NCBI GenBank assembly: GCA_015063305.1
Contig: SVUJ01000002.1
Span: 67,388 to 131,387, forward strand
Source of the DNA: Oscillospiraceae bacterium
GTDB lineage: Bacteria > Bacillota > Clostridia > Oscillospirales > CAG-272
Direction of reading: 5' to 3'
Length of the DNA stretch: 64,000 bases
A program made the translations under genes and the position numbers. Below the pieces are notes generated by a model. That model was not told where the DNA came from. It did no database searches and saw only the letters and a program-made list of their open reading frames with translations. Shown here piece by piece: positions 1 to 64,000 of this stretch (position 1 is the stretch's first letter; each line of letters starts with the position of its first letter).

Positions 1-1329
1 GAGAAGTGTATAGATATATACGGCGCGGGACTTGCGGGCTGCGAGGCGGCTTGGCAGGCGGCGCGTATGGGTGTTAAGGTAAGGCTTTTTGAGATGAAGC
101 CGCAAAAATATACTCCCGCTCATCATTCTCCCGATTTTGCTGAGCTGGTATGCTCTAATTCTCTGCGCTCGTACAGCGTTACGAATGCTGTGGGACTTCT
201 TAAAGAAGAGCTTCGCAGATACGGCTCGCTGATAATGAGCGCGGCAGACGCAACCAGAGTTCCCGCGGGTTCGGCGCTCGCGGTCGACAGAGGGCTTTTT
301 TCGGCGTATATAACCGAGAAGATAAAAAGCTCACCTATGATAGAGGTTATAGAGGCAGAGGCAGACGGAGTGTCGGAGGACGGCATATCTGTTATAGCCA
401 CAGGCCCTCTTACCTCGGATAAAATGGCAAAGTACATATCGGATACGCTTGGCTGTAAGGGACTTCATTTCTTTGACGCGGCTGCTCCGATAGTTGATTT
501 TGAAAGTATAAATATGGACGTGGCGTTCTTTGCATCAAGATACGACAAGGGCGATGCGGATTATATAAATTGTCCTATGACACGCGAACAGTACGACGCA
601 TTTTGGGAAGCACTTATCAGCGCGCGTGAGGCAGAGCTGAAGGATTTTGACAAAGAAGAGCAGAAGGACCTGAAGGTATTTGAGGGCTGTATGCCCGTTG
701 AGGTAATGGCGAAGCGCGGACACGACACGCTACTCTTCGGACCGCTGAAGCCTGTGGGACTTGTAGACCCGAGAACGGGCACGGAGTCCTATGCTGTGGT
801 TCAGCTAAGACGAGAGAACGCGCAGGGAAGTATGTATAACCTCGTGGGATTTCAGACCCACCTTGCCTTCCCCGAGCAGAAGAGAGTATTCTCTATGATA
901 CCCGGACTTGAGAACGCCGAATTCCTCAGATACGGAGTTATGCATAGAAATACTTATCTCAATTCTCCCGATATGCTTTCTCCTACTTACGCTATGAGAG
1001 AAAGACCCAACGTTTATTTTGCGGGTCAGATGACGGGTGTTGAGGGATATATCGAGTCGGCAGGCTCGGGCTTTGTTGCGGGACTTAACGCGGCAAGGGC
1101 GGCGCTTGGCGAGAGCGAGATAGTCTTCCCGAGAGTTACGATGCTCGGCGCAATGGCGCATTACGTGTCGGAGGGGACGGGGGCTTCGTTCGTGCCTATG
1201 AATGCTAATTTCGGAATAATAGAGCCCTTGGCGCAGAGAGTGAAGGGCGGCAAACGCGTAAAATACGAGGCGTTTGCAAAGAGAGCGCTTGATGCGGTTG
1301 ACGCCATCAGGCTTGAATACCGCTTTTGA
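1..1329 (+). CDS. trmFO: Methylene-THF-dependent tRNA (m5U54) methyltransferase TrmFO; 5' end cut by the window edge
   Basis: The frame of ORF 67-1329 stays open back to nt 1 (EKCIDIYGAGLAGCEAAWQAARMGVKV, an FAD-binding GAGLAGxEAAWQ N-terminus). The body carries TrmFO/Gid-like motifs (FAELVCSNS, FAGQMTGVEGYIES). Confidence 0.93.
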   Translation, partial: EKCIDIYGAGLAGCEAAWQAARMGVKVRLFEMKPQKYTPAHHSPDFAELVCSNSLRSYSVTNAVGLLKEELRRYGSLIMSAADATRVPAGSALAVDRGLFSAYITEKIKSSPMIEVIEAEADGVSEDGISVIATGPLTSDKMAKYISDTLGCKGLHFFDAAAPIVDFESINMDVAFFASRYDKGDADYINCPMTREQYDAFWEALISAREAELKDFDKEEQKDLKVFEGCMPVEVMAKRGHDTLLFGPLKPVGLVDPRTGTESYAVVQLRRENAQGSMYNLVGFQTHLAFPEQKRVFSMIPGLENAEFLRYGVMHRNTYLNSPDMLSPTYAMRERPNVYFAGQMTGVEGYIESAGSGFVAGLNAARAALGESEIVFPRVTMLGAMAHYVSEGTGASFVPMNANFGIIEPLAQRVKGGKRVKYEAFAKRALDAVDAIRLEYRF

Positions 1330-1380
1330 AATTGAGTTGTCAGCTCTTTTATGAGTGACAAGAAAGGACGCAGTGCCGAT

Positions 1381-2424
1381 ATGAGAATAATAGTTGACGT
1401 TATGAGCGGAGATAACGCTCCGCTTGAGCTTATAAAGGGAGTTTGCGCTTCTGCTGCTGAGAACGCAGACGTTGAATACACCCTAGTTGGAGATACCGAG
1501 GTAATAAATGAGGTATCAAAAGAGAATGGGCTTGATATCAGCCGCTTTGGGATAATACACGCGTCCGATGTTATAAAGATGGAGGATGACCCTATCACGG
1601 CGGTACGCTCAAGGCCCGACGCCTCAATGATAAAGGGCCTCAAGGCTCTTGCCGCGGGCGAGGGAGATGCCTTTGTGAGCGCGGGAAACACGGGTGCGCT
1701 TTTTACGGGGGCATCGCTTATAGTAAAACGCGCCGCGGGTGTTCGCAGAACGGCGATAGGCGCGCTTCTTCCTATGGATCCGCCCGTGCTTTTGCTTGAC
1801 GCGGGAGCGAATATAACCGTTGACGCAAGCTATCTTGAGCAGTTCGCGGTGATGGGAACGGCATATATGAGGGCGATACACGGCGTTGAGTCGCCCAGAG
1901 TGGGGCTTCTCAACAACGGAAGCGAGGAGTGCAAGGGAACGGCGCTTCAACTGGAGGCGTATAAGCTTCTTTCGGAGTGCGAGTCTATCAATTTCGTTGG
2001 CAATGTTGAGGGAAATATGGTAATGGGCAACAAGTGTGACGTTCTCGTTACCGACGGATATACGGGAAATATATTGCTCAAGGGCATAGAGGGTATGGGA
2101 AAAATGATGCTTCTTACTATGAAGGAGCTCTTCTATACCAATATAAAGACCAAGATAGCGGCTCTGCTTCTGAAAAAGGAGCTTGGCGGTATCAAGAAGA
2201 AATTTGATGCTTCAGAGTACGGCGGAGCGCCTATCTTAGGTGTAGCAAAGCCTGTTATAAAGTCTCACGGCTCGTCTAAGGAAAAGGCGTTTAAGAACGC
2301 GCTGCGACAGGCGATATTCTGCGCGAGAACAGGTATGAGCGACGATATATCGGCGGCGGTCAAGGCGCTTGCGGAGTCGAAGAAAAAGGCGGCTGGGGAG
2401 CAGGAAAGCTCGGAGAATAATTAA
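1381..2424 (+). CDS. plsX: Phosphate acyltransferase PlsX
   Basis: MRIIVDVMSGDNAP start is typical of PlsX, and the position is the conserved plsX-rnc-smc-ftsY one. An alternative upstream ATG at 1351 has no RBS. Confidence 0.9.
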   Translation: MRIIVDVMSGDNAPLELIKGVCASAAENADVEYTLVGDTEVINEVSKENGLDISRFGIIHASDVIKMEDDPITAVRSRPDASMIKGLKALAAGEGDAFVSAGNTGALFTGASLIVKRAAGVRRTAIGALLPMDPPVLLLDAGANITVDASYLEQFAVMGTAYMRAIHGVESPRVGLLNNGSEECKGTALQLEAYKLLSECESINFVGNVEGNMVMGNKCDVLVTDGYTGNILLKGIEGMGKMMLLTMKELFYTNIKTKIAALLLKKELGGIKKKFDASEYGGAPILGVAKPVIKSHGSSKEKAFKNALRQAIFCARTGMSDDISAAVKALAESKKKAAGEQESSENN

Positions 2425-2434
2425 AATAAAACGG

Positions 2435-3166
2435 ATGGAGATAAAAGATATGTTTCCTTTGGCTATAGAGGGACTTGAGAGAGCTATAGGATATACCTTT
2501 AATAACAAAAGCATACTCGTTGAGGCGCTTACACACTCGTCGTATGCAAACGAGCTCAGGGCAAGGAAGCAGAGCGTGAAGTGCAACGAGAGACTTGAAT
2601 TTTTGGGAGATTCGGTGCTCTCTATCATAGTCAGCGAATACTTGTATTCGCTTCACGGCGAGCTTGCCGAGGGCGAGCTCACAAAGCTCAGAGCGGCGGT
2701 GGTACAATCCAGCGCTCTTGCGTCTTATGCCAAGAAAATAGGTCTTGGAGATTATCTTTACCTTGGCAACGGCGAGGAAAAGAACTGCGGCAGAGAGCGT
2801 CAGTCGATACTTGAGAATGCCTTTGAGGCGCTGCTTGCGGCTGTGTATCTCGACGCGGGCGAGAAGGGCAAGGAAACTGTAAGCGTATTTTTGCTTCCGC
2901 TCATCAAGGCAGAGCTTGAGCGCCTTGGCGCGCGCGGAGCGCACAGCGACCATAAGACCGAGCTTCAGCAGCTCATACAGCAGGCTGAGGGGGATTTTTT
3001 GGAATACGTGACGGTCAGGGAGTATGGGCCCGACCACAACAAGACTTTCGAGGTCGAGGCAAGGCTCAATTCAAATGTGATCGGAAAAGGAAAAGGAAGG
3101 ACCAAGCGCGAGGCGGAGCAGAATGCGGCAAAAGAGGCGCTTGAGCTCTTTGGAGAAATAGAGTAA
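2435..3166 (+). CDS. rnc: Ribonuclease III
   Basis: RNase III signature ERLEFLGDSVL, with a C-terminal dsRBD (KTELQQ...GKGKGRTKREAEQNAAKEAL). The ATG at 2435 lies just after the plsX stop; the longer track ORF (2369) overlaps plsX. Confidence 0.95.
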   Translation: MEIKDMFPLAIEGLERAIGYTFNNKSILVEALTHSSYANELRARKQSVKCNERLEFLGDSVLSIIVSEYLYSLHGELAEGELTKLRAAVVQSSALASYAKKIGLGDYLYLGNGEEKNCGRERQSILENAFEALLAAVYLDAGEKGKETVSVFLLPLIKAELERLGARGAHSDHKTELQQLIQQAEGDFLEYVTVREYGPDHNKTFEVEARLNSNVIGKGKGRTKREAEQNAAKEALELFGEIE

Positions 3167-3173
3167 TATATTG

Positions 3174-3237
3174 GGGCTGATTCATTCAGCGCAGAATAAA
3201 ATTTCTGCATCTTAATGAAGCAGCCCTTGATTTTTTT
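3174..3237 (+). terminator. Long imperfect hairpin plus T-run downstream of rnc
   Basis: gggctgattcatt...aatgaagcagccc outer stem (12/13) with inner gcagaa/ttctgc, followed by ttgattttttt. Confidence 0.55.
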
Positions 3238-3247
3238 GAGGTGAACG

Positions 3248-4267
3248 ATGAAAAAACACGCGAATATTCCTGTTTTTATACCGCATCTGGGGTGTCCCAA
3301 CAACTGTGTTTTCTGCAATCAGCGCTCGATATCGGGCAGACAGAGCTTTGAGGTGAGCGATGTCGAGGGGCAGATAGAGAGCGCACTTGCAACGCTTGAC
3401 GCCGATACCGTTAAGGAGATAGCCTTTTTCGGCGGCTCTTTTACGGGGATAGACAGAGAGCTTATGCTATATCTTTTAAAGCTTGGCAAGAGGTATATTG
3501 ATGACGGCAGGGTAAGCGGAATAAGGCTTTCCACACGCCCCGATTACATAGACAGAGAACGCCTTGAGATACTCAAGGCTCACGGAGTGAGCGCTGTCGA
3601 GCTTGGACTTCAGAGTATGGACGACGAGGTGCTAAGGGTAAGTAAGCGAGGTCATACGGCATCTGCGGCGGAAAATGCTTGCGCTCTTATAAAGGAATAC
3701 GGCTTTGAGCTTGTGGGACAGATGATGATAGGTCTGCCCGCATCAACTCCCGAGAGCGAGATATACACCGCCAAGAGGATATGCGAGATGGGCGCTGACG
3801 CGGCAAGGATATACCCCACGGTAGTCTTTTACGGCACAGAGCTCTGCGATATGGCAAGAGAGGGCGGATACACTCCTCTTTCGGACGAGGACGCGGTGAT
3901 AAGGACAAAAAACGTCCTCGAGATATTTGACACTTGCGGCGTGAGATGTATAAGAGTGGGACTCTGCGCCTCGGAAAATCTTGCCGACGAGAGCGAGGTC
4001 TTTGGCGGCGCTAATCACAGTGCGGTGGGAGAGCTTGCGATGGGTGAGCTTTACTATCAGCGGATATGCAAAAAGCTCAGCGAGAGCGGGGAATACAGGG
4101 GCAAAAATCTCACTATATTCGGTGCGAAGGGCAGCACCTCGAAGATAGCGGGACAAAATAAGAGAAATAAGATAAGAATATGTGAAAAATATGGGTTTAA
4201 TAAGATAAAAATCCTTGAAAAAAGTGAAATTATAGGTTATAATATTATATTAGATGTATATTCTTGA
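3248..4267 (+). CDS. Radical SAM protein, ELP3-like family (no acetyltransferase domain)
   Basis: N-terminal CPNNCVFC (CxxxCxxC) radical-SAM cluster motif. RBS gaggtg upstream. Sits between rnc and smc, as I recall is common in Clostridia. Confidence 0.85.
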   Translation: MKKHANIPVFIPHLGCPNNCVFCNQRSISGRQSFEVSDVEGQIESALATLDADTVKEIAFFGGSFTGIDRELMLYLLKLGKRYIDDGRVSGIRLSTRPDYIDRERLEILKAHGVSAVELGLQSMDDEVLRVSKRGHTASAAENACALIKEYGFELVGQMMIGLPASTPESEIYTAKRICEMGADAARIYPTVVFYGTELCDMAREGGYTPLSDEDAVIRTKNVLEIFDTCGVRCIRVGLCASENLADESEVFGGANHSAVGELAMGELYYQRICKKLSESGEYRGKNLTIFGAKGSTSKIAGQNKRNKIRICEKYGFNKIKILEKSEIIGYNIILDVYS

Positions 4268-4291
4268 TAAAAATCCGAAGGGAGAAACGAA

Positions 4292-7200
4292 GTGTATCTG
4301 AAATCGCTTGAATTGCAGGGATTTAAGTCCTTCCCCGATAAGACCAAGCTGACCTTTGAGGGAGGATCTACCGTTATAGTAGGACCGAACGGAAGCGGAA
4401 AATCTAATATCTCCGACGCTATGAGATGGGTTCTGGGAGAGGTGTCCTCAAAGAGTATCCGCGGAACAAAGATGGAGGATATCATCTTCGGGGGAGCGGA
4501 CAGCCGTAAGCCTATGGGATATGCCGAGGTGTCGGTCACCTTTGACAACACGGGAATGATAGGCAGGCTTGACTGCCCCTATGACGAGGTAACCGTAACA
4601 AGACGTTACTATCGCGCGGGAGAGAGTGAGTACTTTATAAACCGCCGCGCCGTTCGTCTTAGAGATATATACGAGCTCTTTATGAACACGGGTATCGGAC
4701 GTGACGGTTATTCGATAATCGGTCAGGGTAAGATAGCTGAGATAATTTCGAGAAAGAGCGACGAGAGAAGAAGCATTTTTGAGGACGCTTCGGGAATTGC
4801 GAAGTACCGTCTTAAGAAGAGCGACACCGAGAGAAAGCTGAAGGCTACCGAGGAGAATATGACGCGTATAAACGACGTCTTTACCGAGGTGGCGTCTCAG
4901 GTAGGTCCGCTTGAAAAGGAGGCGGAGAAGGCAAAGAGGGCGCTCGAGCTGCTCGACACCAAAAAGATGGTGGACGTTCAGCTTTGGCTCTATGACACCG
5001 AAAAGCTCCGCGCTGATATATCAAAGACCGAGGAGAGCTTTAAACACGCGCAGTTTGACTTACAGACGGCTGAGGATGCGATAAAGACCTACGAGGCTCA
5101 GAATGAAAGACTTTTCGAGGCTTCGCAGTCGAACAAGCTCGCCTCCGAAAAGCTTCTCACAGACATACGCACGCAAACCGCGGACAATCACGCGCTTGAT
5201 AGCGAATACAGAGTTACCGAGGCAAATATACTTCATACTAAAGAGATGATAGCCGAGGCAGAGGGCAATGCCGCGTCGGCAAGAAAATCTATCGAGAGCG
5301 AAAACCTCGCGGCCGAACAGAGAGCGCAGAGGATCACTCAGTTTGAAGAGAGCCTTGCACAGAAAAATACAGAATACGAAAAGGTGTGCGAGGAGCAGAA
5401 GCAGAGCGATGCCGCCGCACAGGAGCTGGAGTTCAGCATAGCAAGAGCACTTGAGGATATAAGAGTGCTTGACGCTGAGGCGGTCGACGTGAAGGTACGT
5501 ATGTCGGTGCTTGAAAACGCGAGAGCTTCGGGAAGCGACAGAAACACATCTCTTTTGGAGAGTATATCGGAATACCAAAAGGTGTCGGCGGATATCGGCG
5601 CTCAGCTTGAGAACGCCAAGAGAAGCGCTGACGAATACCAGAGCGCGATAGACGGGGCTGATGGGGATATAGTTGGCATATCGGATAAGCTTGCGGCGCT
5701 TTACACACAGAGAGATGGGGATAACGAGGCGTTGTCCACCGCAAAGCTTCGCCGTGATTCGGCACTTCAGAGAATAGAGAACTTCCGAGTTATGGAACAG
5801 CAGTTCGAGGGATACTCGGGAAGTGTGCGCTTTGTTATGAAGCAGTACTCCGAGGGGAGAATAACCGACAGAAACGGACTTAAGTGCGGCAGGATATACG
5901 GGCCGCTCAGTAAGGTCATAAGCGTTGAGGATAGATTTGTAACGGCGATAGAAACGGCGCTCGGCGCAAATCTTCAGCATATAGTGGTTGAGGACGAGAG
6001 CGTTGCAAAGGCGGCGATGTTTGCACTTAGAAAAGCAGAGGCGGGCCGCGCGACCTTCTTCCCGCTCAGCTCAATGAGAGCGCAGAAGCCCACGGCGGAG
6101 ATGAGAGATGCTTCGGGCTTTGCGGGATACATAGCCACGGCAGACGAGCTGGTGGTATGCGACAAGAAGTTCTCCGAGGTGGTTTCGGGGCTTCTGGGAC
6201 GCACGTTGATATTTGACAATATAGATAACGCCACGGCTATGGCAAAGAGCCTTGGATACAGAGTAAAGGCGGTCACACTTGACGGACAGCAGATAAACGT
6301 GGGAGGCTCTTTCACGGGCGGTGCTGTCAAGCAGAAGGGAAATATCCTCGGACGCGCGGGTGAGATAAAGAGGCTGGAGGCAGAGCTTGGCGAAATAGAG
6401 GGAGCTATCAAGTCCTACGAGAAGAAGCTCTCGGCTGTATCGGGCGAGATCTCCGAGCTTGAGGACGATAGGTCGTCTGCCGAGGAGAAGAAGAGAATTC
6501 TTCAGGTAATGCAGGGGTCGGAGAATGCGAGAGTTGAACAGCTCTCGGCAAAGCTTTCGGCAAACGACACGCTTATCGAAAAGCTCCGCGCCGACTTTGA
6601 GGAGCTTGACAGAATGAAGGCTCGCTACGATGAGGATATCGAAGAGCTTGGCAAAAAAGAGCAGGAGCTCTTGGCTCGGATAGCGGAGATCAGCGCTGTG
6701 AGAGAGGCAAAGGATATCGAGCGCTCGGCGGCGCTTGACCAAAAGAGCGAGGCCGAGGAGAGAATGACGGCGATCTTTATATCGCTGAGCGAGATACAGA
6801 AGGATATAGAGACCGAAAACTCGATGATGCAGATGTCGCAGACGCATATCGGCGAGTTTGCCTCTCAGATAGAGGCGCTCGAGGCGAGAATAGCCGAGTT
6901 TGAGGCGAAGATATCCGAATATGAGCTCTCGCAGAGCGCCAACAGAAGCGCTTTTGAAGAGGGCGAGAAGAACCTTGCAAGGCTTAACGCAGAGAGAGCT
7001 AAGATAGAAGAGGGCGGCTTTGAGTTTGAGCGCAAGCTCAACGAGGTCAACTCCAAGATGCGAGAGAAGATGTCGCAGAAGGAGCTGATATACAGAGATT
7101 ATTCAAAGCTTGAGAACAAGCTCTCAAATCTAAGAGATGAGCAGGATAAGCTCGCGTCAAGACTTTGGGACGACTATGAGCTGACAAGAAGCGAGGCGGT

Positions 7201-7924
7201 AATGCTCGGATACCCCGCTATCGACGCGCAGAGCCGTCACGAGGCGGCGGCAAAGCAGACAGAATGCCGCAACAAGCTCAGAGCAATAGGCAACGTTGAC
7301 CTTGACGCCGTGAGCAAGTATAAAGAGATAAAGGCTCGCTACGATTACATGGACGAACAGATAAAGGACCTTACCGCATCGCGCGACGACCTGCTTGACA
7401 TTATAGGCAAGCTTGAGGGCGAGATGAAGACGGCGTTCGTATCCTCGTTCAATCAGATAAACGAAAACTTCAACCGCGTTTTCGCCGAGCTCTTCGGCGG
7501 CGGCTCGGCAGAGCTTTCGCTCAGCGATCCCGACAACGTGCTTGAAAGTGGAATAGAGATAAAGGCGGCGCCCCCCGGAAAGATAATCAAGAACCTTGTT
7601 CAGCTTTCGGGCGGAGAGCAGGCGTTTGTCGCTATAGCGCTCTTCTTTGCGATACTTCAGGTCAACCCCACCCCCTTCTGTATTCTGGACGAGATAGAGG
7701 CGGCGCTTGACGAGGTAAACGTTGCGAGATTTGCCGAGTACATAAAGAGGTATTCGAGCGGAACGCAGTTCGTGCTGATAACTCACCGCCGCGGAACTAT
7801 GGAAGCGGCAAACAGGCTCTATGGCGTTACCATGCCCGAGAGAGGTATCTCAAAGGTGCTTGAGCTTGATATAGGCGATATTTCAAAGAAAAAAGGAGAA
7901 GAATGGGATGGCATTTTTGGATAA
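4292..7924 (+). CDS. smc: Chromosome segregation protein SMC
   Basis: 1210 aa. Walker [10 protein letters not shown] at the N-terminus, long coiled coils, hinge, and C-terminal [13 protein letters not shown] signature with Walker [16 protein letters not shown] start with RBS aagggag. Confidence 0.97.
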
Positions 7925-8813
7925 GCTGAAGGCTGGGCTTTCAAAGACAAAAAATGCGATATTCGGACAGATAGACGACGTGCTCAAGGCATTTGTCAGA
8001 GTAGACGAGGAGCTTCTTGAGGAGCTTGAGGAGCTGCTTATCTGCGCTGACGTGGGCGTTGGAGCTACCGAGGAGATAATCGATGAGCTGCGTGAGCAGA
8101 TAAAGGACGGCAGGCTTAAGGAAAAAGAGCAGGTCGTTGATGCGCTCAAGGGAATACTTTCGGATATGATAGGAGAGGGCGAGCCGCTCGCGCTCGACAC
8201 CGCTCCCTCGGTCGTGCTCGTTATAGGAGTAAACGGCGCGGGAAAGACGACGTCGATAGGAAAGATATCCAACAGACTTATAAAACAGGGCAAGAAGGTA
8301 GTTGTTGCGGCGGCAGACACTTTCCGCGCGGCGGCTATCGACCAGCTTGCGGTCTGGTGTGAGCGCTCGGGGGCTGATATAGTCAAGCAGAGCGAGGGAA
8401 GCGACCCCGCCGCGGTGGTATACGACGCCATAGGATACGCCAAGAGCAAAAAGGCTGACGTGCTTATAATAGACACCGCGGGCAGACTTCACAACAAGAA
8501 GAACCTTATGAACGAGCTCTCAAAGATAAACAGAGTTATTGAGAGAGAGCTTCCCGATGCGTCGCGTGAAAATCTTTTGGTGCTCGACGCCACAACGGGA
8601 CAGAACGCTATCCTTCAGGCTAAGGAGTTCAGAAATTCCGCCGAGATAAGCGGACTTGTCCTCAACAAGCTCGACGGAACGGCAAAGGGCGGTATAGTGC
8701 TTTCCATAAAGAGAGAGCTTGATATACCCGTCAAGTTTATCGGTGTCGGAGAGAAGATAGACGATATGCAGGAGTTTGTTGCTTCTGAGTTCGTTGACGC
8801 GCTTTTTGACTGA
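7908..8813 (+). CDS. ftsY: Signal recognition particle receptor FtsY
   Basis: SRP GTPase motifs [32 protein letters not shown] aaggag lies 9 nt upstream. Overlaps the smc 3' end by 17 nt. Confidence 0.96.
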
Positions 8814-8823
8814 CGGAGGGAAT

Positions 8824-9414
8824 ATGAAGATAGTTCTTGCATCAAGAAATAAGCATAAGATATCCGAGCTCCAGGCGTTGCTCGGGGAGTATATAGAGGA
8901 TATCGAGATACTCTCGCTCGACGACGTCGGCATATACGGGGAGATAGACGAAAACGGAAGCAGTTTTTCGGAAAACGCGCTTATCAAGGCAAGGTGCGCG
9001 GCTTCGTCGGGATATATCGGCGTGGGCGACGATTCGGGTCTTGAGGTAGACGCGCTTGACGGAGCGCCCGGCATATATTCGGCAAGATACGCGGGAGCGC
9101 ACGGTGACGACAGCGCAAACAACGCGCTCCTGCTCGAAAATCTCAAGGGAGCGGCAGACAGGAGCGGACGCTTCGTATGCGCCATCGCCTGCGTTTTTCC
9201 CGAGGATGGCAGAGAGATATGCGTCAGGGGAACGGCAGAGGGAGAGATACTTTGCGAATACCGCGGAGGCGGTGGATTCGGATATGACCCGCTCTTCTAT
9301 TATCCGCCCCTTGATAAGACCTTTGGCGAGCTTAGCGCCGAGGAAAAGAATAAAGTATCACATCGCAGCGACGCCATAAGAAAATTGGCGGCAAAGCTGA
9401 AGGAAGAAAGGTAA
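8824..9414 (+). CDS. rdgB: dITP/XTP pyrophosphatase (RdgB/HAM1 family)
   Basis: MKIVLASRNKHKISEL start, plus GGGFGYDPLF and SHR motifs typical of RdgB. The track ORF start (8776) overlaps ftsY and is rejected. Confidence 0.92.
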   Translation: MKIVLASRNKHKISELQALLGEYIEDIEILSLDDVGIYGEIDENGSSFSENALIKARCAASSGYIGVGDDSGLEVDALDGAPGIYSARYAGAHGDDSANNALLLENLKGAADRSGRFVCAIACVFPEDGREICVRGTAEGEILCEYRGGGGFGYDPLFYYPPLDKTFGELSAEEKNKVSHRSDAIRKLAAKLKEER

Positions 9415-9417
9415 AAA

Positions 9418-9705
9418 ATGATAACATCAAAGCAGAGAGCATATCTCCGCTCGCTCGCAAACAAAGAGCCTACCATAATGCAGATAGGCAAGGGCGGAGT
9501 TGGAGAAAATCTTATAAAGACGGTATCCGACGCGCTTGAGGCAAGAGAGCTTATCAAGCTTTCGGTGCTTGAGAATTGCGGATACACCCCCAGAGAGGCA
9601 GCAGACGAGATCAGTGCGGCAACCGGCGCTGAGGTCGCGGGAGTGATCGGCAGAAAGATAATACTCTACAGAGAATCGGAAAAAAATAAGAGAATAGAGC
9701 TTTAA
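9418..9705 (+). CDS. yhbY: YhbY-type CRM-domain RNA-binding protein
   Basis: 95 aa; KQRAYLRSLAN...IGKGGV motif of the YhbY/YqeI family; conserved position upstream of nadD. Confidence 0.88.
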   Translation: MITSKQRAYLRSLANKEPTIMQIGKGGVGENLIKTVSDALEARELIKLSVLENCGYTPREAADEISAATGAEVAGVIGRKIILYRESEKNKRIEL

Positions 9706-9725
9706 GACTTGTTTGAGGTGCAGAT

Positions 9726-10340
9726 ATGTTTGACGGTAAGACTCGTGTGGGAATATACGGAGGGACCTTTGCCCCCGTTCACAACGGACACGTTGTGGCG
9801 GCAAAGGCTTTTATGGAGCAGATGAAGCTTGATTATCTTTATATAATCCCCACCTATCTGCCGCCTCACAAGGAAATAGACAGCTCGGATTCCCCCCGGA
9901 GAAGACTTCGTATGTGTGAGCTCGCCTTCAAGGATATTGACGGCGTGATAATCTCGGATATGGAGATAAAGCGAGGGGGTAGGAGCTACACCTACGATAC
10001 CCTGAGGGAGCTTTCGGGTGAGGACAAGAAATTGTTTTTGCTATGCGGAAGCGATATGGTGCTTAGCTTTGACACTTGGTTCAGATATGAGGATATACTG
10101 AAGATGTGTTATCCCGCATACGTTCGCAGAGAGAGGGATAAGATGATCGAGAACCGTATAATAGAGAAGATAACCGAGTATTATAACAAGCACGGGGTAA
10201 TGTTCAGACGCATACTTACAGATCCGATAGAGGTATCCTCTACCGAGATCCGAGCTGCGGTAAAAGAAGGAAAAGATATTTCCCGTATCGTTCCGCCCGC
10301 AGTTGCCGAATATATAAAGGAGAACAGACTCTATGAGTGA
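9726..10340 (+). CDS. nadD: Nicotinate-nucleotide adenylyltransferase
   Basis: GIYGGTFAPVHNGH (the (H/T)xGH nucleotidyltransferase motif) and a C-terminal SSTEIR motif. Confidence 0.94.
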   Translation: MFDGKTRVGIYGGTFAPVHNGHVVAAKAFMEQMKLDYLYIIPTYLPPHKEIDSSDSPRRRLRMCELAFKDIDGVIISDMEIKRGGRSYTYDTLRELSGEDKKLFLLCGSDMVLSFDTWFRYEDILKMCYPAYVRRERDKMIENRIIEKITEYYNKHGVMFRRILTDPIEVSSTEIRAAVKEGKDISRIVPPAVAEYIKENRLYE

Positions 10341-10998
10341 GCGAGTAATTGTAAGCGAGGATATGCTTAACGCGCTCAGACAGGCGTTAGAGAAAGATCG
10401 TGAGAGCGGACGTATGTCAGAGAAGAGATTCAGGCATACTATAGAGGTCGAAAAAATGGCGGCGCGACTTGCGGATTTGTACGCGCCCGAGAAGTCGGGC
10501 GTTCTCCGCGCGGCGGCGCTGCTGCACGATATAACCAAGGAATGCTCGTTTGAGGAGCATCTCAGTATTTGCAAGTCGGGCGGAATGGCGCTTAGCGAAT
10601 ACGATCTTAGCGCACCCAAAACGCTCCACGCTATGAGCGCCGCGGTGAAGATAGAGAAAGAGATGCCCGAGTATGATGTTGATGAAATAAAGAGCTGTGT
10701 GAGATGGCACACTACGGGAAGGGGAGGTATGACGCTTTGCGAGAAGCTGATATACCTTGCCGACTATATAGATATGTCCCGCACATTTGAGGATTGTGTG
10801 AAGCTAAGAGAATATTTCTTTGGCAAGGATATCGAGGCGATGACAGAGAAAGAAAAGACAGAGCATCTTGGCGATACCCTGATAATTTCATACGATATGA
10901 CGATAAGCGCTCTGCTGGATAGCGGAAAAATAATAAGTCCTGATACTATGGACGCAAGAAACGAGCTTGTCTTTGGACGGCTGAAGAGAAGCCGATAG
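10333..10998 (+). CDS. yqeK: HD-domain bis(5'-nucleosyl)-tetraphosphatase YqeK
   Basis: HD-domain residues (RFRHTIEV..., LLHDITKE). Overlaps the nadD stop, as in the conserved nadD-yqeK pair. Confidence 0.88.
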   Translation: MSERVIVSEDMLNALRQALEKDRESGRMSEKRFRHTIEVEKMAARLADLYAPEKSGVLRAAALLHDITKECSFEEHLSICKSGGMALSEYDLSAPKTLHAMSAAVKIEKEMPEYDVDEIKSCVRWHTTGRGGMTLCEKLIYLADYIDMSRTFEDCVKLREYFFGKDIEAMTEKEKTEHLGDTLIISYDMTISALLDSGKIISPDTMDARNELVFGRLKRSR

Positions 10999-11060
10999 GG
11001 CGGCCTTCGGGCTCTACATATTGAATTTGATATGTAAATTAGGTATGGAGAGCTTGAATA

Positions 11061-12098
11061 ATGAAGAAAAAAACAAAGGCAAAAAAGATAACTATAATAT
11101 GTACCGCTGTGGCGGCGCTTGTGGCGGCGGTCATACTCGTTGTGTCGGTGATAGCCGACAGAGCGACCGATCCTGTTGAGGGTGAGCCGGTCAGCTCACC
11201 AAGGCAGACCGAGAGTGGTGACAGAAAGACCTTTTTGCTTTTGGGTAAGGATAGAGCGTCGGGGCTCACCGACGTTATAATGCTGGTGTCTATCGACACC
11301 GATAGCAAGAGCGCTGCTGTGCTGCAGATACCGAGAGATACCTACGCGAGATATACCGATAAGTCATATAAAAAGCTCAACGGCGCTGTGTCGGCGCTTG
11401 GCGGAGCAGATAAGCTGTGCAGACTTATTTCGGACGCGGCGAATATCAAGATAGACGGCTACGTTGTTTTTGACCTTGACGTGGTGGTGAAGCTGGTCGA
11501 CTCTGTTGGCGGCGTCGAGATAGAGCTGCCGTTCGATATGGAATACAGCGACCCCTATCAGGGGCTTAATATCAAGTTCAAGGCGGGTAAGCAGACGCTT
11601 GACGGAGAGGCGGCTGAGAAATTTATCAGATATCGCTCGGGATACGTCAGGGGCGACCTTGGAAGGATAGACGCACAGAAAATGTTTATGGCGGCGTTTA
11701 TCGAGAAGGCGTATGAATCTATGACTCCGTCAACACTTCTCAAGCTGATAACCTCGGTTTTTGGAGATATAAAGACCGATATGTCGCTTTTTGAGATGAC
11801 CGAGATAGCGCTTACGGTGTTTGATATAGAGCTTGAAAATATCAATATGCTCACTCTCCCCGGGGAGGATATCCGCGCGGGTGAGTCGGGAGCTTGGTAT
11901 TACGTTATATCAAAGAGCGCGGCAGAGAAGGTATTTTCTAAGTATTTCGGCGCGCAAGCGGGAGAGTTTGACAGAGGGGGGATATTCGTTGACCCGAGCT
12001 CTGATGATTTTGTGAGGATATACGATTCTGATATCGAGATATATCCGTTAACAGTGTCGGACGTAATACAAAACGGCATAGAGATACAAAAAAGGTGA
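11061..12098 (+). CDS. LytR-CpsA-Psr (LCP) family cell-envelope phosphotransferase
   Basis: N-terminal TM segment, then FLLLGKDRASGLTDVIMLVSID...LQIPRDTY, which is typical of the LCP domain. Confidence 0.88.
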   Translation: MKKKTKAKKITIICTAVAALVAAVILVVSVIADRATDPVEGEPVSSPRQTESGDRKTFLLLGKDRASGLTDVIMLVSIDTDSKSAAVLQIPRDTYARYTDKSYKKLNGAVSALGGADKLCRLISDAANIKIDGYVVFDLDVVVKLVDSVGGVEIELPFDMEYSDPYQGLNIKFKAGKQTLDGEAAEKFIRYRSGYVRGDLGRIDAQKMFMAAFIEKAYESMTPSTLLKLITSVFGDIKTDMSLFEMTEIALTVFDIELENINMLTLPGEDIRAGESGAWYYVISKSAAEKVFSKYFGAQAGEFDRGGIFVDPSSDDFVRIYDSDIEIYPLTVSDVIQNGIEIQKR

Positions 12099-12104
12099 TT
12101 GATA

Positions 12105-12133
12105 TTGACAAAACGCGCGATATCGGTTAGAAT
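12105..12133 (+). promoter_or_regulatory. Sigma-A-type promoter for rsfS-leuS
   Basis: TTGACA (12105-12110), 17-nt spacer, TAGAAT (12128-12133). Confidence 0.55.
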
Positions 12134-12167
12134 ATAATATTGTAGTATTATTTGAAAGGAACAGACA

Positions 12168-12560
12168 ATGAAGGAAGAAGCTGTAAAGGAGATCTGCTCG
12201 CTTGAGGGGGCAACCGCTTTTGAAATTTCAAAGGCTATAGCCGAGGCGCTTGACGCAAAAAAGGGAAGAGATATAAAGATAATCCACGTCGAGGAAAAGA
12301 CGGTTATCGCCGAGTATTTCGTGCTTTGCACGGGTAACTCAAACACACAGGTAAAGGCGCTTGTGGGCGAGGTGGAATATAAGCTCAGAGAAAGAGGCGT
12401 TGAGCCTTACAATATAGAGGGCAGAGATAATAACTCCTGGATACTGATGGACTACAGCAACGTTATAGTTCACGTGTTCAGCAGAGAGGCAAGAGAGTTC
12501 TATAATCTTGATAAGCTCTATGGGGATTCCCAGACGACCTCTGTGTCCTCAGAGGACTAA
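12168..12560 (+). CDS. rsfS: Ribosome silencing factor RsfS (iojap-like)
   Basis: AEYFVLCTGNSNTQVKAL...WILMDYSNVIVHVF...FYNLDKLYGD matches the RsfS/YqeL family. Confidence 0.93.
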   Translation: MKEEAVKEICSLEGATAFEISKAIAEALDAKKGRDIKIIHVEEKTVIAEYFVLCTGNSNTQVKALVGEVEYKLRERGVEPYNIEGRDNNSWILMDYSNVIVHVFSREAREFYNLDKLYGDSQTTSVSSED

Positions 12561-12588
12561 TTCAGGCGAGAAAGGTTTGGAGATAAAA

Positions 12589-14991
12589 ATGAAGTATAAC
12601 TTTTTGGAGATCGAAAATAAATGGCAGAAGCGTTGGGAGGACGCGCACGTTTTTGAGGCGCAGGATCTTTCCGACAAGCCGAAGTTTTACGGACTTGTTG
12701 AGTTCCCCTATCCCTCGGGATCGGGAATGCACGTCGGTCATATAAAGGCGTATTCGGGACTTGAGGTGGTTTCGAGAAAGAGAAGGATGCAGGGATACAA
12801 CGTCCTTTTCCCCATAGGCTTTGACGCTTACGGTCTGCCTACCGAGAACACCGCGATAAAGACGGGTGTTCACCCCAGAGTGGTTACCGACAGAAATATC
12901 GAAAAGTTCACCTCTCAGCTCAAGAGAGTAGGATTTTCCTTCGACTGGAGCAGAGTTATCGATACCACAGAGGAGGAGTACTATCGCTGGACACAGTATA
13001 TATTCCTCAAGCTGTTTGAGAACGGAATGGCATATAGAGATACCGCGCTTGTAAATTACTGTCCCTCCTGTAAGGTCGTTCTCTCGAACGAGGACTCACA
13101 GGGCGGAAAGTGCGATATCTGCCACAGCGACATAATTCAGAAGTCCAAGGACGTTTGGTATCTCCGCATCACAAAGTATGCGGACAAGCTCCTCGAGGGA
13201 CTTGAAAAGGTAGATTACTTACCCAACGTAAAGCAGCAGCAGGTCAACTGGATAGGAAAGTCAACAGGAGCATTCGTGAACTTCAAGCTCGCGGGAACTG
13301 ACGAGCAGCTGCGCATATATACAACGAGATGCGACACACTCTTCGGAGTTACATTTATGGTAATCGCTCCCGAGCATCCGATAATCGAGAAGCTCGCGGA
13401 CAAGATAAACAATATGGACGCGCTCAAGGCATACCGCGAGGAGTGCGCTAAGAAGACCGAGTTTGAGAGAACTCAGCTCGTTAAGGAAAAGACGGGAGTT
13501 AAGATAGACGGACTTTCGGCTATAAATCCCGTTAACGGAAAAGAGATACCGATATTTATTGCCGACTACGTAATGATGGGCTACGGAACGGGCGCTATAA
13601 TGGCAGTTCCCGCGCACGACGACAGAGACTATGACTTCGCTAAGAAGTTTGGTATCGACATCATTCAGGTAATAAAGGGCGGAGATATCGGCGAGGGCGC
13701 TTACGCGGGTGACGGAGAGATGATAAACTCCGGCTTCCTTGACGGTATCGAAAACAAGAAGGATGCTATAGCGAAGATGCTCGACTTCCTTGGTGAGAAG
13801 GGAATCGGAGAAGAGGGCGTTCAGTATAAGATGAAGGACTGGGCGTTCAACCGTCAGAGATACTGGGGAGAGCCGATACCGATAGTTCACTGCGAAAGGT
13901 GCGGACTTGTTCCCGTACCCTATGAGGAGCTTCCCCTTCGCCTTCCCGAGGTCAAGGAATTCGCGCCCGGTGAGGGCGGAGAAAGTCCTCTGGCGAAGAT
14001 AGAGTCCTTCGTAAACTGCAAGTGTCCCAAGTGCGGTATGGATGCAAAGAGAGAGACCGACACTATGCCCCAGTGGGCAGGCTCGTCCTGGTACTTCCTG
14101 CGCTATATCGATCCCAAGTGCTCCACGGGCGTCGCGGACCGCGCAAAAATGGACTACTGGATGCCTGTTGACTGGTACAACGGCGGTATGGAGCACGTTA
14201 CAAGACATATGATATATTCCCGCTTCTGGCACAAGTTCCTCTATGACCTCGGAATAGTTCCCGGTGAAGAGCCCTACGCTAAGAGAACGGCTCAGGGACT
14301 TATCCTCGGTCCTGACGGAGAGAAGATGAGTAAGTCGCGTGGAAACGTAATAGACCCCAACGACGTTGTTGACACATACGGTGCTGACGTTCTCCGTACT
14401 TACGTCCTCTTTATGGGTGACTACGGAAGCGCCGCTCCCTGGTCGGATTCGAGTATGAAGGGCTGTAAGAGATTTATAGACCGCTTCGTTGACCTTTCCA
14501 CCATAGCAAAGGGAAGCGGAGTTACGCCCGAGCTTGAGGTGGCTATCAACAAGACCATCAAGAAGGTCTCAAACGATATCGAGGATCTTAAGTTCAACAC
14601 GGCGATAGCAGCTATGATGGGACTTCTCAACGATATCTTTGAGGTCGGAAGGCTGACTGTAGACGAGTTCAAGGCGCTTGTACGTCTGCTCTGTCCTATC
14701 GCGCCTCATATCTGTGAGGAGCTTTGGGAGCAGCTTGGCGAGAAGGGCTTCTGCTCGCTTGCTAAGTGGCCCGAATACGACGAGGCGAAGACGGTCGATT
14801 CAAGTGTTGAGATAGCTGTTCAGGTCAACGGTAAGCTTAAGGCTACTATCACGATACCGCTTAACTGCCCGAAGGACGACGCCATAGCTCTCGCTAAGGC
14901 AGACGAAAGAGTTGCCGCGGCCATCGAGGGCAAGACGATAGTTAAGGAAATAGCAGTTCCCAATAAGATAGTTAATATCGTTGTCAGATAA
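12589..14991 (+). CDS. leuS: Leucyl-tRNA synthetase
   Basis: MKYNFLEIENKWQKRW start, HIGH-type motif (PSGSGMHVGH) and KMSKS present. The start is placed after the rsfS stop; the track ORF extension (12508) overlaps rsfS. Confidence 0.97.
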   Translation: MKYNFLEIENKWQKRWEDAHVFEAQDLSDKPKFYGLVEFPYPSGSGMHVGHIKAYSGLEVVSRKRRMQGYNVLFPIGFDAYGLPTENTAIKTGVHPRVVTDRNIEKFTSQLKRVGFSFDWSRVIDTTEEEYYRWTQYIFLKLFENGMAYRDTALVNYCPSCKVVLSNEDSQGGKCDICHSDIIQKSKDVWYLRITKYADKLLEGLEKVDYLPNVKQQQVNWIGKSTGAFVNFKLAGTDEQLRIYTTRCDTLFGVTFMVIAPEHPIIEKLADKINNMDALKAYREECAKKTEFERTQLVKEKTGVKIDGLSAINPVNGKEIPIFIADYVMMGYGTGAIMAVPAHDDRDYDFAKKFGIDIIQVIKGGDIGEGAYAGDGEMINSGFLDGIENKKDAIAKMLDFLGEKGIGEEGVQYKMKDWAFNRQRYWGEPIPIVHCERCGLVPVPYEELPLRLPEVKEFAPGEGGESPLAKIESFVNCKCPKCGMDAKRETDTMPQWAGSSWYFLRYIDPKCSTGVADRAKMDYWMPVDWYNGGMEHVTRHMIYSRFWHKFLYDLGIVPGEEPYAKRTAQGLILGPDGEKMSKSRGNVIDPNDVVDTYGADVLRTYVLFMGDYGSAAPWSDSSMKGCKRFIDRFVDLSTIAKGSGVTPELEVAINKTIKKVSNDIEDLKFNTAIAAMMGLLNDIFEVGRLTVDEFKALVRLLCPIAPHICEELWEQLGEKGFCSLAKWPEYDEAKTVDSSVEIAVQVNGKLKATITIPLNCPKDDAIALAKADERVAAAIEGKTIVKEIAVPNKIVNIVVR

Positions 14992-15000
14992 TTATAGATC

Positions 15001-15036
15001 ATATAGCCACCTTATCAAAGGTGGCTATATAAATTT
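15001..15036 (+). terminator. Intrinsic terminator after leuS
   Basis: Perfect 12-bp stem atatagccacct/aggtggctatat with loop tatcaa, then a T-rich tail. Confidence 0.75.
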
Positions 15037-15038
15037 TC

Positions 15039-15067
15039 TTGACAAAATAGTTGCTTTGAGGTAAAAT
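15039..15067 (+). promoter_or_regulatory. Sigma-A-type promoter for the amino-acid permease gene
   Basis: TTGACA (15039-15044), 17-nt spacer, TAAAAT (15062-15067). Confidence 0.55.
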
Positions 15068-15119
15068 GTAATTAATATATCCAATTTCAGATATATAAAA
15101 TAAAGGACGGAGAATAATT

Positions 15120-16535
15120 ATGGAAAAATTGACAAGAAAATACGGTCTTCTTACCGCTATCTGTATGGTGGTGGGAACTGTTATCGGTTCGGGAGTCTTC
15201 TTCAAGGCTCAGAACGTGCTCGTCGCTACCGGCGGCAATATGCCTCTCGGCATCGCAGCTTGGGCTATCACGGGTCTTATTATGATAATCTGCTCTGCTC
15301 AGTTTGCGGTTATGTCCACAAAATATGAGCGAGTCAGCGGAGTAGTTGACTACGCAGAGGCGACCTGCGGTAAAAAGTACGCTTATTATCTGGCGTGGTT
15401 TATGGTAAATATCTATTATCCCGCTATGACCTCGGTTCTCGCTTGGGTATCTGCAAGATATTTCGGCGTTATCCTCGGTTGGGATATCACAGGTCCTCGC
15501 ACAATGGTGCTTGCGGGCTTCTTCCTCGTTTTCTCTTATGCTATCAACGCGCTCTCTCCCAAGATAGCGGGTAAATTCCAGATCGGAGCTACAGTTATAA
15601 AGCTTATTCCTATCGCGCTTATGGCGGTGGTAGGCTCTGTGGTCGGTCTTACTAACGGAGTTCTTACACAGAACTTCACCACGGTCGTTACAGAGGCTGT
15701 TGGCGGAACAATGGGCAGCGGACTCTTTGCGGCTATTATCGCTTCGGTATTTGCATACGAGGGCTGGATAGTTGCTACCTCGATAAATGCCGAGCTTAAG
15801 AACCCCAAGAAGAATCTTCCTATAGCGCTTGTTTTAGGCTCGTTTATCGTTACCCTAGCTTATATCCTCTACTATATAGGAGTTGCGGGCGGAGCTACTA
15901 ATGAGGTCCTTATGACCGAGGGAGCTACCGTTGCTTTCGGAAATATCTTTGGCGGTATCGGCGGCACGTTCCTTAGCATTTGTATCGTTATTTCCTGCCT
16001 TGGAACACTTAACGGTCTTATGCTCGCAACCACTCGCGGTATGTATGCTATAGCAGACCGCGACGAAGGACCTAAGCCCGAGATGTTCTCTCAGGTAGAT
16101 AAATCCACCAATATGACCACAAACTCGGCTGTATGGGGACTTTTCGTGTGCGCGGCTTGGCTGCTCTATTTCTATGGAGCTAACCTCTCGCCCGACGGCG
16201 GTTGGTTCGGTTTTTTCAACTTTGATTCCTCCGAGCTTCCCATAGTTACTATCTACGCTATCTATATACCTATGTTTATTATGTGGATGAAGAAGGAGAA
16301 GGAGCTTGGTGTCGTAAAGAGATTTGTCCTTCCGATACTGTCGATAGTAGCCTGTGCCTTCATGGTGTTCGCGGCGGTATACGCTCACGGCATTACTCCG
16401 TATAACACGGCGAAGGCAAACGGCGAATTTTCCTTCCCCGTGCTCTTCTACCTTATAGTTTTCGCTGTGATTATGCTTGCGGGCTTTTTCTGCTCGTCGG
16501 GCTTCAGAGCAAAATTCTCGAAAAAGAAAGACTAA
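15120..16535 (+). CDS. APC-superfamily amino acid permease
   Basis: 471 aa with about 12 hydrophobic segments. N-terminal VVGTVIGSGVFFK motif is typical of APC amino-acid transporters. Confidence 0.85.
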   Translation: MEKLTRKYGLLTAICMVVGTVIGSGVFFKAQNVLVATGGNMPLGIAAWAITGLIMIICSAQFAVMSTKYERVSGVVDYAEATCGKKYAYYLAWFMVNIYYPAMTSVLAWVSARYFGVILGWDITGPRTMVLAGFFLVFSYAINALSPKIAGKFQIGATVIKLIPIALMAVVGSVVGLTNGVLTQNFTTVVTEAVGGTMGSGLFAAIIASVFAYEGWIVATSINAELKNPKKNLPIALVLGSFIVTLAYILYYIGVAGGATNEVLMTEGATVAFGNIFGGIGGTFLSICIVISCLGTLNGLMLATTRGMYAIADRDEGPKPEMFSQVDKSTNMTTNSAVWGLFVCAAWLLYFYGANLSPDGGWFGFFNFDSSELPIVTIYAIYIPMFIMWMKKEKELGVVKRFVLPILSIVACAFMVFAAVYAHGITPYNTAKANGEFSFPVLFYLIVFAVIMLAGFFCSSGFRAKFSKKKD

Positions 16536-16551
16536 ATCCCAATAAAAACAA

Positions 16552-16584
16552 AATGCTTACGGCAAATATTTTGCCGTAAGCATT
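16552..16584. terminator. Bidirectional intrinsic terminator between the convergent permease and citrate synthase genes
   Basis: aatgcttacggcaaa / tttgccgtaagcatt perfect stem, flanked by an A-run and a T-run. Confidence 0.8.
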
Positions 16585-16595
16585 TTTATGTTTTA

Positions 16596-17963
16596 TTAGT
16601 TTCTCTCACTCAGCGGAACGTAGTCTGTAGGGTGCATGATAGCCTTGTATCCCGGGCGGATTATCTTCTTGGAGGTCTCAAATTCCTCAATTCTGTGAGC
16701 GCACCAGCCCGCTACGCGAGAGATGGCGAACAGGGGAGTGTACATCTCGGTGGGAATGCCGAGCATTCTGTAAACAAGACCCGAATAGAGATCAACGTTA
16801 GCGCAGATAACGCGGTCTGTACCCTTGAAGGAATTGAAGAGGCCGGGAGTTATTCTCTCGATAGACTCAAGCAGCTGGAAATCATCTCCGTAGCCCTTGT
16901 CGATAGCGAGCTTTTGCGCGTATTTCTTAAGCACCAGCGCTCTGGGGTCGGACTTGGTATATACCGCGTGACCCATACCGTATATAAGTCCCTTGCCGTC
17001 GCCCGCCTCCTTGTTGAGTATCTTGGTGAGAAATGCGGTTACCTCCTCATCGTCCTTGGTGTCCTTGATATTCGCCTTTATGCAGTCGAACATCTCCTGA
17101 ACCTTAATATTAGCCCCACCGTGAAGCGGACCCTTGAGCGAGCCGATAGCCGCGCTTATAGCCGAGTATGTATCTGTACCCGAGGAGGAAAGCACACGGC
17201 AGGAGAAGGTGGAGTTGTTACCGCCTCCGTGCTCGGCCTGAATTACCATACAAAGGTCGAGAAGCTTTGCTTCCTCTTCGGTAAACTGCTTGTTGGAACG
17301 GAGGATACGGAGAAAGTTCTGAGCCGTGCCGATATCGTCGTGCGCCATGTGAAGGTTAAGGCTCTTTCCAAAGTAAGCGCTGCGGTATATAGCGTAGGAC
17401 TGCGCCGCGATTATCGGAAGCTTTGCGATTATATCAACGCACTGTCTTAGCATATTCTCGAAGCTCGTGCCGTCGGGATTTTCGTCGTAGGAATACAGAG
17501 AAAGAACGCCGATAGCCATCTTATTCATAATAGACGTAGAGGGGACGTTTACGAGGACGTCCTGTGTAAAGCGGTGGGGAAGGTGACGGCGGCTTGAGAG
17601 TATCTGACAGAAATTATCAAGCTCGTATTTCGTTGGCAGCTTGCCGAACAAAAGAAGGTAGATGCACTCCTCAAAGCCGTATCTGTCCTCGGCAACAAAG
17701 CCCTCGATAAGCTGTGTCATATCGTATCCTCTGTACTCAAGCTTACCGTCAACGGGGGTTTTTTCTCCCTCGCTTATAACGTATCCGTGGGCGTTACCTA
17801 TCCTGGTAACACCTGCGGTAACGCCTGTGCCGTCTTTATCACGCAGACCTCTTTTTATTTTGTAGCTGTCAAAGGCGGTTGAGGGGAGAGTGTACGCCTC
17901 CTTAGCGGAATTAAACAAAAGGTTGAAATCTCCCGACTCGGGATTAGGTTTATTATATGTCAT
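16596..17963 (-). CDS. Citrate synthase (citrate/2-methylcitrate synthase family)
   Basis: 455 aa. Family motifs: AEHGGGNNSTF, GPLHGGAN, GMGHAVY and the C-terminal SRVAGWCAHRIEE. Confidence 0.92.
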   Translation of the reverse strand: MTYNKPNPESGDFNLLFNSAKEAYTLPSTAFDSYKIKRGLRDKDGTGVTAGVTRIGNAHGYVISEGEKTPVDGKLEYRGYDMTQLIEGFVAEDRYGFEECIYLLLFGKLPTKYELDNFCQILSSRRHLPHRFTQDVLVNVPSTSIMNKMAIGVLSLYSYDENPDGTSFENMLRQCVDIIAKLPIIAAQSYAIYRSAYFGKSLNLHMAHDDIGTAQNFLRILRSNKQFTEEEAKLLDLCMVIQAEHGGGNNSTFSCRVLSSSGTDTYSAISAAIGSLKGPLHGGANIKVQEMFDCIKANIKDTKDDEEVTAFLTKILNKEAGDGKGLIYGMGHAVYTKSDPRALVLKKYAQKLAIDKGYGDDFQLLESIERITPGLFNSFKGTDRVICANVDLYSGLVYRMLGIPTEMYTPLFAISRVAGWCAHRIEEFETSKKIIRPGYKAIMHPTDYVPLSERN

Positions 17964-18088
17964 ATGGATTACCTCACTATAGGGAACTGCTTCTGTAAAT
18001 TATAACATTTTGACGGAGAAAATTCAAGAGCGCTTTAGGTTAAAAGACAATAATTTACTTTTTGTTCATATTCTAAGATGGTGTAAGG

Positions 18089-19339
18089 TCATCTGCCAAT
18101 ATAACGACGCTTTTTTGAGATTTTTCTCTGTGGCGGGATAAATCCCCATATCATTACGGCAACAAAACGGATAGCGTTAGCGGCGAGAGAGGAATAAACG
18201 AAGCCGCGAAGTCCGTGAGCCGCCGTTGAGATTATGACTATTATAAAGAATTCGAGCGCATACGCGGCGTTGAAGAAAAACTGTTTTCTCTCTCCGCGGA
18301 AGCGAAGCAATATCACAAGAAGTATTCCAGAAACAAAATAGAACACCTGTCCGAGTATGGCAGGGGTGATATACGGAGATATAGAGGACTGTATATGAGG
18401 GTCGGGGTAAAGTATACCCAGAATAAACGGAGAGATCACGGCGCATACGGCAAATCCCGCCGCGCCGAGAGCAAGCGCGGCGGCAGACGCGATACCCCAG
18501 AGCTTTTTAGTGAGAGTACCCTTGTATTTTATAAGATAGCTTATTATAAGCGAATTCAGCGGTACGCTGAGCATAGCTATCACCTTGCCGAGAAGCGAGG
18601 CTATATAGTATATGGATACGGCATCTCCGCTCACGAAGAGCATCAAAAGAAGCCTGTCGGCGTTGAGGGTGAGGTTGTCTATAAGGGTTGAGAGGAGCAA
18701 AAAGCCCATACTCCCGCACACCAGAGAAAAATTTTTTGAGGGGATCAGGGCATTTTTTCTGAAGGTAGTACCCCATATCAGCACAAACAGGACGCTGAAC
18801 GCCTCTCCGATAATAAATGTAAACATCCACTGGTCGGTGAAGCTGTAGATAAATATGCCGATAATGTATCCAAGCGACACGGCTATATAAAAGAGCATAT
18901 AGCGCAGAAAGTCGCCGCGTATCTTGTACTCCGCGTCGCAATAATATCTGAGCGAGCTGAGAATTATAAGAAAAACGAAAAGCAGGGTAGGCAGGGCAGA
19001 TGAGATGCCTACGTATCTGAGATAGAAGACCCCCCCGATAGCGCACATAAGGGATAGCGTCAGCACTATCAGGTTATAGTCGCCGTTCGTGTATGCGATG
19101 TCTTTTTTTGTTGTAGTCACCATTCTCGAATAGTTGGCGGCAGAGCCGACCGTTCCCGAAAGTATAGCGACCACCGAAAGCACAGAGAGGGCGATACCGA
19201 ACTGCTCCGAGCCCATACCGCCCTCAAGCAGAGGGTAGATGGCAAACTGAATTACCATGTTAAAAACGGCGGTCGCGCAGATGCTCATAAGAAGGTCTGC
19301 TATTTTCTTTTTATTGTTTTTAAAGATATTACCTATCAC
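18089..19339 (-). CDS. Polytopic membrane protein, Wzx/MOP-type oligosaccharide flippase-like
   Basis: 416 aa with 10 or more hydrophobic segments. The N-terminus resembles polysaccharide-biosynthesis flippases. GTG start with RBS gaggggg. No adjacent glycosyltransferases. Confidence 0.6.
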   Translation of the reverse strand: MIGNIFKNNKKKIADLLMSICATAVFNMVIQFAIYPLLEGGMGSEQFGIALSVLSVVAILSGTVGSAANYSRMVTTTKKDIAYTNGDYNLIVLTLSLMCAIGGVFYLRYVGISSALPTLLFVFLIILSSLRYYCDAEYKIRGDFLRYMLFYIAVSLGYIIGIFIYSFTDQWMFTFIIGEAFSVLFVLIWGTTFRKNALIPSKNFSLVCGSMGFLLLSTLIDNLTLNADRLLLMLFVSGDAVSIYYIASLLGKVIAMLSVPLNSLIISYLIKYKGTLTKKLWGIASAAALALGAAGFAVCAVISPFILGILYPDPHIQSSISPYITPAILGQVFYFVSGILLVILLRFRGERKQFFFNAAYALEFFIIVIISTAAHGLRGFVYSSLAANAIRFVAVMIWGFIPPQRKISKKRRYIGR

Positions 19340-19526
19340 CCTGCAATTCCCCCTCTGTGTATATCACTTATTATAGTGTTTATAGATGCAAAATAAACCA
19401 ATTTGAAGGAAATATTGCAAATAGAGTTAAGAAGAGAGTGAGAAAACTTGATTTTTTCTTTGATGTGTGGTAAAATATTTAATATTATGAAATGCGGTTC
19501 GCAGATAAAACGGTATGAGGCTTAAA

Positions 19527-20234
19527 ATGGACGAGAGATTTGAAAGAGAAAGAATGCTTATCGGTGACGAGGCGCTGGAACGCCTTCGCGGGGCGAAGGT
19601 CGCCTTGTTCGGTGTCGGCGGCGTGGGAAGCGCCGCGGCTGAGGCGCTCGCGCGCGGCGGGGTAGGAAATATAGACCTTATCGACAATGATACGGTAAAC
19701 GTCACCAATATAAACCGTCAGCTCTGCGCGCTTGATTCTACTTTGGGACAGCTCAAGGCAGAGGCGGTCGCGCAGAGGCTCAGAGATATATCTCCCGATA
19801 TAAACGTCAGAGTTTTCCCGATATTTTTTATGCCCGACGTTGAGTTCGACCTCTCGGGGTATGACTATATAATAGACGCGATAGATACCGTTACGGCGAA
19901 GATAGAGCTTGCGCTGAGGGCAAAGGCGGCGGGTGTGCCTATGATAAGCTGTATGGGAACGGGTAACAAGCTCGACCCTACAGCGCTTACGGTAGAGGAT
20001 CTCGCAAAGACCACGGTGTGTCCGCTCGCGCGGGTTATGCGCCGAGAATTAAAGCAGAGGGGCGTCACACATCTTAAGGTCGTTTATTCTAAGGAAGAAC
20101 CGATAAAATCGGTGACAGCTCAGGGTGGAAAGGCAACACCTGCAAGTATTTCCTTCGTGCCGCCCGTTGCGGGATTTATTGCCGCAGGCGAGGCTATACG
20201 CGATATAATAGGTATTCAGAGAGGTAGACAGTAA
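19527..20234 (+). CDS. tcdA: tRNA threonylcarbamoyladenosine dehydratase (ThiF/E1-like, TcdA)
   Basis: MDERFERERMLIG...VALFGVGGVGSAAAEALARGGVG..DLIDNDTVNVTNINRQ, an E1-like Rossmann fold. RBS gagg lies 6 nt before the 19527 ATG. Confidence 0.88.
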   Translation: MDERFERERMLIGDEALERLRGAKVALFGVGGVGSAAAEALARGGVGNIDLIDNDTVNVTNINRQLCALDSTLGQLKAEAVAQRLRDISPDINVRVFPIFFMPDVEFDLSGYDYIIDAIDTVTAKIELALRAKAAGVPMISCMGTGNKLDPTALTVEDLAKTTVCPLARVMRRELKQRGVTHLKVVYSKEEPIKSVTAQGGKATPASISFVPPVAGFIAAGEAIRDIIGIQRGRQ

Positions 20235-20824
20235 TGGTAAAGATAAAATGGCGCGGAGGCGCGCTGATAGCTCCCGTACCGCCCGTTATGGTGAGCTGCG
20301 GAACTATGGAGAAGTCGAATATAATAACCGTCGCGTGGACGGGAATAATAAATACCGTTCCGCCCAAGACATATATCTCTGTCCGTCCGAGCAGATATTC
20401 CTATGATCTCATAAAGGAGAGCGGCGAGTTTGTGATAAATCTCACCACGGCTGACCTTATAAAAAAGGCGGACTACTGCGGTATATACACGGGGGCAAAG
20501 GTCGATAAGTTTGAAAAGTGTGGATTTGAGAAGGAGCAGGGCAGCGAGGTGTCCTGTCCGCTTATAGCGCAGAGCCCGCTTTCTCTTGAGTGCAAGGTAA
20601 CCGATATCGTCGAGCTTGGCTCACACCACATGTTTATGGCGGATATCGTTGCGGTGGACGTTGACGAGGATCTTGTGGACGCTAAGGGCAAGCTTCACCT
20701 TGACCGCGCGGGTCTTGCCGCTTTTGCGCACGGCGAATACTTCGAGCTTGGCAAAAAGCTGGGATATTTCGGTTTTTCGGCGGCTAAAAAGACAAAGAAA
20801 CCACAGAAAAAGAACTCAAAATGA
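20234..20824 (+). CDS. Flavin reductase-like FMN-binding domain protein
   Basis: NIITVAWTGIINTVPP...FVINL...CGIYTGAKVDKF pattern of the flavin-reductase family. TAATG stop/start overlap with tcdA. Confidence 0.82.
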   Translation: MVKIKWRGGALIAPVPPVMVSCGTMEKSNIITVAWTGIINTVPPKTYISVRPSRYSYDLIKESGEFVINLTTADLIKKADYCGIYTGAKVDKFEKCGFEKEQGSEVSCPLIAQSPLSLECKVTDIVELGSHHMFMADIVAVDVDEDLVDAKGKLHLDRAGLAAFAHGEYFELGKKLGYFGFSAAKKTKKPQKKNSK

Positions 20825-20910
20825 AAAATGTTTACAAATAAGTGTTTTATTGATAATAATAAAGAGTTATCATATTAGTATGAGAAATTGTTTTTTGTGA
20901 GAGGCTGACT

Positions 20911-21795
20911 ATGTTTGGATATGTGAAAACCTATACGCCCGAGCTGAAGGTGGCTGATCACGAATATTACCGCGCCGCTTATTGCGGACTTTGCCGCTCT
21001 ATGGGAAAGTGTACGGGTCAGTGCTCAAGATTTACCCTGAGCTATGATTTTACCTTTTTAGCCCTCATAAGACTTGCTCTTGCGGGTGAGCAGGTGAGCT
21101 TTGACAAAAAGAGATGTATCGCACACCCACTTCGTAAGAGAAGAATGATGAAGCAAAATCCTCAGCTTGAATATTGCGCGTATGCCGCGGCACTGCTTAG
21201 CTATCATAAGCTCTGTGACGATATCGACGACGAGCGCGGGGTGAAAAAATTTACCGCTTTGCTTGCGCGTCCGTTTGTTTCTCCTATGCGCCGAAAAGCT
21301 ATCAAAAAGGGCGGACTTGGTGCGCTTGACAGCTTGATATCCGAAAAGCTTAAAGAGCTATCATCGTTTGAGGCTTCGGGGGAGGCGAGTGTTGACACTC
21401 CTGCCGATATCTTTGGTGAGATATTGGCGGCAATAGCCGAGCACGGATTTGAAGCGGATCGCGCAAAGATAGCTAAGAATATCGGTTATCATCTGGGGCG
21501 TTGGGTCTACATAACCGACGCGCTTGACGACCTCGCGGAGGATATTCTCAAGAGAAGATATAATCCGTTCGCGCTTATGTATGGCAGAGATATAGACGAG
21601 CGGGAGAGGGGACTTATCGCAGACGCTCTTAAAAACGAGCTTTGCGACACCGAGAAGGCCTTTGATCTTATCGAATTTGGCGAGAATAAGAGCCTTGAAA
21701 ATATAATATCAAACGTGTTTTATCTTGGAATGCCGCGCACAGTTGAATCGGTGTTGGCGAAGGATAAATGCGAGAAGAATAAAAAAGAAGCATAA
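20911..21795 (+). CDS. Conserved hypothetical protein (DUF5685-like as recalled), N-terminal 4-Cys motif
   Basis: MFGYVKTYTPELKV..YYRAAYCGLCRSMGKCTGQCSRF. I recall this N-terminus from the clostridial DUF5685 family, but could not verify it. Confidence 0.6.
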   Translation: MFGYVKTYTPELKVADHEYYRAAYCGLCRSMGKCTGQCSRFTLSYDFTFLALIRLALAGEQVSFDKKRCIAHPLRKRRMMKQNPQLEYCAYAAALLSYHKLCDDIDDERGVKKFTALLARPFVSPMRRKAIKKGGLGALDSLISEKLKELSSFEASGEASVDTPADIFGEILAAIAEHGFEADRAKIAKNIGYHLGRWVYITDALDDLAEDILKRRYNPFALMYGRDIDERERGLIADALKNELCDTEKAFDLIEFGENKSLENIISNVFYLGMPRTVESVLAKDKCEKNKKEA

Positions 21796-21824
21796 TTGCC
21801 GCAGAAAGGACAATTTGAACAGAT

Positions 21825-22451
21825 ATGAACGATCCTTATAAGGTGCTTGGCGTATCATCAAACGCCTCGGACGAAGAGATAAAAAAAGCGTACAGAGAGC
21901 TGGCGCGTAAATATCATCCCGATAAGTATAGGGATAGCGATCTTGCCGACCTTGCGAGTGAGAAGATGAAGGAGATAAACGCGGCATACGAGGAGATACA
22001 GAAGATGCGCGCGGCGGGCTCGTCCTATCAAAGAGGCGGGGCTTACGGCGCGGGCGGATACGCGAGAAACGAATCCTCAACGGGCAATCCCAAATATTCG
22101 CAGATAAGAAGAATGATAAACAGCGGACATCTTGACGAGGCGGACAGGATACTCACAGAGGTAGACCCGCAGGACAGAGATGCAGAATGGAATTTCCTCA
22201 AGGGTTACGTTATGCTCAGACGCGGACATTACGTTGACGCGCAGAGATTTTTCGATATAGCTTGTTCTATGGATCCCTACAATCAGGAATATTACGCGGC
22301 TCAGCAGGAGCTTCAGAGAAGAGCCAACGGATACGGCAGAGGTTACAACACCACAACGGGCGGTTGCTCAGGCTGTGATATATGCTCCGGACTTCTTTGC
22401 GCCGACTGTTGCTGCGAATGCTGCGGCGGAGATCTTATATCCTGCTGCTGA
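21825..22451 (+). CDS. J-domain protein with Gly-rich linker, TPR-like segment and C-terminal cysteine string
   Basis: Canonical J domain (DPYKVLGV...[13 protein letters not shown]). The last 28 residues contain 11 Cys ([28 protein letters not shown]). Confidence 0.88.
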
Positions 22452-22466
22452 TAGCGAGGGAAGATT

Positions 22467-23000
22467 ATGAATCTGAATGAAAGAAGCGAAAGGACAAAAA
22501 AGCTTGCGATATGCGCTATGCTCAGCGCGCTCGGAGTAGTGGTGCTTTACCTTGGCTCACTTGTTGAGGTCTTGGATATCTCAATGGCGGTCATAGCATC
22601 TCTGTTCGTTATATTCGCCGTGATAGAATACGGCGGGGCAGCGCCTTGGGCGATATTCTTCGTAACGGGAATACTATCGACCGTGCTTTTGCCAAACAAG
22701 TTCCCTGCGGTGATGTACCTGCTGTTTTTGGGATTTTATCCTATTATAAAGGAAAAAATAGAGCATCTCAGAAGCAGAGCGTGGCAATGGGTGATAAAGG
22801 AAGCGGTCTTCAACGTATGCCTTGTATTGCTTATGATGATGTCAAAATATTTCCTCTATTACGGAGTGGAGGGGCTTGAGATATTTGAGGCGGTATTCTT
22901 CCTTCTTGCGAACGGAACATTTGTCATATACGACATCGCGCTCACAAGACTCATTTCGCTCTATGTTTTTAGATTAAGAAAAAAGTTCAGAATAAAATAA
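22467..23000 (+). CDS. Hypothetical integral membrane protein (about 5 TM)
   Basis: 177 aa and hydrophobic. RBS gaggga. Sits 16 nt after the J-protein stop. No family recognised. Confidence 0.6.
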   Translation: MNLNERSERTKKLAICAMLSALGVVVLYLGSLVEVLDISMAVIASLFVIFAVIEYGGAAPWAIFFVTGILSTVLLPNKFPAVMYLLFLGFYPIIKEKIEHLRSRAWQWVIKEAVFNVCLVLLMMMSKYFLYYGVEGLEIFEAVFFLLANGTFVIYDIALTRLISLYVFRLRKKFRIK

Positions 23001-23050
23001 AACAAATGGTACTTGATGTTGCTTTCTTTTCATAAGGATGTTTACAGATT

Positions 23051-23086
23051 TCGGCAGAGATATTGTTTTCTCTGCCGATTTGTGTT
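23051..23086 (+). terminator. Intrinsic terminator closing the DUF5685-like / J-protein / membrane cluster
   Basis: tcggcagaga / tctctgccga 10-bp perfect stem, 8-nt loop, then tttgtgtt. Confidence 0.7.
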
Positions 23087-23107
23087 ATAATGTATTTGGT
23101 GATGTGA

Positions 23108-23623
23108 ATGGATAAACAAAAGAAATTATCTCAAAGAAAATCGACACGATTAAAGAATTTTGATTACGGTACATCGGGTGCATATTTCATAACGATATGC
23201 ACGGAAAACAGACGAAGAATACTTTCTCGAATTGTAGGGGTCGACGTCCTCGGCGACCCGAATAACGTGGAATTACTGCCGTATGGAATTGTAGCGGATA
23301 GATACATAAATAAATTCAATGAATTTTACGGTAATATAACCATAGACCAATATGTTGTTATGCCAAATCATATTCATATTATGTTGCTTTTGCGTGACAA
23401 CGGGTCGCCGAGGACGTCGACCCCTACAAGACAGACTTCTGCGATATCGCATTTTGTATCTACATTCAAAAGATTCTGCAATAAAGAATATGGAGAAAAT
23501 ATTTGGCAACGGGGCTTTTATGATCACGTTATTCGAAATAAACAAGATTACGAAGAACATATAAAATACATTCACGAAAATCCCATTCGTTGGCACTACG
23601 ATGAATTGTATTCAGAAGGATAG
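23108..23623 (+). CDS. IS200/IS605-type Y1 HUH transposase, REP-associated tyrosine transposase (RAYT)-like
   Basis: 171 aa. GAYFITICT first strand, HUH motif MPNHIHIML, WQRGFYDHVIR, and catalytic-Tyr helix HIKYIHENPIRW. No IS ends or tnpB nearby. Confidence 0.85.
   Translation: MDKQKKLSQRKSTRLKNFDYGTSGAYFITICTENRRRILSRIVGVDVLGDPNNVELLPYGIVADRYINKFNEFYGNITIDQYVVMPNHIHIMLLLRDNGSPRTSTPTRQTSAISHFVSTFKRFCNKEYGENIWQRGFYDHVIRNKQDYEEHIKYIHENPIRWHYDELYSEG
23232..23260 (+). repeat. Arm 1 of a perfect 29-bp intragenic inverted repeat; GTAG-headed REP-like hairpin
   Basis: ttGTAGGGGTCGACGTCCTCGGCGACCCG is the exact reverse complement of 23401-23429. It self-folds as GGGTCG.CG/CG.CGACCC with a TCCT loop and encodes VGVDVLGDP. 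Confidence 0.9.
23401..23429 (-). repeat. Arm 2 of the intragenic inverted repeat (GTAG head on the minus strand)
   Basis: CGGGTCGCCGAGGACGTCGACCCCTACaa matches arm 1 at 29/29 as its reverse complement. Encodes GSPRTSTPT in the transposase frame. Confidence 0.9.
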
Positions 23624-23626
23624 AGG

Positions 23627-23642
23627 GTATGGGCTTCGCCCG
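23627..23642 (+). repeat. Degenerate REP-like hairpin immediately 3' of the transposase stop
   Basis: GTATGGGCTTCGCCCG is GTAT + GGGC/GCCC stem (TTC loop) + G. Same layout and orientation as arm 1. Confidence 0.4.
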
Positions 23643-23695
23643 ACGCATTTGTAATACAAAAGCGAAATTAGTGATAAATCGGAAAGGATCAAACA

Positions 23696-24367
23696 GTGAA
23701 AGTATCGTTGATTATTTCTAACAGTTTGTATAATTGTGAGGTCATAATTAAAGATCTATTTGGAAGTAAAAATTATACTGTCAATTTGCAAGACAAACAA
23801 TCTGATTTGCTTGAAATAGATATTGAAAGTAGTAGCTTTGAGTTGACTCTTGTTCCTAAAATGGTTGACTACCAATTCGCTTCCTCGAATATGGAAATTC
23901 AAAATTGGAAAGATAAGCTTGCACAAAAGGTTGGAAATGCGTTGTGTTCTATGCTTGATAAAATGCTTCTTCGTGTGGGATGTACATATATCATATCAGG
24001 AATAAAAGAAAATGATGTTATATACGTATCCGGTCAAGAAAATGTTTTTGGAACGTTTGATAAATTCGATTTGTTTGAGTTTATACCTATGGCATATATG
24101 TTTTTTGAAGTATCTTGCCGCGGTGTTCTTTTCGAATGTTCTAATGCGTTCGCGATAAATAGAAAAGAGGTTATTTCTTCTGCGAAGAAGCTTGTATGCT
24201 TAGACTTTGGATTACACTTGATTTTTACTTATCCCATTCAAGTGGGGCGAATCAAAAAGCTAACATCTCGTAGAAAAGTAAACAAAACACTTATAAAATT
24301 CACCAAATTGAATGAAAAAGAAAGGCAAAAAGTGCTTGACAAAAAAGAAAAATTTATGTCTCTATAA
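23696..24367 (+). CDS. Hypothetical protein, no recognisable domain; very low GC
   Basis: 223-aa ORF with a GTG start preceded by aaagga. Lys-rich C-terminus. Hand count of 23701-23760 gives 15/60 G+C, against 33/60 at 24541-24600. Confidence 0.55.
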   Translation: MKVSLIISNSLYNCEVIIKDLFGSKNYTVNLQDKQSDLLEIDIESSSFELTLVPKMVDYQFASSNMEIQNWKDKLAQKVGNALCSMLDKMLLRVGCTYIISGIKENDVIYVSGQENVFGTFDKFDLFEFIPMAYMFFEVSCRGVLFECSNAFAINRKEVISSAKKLVCLDFGLHLIFTYPIQVGRIKKLTSRRKVNKTLIKFTKLNEKERQKVLDKKEKFMSL

Positions 24368-24369
24368 AA

Positions 24370-24407
24370 ACACCCCGACAGACCTAAAACCTGTCGGGGT
24401 GTTTTTG
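24370..24407. terminator. Bidirectional intrinsic terminator between the hypothetical ORF and spoIIR
   Basis: acaccccgacag / ctgtcggggtgt 12-bp perfect stem, flanked by aaaa and ttttt. Confidence 0.8.
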
Positions 24408-24474
24408 CAAAGCAACTATTTGCAAGTGCCGTAATTTTGTAAACGTGCTATATTTTCATATCATCAATCTGAAC

Positions 24475-25083
24475 TTATTTCCCCAAAAGCCCTTCGATGG
24501 TTTCAAGCACCTTGAAGCGCACCTCGTAGGTGGGGGAGTCGGTTTCGGTTATCACCTTGTACTGTCCCTCGGTGAGCCCTACCGATATGAAGGCGTCCTC
24601 GGCAGCGCTCTTTTCTGTAGCGGCGGAAAGACAGAGCGGGGGGAAGAGAACACACCACCAATTCTGTCCCTCAGCCTCGCCTATAAGCACACGAAGAGAG
24701 GTATAGCTTCCTGACGGGAAACAGAAGGATTCGTAATTTCTTGTGGGGTATTCTTCCTCGCTAAGCTCTATTCTGACGGTGTAATCATATCCCGCCTCTG
24801 ATATGGTGTTTTTTGCGGTCTGTGTGAGCGCGGGGATAGCGGAATTTATCTTTTCTATGGCTTTCTCTTTTGTGCTACACCCTTCAAATATCTCGGCTGA
24901 GCTGGCAAGAATCGCGTCGCGTACCCTAAGCTTCAGTGCTTGGTCTTCCTCGCTGTCGGAATTTGCAAGAACGTGAAGTCGCAGGACGCTGTCGTATATC
25001 TCGTTCTCTCCGTGGACGGGCATAAGTCCGATAAAAATAAGGATAACTGCAAGACAAACAGTGATAGTGAGTAGATTTTTCAT
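24475..25083 (-). CDS. spoIIR: Stage II sporulation protein R
   Basis: Signal/TM N-terminus, then LRLHVLANSDSEEDQALKLRVRDAIL and NWWCVLFPPLCL, the hallmark SpoIIR motifs. Confidence 0.92.
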   Translation of the reverse strand: MKNLLTITVCLAVILIFIGLMPVHGENEIYDSVLRLHVLANSDSEEDQALKLRVRDAILASSAEIFEGCSTKEKAIEKINSAIPALTQTAKNTISEAGYDYTVRIELSEEEYPTRNYESFCFPSGSYTSLRVLIGEAEGQNWWCVLFPPLCLSAATEKSAAEDAFISVGLTEGQYKVITETDSPTYEVRFKVLETIEGLLGK

Positions 25084-25145
25084 AACGTCTCCTTTAAAAA
25101 TGTTGTATATTTGATGATTGAACGGTTTGCGCCATTTTATTCACG

Positions 25146-25514
25146 TTATGAAAAATATTTTAGAATTTCTCGGTAGCTCATTGAGGCATCAAGCTCAAGC
25201 TGACCCGAAAACGCCGATATATCCCCCTCTACCCCCTTTAGCTTTGCGTAGAGTGTAAAGGCGAGCGGATTTCCGATAATGCCCCTATCCGAGAGAAGTT
25301 CCGCAAGGCTATATGCGCTCTCTCCCTCGCTTAGTGTTATCGTAGCCGATTTTTGCGGTTTTACAAAGGCGTATATATCATTAGCCGCCGATATGATAAG
25401 CGCGGCAAGAAAGAGGGATAAAAACAACAGCGGAATTATCACCGAGCAGATGCGCCTGTATCTTTGCGCGTTTGTCAGTTGGATAGTTCCGCTGTTTGCG
25501 TTTTCACTTTGCAT
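25146..25514 (-). CDS. Small membrane-anchored protein resembling only the N-terminal (LysM-like) domain of MltG/YceG
   Basis: 122 aa. TM segment, then ITLSEGESAYSLAELLSDRGII..FTLYAKL...LELDASMSYREIL, similar to the MltG N-domain. No catalytic domain follows. Confidence 0.55.
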   Translation of the reverse strand: MQSENANSGTIQLTNAQRYRRICSVIIPLLFLSLFLAALIISAANDIYAFVKPQKSATITLSEGESAYSLAELLSDRGIIGNPLAFTLYAKLKGVEGDISAFSGQLELDASMSYREILKYFS

Positions 25515-25522
25515 AATTCACC

Positions 25523-26497
25523 TTAACTCCTTATCAAAACAACTATAACAGTTACTATGTAAAGAGCGTAGCAGGCGATAGCCGAGGGCTTTGTCAGCAC
25601 CTCAATATATGAATTTCTTATGTTTTCAAAGCCTTTTATCTCGGGGGTGCGGTAGCTTGATGGATACGACCTTGCAAGGTATATTCGGTAGAGCCTTGAT
25701 GCCTCTCCGCAGAAGAGGGCGGCAGAGCCGAGAAATACAAAGCCGAGAATGAACACGAAGAATTCTGTGCTTCCCGTGATATTGTAAAAGGTATTTATAT
25801 ACGGCTGACCGAACAGACCGAAAAGGTTGTAGAGGAAGTGCGCGATGACCGCTCCGAGAAGTGAGCGCGTGGCGTACATCGTGATGGCAAGTATCGCCCC
25901 CGCGAAGAGATATACGGGAAGATTCTTGACATCAAAGTGCAGGAGCGCGAAGAAGAGGGAGCTCAGCGCTATCGCGCGCATAACACCGCCCTTCTCATAT
26001 TCGTGACAGAGTATTCCTCTGTAAACGAATTCCTCACCGATGGCGGGGAGAACCGCGTAAGCAAGGATCAGATAAAGCTTTATGGGAGCTGTTCCGTCGT
26101 CCTTTGATACAAATGTGTTATAGAGCGAAAAATTTGCCGAAAGGCTTTCAAGTCCGCCAAACAAGAGGCTCAGCAGAATACCGCCCGACGTCATAAGGAG
26201 CGCCGCGGCTATGATGATAAGAACCGAATTTGCCTTTATGGGGCGTATTCTGAGTGAGCGAATATATCTCTCTCCGCTGAAGCGACACCATACCGCCGCG
26301 GGAATGAGAAATATCATCATCTGCAAAATGACCACGCTCATATATTCGTTATCTCTGTTTATGAGGGTAAGGTCTATTATTTTTGAGAGCAGGAGCAAAA
26401 TATAGGTGGCAAGTACAACGACTGTTGGCTGCAGCACTATTCTTTTTTCGTCCGAGGACGGCGCGGTCTTAGCGTTGTTTTTTTCCTTTACGCGCAT
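25523..26497 (-). CDS. CPBP-family intramembrane glutamic endopeptidase (CAAX protease/Abi)
   Basis: Polytopic, with motifs EEFVYRGIL and FFALLHF, and a later H in IAHFLYN. Confidence 0.85.
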   Translation of the reverse strand: MRVKEKNNAKTAPSSDEKRIVLQPTVVVLATYILLLLSKIIDLTLINRDNEYMSVVILQMMIFLIPAAVWCRFSGERYIRSLRIRPIKANSVLIIIAAALLMTSGGILLSLLFGGLESLSANFSLYNTFVSKDDGTAPIKLYLILAYAVLPAIGEEFVYRGILCHEYEKGGVMRAIALSSLFFALLHFDVKNLPVYLFAGAILAITMYATRSLLGAVIAHFLYNLFGLFGQPYINTFYNITGSTEFFVFILGFVFLGSAALFCGEASRLYRIYLARSYPSSYRTPEIKGFENIRNSYIEVLTKPSAIACYALYIVTVIVVLIRS

Positions 26498-27071
26498 CTG
26501 TTATTATGCTCCCCCTTTCAGTTACTATTATGTCCACGGCGCGGTCATAATATCCGCGCGGCAGAGCGTCCCTGAGAAAATCAGAGTAGACCGCTCCAAG
26601 AGAATTGCCCTTGAAGGTCTTTAAAAATCTGTCGTAATATCCCTTTCCGTATCCAAGCCTGAAGCCTTCCTTGTCAAAGGCGAGGGCAGGGACTATACAA
26701 AGCGAGCTTTCCTCTCCCTCAAATATAGGGGCGTCGGCGGTCGGCTCGGGTATAGAATAGCTTCCCACACAGAGCTCGTCAAGCGAGGTCACGTATCTGT
26801 AGGTCATAGTACAGCTCTCTGGCTCACACACGGGATAAGCCACACGTTTACCTCGCGTCAGCGCCTCAAGTGCTATCGGCGTTATATCTATCTCTCCCTT
26901 TACGGGATAATAGATAAGGACGGTGTCGGCAAAGCGAAATGACGCGAGGGATATTATCTGCTCACATACCGCCGCGTCAAGCTCTGCCTTTTTATCGGGC
27001 TCGATAGCGGCGCGCATAAGCTTGAATTCTGCCCTGAGGGCATTTTTTTGTTCCTTTGTGTTTGCTCGCAT
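26469..27071 (-). CDS. 5-formyltetrahydrofolate cyclo-ligase
   Basis: 200 aa. The N-terminal KNALRAEFK...R pattern and GYGKGYYDRFL motif are typical of MTHFS. Confidence 0.88.
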   Translation of the reverse strand: MRANTKEQKNALRAEFKLMRAAIEPDKKAELDAAVCEQIISLASFRFADTVLIYYPVKGEIDITPIALEALTRGKRVAYPVCEPESCTMTYRYVTSLDELCVGSYSIPEPTADAPIFEGEESSLCIVPALAFDKEGFRLGYGKGYYDRFLKTFKGNSLGAVYSDFLRDALPRGYYDRAVDIIVTERGSIITDARKGKKQR

Positions 27072-27072
27072 A

Positions 27073-27612
27073 TCAGTCGGCGATAACGGAATGGCGAAGC
27101 TCGTCAGCCTTTTGCTTGTTTATCAGCTTCTCAACTATGAGAAGACCGAAATCAAGAGCCGCGCCCATACCCTTTGCGGTGAGTATCCTTCCATCGGCTA
27201 CCACCTTTTCGGGAGATACCGAAGCGCCTATCAGCTTGTCCTCAAATCCGGGATAGCAGGTAGCGCGGCGACCCTTGAGAAGTCCCATCTGACCGAGTAT
27301 CATAGGAGCGGCGCAGATAGCCGCGATATAAGCGCCGTTGTTGTAGGCATCAAGCACAGCTTTCTTTACTGTGTCACTTGCGTTCAAGTTAAGTGTACCG
27401 GGCATTCCGCCGGGAAGAAAGACGAGCTCGGGAGAAGCGTCGGAAAACTCGGCATCGGTCATATCGGCGGTAACGGTAATGCCGTGAGCTCCCGTTATCT
27501 CCTTAGCGCCGATGCCAACCGTCACGGTGTCTATTCCCGCGCGTCTTAAAATATCGAGAGGGCAGAGCGCCTCTATCTCCTCAAATCCTGAGGCAAGAAA
27601 AAAGTATATCAT
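27073..27612 (-). CDS. DJ-1/PfpI (ThiJ) family protein
   Basis: MIYFFLASGFEEIE..., with the nucleophile-elbow AAICAAP. RBS agaggt before the 27612 ATG. The longer track start overlaps the GNAT stop. Confidence 0.88.
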   Translation of the reverse strand: MIYFFLASGFEEIEALCPLDILRRAGIDTVTVGIGAKEITGAHGITVTADMTDAEFSDASPELVFLPGGMPGTLNLNASDTVKKAVLDAYNNGAYIAAICAAPMILGQMGLLKGRRATCYPGFEDKLIGASVSPEKVVADGRILTAKGMGAALDFGLLIVEKLINKQKADELRHSVIAD

Positions 27613-27629
27613 GGTTTTACCTCTTTTTA

Positions 27630-28169
27630 TCATATTTCGCCCATGCGCTCCGAAAAGGAAAAGCTCATATCCTCGGTGACCTTGTTGCCAAGCGGCTTCA
27701 TAAGTCCAAAGCTCACCGCGGGCGAGGTGTCTTCATCGGTGGCTACAAAGCGTCGGAAGCCCTCACAGCTCACGCTCAACTTTTCGGTGCTGACAGATGC
27801 GCTGTCGCACAGAGCAACGGATATAGAATACCCCATTTTTGAATAGCTCTCCACAAGAGCCTCGGTCGCGGGGATGAGACAAATAAAGTCATCACCGTTA
27901 TTCAGCGCAATTTGCTCACAGCGCTCCATAAGCTTTCTGAATACGCCCTGACCCCTGTGGTCGGGGTGAACGCATACGCCGTATACGTAATCACCGCGCA
28001 GAGCGCTGTCCGAAGCTGTGGGTATCATACTTGCCATACCGATAAGGGTATTGTCCGAATATTCGCATACGGTCGTGATGCCGTCTATAGCGAAAAAATC
28101 TCTTGCGAACTCGGCGCTGTCACCGAAGCAGAGGACCCAAAGCTCCTCTTTTTGAATATCCGAGGTCAT
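27630..28169 (-). CDS. GNAT-family N-acetyltransferase
   Basis: GVCVHPDHRGQGVFRKLM acetyl-CoA-binding motif. ATGA overlap with the hisS stop. Confidence 0.8.
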   Translation of the reverse strand: MTSDIQKEELWVLCFGDSAEFARDFFAIDGITTVCEYSDNTLIGMASMIPTASDSALRGDYVYGVCVHPDHRGQGVFRKLMERCEQIALNNGDDFICLIPATEALVESYSKMGYSISVALCDSASVSTEKLSVSCEGFRRFVATDEDTSPAVSFGLMKPLGNKVTEDMSFSFSERMGEI

Positions 28170-29470
28170 ATACTTGCGAAAAACTCGGTGAGCTTGTCTA
28201 TCGCTATCGAGCTTTCCTCGCGAGAGCTGAGGTCTTTTATCTTGACCATACCCGCTTCAAGCTCACTCGTACCCATAATGACCACGTGGCTGTAGTTGCC
28301 CTTAACGGCGTACTCTATCTGCTTTCCGAACTTCTTAGAGCCTATATAGATAGAGCTGTTGACGTTTGCCTCGCGCAGACGCGAAACGATGCTGGTGTAT
28401 TCCGAGTAGGGAACGTCGTCGAATTTTGTAACGAGGACCTTGACACCCTCGGAGTATATGTCGGGGATAAGTCCGTGTGTGTTGAGAAAGTTCTCGAGTG
28501 TAACGTCGCCGAATCCAAATCCGACACCCGACACGTTGGTATTCTTAACGAAGAGCCCCACAAGGTTGTCGTATCTGCCGCCGCCGAACATAGCGCGGTT
28601 GTTTTCGGGAGCGGTGTCAAGCACCTCAAATACCGTACCCGTATAATAGTCAAGACCTCTGATTATACCGAAGTCGAATACGCAGTATTCGTCAAGACCG
28701 AGAGCCCCGAGCGCCTCAAAGAGGTCGATGAGCTCCTGCGCACCCTTTGAGTCGGGGCAGAGCGCCGCCGCCTCGATAACACTCATAGTGTAGAGCGCGT
28801 CTATCTGCGCTATCTTGTCAGCATCAAGTCCAAGTGCGATAAGGTCTTTCTCATAAGCCTCGCGAGTTACCTTGTTTTTGCGGTCGATGACCTTTGATAC
28901 CTTGCGGCTTCCCTCGGCGTCAGTACCCGCAATAGCGGCGATAACGTCGTTGAAGAAGCGGCGGTTGTTTATATGCACCTTGAACATAGAGGAGTCAGCA
29001 TTAAACACCTTTAGCAAAGAGATAGCGGTGGATATCACCTCAAGGTCTGCCTCGTATGAGTCGCAGCCGAAGATATCAACGTTTACCTGCCAATGCTCGC
29101 GAAGACGTCCTCTCTGGGGATTTTCATATCTGTAAAGGTTGGGGATAGAGAACCATTTGAGGGGGAAGTTCAGCTCGTTTATCTTACCTGCCACAAGACG
29201 CGCAACGGTAGGCGTCATCTCGGGTCTTACGGCAAGGCGTCTTCCGCCTCTGTCGGTAAAGTTATAGGTCTGCTCGTTTGCAATCTCCTCGCCGCTCTTA
29301 GCGATATACATCTCGAGAGATTCGAGCATAGGGCCGTTATATTCCTCGAAGGCGGAGATCTCAAGCACCGAGCGTATCTTTCCGAAGAACCAGTTACGGA
29401 GCTTCATATCCGCGGGGTAGAAATCTCTTGTTCCTTTATATGGTTTTGTTGATAAAAGCTGTGCGCACAT
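28166..29470 (-). CDS. hisS: Histidyl-tRNA synthetase
   Basis: 434 aa. KPYKGTRDFYP N-terminus, class II motifs (RYENPQRGRLREHWQ, GGGRYDNL) and a C-terminal anticodon-binding domain. Confidence 0.93.
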   Translation of the reverse strand: MCAQLLSTKPYKGTRDFYPADMKLRNWFFGKIRSVLEISAFEEYNGPMLESLEMYIAKSGEEIANEQTYNFTDRGGRRLAVRPEMTPTVARLVAGKINELNFPLKWFSIPNLYRYENPQRGRLREHWQVNVDIFGCDSYEADLEVISTAISLLKVFNADSSMFKVHINNRRFFNDVIAAIAGTDAEGSRKVSKVIDRKNKVTREAYEKDLIALGLDADKIAQIDALYTMSVIEAAALCPDSKGAQELIDLFEALGALGLDEYCVFDFGIIRGLDYYTGTVFEVLDTAPENNRAMFGGGRYDNLVGLFVKNTNVSGVGFGFGDVTLENFLNTHGLIPDIYSEGVKVLVTKFDDVPYSEYTSIVSRLREANVNSSIYIGSKKFGKQIEYAVKGNYSHVVIMGTSELEAGMVKIKDLSSREESSIAIDKLTEFFASI

Positions 29471-29513
29471 TTTTTATACATCCTTTCGGGTTCGATAAAA
29501 TTAAACTCATTAA

Positions 29514-29542
29514 ATTATAACATACTAAAAATATTTTGTCAA
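29514..29542 (-). promoter_or_regulatory. Sigma-A-type promoter for the hisS operon (minus strand)
   Basis: On the minus strand: TTGACA (29542-29537), 17-nt spacer, TATAAT (29519-29514). The leader is only about 40 nt, so there is no room for a T-box. Confidence 0.6.
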
Positions 29543-29590
29543 TCGCGCCTTTATTATAATATATAAAAAATAATATATTTTATCTGTCTA

Positions 29591-29618
29591 TTGACTTTTG
29601 TAGGTTCGGTGGTATAAT
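29591..29618 (+). promoter_or_regulatory. Sigma-A-type promoter (extended -10) for the ABC operon
   Basis: TTGACT (29591-29596), 16-nt spacer, TGgTATAAT (-10 at 29613-29618). Confidence 0.6.
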
Positions 29619-29729
29619 CTTTGTGGTATGACTTTATATCATAAAAAAATAATAAATAATTCAAAAAGTGTACATAGTTTTAAGGTAAAATAAGGGTATA
29701 TTGAGAAATTTTATTTGGAGGATATCGCT

Positions 29730-30689
29730 TTGATAGAGATAAAAGGGCTTTTTAAGACTTTTGGAGAGACGAAGGCGCTCAGCGACTTGTCGTTTGAGCT
29801 TTCAGATGGTGGAATACACGCGATACTCGGCCCTGCGGGGGCGGGAAAGACCACCCTGCTCGATATTCTGAGCGGCTGTAAGCTTGCCGACGAGGGAAGT
29901 GTTATCATAAACGGCGTGGATATATCGAAAGAGCCGATAAAGGCTAAGAAAAAGATCGGATATATGCCTCAGATCCCCCCGCTTTACGAGGATATGACAC
30001 CCTATGAGTATCTCGTTTTCGTTGGCGATGCAAAGGGTGTGTTGGGAGAGAAGCTTTACCGAAACGTGGAGAGCGTTATTGATTTAGTGGGTATCGGAGA
30101 GGCTTCGGGAGCTATGATAAAAAAGCTCTCGAAGTCTAACAGAAAAAAACTTGCTATGGCTCAGGCTATGCTCGGAAATCCCGATATCATATTGCTCGAC
30201 GAGCCCACAGCGGGGCTTGGCGCTGCCGACGCGCAAAATATGCGTGAGCTTATAGCAAAGCTTGGCGAAATAAAAACTATCGTTATCTGCTCCCGCAAGC
30301 TCACTTGGCTCAAGGGACTTTGCCACGATATAACTATCATATCGGGCGCAGAGATCATAGCTCAGGGAAGCGTGGAGGAGCTTGAGGAAAAGCTCAGAGC
30401 AACCACAGCGCTTCGCATAACGGCAAGGGGAGACGAGGAGAAGATCGTAAGTGCTCTTGAGAAGGTAGAGGGCATACTCGAATGTATCGTATCCTCAAAG
30501 GAAAACGGGGTTATATCTCTTAAGATAGAGCACAGCTCGGATACCGATATACGCGATGACGTTTTCAATGCCCTGGCAGAGTCGGGCTGTCCGATACTTG
30601 CGATGGACACAGAGTCGCTCACACTTGACGAGGTGTATCTTAAGATATGCAGCATCAAGGAGAACACAGGAAAGGAAGATAGAGAATGA
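29730..30689 (+). CDS. ABC transporter ATP-binding protein (GldA-like) with about 100-aa C-terminal extension
   Basis: Walker A GPAGAGKTT, signature region, Walker B ILLDEPTAGL. TTG start 7 nt after RBS ggagga (MIEIKGL...). Confidence 0.9.
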   Translation: MIEIKGLFKTFGETKALSDLSFELSDGGIHAILGPAGAGKTTLLDILSGCKLADEGSVIINGVDISKEPIKAKKKIGYMPQIPPLYEDMTPYEYLVFVGDAKGVLGEKLYRNVESVIDLVGIGEASGAMIKKLSKSNRKKLAMAQAMLGNPDIILLDEPTAGLGAADAQNMRELIAKLGEIKTIVICSRKLTWLKGLCHDITIISGAEIIAQGSVEELEEKLRATTALRITARGDEEKIVSALEKVEGILECIVSSKENGVISLKIEHSSDTDIRDDVFNALAESGCPILAMDTESLTLDEVYLKICSIKENTGKEDRE

Positions 30690-31393
30690 AGGCTATATTC
30701 AAACGTGAGCTCAGGTCGTATTTTAACAATATGACGGGATTTATATTTATCTCTATATTCCTCTGCTTTGTGGGAATATTCGTTATGATGTATAACTTTT
30801 TCTATATGAGCTCATCGCTCGTATACTCGGTGGCGAGTATGATGCCGGTGCTGGCTCTGCTTGTGCCTGTTATAACGGCGCGCAGTATCCTTGCGGATAG
30901 ACAGAGCGGAGCTGACCGTCTGCTTTATTCCTTGCCCATCACCTCGGCGCAGGCGGTGCTTGGGAAATACGCGGCGTTGCTTGCCGTCTTCGCGCTCCCT
31001 GTGGCGTTTATGGCTATCCTGCCGCCCGTTGTAGGCTTGTTTGGCGAGGTCAATATGCTCTCGGCTTATCTTGCCTTGGCAGATTTCTTCGCGTTTGGAG
31101 CGGCACTTCTGGCGCTGGGTATGTTCATCTCCGCCGTCAGCAAGAGCGCACTCGTATCCTTTTGCGTAAGCTACGGTGTGGTCGTAGCGCTCTATGCTCT
31201 GAATATACTCTCGGCGGCGCTACCGAGCGGCAGCTTCTTTGCGGGTCTGCTTTCCTACGCTTCAATGTTTGGAAGCACCGACAGCCTTATGTACGGTCTG
31301 TTTGATATCAGAGCCCTGCTTTACTATATCTCAATAGCGGCAGTATTCGTTTTTCTCACGGTTCGTTCCTTTGAGAAAAAGCGTTACGTATAA
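30686..31393 (+). CDS. ABC-2 type permease (GldF-like)
   Basis: MKAIFKRELRSYFNNMTGFIFI N-terminus is typical of ABC-2/GldF permeases. 6 TM. ATGA overlap with the ATPase gene. Confidence 0.82.
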   Translation: MKAIFKRELRSYFNNMTGFIFISIFLCFVGIFVMMYNFFYMSSSLVYSVASMMPVLALLVPVITARSILADRQSGADRLLYSLPITSAQAVLGKYAALLAVFALPVAFMAILPPVVGLFGEVNMLSAYLALADFFAFGAALLALGMFISAVSKSALVSFCVSYGVVVALYALNILSAALPSGSFFAGLLSYASMFGSTDSLMYGLFDIRALLYYISIAAVFVFLTVRSFEKKRYV

Positions 31394-31404
31394 AGGAGGA
31401 CAGT

Positions 31405-32928
31405 ATGGAAAAAAAGAAGAATACCATCGGCAAGGGCTTTTTGCTGGGTACACTCTCACTTGTACTCGCCCTCTTGCTCATAGCTTTGAATATCGCGTCA
31501 CTCTTTTTGCCGAGCAGATTTTCAAGTATAGATATAACACCCTCGCGCCGCTACGCGCTCTCCGATCAGACCGGGAAATTTATTGAGGGTCTTGAAGAGG
31601 ATATCACTCTTTACGTGCTCAATGCCGACGGAAGCGATAAGGGTCTTGAGGAATTTATAAAAAGATATGCCGCAAGCTCAAAGCACATAAAGCTTGAGAG
31701 GGTCGATACCGTAGAAAACCCCGATTTTCTCGCGGGGCTCGGATACCAGACAAGTGCAGAGATATCGGCTTATACTGTGATAGTAAAGAGCGAAAAGCGC
31801 TCTTACCCCATAGACCCCTCAAACTTCTATTACTATTACAGCCAACAGTTCGGTGAGATATCGGCAAGTGATTACAGCTATTATCTCAATTATTTTGGCT
31901 CGTCCGAGGCGTATGCCGAATATTATAACGAGCTGGCGTATAATACCAGGGTTTATTTCCGCGGTGAGATGCTCTTCTCGCTTGGAATTGATTATGTAAT
32001 TCAAAAATTCATACCCCACGCCTACTTTATTACGGGAAGGGGAGAGGACAGCGTGAGCGGAGGAAATTTCGCGTCCTTCCTTGCTCAATACGGATATAAT
32101 GCAGAGGCGCACGATATAACGACTTCAGCAGGTATTCCCGAGGATGCGGGGTGTATCGTTATCAACTCACCCTCCGAGGACTACACAGAAGCCGAGGCTA
32201 AGATCATAATCGACTATCTTAAAGACGGCGGAAGAATGCTTTTACTCACCGATGCCGAAAACGCCTCTATGAAGAACCTGATGTCTATAATGGATTACTA
32301 CGGCGCAACGGTACAGGATATACTCATATCCGAGGATAAAGAGGTGAGCGAGGAAGAGACTCAGGAAGAAGAGACTCAGGAGGAAGAGTGCGAGCAGACC
32401 GCTCAGCCCGACCCGCACGAAATAGAAACGGTGATGAATTTTACGCATGATGTGTTTGCCCTTGCTCAGGGTTATACCGACAGCGTAAAGCTTCTCAATG
32501 CAAATCCGATAACCCTGAAGCCTTCGGGTGAGCTTCGCGACTCACAGCTTGTCAGCGCTATTTTGAGCACCACCGACAAGGCGTATACCGAAAGCGCCGA
32601 TAATAAGGGAGCTTACACGGTTGGCGTTGTTGTTGAGGAGGAGACCGAAAATGGTACAACGGGTATAGTCTGGCTCACGGGAGCGGACGCTTTTAATAAG
32701 TCAGACGCCGATTCCGATGCCATAGCGCTTCCGTTTTTCAGCTTTTATTGGGCGAACAGAGAGTTCGTTTCCGAGTTTGCAACTATGGACGGAGTACCTA
32801 TGGGCGAGGGAACACTCACAGCCTCGTCGAATATGGTCATGTGGCTCGGCGTGGTAATGATACTTCTCATTCCGTTTGCAATACTTTGCGCGGGAACGCT
32901 TATATACTTCAAACGCCGCAAGGTGTAA
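31405..32928 (+). CDS. GldG-like ABC-transporter auxiliary component
   Basis: 507 aa with N- and C-terminal TM anchors around a large extracytoplasmic domain. Follows the ABC-2 permease as in GldA/F/G triads. Strong RBS aaggagg. Confidence 0.7.
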   Translation: MEKKKNTIGKGFLLGTLSLVLALLLIALNIASLFLPSRFSSIDITPSRRYALSDQTGKFIEGLEEDITLYVLNADGSDKGLEEFIKRYAASSKHIKLERVDTVENPDFLAGLGYQTSAEISAYTVIVKSEKRSYPIDPSNFYYYYSQQFGEISASDYSYYLNYFGSSEAYAEYYNELAYNTRVYFRGEMLFSLGIDYVIQKFIPHAYFITGRGEDSVSGGNFASFLAQYGYNAEAHDITTSAGIPEDAGCIVINSPSEDYTEAEAKIIIDYLKDGGRMLLLTDAENASMKNLMSIMDYYGATVQDILISEDKEVSEEETQEEETQEEECEQTAQPDPHEIETVMNFTHDVFALAQGYTDSVKLLNANPITLKPSGELRDSQLVSAILSTTDKAYTESADNKGAYTVGVVVEEETENGTTGIVWLTGADAFNKSDADSDAIALPFFSFYWANREFVSEFATMDGVPMGEGTLTASSNMVMWLGVVMILLIPFAILCAGTLIYFKRRKV

Positions 32929-32944
32929 CCTTGTAAATAAAAAC

Positions 32945-32990
32945 ACCGCCGAAAGTGACCTTTGGGTCGCTCTCGGCGGTATTTGTTTTT
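32945..32990. terminator. Bidirectional terminator between convergent ABC operons
   Basis: accgccga...tcggcggt outer stem with inner gacc/ggtc; flanked by aaaa and tttgttttt. Confidence 0.7.
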
Positions 32991-33013
32991 AAAAGCAACG
33001 GTTTGGCGGGGGC

Positions 33014-34081
33014 TTAAATGCTTTGTGATATAGATACCAGAATTGAAGGTAGGATCAAGCCCAACGCGATAGATATATAGTCGATCGGTTTAAAGCGAAG
33101 TCCTCTCCGATAGATTATGTATCCTGTTACCATTACTATCAGCATTATAACATATGTTTCTATATCCGTGTAAGAACAGAGGTATGACACAGCAAGCAGG
33201 GGAAGGAGCACCTTGTATCCAAAGGGAGAAGAGGAAATTGAGCCGATGTTCTCGGCGCGTTTGTTTTTGAAAAGCCATATCAGACCGAAGATAAGCAAGG
33301 GAGTGATGACCGACCACAAAACAATGCCTGTAATGTCGGATTTATATATGGTTGCCGACTCCATATCGCGGGTGAGTGTTACCGAGTTTCCTTTTGTCAC
33401 AAAAGTAAAGCCGGGTATCAATCTCGCCTTTACCGTATACCATAGAGAGGATAGAATGAAGTAGGGCGATAAACAGCCGCCAACTATAAGATCGGTACTG
33501 TCGGAATAGACAACTTCATCGATCATGTTTCCATATAAGTCTTCTGCGGCGTAAAATACGGCGAGTCCTATAAAGGCGTAAAATATCAGCCATATTATGC
33601 CGTCTGCTGTTGTATTCGCGCGCTCAAATATAAAGGCTGTAGCTGCATATATGATAAGACACCCGAATATAGTGAACGCGAAAAGTAAAAACAAATTCCA
33701 AGTATAAAACGGGTACGAATGGCTCGACAAAACGAAAAAGGCAACTATAAAGCAGACAAGATTTACAAGGACCGTATGAAGAAATCCGTTGGCGAAATGT
33801 ATTGCCGCCATTTTTCTGCGCTCCAAAGGCAGAAAGAGCACAGTGTCCATATTGCGCTTGTTTTTAAAGGGTAAAAACTCAAGTATCGGTATTATTGTAG
33901 ATATTATTATGGCTATGGTTTGAAGTATAGAGAGATTTTCTGAAGAATAATACTCATAATTATTTCCATACGTGTACCATACGGATACCAATGTCAGAAG
34001 GGCACATAAAATGGCGATTATCGCAAAACGCAAAAATGTTGATCTGAAATGATAAAGAAAATATTTTTTGAAGCTCGTCAT
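33014..34081 (-). CDS. Polytopic membrane protein, putative permease partner of the YtrA-type ABC system
   Basis: 355 aa with about 9-10 hydrophobic segments. Overlaps the upstream ATPase gene by 4 nt. No family motif recognised. Confidence 0.6.
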   Translation of the reverse strand: MTSFKKYFLYHFRSTFLRFAIIAILCALLTLVSVWYTYGNNYEYYSSENLSILQTIAIIISTIIPILEFLPFKNKRNMDTVLFLPLERRKMAAIHFANGFLHTVLVNLVCFIVAFFVLSSHSYPFYTWNLFLLFAFTIFGCLIIYAATAFIFERANTTADGIIWLIFYAFIGLAVFYAAEDLYGNMIDEVVYSDSTDLIVGGCLSPYFILSSLWYTVKARLIPGFTFVTKGNSVTLTRDMESATIYKSDITGIVLWSVITPLLIFGLIWLFKNKRAENIGSISSSPFGYKVLLPLLAVSYLCSYTDIETYVIMLIVMVTGYIIYRRGLRFKPIDYISIALGLILPSILVSISQSI

Positions 34082-34962
34082 TTCTTTGCCTCCTTTGATA
34101 CCTCGTTGATAAATATCTCCTCAAAGTCTATGGGTAGTTGTTCAATGACCGTGGGCGACAGACCAAGTAATATTTTTTCTATCTCGGATGCTTCTCCGTC
34201 AAAAACCGCGTTTACGAATTTACCGCTCGATTTTATCGAAATTACGGGGAGAGAGCCGAATATTTCCTCGGAAAATCCGTTAGCAAATCCAAGCATAAAT
34301 TTGCAGTACTTATTGATACGCTCGGAAATATCCCCCGAACTGCTTATACTCTTATTATCTATAACGGCATATTTGTCGCAAAAGCTTTCAAGCTCGTTAA
34401 GGGAATGGCTTGAAATAATGATAGTAGAGCCGTGTTCGTCTGCCATAGCGGCAAGCTCATCTCTGACGGTACAGCGCGCGAGCGGGTCAAGTCCGTCAAA
34501 GGATTCGTCAAGGAATAGATATTTGGGGCGGATAGCCAGAGCTATCGCTATATACGCCTGACGGCGCATACCCTTTGAGAAGTTTCGGATAGGAGCTTTA
34601 TCGTCCAGCGAGAATAGCTCCATAAGACGGTTATATCTGTCCATATCTATGTTATAGTGAGGCATATACATAGACAGAATACTTTTTATAGTTGTTGTAT
34701 GCGTGAAATACGGATCGTCGGGAAGGAAAAATATATTTTTGCGGGTCTTTTCTTTTTCGACCGAAGCGCCGTCGATCTCAATTTTTCCCTCGTCGGCGAA
34801 ATATACGCCCGAAAGGAGTCTGAGAAGGGTGGATTTACCCGCACCGTTTACACCCACGATGCCCATAATAGTTCCCTCGGGAACACTAAGGTTTACGTCT
34901 TTTAAAACTTCCTTCCCGCCAAGGCCGTGAGAAAGAGCTGAAATTTTAATCATATTTACCAA
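34078..34962 (-). CDS. ABC transporter ATP-binding protein
   Basis: Walker A GVNGAGKSTLL, signature-like FSKGMRRQ, Walker B LFLDESFDGLD. Confidence 0.9.
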   Translation of the reverse strand: MVNMIKISALSHGLGGKEVLKDVNLSVPEGTIMGIVGVNGAGKSTLLRLLSGVYFADEGKIEIDGASVEKEKTRKNIFFLPDDPYFTHTTTIKSILSMYMPHYNIDMDRYNRLMELFSLDDKAPIRNFSKGMRRQAYIAIALAIRPKYLFLDESFDGLDPLARCTVRDELAAMADEHGSTIIISSHSLNELESFCDKYAVIDNKSISSSGDISERINKYCKFMLGFANGFSEEIFGSLPVISIKSSGKFVNAVFDGEASEIEKILLGLSPTVIEQLPIDFEEIFINEVSKEAKK

Positions 34963-35299
34963 ATACCTCCTTTACCTGTGACATAACGTCTTCGTATGAC
35001 ATTCCGCTATCCCTGAGCTCGATCAAAACAGGACGCGCATCTATTGGTGAAGGATTCGGAGATTCCTCACCGTAAATGACGAAAGCGCCTTTTTTGGGCA
35101 GAGCTCTTATAAACGATCTTTCTTCTAATACAGAGTAAGCTTTGGCAACCGTGTTGGGATTTACACCGAGCTCTGCGGCAACGGTTCTTACCGAGGGCAG
35201 TTTGTCACCGGCTTTATAAAGACCGTTTAAAATGTAATTCTCAAACTTATTTGCTATTTCAAGATAAACATCTTGTTTTCCGAGAAATTGAAGAGCCAT
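34946..35299 (-). CDS. GntR-family transcriptional regulator, YtrA subfamily
   Basis: Short (117 aa from ATG 35299) winged-HTH: GDKLPSVRTVAAELGVNPNTVAKAYSVLE. Heads a GntR-ABC ATPase-membrane protein operon, as ytrA does. RBS aaaggagg. Confidence 0.88.
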   Translation of the reverse strand: MALQFLGKQDVYLEIANKFENYILNGLYKAGDKLPSVRTVAAELGVNPNTVAKAYSVLEERSFIRALPKKGAFVIYGEESPNPSPIDARPVLIELRDSGMSYEDVMSQVKEVFGKYD

Positions 35300-35316
35300 A
35301 TATCCTCCTTTCAAAA

Positions 35317-35343
35317 CTGTATTATCTGTACTATCTGTATTAT
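35317..35343 (-). promoter_or_regulatory. Putative YtrA-type operator: three tandem 9-mers overlapping the -10/+1 region
   Basis: Plus strand CTGTATTAT CTGTACTAT CTGTATTAT (35317-35343). On the minus strand this is ATAATACAG-type repeats running from the -10 into the leader. Confidence 0.5.
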
Positions 35344-35367
35344 ACCATAGCTAAATCTGTCTGTCAA
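35339..35367 (-). promoter_or_regulatory. Sigma-A-type promoter for the GntR/ABC operon
   Basis: On the minus strand: TTGACA (35367-35362), 17-nt spacer, TATAAT (35344-35339). Confidence 0.65.
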
Positions 35368-35393
35368 TACCGTTTTGAGAATTTAAATGAAAA

Positions 35394-35420
35394 ATGCGGG
35401 AGTTTGTTACTCCCGCATTT
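35394..35420 (-). terminator. Intrinsic terminator after addA
   Basis: aatgcgggagt / actcccgcatt 11-bp stem with A/T runs on both sides, immediately after the addA stop. Confidence 0.75.
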
Positions 35421-35422
35421 TT

Positions 35423-38400
35423 TTATAACACCACCGTTTTGGCGGCGTGGGTCGAATATATTGCGACTGTATCGCACTTTTTATCAAAAAGGCGTTCAAC
35501 GGCGGTCTTGTAATATGAGAGCTGCTCGGAATGAAGAGTTTTCATCTTTTGCCCCAGAAGCTCATCACTCGAACGTTCGGCACGGCTAAGACGGTCGGTC
35601 TTATAATCGTAAAGCTCAAGACTTCCGTCCCCGTTCATAACGATAAGGTCGATAACTCCCTGAACCGCAAGCATTTCATCTCCGAGCGAGGCTATCAGAT
35701 CTTCGTCGGAAGAGAACATAGAGGGCGGCAGAAGTATATTGAAGCGTTGCTCTCGCCATATCTGCTTTGCGCCGAGTATCTTGCTAAAAAGCTCACTTGA
35801 GCAGAAGGCTTCAAGTTCCTCCAAAAATACCTGCTCTTCGGCAGATGCTGGTAGGAATCTCTCCTCAATAAGACGTGAGAGCTCCTCGCGCACGCCTGTG
35901 CGCGAAAGCCGTTCAAAATCGCAGAACTGCATAAAGAGGTGGGTCGCCGTACCTCTTTCGGTGGCGCTTAGCTTTTGCCTGTCTACGTTCAGCAGTATGT
36001 CGGGAACGTCGGTCTTTTTCTCATTTTCAAACAGCGACACACCGTCCTCGTTCTCGTCGAGCATATCGGGATAGAGCCGTGATACCGACAGCTTCGCGGG
36101 AAGCTTTGAGTGACGTGCATACGGATATTCAAATCCAAATTTTTCACGCAGACGTGCATAAAGCTCTTCGTCGACCTCGCCGCGCGGCTCGGTACTTTCG
36201 GGCAGAGCGCCCGACGATACGGTGGCATATACAGTGTCGGCGGGAAGGAACTCGATATCGTATACCTCGGTATGCTCTACGCCCGAGAGCGAGAGCAGTA
36301 TCCATTCAAGATATGATTTGCACCGCATAAGAACGTATCTTCCCGAATACGCCCTTGCGGTCTGCGCGTCTGCGATAAGCTTTTCGGGGGTCTTTGAGGT
36401 TGACGCCGTTATATAAAGGCGCTCCCTTGCTCGGGTCATAGCAACGTAAAGCACTCGCATCTCCTCTTCGAGCTGAGATGTGATTATCTTTGATGCCACA
36501 GCCTCGCGCATAGGGGTGTTTATTCTCGCAAATCCCGTTCCGTCGGGGAGCTTCATGGCAATTCCCGCCGAATATTCAAAGAGAAGCGAGTCCTTAAAAT
36601 CCTCTCGGTTGAATTCTCCCGAAGTGCCGCAAAGGAAGCAGACGGGGAATTCAAGACCCTTTGAGTGGTGTATGGTCATCAGCGAGATGGCGTTCTCGCC
36701 CCCCTCTGACGAGGCGGTGTCGAACTTTTTGCCCTCTGCTATGAGTGTGTTTATGTATTCTATGAAGTCATAAAGACCGCGGAACGAGCCCGACTCAAAA
36801 TGCCTTGCGTATTCGTAAAGCAAGAGCAGATTTTGTGATACCACAAGCCCCGAAGCCAAAAATTCCGCCGAGGAATATATCCTCTTTATAAGCTTATCCA
36901 CGGGCAGGGAATGGGTCAAAAATCTCCATTTTGAGAGGACCGAGATAAATCTGCGGCATTTGTGCGCGGTATCGTCCTCAAGCTTTGAGTATTCCTCAAG
37001 CGCTTCAAACAGAGAGTGCGAGATATCCGCCGCGCCGCGTATATCTATAAGCTCCTCGGCAGAGAAATCAAAGATGGGTGAGCGCAGCGCCCCCGCGAGA
37101 TAGATATCTCTGTGGGGATTGTCGATAACGTTGAGAAGCGAGAGCATCAAGAGAACGTCGGGGTTCTCAAAATATCTGTCGTCCTCAGCTCCGCTGTACG
37201 CCATTCCCGCCTCGTCAAGCGCCTGCTTCAGCGCGTTTTTCATCGACTTGGAGCGGAAGAGCACGGCTATATCCGATGGAGTTATCGGCGAGCCGTCGGC
37301 CTTCTTTTCGTACTTCATCAACTCGGCTATTTTTGAAACTATATACCTTGCCTCAGCCGCTCTGTTGTTCTCGGCGTTGCTTACGTATAAGCTCTCCCCG
37401 TCCTCGGGGGGGACGATTATACTCATTTCTACCTTAGGTGAGATATAATCCTCGGAGGGTGGTATCTTTGAGAAAACGAGGTCGTCCTCTTTTGTGTATC
37501 CTATATTTTCGGCGCAGATGCCGAAGAGATAGGAGCAAACGGCGTTGGTGAATCTTATCACGTTTTCGTCGCATCTGAAGTTGTTGGACATAAAGATGGC
37601 TTCGTTTTCGGCACTCTGTGCCGCCTCGCTTCCGTGAATGGGAAAGCTTGTTCGGTAGGAGGCGAAAACGTGCGGCTCAGCGCCGCGGAAGCCGTAGATG
37701 CTCTGCTTTATGTCACCAACCATAAAGCGGTTGTTGCCCTTTGATATCGCCTTGAATATCATATCCTGAACTCGGTCAACGTCCTGATATTCGTCTATGT
37801 ATATCTCGGAATAGCGCTCGGATATTGCCCGAGCGCTGTCGGTGGGTGAGCCGTCGGGAGCGACCAGAAGGCGGAGCGCATATCTTCTTATATCGCCAAA
37901 ATCGCATATACCGCGTTGCAGCTTTTCCTCGCCGAGCTTTTTCTCAAACTCGGACATAAGGTTATAAAGGGTCAGGGTGATATCGGCGGTCTGTTTAAGG
38001 GCTTTTGATATATTGTCGGGCGTGAGCCCAAAGGATTTTTCTCCAATTTTCCTTATTTCATTGGTTATCTTCGTTCTTCTGTCCTTGATTGAGGTCGATA
38101 GCTCGGATGCTGTTCCTTTTGGAAGAGAGCGCAATTTTATCGGCGCGTAGGAAAGAAGATGTGCGCGGGATCTTGCGTAGCCGCCCGTGCTAAGTATCTC
38201 CAGAAGGTCGCGGCAGAAGGTCAGGTCGTAAGCGAAAGAGGGAAGATAATACTCCGAGAGAAGCTCGTCTGTCGATATAGCCTCAACGGCATCGGAGAGC
38301 GCCGAGATAAAATATTTCACGTTGTCAGAGGTGTTACGGCAGAGTATTTTTCCATAAGAGCTCTCAAAAAAGTCACCCTCTGCCGAGGTGCGGCTGTCCT

Positions 38401-38989
38401 CGGCGCATTTCTTTATAAACTCTATTCCCTCGGGATATGAGGAAACGTGAGAATACAGATTGAGCAGTATGTGAGGAAGCTGAGAGGCGTTCCGTATATT
38501 TACGAAGGACTCGGAAAAGAGAGAAAATCCCTCGGTATCGCTGTCGTAGAAGCGGTTTACCGTGTCGCTCATTATATCAAGCGAGAGCAGCTCGGTCTGG
38601 GCGGTGTCGGCTATCCTGAATGACGGCGGCAGACCCAGAGCAGAAAAATTCTCGCGCAAAAGGTCGAGATAGAAGGAGTCTATCGTGCATATCTTCGCGT
38701 TTCCTATCTTTATGAGCTGTTCGGAGAGATGTCGGTTTGCGGGATTTGCGGCAAGAGCCTTTGTGAGCGCGTCGGATATCCTCTGACGGAGTTCTGCGGC
38801 AGCGGCGCGTGTGAAGGTCACCACCAAAAGCTTTGAGATATCCGCAGGATCATCTTCGTCGAGCAGAGAACGTATTATTCGCTCGGTAAGAGTGGCCGTT
38901 TTTCCCGAGCCCGCGGCGGCGGATATGAGCAGGTCTTTTCCGCGCACATCTATGGCGGCGTTCTGCGCCTCTGTCCACTTTCTTTCCAT
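35423..38989 (-). CDS. addA: ATP-dependent helicase/nuclease subunit A (AddA)
   Basis: 1188 aa. UvrD-type helicase motifs (AAAGSGKT, VDEYQD) and a C-terminal RecB-type nuclease (GVIDLI...LYDYKTD). Confidence 0.95.
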   Translation of the reverse strand: MERKWTEAQNAAIDVRGKDLLISAAAGSGKTATLTERIIRSLLDEDDPADISKLLVVTFTRAAAAELRQRISDALTKALAANPANRHLSEQLIKIGNAKICTIDSFYLDLLRENFSALGLPPSFRIADTAQTELLSLDIMSDTVNRFYDSDTEGFSLFSESFVNIRNASQLPHILLNLYSHVSSYPEGIEFIKKCAEDSRTSAEGDFFESSYGKILCRNTSDNVKYFISALSDAVEAISTDELLSEYYLPSFAYDLTFCRDLLEILSTGGYARSRAHLLSYAPIKLRSLPKGTASELSTSIKDRRTKITNEIRKIGEKSFGLTPDNISKALKQTADITLTLYNLMSEFEKKLGEEKLQRGICDFGDIRRYALRLLVAPDGSPTDSARAISERYSEIYIDEYQDVDRVQDMIFKAISKGNNRFMVGDIKQSIYGFRGAEPHVFASYRTSFPIHGSEAAQSAENEAIFMSNNFRCDENVIRFTNAVCSYLFGICAENIGYTKEDDLVFSKIPPSEDYISPKVEMSIIVPPEDGESLYVSNAENNRAAEARYIVSKIAELMKYEKKADGSPITPSDIAVLFRSKSMKNALKQALDEAGMAYSGAEDDRYFENPDVLLMLSLLNVIDNPHRDIYLAGALRSPIFDFSAEELIDIRGAADISHSLFEALEEYSKLEDDTAHKCRRFISVLSKWRFLTHSLPVDKLIKRIYSSAEFLASGLVVSQNLLLLYEYARHFESGSFRGLYDFIEYINTLIAEGKKFDTASSEGGENAISLMTIHHSKGLEFPVCFLCGTSGEFNREDFKDSLLFEYSAGIAMKLPDGTGFARINTPMREAVASKIITSQLEEEMRVLYVAMTRARERLYITASTSKTPEKLIADAQTARAYSGRYVLMRCKSYLEWILLSLSGVEHTEVYDIEFLPADTVYATVSSGALPESTEPRGEVDEELYARLREKFGFEYPYARHSKLPAKLSVSRLYPDMLDENEDGVSLFENEKKTDVPDILLNVDRQKLSATERGTATHLFMQFCDFERLSRTGVREELSRLIEERFLPASAEEQVFLEELEAFCSSELFSKILGAKQIWREQRFNILLPPSMFSSDEDLIASLGDEMLAVQGVIDLIVMNGDGSLELYDYKTDRLSRAERSSDELLGQKMKTLHSEQLSYYKTAVERLFDKKCDTVAIYSTHAAKTVVL

Positions 38990-39023
38990 ATCTATCCTTT
39001 CTGCCGCACGCTGTGCGGCGCAA

Positions 39024-42000
39024 TTATTTTTCGGTTCTCCTGCATATCGGCTTCATTTGGCAGTAGTCGCAGGGAGAGGAGTTGTGATGTATGAGCGGAG
39101 AGGCGTCAGCCGCGCCGTCCTTCATCTTCTGAGCGATAGAGATTATTATTTCCTCTATCTGAGCTTGTATTTCTGCAAATCTTTCGGAGCTTGTAAGAGA
39201 TTTTCCCGAAAGCATACCCTTTTTATCCTTCTTCACACCCGCGAGAAAATCGGGCGAGAGGTCGCAGTTCATCGAAAGGAGAATATCCTCATCATCAAGA
39301 AGAAGACCGCTTCTGTCAAACGCGCCGCGCGCCTTGGACAGTACCTCGTCGGGGTCGGTGTAATCCTCAAGCTCGACTGTGGGGATATTTGACGAGAGAT
39401 ATACCACTCCCGTACCCACGACCTCGGTTTCGGCATCGGCGCGCAGAACACGCCTTGCATTCGCCGAGCACAGAGAGAAGAGGTATATGAGCATCTGGGT
39501 GTTGAGCCCAAGCTCAAGGTCGTCGATAGAGAAGTTTTTAGTTCCCGTTTTATAATCGACAACACGTACGTATATCTTTCCGTCCTTTCTGAGCAGGTCA
39601 ACACGGTCAACAACGCCGCTAATCGAAACGCTGCTTCCGTCCTTGAGGATAAATTCAAGCGGAGGCACGGCGTGGGGGTTGTCTTTTATAGGAAGCTCGA
39701 AAAACTCGGGACGGAACTCCGAGCGTGAAAATTCCTCTATAATGTTTTTTGCAAGAAGCAAGGAGAGATTTTTAAGTCTTCGGTAGAGGTGGATAAAGCG
39801 TCCGGCGTTTCTCTCGTATTCGGGACAAACGTATTCGATATAGCGCTTTACCGTGTCCTCTGCCAGATCGCTCAGCTTTTCGTCGGTAAGGTCGGGCAGA
39901 ACGCCGTTCGCGTCCACCACCGCGCGTATCAGATTTTCAAGTATAAAGTGGATAAAGTTTCCCACCTCAAGCGAACGGAACGCCGCCTTCTCCTCGTTTC
40001 TGAGCTTCAGAATATCCGAGCAGTAATAGCAAAAGCCGCATCTGACGTATCTCTCAAGTTTGGATTGGCTCAGGCGCATTTTCCGGGGAAATACGTCCTT
40101 CAGTTTTTCGGGGGATATCTTGCACTCGGATATAGATATATCGGGTCTTGAAAGCTCCTTAACATAGGACAGCTCTTCTCTCTCCGAGAGCGAGCGGCGG
40201 AGCGTGTCGGTGTCGGGGGTCGAGAAGATATAGTCAGCCGAGCCCTCGGCAGAGCCCACGATATAGCGCATATCCGATGCGATAAAGCGATGCTCCTTAA
40301 CGTTTGGAAGCAGCTTTTTAGCGCGTTCAAAGGGGAGAGAAGGGAGCTTTGAGCGTCCGCCCACCTCTGTGCGCGGGGTGAGGAGTATAAGCTTTTCCGA
40401 GGGCAGGGCAAAGGTCTTTGATACGAACATAAGCTCGTCTGAGGATTTTGTGTCGGCATCGCCCGAAAGCTCGATGCCAAGTCCCTTCAGAAGCGTGCGC
40501 TCGGGGGAGTTGAGTATGCCCGTGTCGGAAATATTTTTGGGGAATTCTCCCTCGCAAAGACCGAGCGCGAGAACGCACCTCGGGTTGTTCGCGCGTATCA
40601 TTGAAGCCGAGCCTATCACCACCTCGTCAACAGACGTGGGGATAGTTCCTATCTCGGTCATATCAAATACGAGCTTGAGCGCCTTCGCAAACTCGTCGGT
40701 GCTCATGCTTACCTCGGGCAGAGTACGCGCTATAAGCGCCAAAGCATCAAGAATAACGCGGTAAAGAGCCGCGTATTCTTCCGCTTCCTTTACGTTTCCT
40801 TCCTCGGCACAGTTTTGGGATATTTTATTAAGTGCCTCTTCGATATTGCAGTCAACGAGGTAATCGTATACCGCGCGGCACATCTCGGGCACGTATTCCG
40901 CCGCCTCAAGCCTTGCAAAAAGAGGGATAAGCCTTTGCTGAAGCTCGGCTCGGAGGGCGTTTGCGGCGTTGAGTATACGCTTTCCGCGCTCACTTATATC
41001 CCCCGCGTAGCCGTCGGGGTTCATAGTCCAATATTCTTCCAAGAAGCGCTTACCCTTGATATTCCAGGTCTTCACATAGCTCTCAAACATATCGGTATCG
41101 GTCTCGGGTATCGGATAAAGCGCGGTCTTCACGTGCGATATAACGTCTGCGCTCTGCCAGCCTCGGCTCTTTATTTTGAGTGCGCTCAGAATGAATTTTA
41201 CAGCAGACTTGGAGCACAGGTCGCTCTTCTCCGAAAAGAAGAAGGGGATACCGTTTTTTGCAAATGCGGGTTCGATTATACCTCGGTAAGCTTCGGCATC
41301 CCGCATAATCACCACTATGTCGCGGCAACGAACACCACGGCGCATAAGCTCAAGGGTGTGTCTTGCCGCCGCCTCTGCCTCGGCATAGGCGTCATCGCAG
41401 ACCTCAAGTATAACAGAGCCGTCGTCGGGGGTGTTAAGAGAAGTGCCCTCGGTGTTCTTCAAATTCCAGATGTTGCTCGAAAGGTGAGCCAGTGCGGCAG
41501 AGCCTGCGCGGTGGTTTTCGGTCAATATTATGGGGGTAGCTCCGCCGCGCTTTTCGGCATTCTTGATGAGCTTTCGCTCGGAGAGCGAGATACTTGCCGT
41601 GTCTATCGCCTCATATCCGGGCGAGGGCAGGGGAATGCAGACAGTCGTATTAGCCGCGCCCTCAAAAATTCTGTCTATCACCGCGTGCTCGGCTGAGGTG
41701 AATGAGGTGAAGGAATCTATGTATACGTTACAGCCGCGGAAGAAATCCTGCTTTTTAAGTATATCGCAGAGCTTTGATATGTCGTCTGCCGAGTCGCTGA
41801 AGCGCTCGGACACCGCGGCGTTGTAGGCTGAATATATGAGAGAGATATCTCTGAGCTTTGCTGAAAACGTCTTATCCGACTCTATCTTTTCGGCGGCGCG
41901 CTCAAGCGAGAGCGGGGATATCATATTTGCCTTGAATTCACCTACTGCCGAGAGCATAACGTCGGTAAGAGAGGGGTCGTTTGCCGAGAGCTCTGAGTAG

Positions 42001-42314
42001 TGCTCAAGCATAGGAGATAGCTCACGCAGATTTTGCCACATAAGCAGATGCTTTGCGGGCTTTGTTATATAGTCGTATTGCAGACCGCCGTATTCACGGC
42101 AAACTCGGTTATAAAGACGTGAGAAGTTGAGTATCTCAAGGTTGAGCTGTGCGGACGTAGGGAGGGCACAGAGCATCTCGCGCTCACTTGACACAGCCTG
42201 CTGCTCGGGAACGATAAGAAAGGAGTGGATACCGCGTGCGGCATCCTCTTTGAGCATATTTATAACAGTATGGGTCTTTCCGTATCCCGAAGCGCCGTAT
42301 ATAAATCGTATCAT
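39024..42314 (-). CDS. addB: ATP-dependent helicase/deoxyribonuclease subunit B (AddB)
   Basis: 1096 aa. N-terminal GASGYGKT P-loop, C-terminal nuclease (VVDYKTG) and Fe-S cysteines (CGFCYYC ... CDYCQMKPIC). Immediately upstream of addA. Confidence 0.94.
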   Translation of the reverse strand: MIRFIYGASGYGKTHTVINMLKEDAARGIHSFLIVPEQQAVSSEREMLCALPTSAQLNLEILNFSRLYNRVCREYGGLQYDYITKPAKHLLMWQNLRELSPMLEHYSELSANDPSLTDVMLSAVGEFKANMISPLSLERAAEKIESDKTFSAKLRDISLIYSAYNAAVSERFSDSADDISKLCDILKKQDFFRGCNVYIDSFTSFTSAEHAVIDRIFEGAANTTVCIPLPSPGYEAIDTASISLSERKLIKNAEKRGGATPIILTENHRAGSAALAHLSSNIWNLKNTEGTSLNTPDDGSVILEVCDDAYAEAEAAARHTLELMRRGVRCRDIVVIMRDAEAYRGIIEPAFAKNGIPFFFSEKSDLCSKSAVKFILSALKIKSRGWQSADVISHVKTALYPIPETDTDMFESYVKTWNIKGKRFLEEYWTMNPDGYAGDISERGKRILNAANALRAELQQRLIPLFARLEAAEYVPEMCRAVYDYLVDCNIEEALNKISQNCAEEGNVKEAEEYAALYRVILDALALIARTLPEVSMSTDEFAKALKLVFDMTEIGTIPTSVDEVVIGSASMIRANNPRCVLALGLCEGEFPKNISDTGILNSPERTLLKGLGIELSGDADTKSSDELMFVSKTFALPSEKLILLTPRTEVGGRSKLPSLPFERAKKLLPNVKEHRFIASDMRYIVGSAEGSADYIFSTPDTDTLRRSLSEREELSYVKELSRPDISISECKISPEKLKDVFPRKMRLSQSKLERYVRCGFCYYCSDILKLRNEEKAAFRSLEVGNFIHFILENLIRAVVDANGVLPDLTDEKLSDLAEDTVKRYIEYVCPEYERNAGRFIHLYRRLKNLSLLLAKNIIEEFSRSEFRPEFFELPIKDNPHAVPPLEFILKDGSSVSISGVVDRVDLLRKDGKIYVRVVDYKTGTKNFSIDDLELGLNTQMLIYLFSLCSANARRVLRADAETEVVGTGVVYLSSNIPTVELEDYTDPDEVLSKARGAFDRSGLLLDDEDILLSMNCDLSPDFLAGVKKDKKGMLSGKSLTSSERFAEIQAQIEEIIISIAQKMKDGAADASPLIHHNSSPCDYCQMKPICRRTEK

Positions 42315-42479
42315 AGCCTCTCCCCCTAAAATCAGTACTACACTAATTATAACAAATACTTATAAAAAAAACAACACTTTTATATACACAATAAAAAGAT
42401 ATGGAAATTTAAAAATAGTGTAGAAATATTTGAGGGGATAGGTTATAATTAAGAGAGAAAGTGTTGCGGAGGACTTGAA

Positions 42480-42671
42480 ATGATACTTAAAACGGTGAGG
42501 ATAGCCAAAAAAGCAAGTAAAAAGTGCAAAAAGTCATTTAAGAGTAAATCAAAGGTTATGAAAAAGAAGCTCGGACAGATAGAGAAAAAGGGAAAGATAA
42601 TAGCCAAAAAGGTAAGGACGGTAGAAAAGAAAAAGGACGAGTGTGTGGAACGCCTCTCCGACATCGTGTGA
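42480..42671 (+). CDS. Small (63 aa) extremely Lys-rich hypothetical protein
   Basis: ATG preceded by GGAGG at 6-nt spacing. Upstream TATAAT at 42443-42448. About 24 of 63 residues are Lys (hand count). No family recognised. Confidence 0.5.
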   Translation: MILKTVRIAKKASKKCKKSFKSKSKVMKKKLGQIEKKGKIIAKKVRTVEKKKDECVERLSDIV

Positions 42672-42703
42672 AATTATAAAATTTTAGTCTTTTTGTAAAA
42701 CAC

Positions 42704-42731
42704 TTGAAAATGACGAAAAAAGGTGTATAAT
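42704..42731 (+). promoter_or_regulatory. Sigma-A-type promoter for the methyltransferase/GT2 genes
   Basis: TTGAAA (42704-42709), 16-nt spacer, TATAAT (42726-42731). Near-identical to the cdaA promoter at 47132-47160. Confidence 0.55.
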
Positions 42732-42760
42732 AGAAATAGTTTGTTTTTGAGGGGTGGACT

Positions 42761-43609
42761 ATGGCGCAACGGATAGACAATAGAATACTTGATGCGCTGG
42801 TCTGCCCGTGCTGCGGCGCGCCTCTCGGTTGCTCGGATAACGGCAAGAGTCTGCTCTGCTCAGCACCGAGGCGGCATTGCTTTGACTTTTCGGCTGACGG
42901 GTATGTCAATCTTGCCACCGCCCATCACGGCGGCGGGGATTCAAAGCAGGCGGTTCGTTCGCGCACCGAGTTTTTGGAGTCGGGAGCGTACGAGCCTGTG
43001 TCCGATGCCGTGAATAAGATCCTTTGCGACTTTCTTCTGGGCGGCGGTCTTGTTGTAGACGCGGGTTGCGGAGAGGGCTATTATTCCTGCCGCGCGGCAG
43101 AGAATAGCTTTGACGTTATCGGATTTGACCTCTCTAAGGACGGGGTTGCACAGGCGGCTAAAAGAGCGAGGCGAAAGGGGTTATCAAATACCTTTTTCGG
43201 AGTAGGAAGTGTGTACGCTATGCCGCTTCGGGACAAGAGCGCCGATGCTGTTATCAATATTTTCGCGCCGTGTGCCGAGGAAGAATATTGCCGTTTGCTT
43301 AAAGATGGCGGAATACTTGCCGTGGCGTACGCGGGGCGTGAGCATCTTATGGGGCTCAAGCGGCAGATATATGATACAGTTTATGAGAACGAGGAGCGCG
43401 CCGATATGCCGCGCTCTATGAAGCTCGTAGAAGAGAGAAGAGTGCGCTTTGACCTCACTCTTCGGGGCTCGGCGCAGATAATGGCGCTCTTTTCTATGAC
43501 ACCCTACTATTGGAGAACCTCGCCTGAGGATAAAAACAAGCTCCTCGGAGTTGAGGAGCTGACCACAGAGGTCGATATAATTATTGCGATATATAAAAAG
43601 GAGATCTGA
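42761..43609 (+). CDS. RlmA-like 23S rRNA (guanine-N1)-methyltransferase
   Basis: N-terminal Zn-ribbon (CPCCGAPL...C....HCFDFSADGYVNL) followed by the SAM-binding VVDAGCGEGYY. This is the RlmA(I/II) architecture. Confidence 0.8.
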   Translation: MAQRIDNRILDALVCPCCGAPLGCSDNGKSLLCSAPRRHCFDFSADGYVNLATAHHGGGDSKQAVRSRTEFLESGAYEPVSDAVNKILCDFLLGGGLVVDAGCGEGYYSCRAAENSFDVIGFDLSKDGVAQAAKRARRKGLSNTFFGVGSVYAMPLRDKSADAVINIFAPCAEEEYCRLLKDGGILAVAYAGREHLMGLKRQIYDTVYENEERADMPRSMKLVEERRVRFDLTLRGSAQIMALFSMTPYYWRTSPEDKNKLLGVEELTTEVDIIIAIYKKEI

Positions 43610-43613
43610 AGCT

Positions 43614-44333
43614 ATGAAGATATCTCTCGTTATTCCTATGTACAATGAGAGCAGTATAATAAAGGATACGGCTCTTTGCGTGGACAAGTATATGAGCGAG
43701 AATTTTGAGGATTATGAGGTCATATTCTTTGACGACGGCTCTAAGGACGACAGCGCCGATATAGTGAATTCGCTCGGACTTAAGAATATAAAGGTCAGCG
43801 GATACGGCGGAAACCGCGGAAAGGGCGCGGCGGTAAGACACGGAATACTCGAGGCAGAGGGCGACGTTATAATGTTCACCGATGCAGACCTCGCGTACGG
43901 CACGGACGTTATAAAGAGAGTATATGACATTTTTGAGGGCAATCCCGACACACAGATAGTCACGGGCTCGAGAAACCTCAACAAGGACGGATACGAGGGC
44001 TATACGCTTCTCCGCAAGATAATGTCCAAGGTCTACATAAAGGTGCTCTGCCTTGTGGGCGGATTTAAGCTTTCCGACTCGCAGTGCGGCTGCAAGGCGT
44101 TTTCAAACAAGGCGGCAAAGGATATATTCTCCAGATGCGAGGTCAACGGATTTGCGTTTGACTTTGAGGCTATAATGTGGGCGGATATTCTTGGCTACAA
44201 GATAACCGAGATGCCCGTTAAGATAATAAACCACAGAGAGTCGAAGGTCAACGTGATAAAGGATACCTTCCGTATGCTCCGTGACCTCAGACGAATCAAA
44301 AAGAACGTGAAGGCTAAGGCAAAAAAGAAGTAA
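43614..44333 (+). CDS. Family 2 glycosyltransferase (dolichyl-phosphate glucosyltransferase-like)
   Basis: MKISLVIPMYNE start, DDGSKD and TDADL motifs. RBS aaggag. Confidence 0.88.
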   Translation: MKISLVIPMYNESSIIKDTALCVDKYMSENFEDYEVIFFDDGSKDDSADIVNSLGLKNIKVSGYGGNRGKGAAVRHGILEAEGDVIMFTDADLAYGTDVIKRVYDIFEGNPDTQIVTGSRNLNKDGYEGYTLLRKIMSKVYIKVLCLVGGFKLSDSQCGCKAFSNKAAKDIFSRCEVNGFAFDFEAIMWADILGYKITEMPVKIINHRESKVNVIKDTFRMLRDLRRIKKNVKAKAKKK

Positions 44334-44390
44334 ATAAAAAAGACAGTTTGATTTTCTCGGTTGTTTCTTAACGTAGAAAACACAGTAACA

Positions 44391-44434
44391 AAAATTCCCA
44401 CATACCAATGAAACGGTTTGTGGGAATTTTGTTT
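44391..44434 (+). terminator. Intrinsic terminator after the GT2 gene
   Basis: aaaattcccaca / tgtgggaatttt 12-bp stem, 16-nt loop, T-rich tail. Confidence 0.7.
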
Positions 44435-44457
44435 ATATAGGCAGAAGAAAGAGCACA

Positions 44458-44592
44458 GGAAGGCTCCCTCCGGGAGGGAGCTGTCGCAAAGCGACTGAGG
44501 GAGAGTGCGGTATAATGAAGTTAGCAAAAGTGTAAAGTTACGCGGGCTCCTTCCACCGCTATGCGGTCCCCCTTCCTCCCGGAGGAAGGCTT
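44458..44592. repeat. Composite palindromic intergenic element (four palindromes in an A-B...C-D arrangement), REPIN/MITE-like
   Basis: A is gctccctcc-g-ggagggagc (44463-81). B is gtcgc-aaa-gcgac (44483-95). C is accgc-tat-gcggt (44555-67). D is ccttcctcc-c-ggaggaagg (44571-89). A resembles D and B resembles C, so the whole is an imperfect roughly 42-nt inverted repeat around a roughly 45-nt core. Confidence 0.6.
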
Positions 44593-44603
44593 ATATAAAA
44601 ATA

Positions 44604-45392
44604 TTATTTTCTCTTCCAAAGCTTTTGCTGTGTCATCCATATCCTCATTACGATAGATGCGGGTAAAACCTTGACCGCAAGGAGCTGAAGCTTTGTCATC
44701 GTTCCGAAGAGCGAAACGCCTTTTCCTTTTTTGTAGTCGCCAAGCGCCCTTTTTACTATCTGCTTTGGGTCGTACATAGCAACGTATTTTTTAACAACGG
44801 GGTCGGCTTCGTTGTTTACAGCTCTGTCGAAAAATTCGGTCTTTGTCCAGAAAGGACATACCGCCATAACGCGGATACCCCTCTGCCGCGCTTCCATAGA
44901 AAGCGCCCTTGTGAAGTTGAGCACAAAGGATTTTGTAGCGCCGTATACGTTGATGTAGGGTATAGGCTGGTATGCCGCCACAGACGCGATATTTATTATT
45001 CCGCCGCCCTTTCTCATATGCTCAAGAGAGAGCATATCCATAGCCACCGTGCCCTTTACGTTGAGGTCTATCATATTCATACTCGCGTCATAGCCCACCT
45101 TTTCGGTAGACTCGAATTTTCCGTAGCCCGAGCAGTTTACGAGCAGGGATATGTTCGGCTTTTCCTCGTCAAGCAGAGCCTTGTAGGTGTCGTATGCTTC
45201 ATCCTTCGAGAGGTCAAGCGATATAGCTCTTACGGGAATGTCACACATCTCGGCAAGTGCGTCAAGGCGCTCCTTGCTTCTCGCTATTACCCAAAACTCG
45301 TCAAACCCGAAGTCCTTGTCGCGCACAAGAGATTTGAAAAATTCCTTTCCTATTCCGCTTGACGCGCCTGTTATCACACAAATGTTTTTCAT
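44604..45392 (-). CDS. Short-chain dehydrogenase/reductase (SDR) family oxidoreductase
   Basis: ITGASSGIGKEF cofactor motif and the YGATKSF catalytic YxxxK. Confidence 0.9.
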   Translation of the reverse strand: MKNICVITGASSGIGKEFFKSLVRDKDFGFDEFWVIARSKERLDALAEMCDIPVRAISLDLSKDEAYDTYKALLDEEKPNISLLVNCSGYGKFESTEKVGYDASMNMIDLNVKGTVAMDMLSLEHMRKGGGIINIASVAAYQPIPYINVYGATKSFVLNFTRALSMEARQRGIRVMAVCPFWTKTEFFDRAVNNEADPVVKKYVAMYDPKQIVKRALGDYKKGKGVSLFGTMTKLQLLAVKVLPASIVMRIWMTQQKLWKRK

Positions 45393-45436
45393 GGTATCTC
45401 CTCTTAGGTCGTTTTTTGATGAATAGAGTATTGACT

Positions 45437-45474
45437 AAAAACAGCCTTTCGGTCGGGAAAGGCTGTTTTGTTGT
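45437..45474 (-). terminator. Intrinsic terminator after the Na+/solute symporter gene
   Basis: aaaacagccttt / aaaggctgtttt 12-bp stem with A/T runs on both sides. Confidence 0.75.
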
Positions 45475-45481
45475 CTTTATA

Positions 45482-47008
45482 TTATTTGTCGTTCTTTACT
45501 TCGTTGAACTCGTCGATTATCTCCTGCTCGGGTGCCTTTGTGAGAAGGCTGACTATCACTATAGCAAGAGAGCTGATGATGAATGCGGGGAGAAGCTCGT
45601 AGATGTTAAGGAAGTCGAGACCGTTCTTTACTCCGAATGGAGCAACTACGAATTTCCAAAGGAGCACCGAAGCACCGCCCGCGAGGATACCCGCAAACGC
45701 GCCGAACTTGTTTGTGCGCTTCCAGAAGAGAGCAAAGAGGACGATAGGACCGAACGCCGCTCCGAATCCTGCCCACGCGAAGGAAACTATCTCAAATACC
45801 GAGCTGTTGGGATTCCAAGCGAAGACAACGCCGAGCACGGAAACTACAGCAACCGTGATACGCGCAACGTTTATAGATGCCTTCTGTGACATATTCTTGA
45901 AGAAGAAGCGCTTGATTATGTTTTCCGAGGCGCTCGAGGATGCCGCAAGCATCTGAGAGTCTGCGGTGGACATTATCGAAGCGAGTATTCCCGAGATGAT
46001 AAGTCCCGCAACGATAGCGGTGAACCAGCTGTTCTGAGCGAAGAGCTTAGCTATCTCTATGATTATTCTTTCGGGGTCGGTAAGCGTAAGGACACCGTTA
46101 TTTACAAGAACATAACCTACAACACCTATGAAGATCGCGATAGCCATAGATACGAAGACCCAAACTGTAGCGATACGTCTGGACTGCTTGAGCTTGTTCT
46201 TGTCGTCGATAGCCATAAATCGCAGAAGGATATGGGGCATACCGAAGTATCCAAGACCCCAGGCGAGGGTAGAAACGATAGCGAGGAATCCGAAGTTTGT
46301 AGCACCCGAGGGCGAGTAGGCTGACGTAAGGCTTATGTATCCCGGAAGCTCTCCGACGATATTTCCAACGTTTGCGATGCCGCCCGCATTAGAAAGACCG
46401 AAGACTACAACTACCACCAAAGACATAGTCATAATGATACTCTGTATAAGGTCGGTGGTACTTGCCGCCAAAAATCCGCCGATAATGGTGTATGCCGCTA
46501 TAATAATAGCTCCAAGTATCATAGCAAGGTGATAATCCATACCGAAAAGGCTGTTCATAAGCTTACCGATAGCGGCAAAACCCGATCCTGTATAGGGAAC
46601 GAAGAACATTATTATGATTATAGCCGCGATAGCAACCAGAAGTCCGCTCTTGTCCCTAAATCTGTTGGCAAAGAAGTCGGGAATTGTTGAAGAGCTTGTT
46701 TTTTCAGAGTAAACGCGAAGTCGTTTGGCAACTATGAGCCAGTTTACGTAAGTACCGAGGAAAAGGCCGAGCGCCGTCCAGAAGACCTCTGCGATACCTG
46801 CCGCAAGCGCAAGACCGGGCAGACCCATAAGAAGCCAGCTCGACATATCCGAAGCCTCGGCGCTCATCGCGGTCACCCAAGGACCGAGCTTTCTGGCACC
46901 GAGATAGAAGTCATCGGACGAACCGTTCTTCTTTGAGAACAGAACTCCAATATAAACCATAGCAACCATATATACGGCTATGGCAAGCAGTATCCAAAAA
47001 TTAGTCAT
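45482..47008 (-). CDS. Sodium:solute symporter family protein, PutP-like Na+/proline symporter
   Basis: MTNFWILLAIAVYMVAMVYIG...FYLGARKLGPWVTAMSAEASDMSSWLLMGLPG is typical of SSS/PutP. RBS ggagg before the 47008 ATG. The 60-aa track extension is rejected. Confidence 0.88.
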   Translation of the reverse strand: MTNFWILLAIAVYMVAMVYIGVLFSKKNGSSDDFYLGARKLGPWVTAMSAEASDMSSWLLMGLPGLALAAGIAEVFWTALGLFLGTYVNWLIVAKRLRVYSEKTSSSTIPDFFANRFRDKSGLLVAIAAIIIIMFFVPYTGSGFAAIGKLMNSLFGMDYHLAMILGAIIIAAYTIIGGFLAASTTDLIQSIIMTMSLVVVVVFGLSNAGGIANVGNIVGELPGYISLTSAYSPSGATNFGFLAIVSTLAWGLGYFGMPHILLRFMAIDDKNKLKQSRRIATVWVFVSMAIAIFIGVVGYVLVNNGVLTLTDPERIIIEIAKLFAQNSWFTAIVAGLIISGILASIMSTADSQMLAASSSASENIIKRFFFKNMSQKASINVARITVAVVSVLGVVFAWNPNSSVFEIVSFAWAGFGAAFGPIVLFALFWKRTNKFGAFAGILAGGASVLLWKFVVAPFGVKNGLDFLNIYELLPAFIISSLAIVIVSLLTKAPEQEIIDEFNEVKNDK

Positions 47009-47048
47009 AATACCTCCACAAAGATGAATTAGATAATATTTAAACATT

Positions 47049-47077
47049 ATTATACCACACTTTGGGAAGTATTTCAA
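47049..47077 (-). promoter_or_regulatory. Sigma-A-type promoter (extended -10) for the symporter gene
   Basis: On the minus strand: TTGAAA (47077-47072), 17-nt spacer, TGgTATAAT (-10 at 47054-47049). Confidence 0.6.
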
Positions 47078-47131
47078 GGAATACGTTAAAAATTTTCGTA
47101 AAAATAAATTTAAGGTATTGAGTAAAAAAAC

Positions 47132-47160
47132 TTGAAAATGAAGAAAAGGTGTGTTATAAT
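47132..47160 (+). promoter_or_regulatory. Sigma-A-type promoter for cdaA-cdaR
   Basis: TTGAAA (47132-47137), 17-nt spacer, TATAAT (47155-47160). Confidence 0.6.
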
Positions 47161-47233
47161 GTAGGAAGGTATGTGTACTTAAAAGCACCGAGCGTAGCTT
47201 GGGCGTAGATTTTTATCGGGAAAGGAGAAAGAT

Positions 47234-48106
47234 ATGGGAGAGATATTGAATTTTTTTGCCTCAGCATTTGAGCAGTATGTCCTTGATACCGTCAAAGATA
47301 TACGCGTTACCGATATTCTTGATATCCTCATACTTTCGTTGATTTTGTATTACCTGTATAGCTTTATACGCGACAGACGCGCGGGAAAGCTTGCGTGGGG
47401 ACTTGTGGTTATAGCCGTGCTGTTTTTCCTCAGCTCGATATTCAATATGTATGCCTTGAAGCTGATTTTTGAAAACTTCTATCAGGTGGGATTCATTGCC
47501 ATACTTATAGTGTTCCAGCCTGAGCTGAGAGCTGCGCTTGAAAAGGTGGGCGGAACGTCGTTCACGGGACTGAAAAATATAGCGGTGGAATCGTCGGGCA
47601 AGCTTGCTTCGCTCAACGCCGAGATAGACGCTATATGTCAGTCGGCGAGTGATCTCTCAAGAGATAAGGTCGGAGCGCTTATCGTTATAGAGCGTTCCAC
47701 AAAGCTTGGCGAGTACATAAAATCGGGAGTTATGGTCGATTCTATAATATCGCCCTTCGTGCTCAGAAATATATTCTTTGATAAAGCCCCGCTTCACGAC
47801 GGAGCTACGATAATCAGAGATGGCAGAGTTCACGCCGCGGGCTGCTTTTTGCCGCTCTCCACAAACGACGATATAGATAAGGACCTTGGAACACGCCACA
47901 GAGCGGCTATCGGTATCACCGAGATAAGCGATGCTGTGGTTATAGTGGTCTCCGAGGAAACGGGAACGATATCCCTTGCGTGCGACGGAAATCTTAAGAG
48001 AAACTTCAACTACACAACACTCAAGCAGGAGCTTAACAGTCTGCTTGTTGCGCCTCATCAGCCTGAGGTCCTCAAGAAGCACCGCCGTAAGGCAAACAAA
48101 CAGTAA
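47234..48106 (+). CDS. cdaA: Diadenylate cyclase CdaA (membrane-anchored DAC domain)
   Basis: Three N-terminal TM segments, then DAC-domain motifs (GALIVIER, HDGATII, GTRHRAA, VVIVVSEETG). Confidence 0.94.
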   Translation: MGEILNFFASAFEQYVLDTVKDIRVTDILDILILSLILYYLYSFIRDRRAGKLAWGLVVIAVLFFLSSIFNMYALKLIFENFYQVGFIAILIVFQPELRAALEKVGGTSFTGLKNIAVESSGKLASLNAEIDAICQSASDLSRDKVGALIVIERSTKLGEYIKSGVMVDSIISPFVLRNIFFDKAPLHDGATIIRDGRVHAAGCFLPLSTNDDIDKDLGTRHRAAIGITEISDAVVIVVSEETGTISLACDGNLKRNFNYTTLKQELNSLLVAPHQPEVLKKHRRKANKQ

Positions 48107-48153
48107 TACGTTGGTTCGGAAGAAAAACAAGTATTAAGTATACGGAGATTTTT

Positions 48154-48885
48154 ATGAAGAAAGATAGATCCCAAAACAAGGTAAGCGGCGATGGCTCTTA
48201 CGTTGTAAAAAAGAACGGAAAACTTAATATATTAGCGTTTGCTCTTTGCGTTCTGGCGGCATTCTTTATATGGATATATGCTATGAACACCCAGAACAGC
48301 AACTATACAAAGACCTTTAGTATAGATATCGAGGTCATAAACGAGATCGACCTTCTGGATGAAAAGGGGCTTAGTGTTTTCGGTCTGCCCGAGGAGCAGG
48401 TAAGTATTACTATACAGGGAACTAAGGCTGACGTACAGAAGTACACAGAGAAGGAATTCAGAGCTTATATCGACCTTTCCAATATAGATGAAAAGGGTAT
48501 GGCGGTGCTCAGCGTTAACGTTGAAACACCATCGTCAACCGTTAGTGTTATAGCCACCGAGCCGAAGACGGTCACCGTTTATGCTGATGAAATGTTAGAA
48601 AAGAAGATCGAGGATTTCGGAGCTTACTGTGACGAAGAGGAGAACTATAAGCTGTCTGTTGAAAAGCAGGAGAGCATAACCGTTGTAGGTCCTAAGACCT
48701 ACGTGGAAAAGATAGACTCTGCCAGAGTAGTAATACCGTACGGTAATTACGATGATGGTGAAAATATCTCTTCAAACGAAGTCAGAATATATGACAAAGA
48801 TAAAAGAGAGCTTTCGTTGCTCTATATAACGGTAACACCCGAGAACTTTGTGGTAAAGGTTGAAGGTAGAAATGGGCAACAATGA
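48154..48885 (+). CDS. cdaR: CdaR (YbbR-domain regulator of CdaA)
   Basis: N-terminal TM plus repeated YbbR-like beta-rich modules, immediately downstream of cdaA. Confidence 0.8.
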   Translation: MKKDRSQNKVSGDGSYVVKKNGKLNILAFALCVLAAFFIWIYAMNTQNSNYTKTFSIDIEVINEIDLLDEKGLSVFGLPEEQVSITIQGTKADVQKYTEKEFRAYIDLSNIDEKGMAVLSVNVETPSSTVSVIATEPKTVTVYADEMLEKKIEDFGAYCDEEENYKLSVEKQESITVVGPKTYVEKIDSARVVIPYGNYDDGENISSNEVRIYDKDKRELSLLYITVTPENFVVKVEGRNGQQ

Positions 48886-50503
48886 GCGCAGGGATTTCCG
48901 GGGATTACTCATCTCGGGTATAAGTCTTGATATCGACTCACACGAGTCCGAGGCGTTTAAAATAGCTGCGTCGGAAATGAAGCGTGCAGGGATAAACCCT
49001 GCACGGCTTCGTTTTCGTGTTTATAAAAAGAGTATAGACGCGCGCAAAAAGAGTGAGATAAAGTTCGTTTATTCGGTAATAGCCGAGGCGGACGAGCCCA
49101 TACGCGCCGACGAAGCAAGACTTGCGGCGCGAAGGATAAAGGCGATATCCAAAGAAGGGATAGAGCCGATATTCGGAGAGGAAAGGATGAGCCGCCGACC
49201 TCTTGTGGTAGGAATGGGTCCCGCGGGGCTTTTTGCTGCGCTGATACTTGCCGAGAACGGATACGCCCCCATAATCATCGATAGGGGCGACTGCGTTGCC
49301 AAGAGGTGTGAGATAAATCGGAATTTCATAGACAACGGAGTGCTTGATACCGAGTCCAATATTCAGTTTGGCGCGGGCGGAGCGGGAACTTTTTCGGACG
49401 GAAAGCTTATGACGAGGATAAACGATCCCAAGATATCCTACGTTTTGCGCCGACTTTGCGATTTTGGCGCGCCCGAAGAGATAATCACCGCCGCTAAGCC
49501 GCATATAGGTACTGATCTTTTGGTAAAGGTCGTGGACGGTATACTCGCCTATATAGAGAAGACTGGCGGAGAGGTCATATACAGATGCCGTCTTGACGGC
49601 ATAAGAGAAAACAAGGACGGCACGCTGAGTGCGCTGACCACAAAGGGTGAGATACCTTGCTCGGCGATGGTATTAGCCCCGGGTCACAGCGCAAGGGATA
49701 CCTACCGTATGCTGCTTGATAGCGGATATATGATAGATGCCAAGGCGTTTTCGGTGGGAGTGCGAATAGAGCACCTGAGAGCCGATATAGACAGGGCGCT
49801 TTACGGCGACAGGGCGGGAGATCCTCGGCTTGGCGCGGCGGAATATCACCTTTCGGACACCACGGCGGACAGAGGGGTCTATACCTTCTGTATGTGCCCC
49901 GGCGGACAGGTCGTGGCGGGAGCTTCCGAGGACGGAGGCGTGGTGGTCAACGGAATGAGCAATTACGCGCGTGACGGACTTAATTCTAATTCTGCGGTTG
50001 CCGTGTCGGTAAACAAAGAGGATTACGGCGCTACTCCTATGGGCGCGATAGAATTTCAGAGAAAGCTTGAAAGACTTGCTTTCAGGGCGGGCGGAGAGAA
50101 TTATTTTGCCCCCGCGCAAACGCTTGGAGACTTTATGGACGGAGCTTGTAAGAACGAGCCTCGCAGGATAATGCCAAGCTACAGAGACGGAAAAGTAAAA
50201 ATCACAAGAGTGGACGAGATATTCCCCGAGTATATAAGTGACGGCCTCAGACGCGGATTTGCGTCCTTTGAGCGCAAGATAGAAGGATTTGCGGCGAGGG
50301 ATGCGGTGATAACGGGAGTTGAGAGCAGGACGTCAGCGCCCGTCAGAATACTCAGGAACGAAGAGATGAGCGCTGTGGGACACAGCCTTGTCTATCCCTC
50401 GGGAGAGGGCGCGGGATACGCGGGCGGAATAACGAGCGCGGCTGTTGACGGACTTCGCTCGGCACTTGCGCTTATGAAGCGCTTTGCGCCATATAAAGAG
50501 TAA
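48872..50503 (+). CDS. FAD-dependent oxidoreductase (COG2509-like uncharacterised dehydrogenase)
   Basis: Dinucleotide-binding VVGMGPAGLFAAL, plus later CPGG and GYAGGI motifs. ATG 48872 with RBS gaagg. Overlaps the cdaR 3' end by 14 nt. Confidence 0.8.
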   Translation: MGNNERRDFRGLLISGISLDIDSHESEAFKIAASEMKRAGINPARLRFRVYKKSIDARKKSEIKFVYSVIAEADEPIRADEARLAARRIKAISKEGIEPIFGEERMSRRPLVVGMGPAGLFAALILAENGYAPIIIDRGDCVAKRCEINRNFIDNGVLDTESNIQFGAGGAGTFSDGKLMTRINDPKISYVLRRLCDFGAPEEIITAAKPHIGTDLLVKVVDGILAYIEKTGGEVIYRCRLDGIRENKDGTLSALTTKGEIPCSAMVLAPGHSARDTYRMLLDSGYMIDAKAFSVGVRIEHLRADIDRALYGDRAGDPRLGAAEYHLSDTTADRGVYTFCMCPGGQVVAGASEDGGVVVNGMSNYARDGLNSNSAVAVSVNKEDYGATPMGAIEFQRKLERLAFRAGGENYFAPAQTLGDFMDGACKNEPRRIMPSYRDGKVKITRVDEIFPEYISDGLRRGFASFERKIEGFAARDAVITGVESRTSAPVRILRNEEMSAVGHSLVYPSGEGAGYAGGITSAAVDGLRSALALMKRFAPYKE

Positions 50504-50531
50504 AAGATAAATCAGGAAGGCATATATAGAA

Positions 50532-52730
50532 ATGAGCAGTACGAAGAGAGAAAAGACGTGGTCTGAAAAATACATATTTGGAAACGCCCAGCTTGACCGC
50601 GAGGTGTCTTTTGTTGCGCAAGCTCTCAACTGCTCGGATATATTTGCGGTGCTTTTGCGAAACAGAGGGTTTTCAACACCTGACGAAGCGCAGAGATTTT
50701 TGAGATTTGAAACCAACGATTTTCACGATCCCTTCCTTCTTAACGATATGGACACCGCCGTTGCGAGAATAGCCAGCGCGGTGGAGAATGGCGAGAAGAT
50801 ATGTATTTACGGAGATTACGACGTTGACGGAGTTACCTCTGTAAGTATGCTATATCTTTATCTGACCTCGCTTGGGGCGGATGTCATAATAAAGATACCC
50901 ACTCGTGACGGAGAGGGATACGGTGTATCCTCTGCCGCGGTCGAACAGCTCGCCGAGGCGGGGGTTAAGCTGATTATAACTGTTGATACGGGAGTTACGG
51001 CTACCGAGGAGGTGCTTTATGCGAAGGCCCTCGGTGTTGACGTTGTGGTAACAGACCACCACGAGTGCAGAAGCGAGCTGCCAAAGGCTTGCGCTGTGGT
51101 AAATCCCCACAGACAGGACAGCAGATATCCTTTTTGCGACCTTGCGGGAGTGGGAGTTGTATTCAAGCTGATATGCGCTTATGAGATGACCTTGTGCCGT
51201 GCCAGAGGTGAGTCGGTGCTTGCGGGTGTGGGAAGGATATGCAAAGAATATGCCGACCTTGCCGCTATAGGAACTATAGCCGACGTTATGCCGATAACCG
51301 ATGAAAACAGACTTATCGTGAGTATGGGTCTGAAATTGCTTGAGAATACCAAGCGCCGTGGACTTGAAGCGCTTATCGATGCCATAAATTCGGGCGGACG
51401 TGACGGCAAGAGCTCTCAGAAAAAGAGAAAGGTATCCTCAGGATTTATAGGCTTTGGCATAGCGCCGAGAATAAACGCGGCGGGAAGAATAAGCGATTCT
51501 ATAATCGCGGTAAATCTTTTGCTTGAAGAGGACAGAGAGTGTGCCAGAGAGTACGCCGAGCAGCTTTGCGAGATAAACAAGCAAAGACAGATAGAAGAGA
51601 ATAAGATAGCCGAGCAGGCTTATGAAATGATAGAGAACGACCCCGACAGGGATAAGAACAGCGTTATAGTTCTTGAGCACGACGAGTGGCAGCAGGGAAT
51701 AATCGGTATAGTATCCTCAAGAATAACCGAGAAATACGGACTCCCCTCGATACTTATATCCTTCAAGGGATCTGTTATAGGAGAGCCCCACGATATGGAT
51801 AACGGAAAGGGCTCGGGCAGAAGCATTAAGGGAATGAACCTTGTGGGAGCGCTCAGCTATTGCGAGGACGTGCTTGAAAAATTCGGCGGGCACGAGCTTG
51901 CGGCGGGACTTACCATAAGAAGAGGCAACGTCGATGAATTCAGACGCAGAATAAACGAATATGCCGAGCAGAACCTCACCGAGGAGCTTTTCAAGATAAA
52001 GATAGATGCCGATTGTGAGCTTCAGATGGAGCATCTCACACTCGGACTTGCGGAGGAGCTGCTCAGACTTGAGCCGTTCGGGGTTGGAAATCCCACGCCC
52101 CTCTTTATCGCAAGGGATATGAGGGTGCAGAGGATTATGCAGCTCAGCGGCGGAAAGCATACAAAGCTTATACTTGAGAAGGATGGAAAGTCTGTTTGCG
52201 GAATGTATTTCGGCAACTCGCCCTCAAAGCTTGGCTTTGAGGTGGCGGACAAGATAGACGTTTTGTTCAATCTTGACGTCAATGAATACAAGGGCATAAA
52301 GTCTGTTCAGATGATAATACAGGACGCAAGGCTGTCGGAAAGCTATACCAAGAAGCTTGACAACAGTAAGCGTCGTTATGCCCAGATAAGCGAGGGCGCT
52401 ATATACGATCCCGAGGAGAATGTAATACCCACAAGAGATGATTTTGCGGCGGTATATACCGTGCTTCGCAGAGAGTTCCGTTCGGGAAATGATATCATCG
52501 ATATGAGGACGCTCATCAAGCTTGTAAACTCGGGCGATGAGCAGAGCATAAATTACATAAAGCTCAAATATATACTAAGGATAATGAATGAGCTGAGGAT
52601 ATGCGCGGTCGAAGAGATAGGAGAGGATATCTTCCGCTTTGAGATATTCTTCAGTTCGGCTAAGACCAGCATAGAGAAATCGTCAATACTTAAAAAGCTA
52701 AAGAGCAGGTGCTCAGACAGGGCTAGGTAA
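50532..52730 (+). CDS. recJ: Single-stranded-DNA-specific exonuclease RecJ
   Basis: DHH motifs (YGDYDVDGVTS, TVDTG, VVTDHH) and the DHHA1 GGHELAAG. Confidence 0.95.
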   Translation: MSSTKREKTWSEKYIFGNAQLDREVSFVAQALNCSDIFAVLLRNRGFSTPDEAQRFLRFETNDFHDPFLLNDMDTAVARIASAVENGEKICIYGDYDVDGVTSVSMLYLYLTSLGADVIIKIPTRDGEGYGVSSAAVEQLAEAGVKLIITVDTGVTATEEVLYAKALGVDVVVTDHHECRSELPKACAVVNPHRQDSRYPFCDLAGVGVVFKLICAYEMTLCRARGESVLAGVGRICKEYADLAAIGTIADVMPITDENRLIVSMGLKLLENTKRRGLEALIDAINSGGRDGKSSQKKRKVSSGFIGFGIAPRINAAGRISDSIIAVNLLLEEDRECAREYAEQLCEINKQRQIEENKIAEQAYEMIENDPDRDKNSVIVLEHDEWQQGIIGIVSSRITEKYGLPSILISFKGSVIGEPHDMDNGKGSGRSIKGMNLVGALSYCEDVLEKFGGHELAAGLTIRRGNVDEFRRRINEYAEQNLTEELFKIKIDADCELQMEHLTLGLAEELLRLEPFGVGNPTPLFIARDMRVQRIMQLSGGKHTKLILEKDGKSVCGMYFGNSPSKLGFEVADKIDVLFNLDVNEYKGIKSVQMIIQDARLSESYTKKLDNSKRRYAQISEGAIYDPEENVIPTRDDFAAVYTVLRREFRSGNDIIDMRTLIKLVNSGDEQSINYIKLKYILRIMNELRICAVEEIGEDIFRFEIFFSSAKTSIEKSSILKKLKSRCSDRAR

Positions 52731-52755
52731 GGCGCTTTTGGCGGAAAGGAAAGAT

Positions 52756-54975
52756 ATGATCGGAGAAGGTCAAAACGATATCAAAAGACTTCTTGATATT
52801 TTATCGGCAACGGGCAAACGATATGATACCGATATGGTCGTCCGTGCCTATGAATATGCTAAAAAGCTTCACGAGGGACAGTATCGCGTGAGCGGAGAAC
52901 CGTATATCTCGCACCCCGTGGCGGTGGCGGAGATAGTGGCGGGGCTTGAGCTTGACACCGATTCTATATGCGCGGCGCTCCTTCACGACACCGTTGAGGA
53001 CTGCTCGGAGAAGACAGACCTAAAGGAGATAGAGTCGCAGTTTGGCAAGACGGTCGCGCTTTTGGTGGACGGGCTTACAAAGCTCGTGCAGCTCAATATT
53101 GAGGATAAAGAGGAAGCGCACATTGAGAATATCAGAAAGATGCTCCTTGCGATGTCGAAGGACGTCAGAGTTATCTTCATAAAGCTTTGCGACAGACTTC
53201 ACAATATGCGAACGCTTGAAGTGAAGCCCGATCCCAAGAGAAGGTCAACCGCGCTTGAAACGATGCAGGTCTATGCGCCCCTTGCGCACCGACTCGGTAT
53301 GCAGAAGATAAAGCACGAGCTTGAAAATCTTGGACTTAAGTATCTCGACCCTATCGGATACGAGGAGATACAGAACTATATTGAAGAAAAATATGGAGAA
53401 AATCAAGGATTTATTGAGGAGATAAGGCGAACCGTCTCCGGGAAGATGGCGGAGAACGGCATACATTTTACACTTGAGGGACGTATAAAGTCGGTCTACA
53501 GTATATACCGTAAAATGTATAACCAGAATAAAAACTTCGATGAGATATACGATTTTTACGCGCTTCGTATCATAGTTGATACAGAGCTTGAATGTTATAC
53601 CGCACTTGGACTTATCCACGAGATGTTCAAGTCGATACCCGGAAGATTTAAGGACTACATATCAACGCCCAAGCCGAATATGTACCGCTCGTTGCATACC
53701 ACGGTAATAGGAAGCGCGGGTATCCCGTTTGAGGTTCAGATAAGAACCTGGGAGATGCACCATGTTGCCGAATACGGTGTGGCGGCGCATTGGAAATATA
53801 AGTCGGGCGAGAGATCCAAGGAGGATATAGACAAGAAGCTTGAATGGATAGCTCGTCTTATTGAGACCGAGGACGATGCAAGAGATCCCGACGAATTTAT
53901 GAACGCGCTCAAGACCGACATCTTCCACGACGAAACCTTTGTGTTTACTCCTCGCGGTGACGTTATCGCGCTTCCGCAGGGAGCTACGGTCATCGACTTC
54001 GCGTACGCTATACACTCGGGTGTTGGTAACTCGATGATAGGCGCGAAGATAAACGGGTCTATAGTGCCGATAGATACCGTGCCCGAGAACGGCGAGATAG
54101 TTGAGATACTCACCTCGTCCGCATCAAAGGGCCCGAGCCGCGATTGGCTCAATATCGTAAAAACGAGTGAGGCGAGAACCAAGATACGCGCTTGGTTCAA
54201 GAGGGAGAAGAGAGCCGACAATATCATCGCTGGTAAGACGATGGTAGATGCCGAATTCAAGAAATACGGCAGACAGTACACCGAGGCACAGAAGAACGAG
54301 ATAGTAGCCACAGTTGGTCAGAAGGTCGGCTTTATGAGCGCCGAGGACTTCTATAATACCCTCGGATACGGCGGTATCACATACTCCAAGGTCGCTCTTA
54401 AGATGAAAGAGGAGTTTGAAAAGACGGTAAAAGCTCCCGAGCTCGAAGTGCCTCGTGTTGATATTACAGTCGAGAGCATAAAGACAGTTAAGCCCAAAAA
54501 TCTCAAGTCGAACAGCGGTATCGTTGTTGACGGAGCTGACGGCTGTCTTGTTAAATTCGCTAAGTGCTGTAACCCCCTGCCGGGCGACGACGTTATAGGA
54601 TTTATCACCAAGGGATACGGAATATCGATACATAAATCGGATTGTCCCAATGTAATAACCGGAATGACGGTTGTCGAAAACCGCGACAGATGGGTCGAGG
54701 CGCATTGGGAGAACGAGAGCGAGTCGTCGTCGGATTTCTACGAGGCGCAGCTTAAGATCTTCGTTGTTGACAGGATAGGAATAATCGCCGATATAACAGT
54801 GGCGCTTTCGGATATGAAGGTCTTTATACTTCAGATAAATACCGTTAAAAATCAGGCTGACCGCTCTACTGTAAACCTTAAGATAAGCTGTAAGAACGTG
54901 GCTCATTACCATTCGATAGTGTCAAGACTTAAGAGCCTTGACGGAGTAATAGACGTGAGCCGTGGATTTTCGTGA
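52756..54975 (+). CDS. relA: Bifunctional (p)ppGpp synthetase/hydrolase (RelA/SpoT homologue)
   Basis: HD hydrolase (HPVAVAEI..LLHDTVED), synthetase (YRSLHTTV, EVQIRT), and TGS and ACT domains. ATG 52756 after RBS aaagga. Confidence 0.95.
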   Translation: MIGEGQNDIKRLLDILSATGKRYDTDMVVRAYEYAKKLHEGQYRVSGEPYISHPVAVAEIVAGLELDTDSICAALLHDTVEDCSEKTDLKEIESQFGKTVALLVDGLTKLVQLNIEDKEEAHIENIRKMLLAMSKDVRVIFIKLCDRLHNMRTLEVKPDPKRRSTALETMQVYAPLAHRLGMQKIKHELENLGLKYLDPIGYEEIQNYIEEKYGENQGFIEEIRRTVSGKMAENGIHFTLEGRIKSVYSIYRKMYNQNKNFDEIYDFYALRIIVDTELECYTALGLIHEMFKSIPGRFKDYISTPKPNMYRSLHTTVIGSAGIPFEVQIRTWEMHHVAEYGVAAHWKYKSGERSKEDIDKKLEWIARLIETEDDARDPDEFMNALKTDIFHDETFVFTPRGDVIALPQGATVIDFAYAIHSGVGNSMIGAKINGSIVPIDTVPENGEIVEILTSSASKGPSRDWLNIVKTSEARTKIRAWFKREKRADNIIAGKTMVDAEFKKYGRQYTEAQKNEIVATVGQKVGFMSAEDFYNTLGYGGITYSKVALKMKEEFEKTVKAPELEVPRVDITVESIKTVKPKNLKSNSGIVVDGADGCLVKFAKCCNPLPGDDVIGFITKGYGISIHKSDCPNVITGMTVVENRDRWVEAHWENESESSSDFYEAQLKIFVVDRIGIIADITVALSDMKVFILQINTVKNQADRSTVNLKISCKNVAHYHSIVSRLKSLDGVIDVSRGFS

Positions 54976-54989
54976 TGCGGGTGTAATCT

Positions 54990-55445
54990 ATGAAGCTTGT
55001 AATACAAAGAGTGAACAGCGCGTCTGTAAGCGTGGACGGTGAGTGTGTAGGATGCTGCGGCAAGGGGCTGATGATGCTTCTTGGCGTTGGCGAGGGAGAT
55101 ACAAAAGAGGACGCCGAGCTTCTCGCGCGCAAGGTCGTTAATCTGAGAGTTTTCACAGATGATGCCGACAAGATGAATCTCTCTGTGAAGGATATTGGGG
55201 GAGAGGCGCTGGTGGTTTCAAATTTCACACTTCTGGCGAATTATAAAAAGGGAAACAGACCCGATTATATGTCGGCGGCAAAGCCTGATGCGGCTAAGGC
55301 GCTTTATGAGTATTTTGTGTCCTTGCTTCAATCAGAGCTTGGACAGGTCGGAACAGGAGAATTCGGAGCGCATATGAACATCGATATGTGTGCCGACGGA
55401 CCTGTTACGATAGTTATGGAGAGCGAGATGCTCCGCAAAAAGTAA
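54990..55445 (+). CDS. dtd: D-aminoacyl-tRNA deacylase
   Basis: MKLVIQRV start, SNFTL and GPVT motifs. Conserved relA-dtd linkage. Confidence 0.93.
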   Translation: MKLVIQRVNSASVSVDGECVGCCGKGLMMLLGVGEGDTKEDAELLARKVVNLRVFTDDADKMNLSVKDIGGEALVVSNFTLLANYKKGNRPDYMSAAKPDAAKALYEYFVSLLQSELGQVGTGEFGAHMNIDMCADGPVTIVMESEMLRKK

Positions 55446-55469
55446 TTTTTCACAGGAAAGCAGAACATA

Positions 55470-55498
55470 TTGACCCACGGGGCGATGCCCTATATAAT
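55470..55498 (+). promoter_or_regulatory. Sigma-A-type promoter upstream of the hemZ-like gene
   Basis: TTGACC (55470-55475), 17-nt spacer, TATAAT (55493-55498). Confidence 0.55.
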
Positions 55499-55518
55499 AA
55501 TCAAACTGGAGGTTCGTA

Positions 55519-57012
55519 ATGAACATTAAAATTGAATCACCGGTAAATAAATATTATGTGCAGACGCTCTGTATGATCTTCTTCCCGGGGGAAAAATTCG
55601 GGGAGAGCTCGGAGCAAAGAGCAGACACGCCATCTCTTTATCTTAAAACAAATAAAACAGATGAGGGTATTTGCGCGATCGCGGAGTTGTCGATAGGGGA
55701 TAAGCGTTCAAGCGCCGAGAAGACTGTTGCGTTCAGCGCGGACAGAAGCGAGGAACGTACACTTAAGATAGCGGTCGGCGCGGCTATACTCGCGGCGGCA
55801 GGTGAGCTTGTGGGCTACCGTCCGTCTTGGGGTATGCTTATAGGTGTACGCCCCTCAAAGGTTGCTACCGAGATGCTCAACTCGGGCATGAGCAAGACGA
55901 GAGTTAAGAAGATACTTACCTCGGATTACCTTGTTATCCCGAAGAAGGCAACGCTTGCCGTTGACGTAGCGCTTAACGAGAAGAGGATATCGGGGGAGGT
56001 TGGAACAAAGGATTGCAGCGTTTATATATCTATACCCTTCTGTCCGTCAAGATGCTCCTACTGCTCCTTCGTTTCCTATACATCGAAGAAGCTTTTGAGC
56101 CTGATACCCGAATATCTCGAAAGACTTATGTGCGATATAGAGAATAATTTCAAGGTTATTTCCGAGCTTGGGCTCAACGTGAAAACGGTATATATAGGCG
56201 GTGGAACGCCCACTATACTTGATGCCGAGCAGTTGCGAAAATTACTCAGCAAGATAGCGTCGCTTACCGATGTCAGCAAGCTTACCGAGTTTACACTTGA
56301 GGCGGGAAGACCCGATACTATCACCGCTGAAAAATTTGCGGTGGCAAAGGAATATGGGGTTACAAGAGTTAGTGTAAATCCCCAGACGCTTTGCGATGAC
56401 GTTCTCTGCGGAATAGGAAGAAGCCACAACGTTGACGATTTCTTCAGAGCATATGATATAGCTAAAAATTCGGGAATAAAAACTATCAACGTTGATCTTA
56501 TCGCGGGACTTCCGGGAGATAATTTCAAGCTGTTCTCCTCGTCATACGACAGTATTTTGCAGCTCAGACCCGAGAACATCACGGTACATACCTTCTGCAT
56601 CAAAAAATCTGCCGACGTACTTCGCCACAATTCGCACATATATTCGATACACGGCGGCGATGCGGGAAAATGCGTTGACTATTCGCAGATAAAGGCGATA
56701 CAAAACGGATATATGCCGTATTATATGTATAGACAGAAAAACACGGTGGGAAACTATGAAAATGTTGGCTTCTCGCTTGAAGGACACGAGGGACTTTACA
56801 ATATCTATATGATGGAAGAGCTTCACTCGATATTTGCCGCGGGGGCGGGAGCTGTGACTAAGCTTGTCGATAACACGGGAAGCGACGTCAGCGGTAAATC
56901 TATTGAGAGATTGTTCAACCAGAAGTATCCTTATGAATATCTGAGTGAGGACAGAAGTGAAGACTTCAGAGCGGCGGCAATAAAATTCTATACTGAGCAT
57001 AATATGTTATAG
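55519..57012 (+). CDS. HemN/HemZ-like radical SAM protein (coproporphyrinogen dehydrogenase family)
   Basis: CPSRCSYCSF radical-SAM motif after an N-terminal extension of about 170 aa, as in HemZ-type proteins. Confidence 0.85.
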   Translation: MNIKIESPVNKYYVQTLCMIFFPGEKFGESSEQRADTPSLYLKTNKTDEGICAIAELSIGDKRSSAEKTVAFSADRSEERTLKIAVGAAILAAAGELVGYRPSWGMLIGVRPSKVATEMLNSGMSKTRVKKILTSDYLVIPKKATLAVDVALNEKRISGEVGTKDCSVYISIPFCPSRCSYCSFVSYTSKKLLSLIPEYLERLMCDIENNFKVISELGLNVKTVYIGGGTPTILDAEQLRKLLSKIASLTDVSKLTEFTLEAGRPDTITAEKFAVAKEYGVTRVSVNPQTLCDDVLCGIGRSHNVDDFFRAYDIAKNSGIKTINVDLIAGLPGDNFKLFSSSYDSILQLRPENITVHTFCIKKSADVLRHNSHIYSIHGGDAGKCVDYSQIKAIQNGYMPYYMYRQKNTVGNYENVGFSLEGHEGLYNIYMMEELHSIFAAGAGAVTKLVDNTGSDVSGKSIERLFNQKYPYEYLSEDRSEDFRAAAIKFYTEHNML

Positions 57013-57030
57013 TCATAATTATTCTATTAA

Positions 57031-57072
57031 AGAAACCGACATTGACAGTATTGTTGTGTCGGCTTCTGTTTT
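57031..57072 (+). terminator. Terminator-like hairpin after the hemZ-like gene
   Basis: agaaaccgaca / tgtcggcttct (10/11) with a 15-nt loop, then gtttt. Confidence 0.5.
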
Positions 57073-57088
57073 CAGAAAGGAGAACGGG

Positions 57089-58006
57089 GTGAGAAAGATA
57101 ATAAAAGCACCGCTCGGCTTTGAGGGCGGCGACGAGATGGCGCGCTTCGTTAACGGGTGTGAAAAGGAATTTGAAAAAAGACTTGGAGATACCGTAAGGT
57201 CTATAGGAGAGATAGAGGAGCTGAGGGTAATATCGCTTTGTGGTCCTACCTGTTCGGGAAAAACAACGGCGGCAAATAAGATAATATCCGAATTCAGAGA
57301 ACAGGGAAGACGGGTAAACGTAATATCAATAGACGATTTTTATTACGACAAGGAGATACTCAGAAAAAAGTCGCAGGAGCGCGGTGAGGACGGAATAGAT
57401 TACGATTCCGTGCAGACTATAGACCTGCCTCTGCTTTCTGAATTTGTTGAGAATATATTCAGCTCGAGCGAGCTTTACTGTCCCGTGTTCGATTTTAACA
57501 GCGGCGCTCGCACGTCCTACAGAAAGATAGAGTGCGGCGAGAACGATATATTCATCTTTGAGGGGATACAGGCGATATACCCAGAGGTCACCGAGCTTTT
57601 AGGAGCACACGGATATTGCAGTGTGTATATCTCTCCCCGAAGCGCGATATCCCTTGGGGATAGAGTGCTTGAGCCGAACGAGCTGAGATTGTTGAGAAGG
57701 ATAGTGCGAGACCGCAATTTCAGAAGCACGTCTGCTGAATTCACCTTCAGGATATGGGAGAGCGTGAGGGAGAATGAGGAAAACCACATATTCCCCTATG
57801 CCGACTCCTGTCTGTTTAACATAGATTCCACCTTTGCGTATGAGATAGGGATGCTCAGACCCTATCTTGAGACGGCGCTCGGCGAGATGGCAGAGGATAG
57901 CCTTTACCGCGCCGAGGCAGAGGAAATACTCGATACTATAAGATACGCCGAGCCGATACCCACAGAGCTTTTGAGTGAGAATTCGCTTTACAGGGAGTTT
58001 GTTTAA
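57089..58006 (+). CDS. Uridine kinase/phosphoribulokinase-family nucleoside kinase
   Basis: P-loop CGPTCSGKTT, SIDDFY motif, and IFEGI Walker-B-like. GTG start 57089 lies 7 nt after AAGGAG. The track start 57056 sits inside the upstream hairpin. Confidence 0.75.
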   Translation: MRKIIKAPLGFEGGDEMARFVNGCEKEFEKRLGDTVRSIGEIEELRVISLCGPTCSGKTTAANKIISEFREQGRRVNVISIDDFYYDKEILRKKSQERGEDGIDYDSVQTIDLPLLSEFVENIFSSSELYCPVFDFNSGARTSYRKIECGENDIFIFEGIQAIYPEVTELLGAHGYCSVYISPRSAISLGDRVLEPNELRLLRRIVRDRNFRSTSAEFTFRIWESVRENEENHIFPYADSCLFNIDSTFAYEIGMLRPYLETALGEMAEDSLYRAEAEEILDTIRYAEPIPTELLSENSLYREFV

Positions 58007-58089
58007 TAGCTGACATATCCTACCCGAGCTACATAAAAGTAATACTTTGTTTTTTTACTGAATAATATTAAAAAACAAGGTTTTAAGGG

Positions 58090-59748
58090 GTGGGAGCATT
58101 GAGAAATTCCGCTGAAGCGGCAGATAGAGAAAATGGCGGCAAGGGATTTATGTCGGGGGTTTTGGTGCTTTCGATATCTACCTTTGCGGTAAAGCTTATA
58201 GGACTTGCATATAAGATACCGATGATGGCGCTTTTGGGCGCTGAGGGTATGGGATATTTTAATTCGGCTTATGAGATATACGCGCTGTTGTGCGTTATAT
58301 CCACCGCGGGACTTCCCGTGGCGCTCTCAATGCTCGTTTCGGGGTGCGCCGAGAATAAAAACTATCTCAAAATGGCAAGGGTATACCGCACGGCTATGAC
58401 GGTGTTTGCGCTTTTGGGCGGCTTGGGAACGGCGTTTATGCTGATATTTGCCGAGCGCCTGTCGGCGTTTATCGAAAATCCCGATGCGGTGTGGTCTATA
58501 GCGGCTATAGCGCCCGCGCTGCTTTGCGTTTGTGTCGCAAGTGCGGTAAGGGGATATTTTCAAGGGCTGTGCAAAATGTCACCTACGGCTATCTCACAGC
58601 TCATAGAGGCGCTCGGCAAGCTTATACTCGGAGTCCTTTTCGCCCGCATAGCGCTTGACGCGGGATACGGTATTCCCGTTGCGGCGGCGCTCGCGATAGT
58701 GGGCATCAGCGCGGGAACGCTTCTCTCGGCGCTGTATCTGCTTGCGCTCAAGCTTTTGCATAACAGAAAAAATAAAGATATAATATCCGATAGCTCTTGC
58801 GAGGACGACCGAGAGAGGATAGCGGCAAAGCTTTTCAGGATAGCCATACCTATAACGCTCAGCTCGGCGGTGCTCGGCGTTACGAGAATAATAGATATGG
58901 CGCTTATAATGAGAAGGCTTCAGGATATAGGATACAGCACCGCGGGGGCAAACGCCGTCTACGGCTCGTATACCACGCTTGCCGTGCCTGTGTTCGGGCT
59001 TATCCCATCTCTCATAGCGCCTGTGGCGCTTGCGCTCGTTCCAAGGCTTTCGGCTCATATAGAGAGGGGATCGATCGAGGGACAGGCGGCTATAGTCAGC
59101 TCATCGTTGCGAATAACCGCGCTCTTTGCTATACCCGCGTCAATGGGAATTGCGCTGTATTCGCGAAATATTTTGGAGCTGCTCTTTGGGGACGAGGCAG
59201 AAGCGATATCCACAGCCGCGCCCTTGCTTGCGCTGCTTGGAATATCGATACTCTTCGCTTCGCTTATAACTACTACGAACGCGATACTTCAGTCGTATAT
59301 GAGAACGTCAAGGCCGATAATATCAATGGCAATAGGTGCTGCGGTCAAGGTGGTAAGCGCTTATATACTGATAGGAATACCCTCGGTGGGCGTTTACGGC
59401 GCGCCGATAAGTACGCTGCTTTGCAATATCACGGTCACAACGCTCAATATGTATTTCGTAAGCAGATATGCGCCCGAGGGTGACGGAGTTTTTAAGATAT
59501 ACGTAAGACCGTTCGCGGCGGCTTGTGTTATGATGATAGCATCGCTGGGAATATACAGCTTGGTTTTGTCATTCATAGAAAGCACGTCGGTAGCCTTCGT
59601 GGCGGCTATGGTAGCGGCTGTGGCGGTATACGGTCTTTTCACGCTCCTGTTTGGAGCGGTGAGTGAAGAGGATATACTTATGATGCCCTTCGGTGAGCGC
59701 ATCATAGCTGTGATAAAAAGAATAGGACTTTTAAAAACAAAAGAATAA
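58090..59748 (+). CDS. MOP/MurJ-superfamily flippase (YabM/SpoVB-like)
   Basis: About 14 TM. N-terminal KLIGLAYKIPMMALLGAEGMGYFNSAYEIY is typical of SpoVB/YabM. Positioned upstream of mazG, as yabM is in Bacillus. The exact start is uncertain (GTG 58090, TTG 58099 or ATG 58150). Confidence 0.8.
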   Translation: MGALRNSAEAADRENGGKGFMSGVLVLSISTFAVKLIGLAYKIPMMALLGAEGMGYFNSAYEIYALLCVISTAGLPVALSMLVSGCAENKNYLKMARVYRTAMTVFALLGGLGTAFMLIFAERLSAFIENPDAVWSIAAIAPALLCVCVASAVRGYFQGLCKMSPTAISQLIEALGKLILGVLFARIALDAGYGIPVAAALAIVGISAGTLLSALYLLALKLLHNRKNKDIISDSSCEDDRERIAAKLFRIAIPITLSSAVLGVTRIIDMALIMRRLQDIGYSTAGANAVYGSYTTLAVPVFGLIPSLIAPVALALVPRLSAHIERGSIEGQAAIVSSSLRITALFAIPASMGIALYSRNILELLFGDEAEAISTAAPLLALLGISILFASLITTTNAILQSYMRTSRPIISMAIGAAVKVVSAYILIGIPSVGVYGAPISTLLCNITVTTLNMYFVSRYAPEGDGVFKIYVRPFAAACVMMIASLGIYSLVLSFIESTSVAFVAAMVAAVAVYGLFTLLFGAVSEEDILMMPFGERIIAVIKRIGLLKTKE

Positions 59749-59771
59749 AGGACTTATGAAAGGAAGAAAAA

Positions 59772-60578
59772 ATGACGGTAAAGGAAAGCGCCGCTGCACT
59801 TGCGGCAAAGGGAAGGTATGATTTTGAGGATCTTGTAGAGATCGTTACAATACTCCGCTCGGAGGACGGCTGTCCGTGGGACAGAGAGCAGGATCACCGC
59901 AGTATAAGAGAGGATCTTATAGAGGAGACTTATGAGGTGATAGAGGCGATAGATACCGAAGACCCCAAGCTGCTTCGCGAGGAGCTTGGCGACCTTATGC
60001 TTCAGGTGGTATTTCACACGCGGATAGAGCAGGAGGAGGGAAGATTTGATATAAATGATGTGGCGAATGACATATGCGCTAAGCTCATACACCGCCATCC
60101 GCACGTTTTCGGAGATATATCGGTGAACGGTACTTCCGAGGTGCTCTCAAATTGGGAGAAGATAAAGAGCGACGAGAAGGAAAGAAGGACGGTGACCGAT
60201 AAGCTCCGTTCTATCCCCCCGATGCTTCCCGCACTTATGAGAGCCACAAAGGTCGGCAAGAAGGCGTCTTGCTTTGATTTTGGCGACGCATCTGCGGTGA
60301 TGGACAAGGTAGCCGAGGAGATGGTTGAAGTGAGCGAGGCTATTGAGCAGGGAGATAGTGAGCATATAAAAGAGGAGATCGGAGATCTGTTGCTCACCAT
60401 AACCTCGCTATGCCGTAAGCTCGGCATCAGCGCCGAGGAGGCGCTCGGCTGTGCCACCGACAAGTTTATAAACCGATTTGAGTGCATAGAGCAGAGGGTA
60501 ATATCCGAGGGAAAGGATATAAATTCTATGGAGATGGCAGAGCTTGATGCTATTTGGGAGCAAATCAAGCAAAAATAG
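59772..60578 (+). CDS. mazG: Nucleoside triphosphate pyrophosphohydrolase MazG (YabN-like)
   Basis: Tandem MazG domains with CPWDREQ and EExxE..D motifs (EETYEVIEAID, EEMVEVSEAIE). Confidence 0.92.
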   Translation: MTVKESAAALAAKGRYDFEDLVEIVTILRSEDGCPWDREQDHRSIREDLIEETYEVIEAIDTEDPKLLREELGDLMLQVVFHTRIEQEEGRFDINDVANDICAKLIHRHPHVFGDISVNGTSEVLSNWEKIKSDEKERRTVTDKLRSIPPMLPALMRATKVGKKASCFDFGDASAVMDKVAEEMVEVSEAIEQGDSEHIKEEIGDLLLTITSLCRKLGISAEEALGCATDKFINRFECIEQRVISEGKDINSMEMAELDAIWEQIKQK

Positions 60579-60620
60579 TATCAATTTTATAAATTTTTTG
60601 GAGAAATAGTCAAAAAACCC

Positions 60621-60649
60621 TTGAAATGTACTAATTTATATGGTATAAT
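60621..60649 (+). promoter_or_regulatory. Sigma-A-type promoter (extended -10) for hup
   Basis: TTGAAA (60621-60626), 17-nt spacer, TGgTATAAT (-10 at 60644-60649). Confidence 0.65.
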
Positions 60650-60712
60650 TGTTGATGTAAATCTATGTTGGACCGAATTCCGACAAATAAAGTAAAGGAA
60701 GGTATGAAAATC

Positions 60713-60985
60713 ATGAACAAGACACAGTTTATCGAAGCGATCGCAGCTAAGGCAGATATCAAGAAGAAAGACGCAGAAGCAGCAGTTAACGCAATGACCG
60801 AGGTTATTGCAGAGGCTCTTAAGGCAGGAGAGAAGATCCAGCTCGTTGGATTTGGAACTTTCGAGGCTAAGGAAAGAGCAGCAAGAGACGGACGTAACCC
60901 CAGAACAGGCGAGACCATAAAGATAGCAGCTTCCAAGTGCCCCACCTTCTCCGCAGGTAAGGGTCTTAAGGACGCAATAAACTAA
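60713..60985 (+). CDS. hup: DNA-binding protein HU
   Basis: MNKTQFIEAIA...GFGTFEAKERAARDGRNPRTGETIKIAASK is canonical HU. The ATG at 60713 is spaced correctly from the RBS ggaagg. Confidence 0.96.
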   Translation: MNKTQFIEAIAAKADIKKKDAEAAVNAMTEVIAEALKAGEKIQLVGFGTFEAKERAARDGRNPRTGETIKIAASKCPTFSAGKGLKDAIN

Positions 60986-61010
60986 TAAGCAAAGTAATAA
61001 GCGAAACATA

Positions 61011-61042
61011 GGCGGCAAGATAGCTTGCCGCCTCTTGTTTTT
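61011..61042 (+). terminator. Intrinsic terminator after hup
   Basis: ggcggcaag / cttgccgcc 9-bp stem with a 4-nt loop, then cttgttttt. Confidence 0.8.
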
Positions 61043-61059
61043 GATGAAAGGAGAGCCGT

Positions 61060-61302
61060 ATGAGGCTTGATAAATATCTCAAGGTATCAAGAATAATAAA
61101 AAGGCGAACGGTTGCGAACGATGCTTGCGATGCCGCGCATATAAGCGTTAACGGCAGGGTTGCCAAGGCGTCCTATGACGTCAAGGAGGGCGACGTTCTT
61201 GAGATAAGCTTCGGTCAGAGGCAGCTCAAGGTAAGGGTGGTAAGCGTTAAGGACAGCGTTGCCAAGGCAGATGCCGCGTCAATGTATGAGATAATCGAAT
61301 AA
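61060..61302 (+). CDS. S4-domain RNA-binding protein (YabO/RqcP-like)
   Basis: 80 aa. [17 protein letters not shown]......V.VNG S4 motif. Conserved position before yabP. Confidence 0.88.
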
Positions 61303-61311
61303 ATAAGAGTG

Positions 61312-61355
61312 TATCCGCATATTCATTGTAGTGATGAATATGCGGATATGTTTTT
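61312..61355 (+). terminator. Intrinsic terminator after the S4-domain gene
   Basis: tatccgcatattcat / atgaatatgcggata 15-bp perfect stem with a 7-nt loop, then tgttttt. Confidence 0.8.
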
Positions 61356-61364
61356 GGAGGTACT

Positions 61365-61643
61365 ATGAATACTGTTAAAGACGGACAGATACACGATATA
61401 AGCCTTAATATGCGTAAGCATATGGATATAACGGGAGTTCGGGACGTGGTAAGCTTTGACGAGCAGAGCGTGATACTCACGACCGTCTGCGGAGAGATGA
61501 CGGTGGAGGGAAGAGATATAAAGATAGGAGTGCTTGACACAGACCGGGGGATAGTGTCGCTTGACGGCAAGGTGGACGCGGTGTTTTACAGTAACAGCGA
61601 TGAGAACAAAAGACAAGGGCTCTTTGGAAAGCTGCTCAAATAA
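61365..61643 (+). CDS. yabP: Sporulation protein YabP
   Basis: 92 aa. Motif pattern L.....ITGV..V.SFD...V.L.T..G.L.V.G..L is typical of YabP. Followed by yabQ with a TAATG overlap. Confidence 0.88.
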   Translation: MNTVKDGQIHDISLNMRKHMDITGVRDVVSFDEQSVILTTVCGEMTVEGRDIKIGVLDTDRGIVSLDGKVDAVFYSNSDENKRQGLFGKLLK

Positions 61644-62248
61644 TGGAAATATCACCGTATATGCTGTTTTTGCTGCTGGTCTATTCCTTTTTGTTTGGAA
61701 TGGTATCGGGAGCATTTAACGACGTCAATAGGATAACAAGAGCGATCTTGGGGGTGAGATATCCCTCGCGCAGCTTTGAGCGGCTCTATTCTGTGAAGCT
61801 GCCCTTTGTCGGCGCGCTTGCGGATAAAAGAAAAGAAGGCAAACTCAAAAGGGGAGTGCTTTCGGCTATAATATTTATTCAGGATATCTTGCTTTTCGCC
61901 TTTATGGGGTGCGGAACGGCTATTCTGAATTATTATCTGAACAGAGGACAGCTCAGGCTCTACACTATCGTGGCGGTGGCGGCGGGCTTTGCGGTCTACT
62001 ATTTTACGCTTGGCAGGTTGGTTATATTTCTTTCGCAGGGTATTGTTTTTTTGCTCAGGGCGGTATTCGGTATAGCTGTTTATATTATCTCCCGACCTTT
62101 TATATGGATATTCTCGTTTGTGAAGCGGGTGGTAGTTGATTGCTATAAAAAAATTTCCGATGCTATTGCAAAAAAGAAGATCATCAGTTATAATAAAAAA
62201 AGAAGGGCGGAGCTTTTGGCTCTGGCGCAAAAAGGATTTATTGAGTAG
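61643..62248 (+). CDS. yabQ: Spore cortex biosynthesis protein YabQ
   Basis: 201 aa with about 4-5 TM segments. Called on its position between yabP and divIC. Confidence 0.75.
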   Translation: MEISPYMLFLLLVYSFLFGMVSGAFNDVNRITRAILGVRYPSRSFERLYSVKLPFVGALADKRKEGKLKRGVLSAIIFIQDILLFAFMGCGTAILNYYLNRGQLRLYTIVAVAAGFAVYYFTLGRLVIFLSQGIVFLLRAVFGIAVYIISRPFIWIFSFVKRVVVDCYKKISDAIAKKKIISYNKKRRAELLALAQKGFIE

Positions 62249-62265
62249 CTCGGAGGAATGTGAAA

Positions 62266-62568
62266 ATGGGGTCTGAAAAATACTTTATTGGCAAGAATAC
62301 CGTTGCCGCATCGCTCATAAAGGCGTTCATAGCGCTTCTGTTCGTTTTCTCCGTGGTGTTTTTTATATGGAGCGTGATGCAATATAACAAGACTATGGAA
62401 GACAAGGCTGAAAAGGAAGCCTATATAGAAGAGCTCAAGGAGGAGATAGAGGAGCTTGAGTACCTTGTGGAAATGCCTCTTGACGATGACTACAAGATAA
62501 GGATAGCCCGAGAGAAGCTTGGAATGTGTTTCCCTGATGAGATAATCTTTTATACCGACCTTGATTGA
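62266..62568 (+). CDS. divIC: Septum formation initiator (DivIC/FtsB family)
   Basis: Single TM, coiled coil (EELKEEIEELE), and the C-terminal IRIAREKLGM motif. ATG 62266 lies 9 nt after GGAGG. Confidence 0.85.
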   Translation: MGSEKYFIGKNTVAASLIKAFIALLFVFSVVFFIWSVMQYNKTMEDKAEKEAYIEELKEEIEELEYLVEMPLDDDYKIRIAREKLGMCFPDEIIFYTDLD

Positions 62569-62614
62569 TGAAATAAATCTTTAATGGAATGTTGAATTTT
62601 ATTATCTAAAAATC

Positions 62615-62639
62615 GTAGGGGAGGGGCTTGCTCCTCCCG
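62615..62639 (+). repeat. REP-like hairpin 1 (GTAG head); probably also the divIC terminator
   Basis: GTAGGGGAGGGGCTTGCTCCTCCCG is GTAG + an 8-bp stem (gggagggg/ctcctccc) with a CTTG loop + G, followed by ttttt. Confidence 0.65.
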
Positions 62640-62657
62640 TTTTTATTGCTGTATTTG

Positions 62658-62682
62658 CGGGAGCACCAAGACACTCCCCTAC
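62658..62682 (-). repeat. REP-like hairpin 2, inverted partner of 62615-62639 (REPIN-like doublet)
   Basis: The reverse complement GTAGGGGAGTGTCTTGGTGCTCCCG matches hairpin 1 at 21/25. The four differences fall on two stem base pairs. The spacer is 18 nt. Confidence 0.6.
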
Positions 62683-62704
62683 CAACACCGCGTGTTTTAT
62701 AATA

Positions 62705-62747
62705 CAAAAAGGTCGACCCTACGCTTGGCGTAGAGTCGACTTTTTTA
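62705..62747. terminator. Bidirectional terminator between divIC and the HPr-like gene, built from GTAG(G/A)GTCGAC half-sites
   Basis: gtcgaccctacgc / gcgtagagtcgac 13-bp stem (1 mismatch) with a ttg loop, flanked by caaaaa and tttttt. Confidence 0.75.
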
Positions 62748-62764
62748 GATGATAGAATGTATTA

Positions 62765-63007
62765 TCATTCTGCGATAAACTTTTCAAATTCGCTGTAATG
62801 GTCCTGCTCCATAACGATCTTAAGATCGCTCCAGTTGAGCTTCTTTGCAAGAAGCACACCGAGCAGACTCTTTGCGTTTACAGAGAATTTTGAACCGCTG
62901 CGAAGAACGATCTTACCCTGAAGTCTGCCTGCGATAGCAACGATTTTTTTAGCATCTTCCATGGTATCTATCTCTATTTTGTATTCGTAATTACCTTTAA
63001 AAGCCAT
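62765..63007 (-). CDS. HPr-domain protein lacking the His15 phosphorylation site (Crh-like)
   Basis: 80 aa. FSVNAKSLLGVL matches the HPr Ser46 region (K-S-I/L-x-G-V). The position equivalent to GIHARPA reads DTMEDAK. ATG 63007 lies 9 nt after AAAGGA. Confidence 0.65.
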   Translation of the reverse strand: MAFKGNYEYKIEIDTMEDAKKIVAIAGRLQGKIVLRSGSKFSVNAKSLLGVLLAKKLNWSDLKIVMEQDHYSEFEKFIAE

Positions 63008-63172
63008 TTTGAACGGTCCTTTCAATAAAACTCAATAATGATCGCATTTAAAAATGTACCGACCTTCTCTGTGGCTATATTCTAACACCAATTTAAAAAC
63101 AAATCATACATATATTGTTAACATTATGTGAACTTGGATGATTTTTTTGTATTTGTTGCTCAAAATCAAGGT

Positions 63173-63940
63173 TTAATTATTGTTAGAATTGCCCGATTGT
63201 TCTTTTTTGTCGGAATTCTTCTTTCTTTGAATTACAAATGTGTATACAAGATATCCAGACAGGCTGATCACCCCCGATACTATGAAAGCTATAAGCGCAA
63301 AGGTGAATTTGTCGCTTCCAAGCGCGTGCCCGCCTATGGTGGACATTATGATAGAAGGAAGCCTTGCTATAGTGGATATAAGTATGTATAGCGGTATGCT
63401 CATTTCGGTGAGCCCGATAATGTAGGTTATAAGGTCCTTAGGTGTTCCGGGGATCAGAAATAGCAGGGCAGTGAACACGTTTCTCTTTTTAGGGTCGTTT
63501 ATAATGGGTAAAGATTCAAGCTTTTCTCTGGGGTAGAGCGACTCAACGAAGCGTCTTCCGAATTTTCTGGCTATCGTAAGCACGATAACACTTCCGAGAG
63601 TTATTCCCGCAAGGCAGATAAGAGCTCCGGGAACAGCGCCGAAGGCATAGCCCGAGGCTATCTCAACAAGCTCTCCCGGGATCAGCGCCACTATGACCTG
63701 AACGGCGCATATAAATATCAGGAGGAAAACGCTTAATATGTAATTTTCGTCAACGAAAGCCTTGAATGCGTCGGTATCCGAAAAGTTTGCTTTCAGGAAA
63801 ATAAATCCTATAACGGCAAGAATACAGGAAAGCACGGAAAAGGCGGTCAGTACTATTGCCGAAACCTTTTTGGGGTAATGCTTTACCTCGGTGAGTTCTT
63901 TATCCTTGAATAGCTTCTTTGCTTTTTCTTTTTTGTTCAT
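63173..63940 (-). CDS. TVP38/TMEM64 (VTT-domain, DedA-related) membrane protein
   Basis: 255 aa, polytopic. LIPGELVEIASGYAFG and LIPGTPKDLITYIIGLT motifs are typical of TVP38/TMEM64. Confidence 0.82.
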   Translation of the reverse strand: MNKKEKAKKLFKDKELTEVKHYPKKVSAIVLTAFSVLSCILAVIGFIFLKANFSDTDAFKAFVDENYILSVFLLIFICAVQVIVALIPGELVEIASGYAFGAVPGALICLAGITLGSVIVLTIARKFGRRFVESLYPREKLESLPIINDPKKRNVFTALLFLIPGTPKDLITYIIGLTEMSIPLYILISTIARLPSIIMSTIGGHALGSDKFTFALIAFIVSGVISLSGYLVYTFVIQRKKNSDKKEQSGNSNNN

Positions 63941-64000
63941 TAAATTTAACCATCCTAATTTTTTACGACAATATCAGACATAAGAATTATATCACATTTT

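Follow-up and report, generated by a model that had tools for sequence, protein, structure and literature searches.

Why does the gene of a small transposase-like protein carry a long, perfect inverted repeat within its own reading frame? The question arises from the window, by which we mean the whole 64-kb stretch of DNA that was analysed. The segments at 23232-23260 (TTGTAGGGGTCGACGTCCTCGGCGACCCG) and 23401-23429 are exact reverse complements (29/29) with 140 nt between them. Both lie within a 171-aa open reading frame (23108-23623), in which they are translated as VGVDVLGDP and GSPRTSTPT and bracket the HUH motif (NHIH, nt 23366-23377). The core of each arm is G+C rich (20/27), compared with 33% G+C for the gene minus its arms and 48% for the window. 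Each arm folds alone as GTAG followed by 6 bp, a mismatch, 2 bp and a 4-nt loop. On all these points the initial annotation, which had described the repeat, its translation, its composition and the folding of a lone arm, was accurate. The 27-nt core does not occur elsewhere in the 64-kb window with up to three mismatches allowed, and 100 shuffles gave no match. The inverted repeat is confirmed as real and above chance, and an assembly artefact is excluded because the identical layout was found in approximately 70 independent assemblies. The features of the coding region are as follows.

23108-23623, plus strand: tnpAREP/RAYT gene, encoding a 171-aa HUH-Y1 enzyme of subclass 2.4 type
23232-23260, plus strand: arm 1, a REP unit on the coding strand (TT, GTAG foot, imperfect 9-bp stem with TCCT loop, G); its peptide, (I)VGVDVLGDP, forms the loop preceding helix 58-73
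23261-23400, plus strand: 140-nt spacer of the internal head-out REP doublet, encoding helix 58-73, strand 77-84 and the HUH strand (NHIH, 23366-23377)
23401-23429, minus strand: arm 2, the same REP unit as arm 1 on the template strand, with its GTAG foot reading on the minus strand; its peptide, GSPRTSTPT, forms the loop joining the HUH strand to helix 112-128
23504-23536, plus strand: codons of W133 Q134 ... D139 H140 ... R143, counterparts of the E. coli GTAG-binding residues (HMM alignment to 4er8_A)
23567-23569, plus strand: codon of Y154 in KYIHENP, which aligns with Y115 (DYIYINP) of E. coli TnpAREP

The host gene had been called a RAYT (TnpAREP) gene, and family profiles, HUH and tyrosine motifs and predicted fold all match that call. 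The protein scores 25.4 bits against Pfam Y1_Tnp PF01797 (cut-off 23) and narrowly passes the NCBIfam equivalog NF047646, "REP-associated tyrosine transposase" (80.8 bits, cut-off 80). E. coli TnpAREP is its closest PDB relative by sequence (4ER8, E 8e-9), at a protein identity of only 25%, and by fold (4er8_A, E 1.6e-7, TM 0.55/0.57, from an AF2 model with pLDDT 70.8); IS200/IS608/ISDra2 transposases rank next among the fold matches. NHIH at residues 87-90 is invariant in alignment A1 and present in 67/68 relatives. Y154, N158 and P159 are also invariant in that alignment, and the C-terminus is reached 12 aa past the NP of the Y motif. Y115, the E. coli counterpart of Y154, is the catalytic residue of that enzyme. 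Residues W133, Q134, D139 (E to D), H140 and R143 are invariant or almost so in alignment A1; they align with W94, Q95, E100, H101 and R104 of E. coli TnpAREP, listed by Quentin et al. (2018; PMC6006769) as binding the GTAG guide. By these alignments, the protein retains the residues that serve catalysis and GTAG binding in E. coli TnpAREP (PDB 4ER8).

Both arms fall in loops. In the structure model, short strands E40-42 and E54-56 border arm 1, which is part of a block with reduced pLDDT, and the arm 2 loop (residues 99-109) has pLDDT <50. Arm 2 is an insertion of 9-10 aa relative to E. coli TnpAREP (HMM alignment to 4ER8), and its site is the beta3/alphaC loop, where REP insertions were placed by Quentin et al. 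(PMC6006769).

The arm pair is shared by relatives in gut Clostridia, for which 80 genome loci were compared (77 full-length copies, two pseudogenes with frame shifts and one gene truncated at a contig end). A GTAGG...CCTAC pair is present at the two matching positions in 73 of these loci, and the arms are at least 18/27 complementary in 71/80 loci, plus the window. Arm 1 is in frame 0 throughout, usually at a distance of 43-44 aa from NHIH. Position, orientation and frame of the pair are fixed in approximately 70 of 80 genomes, over a protein identity range of 36-74%. Arm sequence differs between protein clades, and REP type follows the protein tree, which was built with the arms masked. GTAG is invariant across all 48 distinct arm pairs. 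The arms thus have the form expected of REPs, imperfect palindromes of 20-40 nt headed by a conserved GT[AG]G. An impression recorded in the initial annotation, that homologues carry lineage-specific, mutually complementary peptide pairs, proved true; the paired segments are present and co-vary with clade. Some loci depart from the common pattern. Extra in-frame REP copies occupy the same loops in L005, L013, L055 and L077, and one of them is from a foreign family. [quoted passage not shown]

Differences between the two arms of a gene indicate which structure is conserved. Arm-to-arm complementarity is perfect in 27 of 71 homologues and imperfect in the other 44. Within genes, 46 arm differences are in loops, 17 are stem changes (pairs) compensated inside the arm, two are swaps at the conserved mismatch, one is a single change that keeps its pair, and nine break a pair; none falls within GTAG in the 71 homologues. 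With the conserved purine-purine mismatch set aside, local stem pairing is intact in 764/768 cells. Long-range pairing fails in 29/864 stem cells and 28/192 loop cells. No helix conserved by compensatory change between the two arms was found; mismatches accrue from arm to arm, and local stems stay paired. Third-codon-position identity is 0.84 in the arms versus 0.45 in the rest of the gene, and amino acid identity is similar (0.70 and 0.64). Because the differences lie in loops or are compensated within an arm, none lies in GTAG, and silent sites are constrained, the conserved unit is the single GTAG-plus-hairpin (REP). By this comparison, the 29-bp duplex appears as a by-product of two facing copies of one near-palindrome.

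The same REP is dispersed outside RAYT genes. The fetched loci (1.2 Mb) contain 275 GTAG-tagged hairpins, compared to 25-56 for nine control tags, and 121 of the 275 are outside RAYT-like regions. The exact 26-mer has 71 copies on 69 metagenome stretches, in 58 distinct contexts (four copies in RAYT genes and 67 outside); dispersal was measured in metagenome contigs and fetched loci, and the source genome is represented by the 64-kb window. These 71 exact copies bear out the expectation that further GTAG hairpins would exist elsewhere. The proposal that each arm is a GTAG-headed REP-type hairpin is supported by these dispersed copies and by the pattern of arm differences. Among the copies outside RAYT genes are a non-coding head-out doublet with a 94-nt spacer (L134) and BIME-like arrangements that pair the REP with one of a second type; other extragenic head-out doublets of the REP measure 137-148 nt foot to foot. 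The tblastn match to L134 stems only from the translated arms, and such arm peptides yield spurious protein matches to non-coding REP doublets. Extragenic doublets were also considered as excised HUH segments; this was rejected, as the spacers of these doublets are rich in AT, contain many stop codons and show no relation to the gene interior. Identical REP copies flank the gene in L001, L009, L016, L019, L026, L048 and L077. Flanking REPs are mostly absent, with a same-family REP within 1.5 kb of 10/72 genes. One doublet of another REP family is present in the window (62615-62682).

We consider it probable that the two arms together form an internal head-out doublet of the REP cognate to this host, that both units are read in frame as surface loops of a TnpAREP/RAYT protein of subclass 2.4 type, and that single hairpins are the working unit, with the doublet as an internalised REPIN. 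The unit would be TT-GTAG-hairpin-G of 27-29 nt, in two in-frame copies, one per surface loop. It would act as a single-stranded DNA hairpin with a 5' GTAG foot, formed by the coding strand in arm 1 and by the template strand in arm 2, and hairpins with such a foot are what TnpAREP enzymes recognise and cleave. The doublet would be the internalised counterpart of the REP pair (REPIN) flanking other RAYT genes, and it would keep the enzyme physically linked to a seed copy of its own substrate. Its nucleotide-level upkeep could come from selection or from copy-and-replace activity of the REP/RAYT system. The initial annotation had placed the presumptive substrate inside the enzyme's own gene, and both REP arms are indeed in frame within the RAYT reading frame. 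Self-recognition on single-stranded DNA is plausible. We infer that the protein binds or cuts the arm hairpins, and that the enzyme-substrate linkage is useful, not merely tolerated.

The hairpins could possibly be tolerated passengers. REPs would insert preferentially near their own transposase gene and near existing REPs, only in-frame insertions in two permissive loops would survive, and active copies would overwrite them, giving apparent conservation at no benefit to the gene. In the view of Quentin et al. (PMC6006769), such insertions are peripheral and probably leave activity unaffected. The structure model predicts flexibility for both loops, four intact genes have no REPs, and additional and foreign in-frame REPs in the same loops fit opportunistic insertion as well as function. 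The arm-1 lesions that killed the genes of L012 and L040 suggest that the hairpins carry a cost, which we count for passengers. Against insertion of this kind stand a position, orientation and frame fixed in most genomes (~70/80) at 36-74% protein identity, and an arm type that co-diverges with the protein. The relatives without internal REPs also argue against it. In all four of these intact relatives, two REPs in head-out arrangement lie 54-124 nt away from the gene; an adjacent doublet is present in 4/4 genes without internal REPs vs 2/71 genes with them (Fisher p = 1.2e-5), a contrast that was spotted post hoc and is based on four genes.

These four relatives keep intact reading frames, indicating that the hairpins are not required for the protein itself. 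Replacement of absent internal REPs by an adjacent doublet is a lead that may be new, and the contrast suggests that the cis-linked doublet is itself what is retained. A more speculative proposal is that the internal doublet is an obligatory cis-linked REPIN, located inside the reading frame so that enzyme and substrate stay inseparable, and that a RAYT needs one head-out doublet in cis, either adjacent or internal. This would account both for arm-protein co-divergence and for the adjacent doublets of genes without internal REPs. If it is true, the doublet could serve as a single-stranded DNA loading or autoregulatory site, or as a protected master copy that reseeds genomic REPs.

Function at the RNA level is unlikely. 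Each arm could form a stable stem-loop in the mRNA that pauses ribosomes or protects the message, similar to extragenic REPs in 3' untranslated regions. The local hairpin is the conserved unit, and REPs act as RNA elements elsewhere, according to Di Nocera et al. (2013; PMC3733652) and a preprint (bioRxiv 10.64898/2026.03.23.713779). However, the invariant GTAG foot is on opposite strands in the two arms, so a transcript carries GUAG-hairpin once and hairpin-CUAC once, which counts against an RNA element. In one lineage (L050, L062 and L074), a G-T wobble in the GTAG-strand orientation becomes an A-C mismatch in the arm 2 transcript, and the single-arm hairpin of the complement is weaker (-7.2 kcal/mol) than that of the GTAG strand (-9.9 kcal/mol).

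Pairing of the two arms with each other in the transcript is improbable. A 27-29-bp helix closing a 140-nt loop would limit transposase synthesis by RNase III cleavage or by blocking ribosomes, and the initial annotation had proposed an RNase III substrate, pointing to rnc at 2435-3166. That gene does indeed encode RNase III, the arms pair over their full length in the predicted RNA fold (-91.1 kcal/mol, z = -9.9), and the arms are perfect in 27/71 genes. In the 44 with imperfect arms, however, the differences are in loops or are compensated inside the arm, preserving the local hairpins and not the duplex, and the arms of L064 are unrelated. The duplex also leaves unexplained why GTAG is invariant and why identical lone extragenic copies recur in 58 contexts. 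Pairing is not needed to account for identical arms, since single copies retain the same loop and mismatch. The RNase III idea found no comparative support, and the long duplex is rejected as a conserved structure. An intragenic inverton, in which recombination between the arms would flip 23261-23400 and switch the gene OFF by truncation, is very improbable: the 29-bp repeat is perfect and the flipped interior translates as claimed (...GDPLSRKSNII, then stop), but no flipped copy was seen in 80 full-length assembled copies (77 genome loci and three metagenome genes, in assemblies that show the majority orientation only, so that rare flipping would go unseen), the neighbouring genes that were scanned include no recombinase, and perfection of the repeat is not conserved among homologues.

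In-frame REP insertions within tnpAREP genes are the hallmark of subclass 2.4 (Quentin, Siguier, Chandler and Fichant, 2018, BMC Genomics 19:475; PMC6006769). Given this precedent, internal REPs are not new in kind; full-text literature searches found no description of REPs inside RAYT genes besides that of Quentin et al. (2018). The gene resembles subclass 2.4 (RAYT group 4) in its NH[IFV]H and WQ motifs and lack of a C-terminal extension, in its GTAG REPs with three G-C pairs at the stem base, carried inside the reading frame with frame kept, and in the insertion in the beta3/alphaC loop after HUH. Unlike subclass 2.4, the Clostridia genes (approximately 70 relatives and the window) have a fixed REP pair, one before and one after the HUH strand and always foot-outward, and usually have no flanking REPs. 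The Y motif is YIHENP (family YI[HYC][EQ]NP) instead of YIxNNP (Table 1, PMC6006769), and the hosts are gut Clostridia MAGs, whereas subclass 2.4 is mainly from Cyanobacteria and Bacteroidetes. The assignment to subclass 2.4 is putative and was made from motifs and REP type.

The classical REPtron is E. coli tnpAREP with its REP/BIME (Ton-Hoang et al., 2012, PMC3333891; Messing et al., 2012, PMC3479197, 4ER8). The Clostridia gene shares with it the HUH-Y1 fold, catalytic tyrosine and GTAG-binding residues, as well as a cognate GTAG-tagged hairpin with a conserved stem irregularity and inverted REP pairs near the gene; in E. coli, however, REPs are outside the reading frame and the protein loops are short. 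A REPIN consists of two inverted REPs forming a long hairpin and was proposed as a replicating unit (Bertels and Rainey, 2011; PMC3116915). The internal pair is likewise a head-out doublet, and non-coding doublets of the very same REP exist (L134), but its spacer is 140 nt of essential coding sequence, in contrast to the AT-rich, non-coding spacers of extragenic doublets. Nothing points to movement of the internal doublet as a unit. REPs are also known from other protein-coding genes, whose flexible loops likewise tolerate them in frame (Di Nocera et al., 2013; PMC3733652). The hosts there are mostly replication/repair genes, whereas here the host is the REP's own enzyme gene and the insertion co-diverges with it.

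Elements flanking the gene provide a further comparison.

23031-23050, plus strand: box (CATAAGGATGTTT) and empty site; relatives carry a flanking cognate REP between the box and the 5' hairpin
23051-23078, plus strand: terminator-like hairpin, CGGCAGAGA..TCTCTGCCG, with a T-rich tail
23083-23091, plus strand: extended -10 (TGTTATAAT), downstream of the 5' hairpin
23098-23104, plus strand: RBS (GGTGATG)
23624-23678, plus strand: 3' untranslated element, including the hairpin GCATTTGTAATACAAAAGC (23645-23663); conserved in eight loci

The 5' control region (hairpin, -10 and RBS) travels with the gene in approximately 15 loci, non-syntenic ones included. The site at the CATAAGGATGTTT box is occupied in L001, L009 and the metagenome contigs L095, L098, L115, L120, L129, L138 and L142, and empty in the window. 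Covariation in the 3' element is weak. An E-value scan of 22500-24500 against Rfam matched no family at this element, nor at the arms or the 5' hairpin. Neighbouring genes encode DUF5685, a DnaJ-domain protein, a membrane protein, an unknown protein, SpoIIR and a YceG-like protein.

IS200 elements have a terminator-like hairpin upstream of tnpA. The gene in the window has one too, and it shares with IS200/IS605 elements (IS608 and ISDra2) the fold and the presence of hairpins, which in those elements are subterminal and recognised on single-stranded DNA; IS hairpins, however, are not within tnpA and are all on one strand. Conservation of the non-coding parts on the 5' and 3' sides, together with the low G+C of the gene (80/80 loci), hints that the whole module could be a mobile, IS200-like insertion sequence. 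Such insertion sequences are multi-copy and near-identical, whereas the window contains this gene once, identical copies were not observed to recur, and the gene is syntenic with L011, a 58%-identical relative with neighbouring proteins at only 43-46% identity.

REP/REPIN-RAYT systems rank with the most common repeat systems of bacteria, and the questions concerned are how a RAYT benefits the cell and why a RAYT gene always retains neighbouring REPs. For annotation, the internal doublet explains the GC-rich, hypervariable peptide pairs (VGxxxxxxP / GxxxxxxPT) in thousands of gut Clostridia "transposase" entries. With its cognate hairpins in the reading frame, constraint at silent sites and an apparent swap for an adjacent doublet, this clade is a compact natural test case for those questions.

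In the window, the segments at 23232-23260 (TTGTAGGGGTCGACGTCCTCGGCGACCCG; arm 1) and 23401-23429 (arm 2) are exact reverse complements (29/29) separated by 140 nt. Both arms are coding: they lie inside the 171-aa REP-associated tyrosine transposase (RAYT) ORF at 23108-23623 on the + strand, one on each side of the HUH motif NHIH, and read VGVDVLGDP and GSPRTSTPT. Each arm alone folds as GTAG followed by 6 bp, one purine-purine mismatch, 2 bp, and a 4-nt loop (-9.9 kcal/mol for the GTAG strand and -7.2 for the complement). The arm core is 20/27 G+C, compared to 33% G+C in the gene without its arms and 48% in the window. Allowing up to 3 mismatches, the 27-nt core occurs in the 64-kb window only at the two arms, and it did not occur in 100 shuffles. 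The observation in the initial annotation is confirmed in every detail, and the feature is a genuine one with biological meaning.

Relatives of the 171-aa protein are numerous (3,740 at E <1e-5). The initial annotation carried an unverified impression that homologues have lineage-specific, mutually reverse-complementary peptide pairs at the two positions, and co-varying pairs are visible in the alignment (VGVDVLGDP/GSPRTSTPT, VGDDVLGVP/GTPRTSSPT, and VGGDVLDAP/GASRTSPPT). Eighty related loci were taken from one-genome-per-species contigs, all gut MAGs of Clostridia, Oscillospiraceae or Acutalibacteraceae, with 36-74% protein identity. A GTAGG...CCTAC pair is present at the same two positions in 73 of the 80 loci, and the arms are complementary at 18/27 positions or more in 71 of the 80 as well as in the window. 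In all cases arm 1 is read in frame 0 (GTA GGG, Val-Gly), mostly 43-44 aa upstream of NHIH, and arm 2 ends 18-26 aa past NHIH in most genes. Arm sequences are lineage specific (e.g., GTAGGGACAGGCGTCCTCGACTGTCCG, GTAGGGGCGATTCACGAATCGCCCG, GTAGGGCGGGGGCTTGCTCCCGCCG, GTAGGGGACGATGCCCACATCGTCCCG), and arm type tracks a protein tree made with the arms masked. One gene (L064) has unrelated hairpins at its two arm sites.

Local-hairpin and long-range pairing models were both better than shuffled and slid controls. Two inverted copies of a near-palindrome fit both models; the positions that tell the models apart are decisive. Arms are identical in 27 of 71 genes and differ in 44. Differences in these 44 genes include 46 in loops, 17 stem changes matched by a change of the pairing partner in the same arm, with pairing retained, two swaps at the conserved mismatch, one single change that keeps the pair, and nine single pair-breaking changes (almost all in arm 1 rather than arm 2); none is in GTAG. 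With the conserved mismatch set aside, local stem pairing holds in 764/768 cells; arm-to-arm pairing fails in 29/864 stem cells and 28/192 loop cells. In a 24-gene clade, third-codon identity is 84% in the arms and 45% elsewhere, with similar amino-acid identity (70% and 64%). The HUH block, as a yardstick, reaches 98% identity at the protein level but only 51% at third positions. The silent-site excess and within-arm compensation indicate constraint on the nucleotides, with the individual GTAG-plus-hairpin as the unit. Perfect complementarity over 29 bp is a by-product of two hairpin copies.

The unit is a REP, and it is also found outside these genes. The 1.2 Mb of fetched loci contain 275 instances of GTAG plus a hairpin (25-56 for nine control tetranucleotides), and 121 of these are outside RAYT-like regions. 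Flanking copies identical to the internal arms occur, for example, at L001 (-97, +264), L009, L016, L019, L026, L048, and L077; a REP of the gene's own family within 1.5 kb was seen in only 10 of 72 genes. The window's exact 26-mer has 71 copies on 69 metagenome stretches (58 distinct flank contexts), and only four copies are within RAYT genes (L099, L144, L146). Some of the others are lone, and one stretch (L134) carries two non-coding copies in head-out orientation, 94 nt apart. The window repeat reaches 29 nt because flanking T is common at -1 (58/71) and -2 (44/71). In L090, L094, L123, L126, L127, and L137, the window's REP is paired with an oppositely oriented REP of a second type (GGGCTGGCGTCCCCGACAGCCC), recalling the Y and Z units that make up E. 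coli BIMEs.

Nine metagenome contigs (L086, L092, L108, L109, L124, L136, L139, L143, L148) have the window's exact REP in one shared conserved context, TTGCAAACATT-[REP]-GCAATGCATCGTAGAAATCTCTCC, which looks like another REP-carrying conserved element or gene end. The L134 doublet (472-804) gives a spurious RAYT tblastn match (E 2e-8) because its translated arms read VGVDVLGDP and GSPRTSTPT, an annotation trap. Tandem hairpin arrays with a 27-nt period lie on both sides of the L019 RAYT gene (16-70 and 869-1001), with TTTGTAA replacing the GTAGGG foot.

No further copies of the window's REP family were found in the 64-kb window. A head-out doublet of a different family is located at 62615-62682 (GTAGGGGAGGGGCTTGCTCCTCCCG and a diverged inverted partner ending CTAC at 62682), 3' of a DivIC-like gene (62260-62568) and followed by a terminator-like GC-rich hairpin with a T-run (62711-62746). 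In another RAYT clade (L034), the internal arms consist of this REP sequence, suggesting that the source genome has a second RAYT paralogue elsewhere.

Neighbours of the window RAYT are ordinary chromosomal genes (DUF5685, DnaJ-domain protein, membrane protein, SpoIIR). The three genes upstream of the window RAYT are syntenic with L011 (RAYT 58% identical), and the closest RAYT (L001, 74%) is in a different genomic place. Three elements lie beside the gene; the second and third accompany it, as does a G+C deficit:

23031-23050: conserved box CTCATAAGGATGTTT, marking a recurrent site where relatives carry a cognate REP immediately before the 5' hairpin
23051-23104: terminator-like hairpin, extended -10, and RBS upstream of the RAYT gene (CGGCAGAGA..TCTCTGCCG, -10 TGTTATAAT)
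23624-23678: conserved 3' untranslated element after the stop codon, in 8 loci (GGGTATGGGCTTTGCCC ... GCCTTTGTAATACAAAGGCGAAACTGGCGATAAA)

The 5' hairpin, -10, and RBS are kept at about 15 loci (among them L001, L003, L009, and L011-L014), some of which are not syntenic. IS200 tnpA is preceded by an insulating hairpin, which the RAYT 5' hairpin resembles. The box site is empty in the window and occupied by a REP at L001 9904 and L009 9907, and seven metagenome REP copies lie there in RAYT 5' regions (L095, L098, L115, L120, L129, L138, L142). The 3' element (window, L002, L009, L011, L012, L014, L017, L046) shows little covariation, and no Rfam match to it was found. Without the arms, the RAYT gene has less G+C than the flanking DNA in all 80 loci, by about 12 points (means 36.8% and 48.8%, r = 0.75). 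In so AT-rich a gene, GC-rich hairpins would be prone to extrusion; alternatively, the deficit may point to a foreign origin.

The protein matches Pfam Y1_Tnp weakly and the NCBIfam equivalog 'REP-associated tyrosine transposase' at 80.8 bits, barely over the cut-off of 80. The best solved relative of a 26-homologue profile is E. coli TnpAREP (PDB 4ER8, E 8e-9), which is also the top fold match of the AlphaFold model (pLDDT 70.8; E 1.6e-7, TM 0.55), followed by IS200, IS608, and ISDra2 transposases. In the HMM alignment to 4ER8, NHIH corresponds to EHMH and Y154 to Y115, the catalytic tyrosine. W133, Q134, D139, H140, and R143 align with W94, Q95, E100, H101, and R104, which bind the GTAG guide in E. 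coli (Quentin et al., 2018; PMC6006769), and all are invariant or almost so across homologues. Arm 2 has no counterpart in 4ER8 and forms an insertion in a loop downstream of the HUH strand (pLDDT <50 at residues 99-109), and arm 1 is in the loop preceding helix 58-73 of the model.

E. coli TnpAREP binds the REP hairpin and 5' GTAG on single-stranded DNA, cuts, and rejoins (PMC3333891, PMC3479197, PMC8266576). Self-recognition, one of three consequences proposed in the initial annotation, is a plausible hypothesis. The window protein would recognize the coding strand of arm 1 and the template strand of arm 2; with one copy per strand, a GTAG-hairpin would be presented whichever strand is exposed. 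The arm pair is probably an internalised form of the REP doublet flanking other RAYT genes. In the main rival reading, the gene merely tolerates the hairpins as passengers, constantly renewed by active REP copies. Three observations fit this rival: internal REPs are absent from some intact genes, two pseudogenes were inactivated by arm-1 lesions, and arm loops contain extra in-frame REPs (e.g., 57 nt or 42 nt apart), one of them from a foreign family:

L005 8607/8664, L013 +153 in gene, L077 10302/10344, and protein P0033: extra REP copies in frame beside arm 1 or arm 2
L055 +189 in gene: foreign-family REP (GTAGGGGCGATTCACGAATCGCCCG) in the arm-1 loop
L012 10001-10500: RAYT pseudogene, 23-nt deletion in arm 1 with hairpin gone and GTAG left
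L040 4173-4690: RAYT pseudogene, extra G in the arm-1 GGGG run

Arm loops are hot spots of REP gain. In all four intact relatives without internal REPs (L043, L056, L061, L079; at least three REP types), a head-out doublet lies beside the gene at a distance of 54-124 nt, compared to 2 of the 71 genes that have internal REPs (Fisher p = 1.2e-5, noticed post hoc on four genes). This speaks for a retained cis-linked doublet over pure tolerance.

Overall, the initial interpretation is partly supported. The RNA duplex between the arms, proposed to be of RNase III-substrate size, is predicted for the window gene (-91 kcal/mol, z -9.9) but is not preserved by evolution; it could lower RAYT expression as a side effect. 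The rnc gene at 2435-3166 was reported correctly, as was the flipped translation (GDPLSRKSNII-stop). The proposed inverton finds no support, with 0/80 full-length assembled copies flipped (majority orientation only) and no recombinase nearby.

Subclass 2.4 (RAYT group 4) has NH[IFV]H, WQ, and YIxNNP without a C-terminal extension, and its REPs have GTAG and three G-C pairs at the stem base (PMC6006769). By motifs and REP type the window protein appears to fit this subclass, except for its Y motif (YIHENP). In-frame REPs within RAYT genes are already described in kind for this subclass (Quentin et al., 2018), and the window gene is a new case; no literature later than Quentin et al. (2018) on REPs inside RAYT genes was found. 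The clade has its own arrangement, two REPs with feet outward fixed on either side of the HUH strand, mostly without flanking REPs. It is of interest mainly because it allows a direct test of why RAYTs retain REPs in cis.
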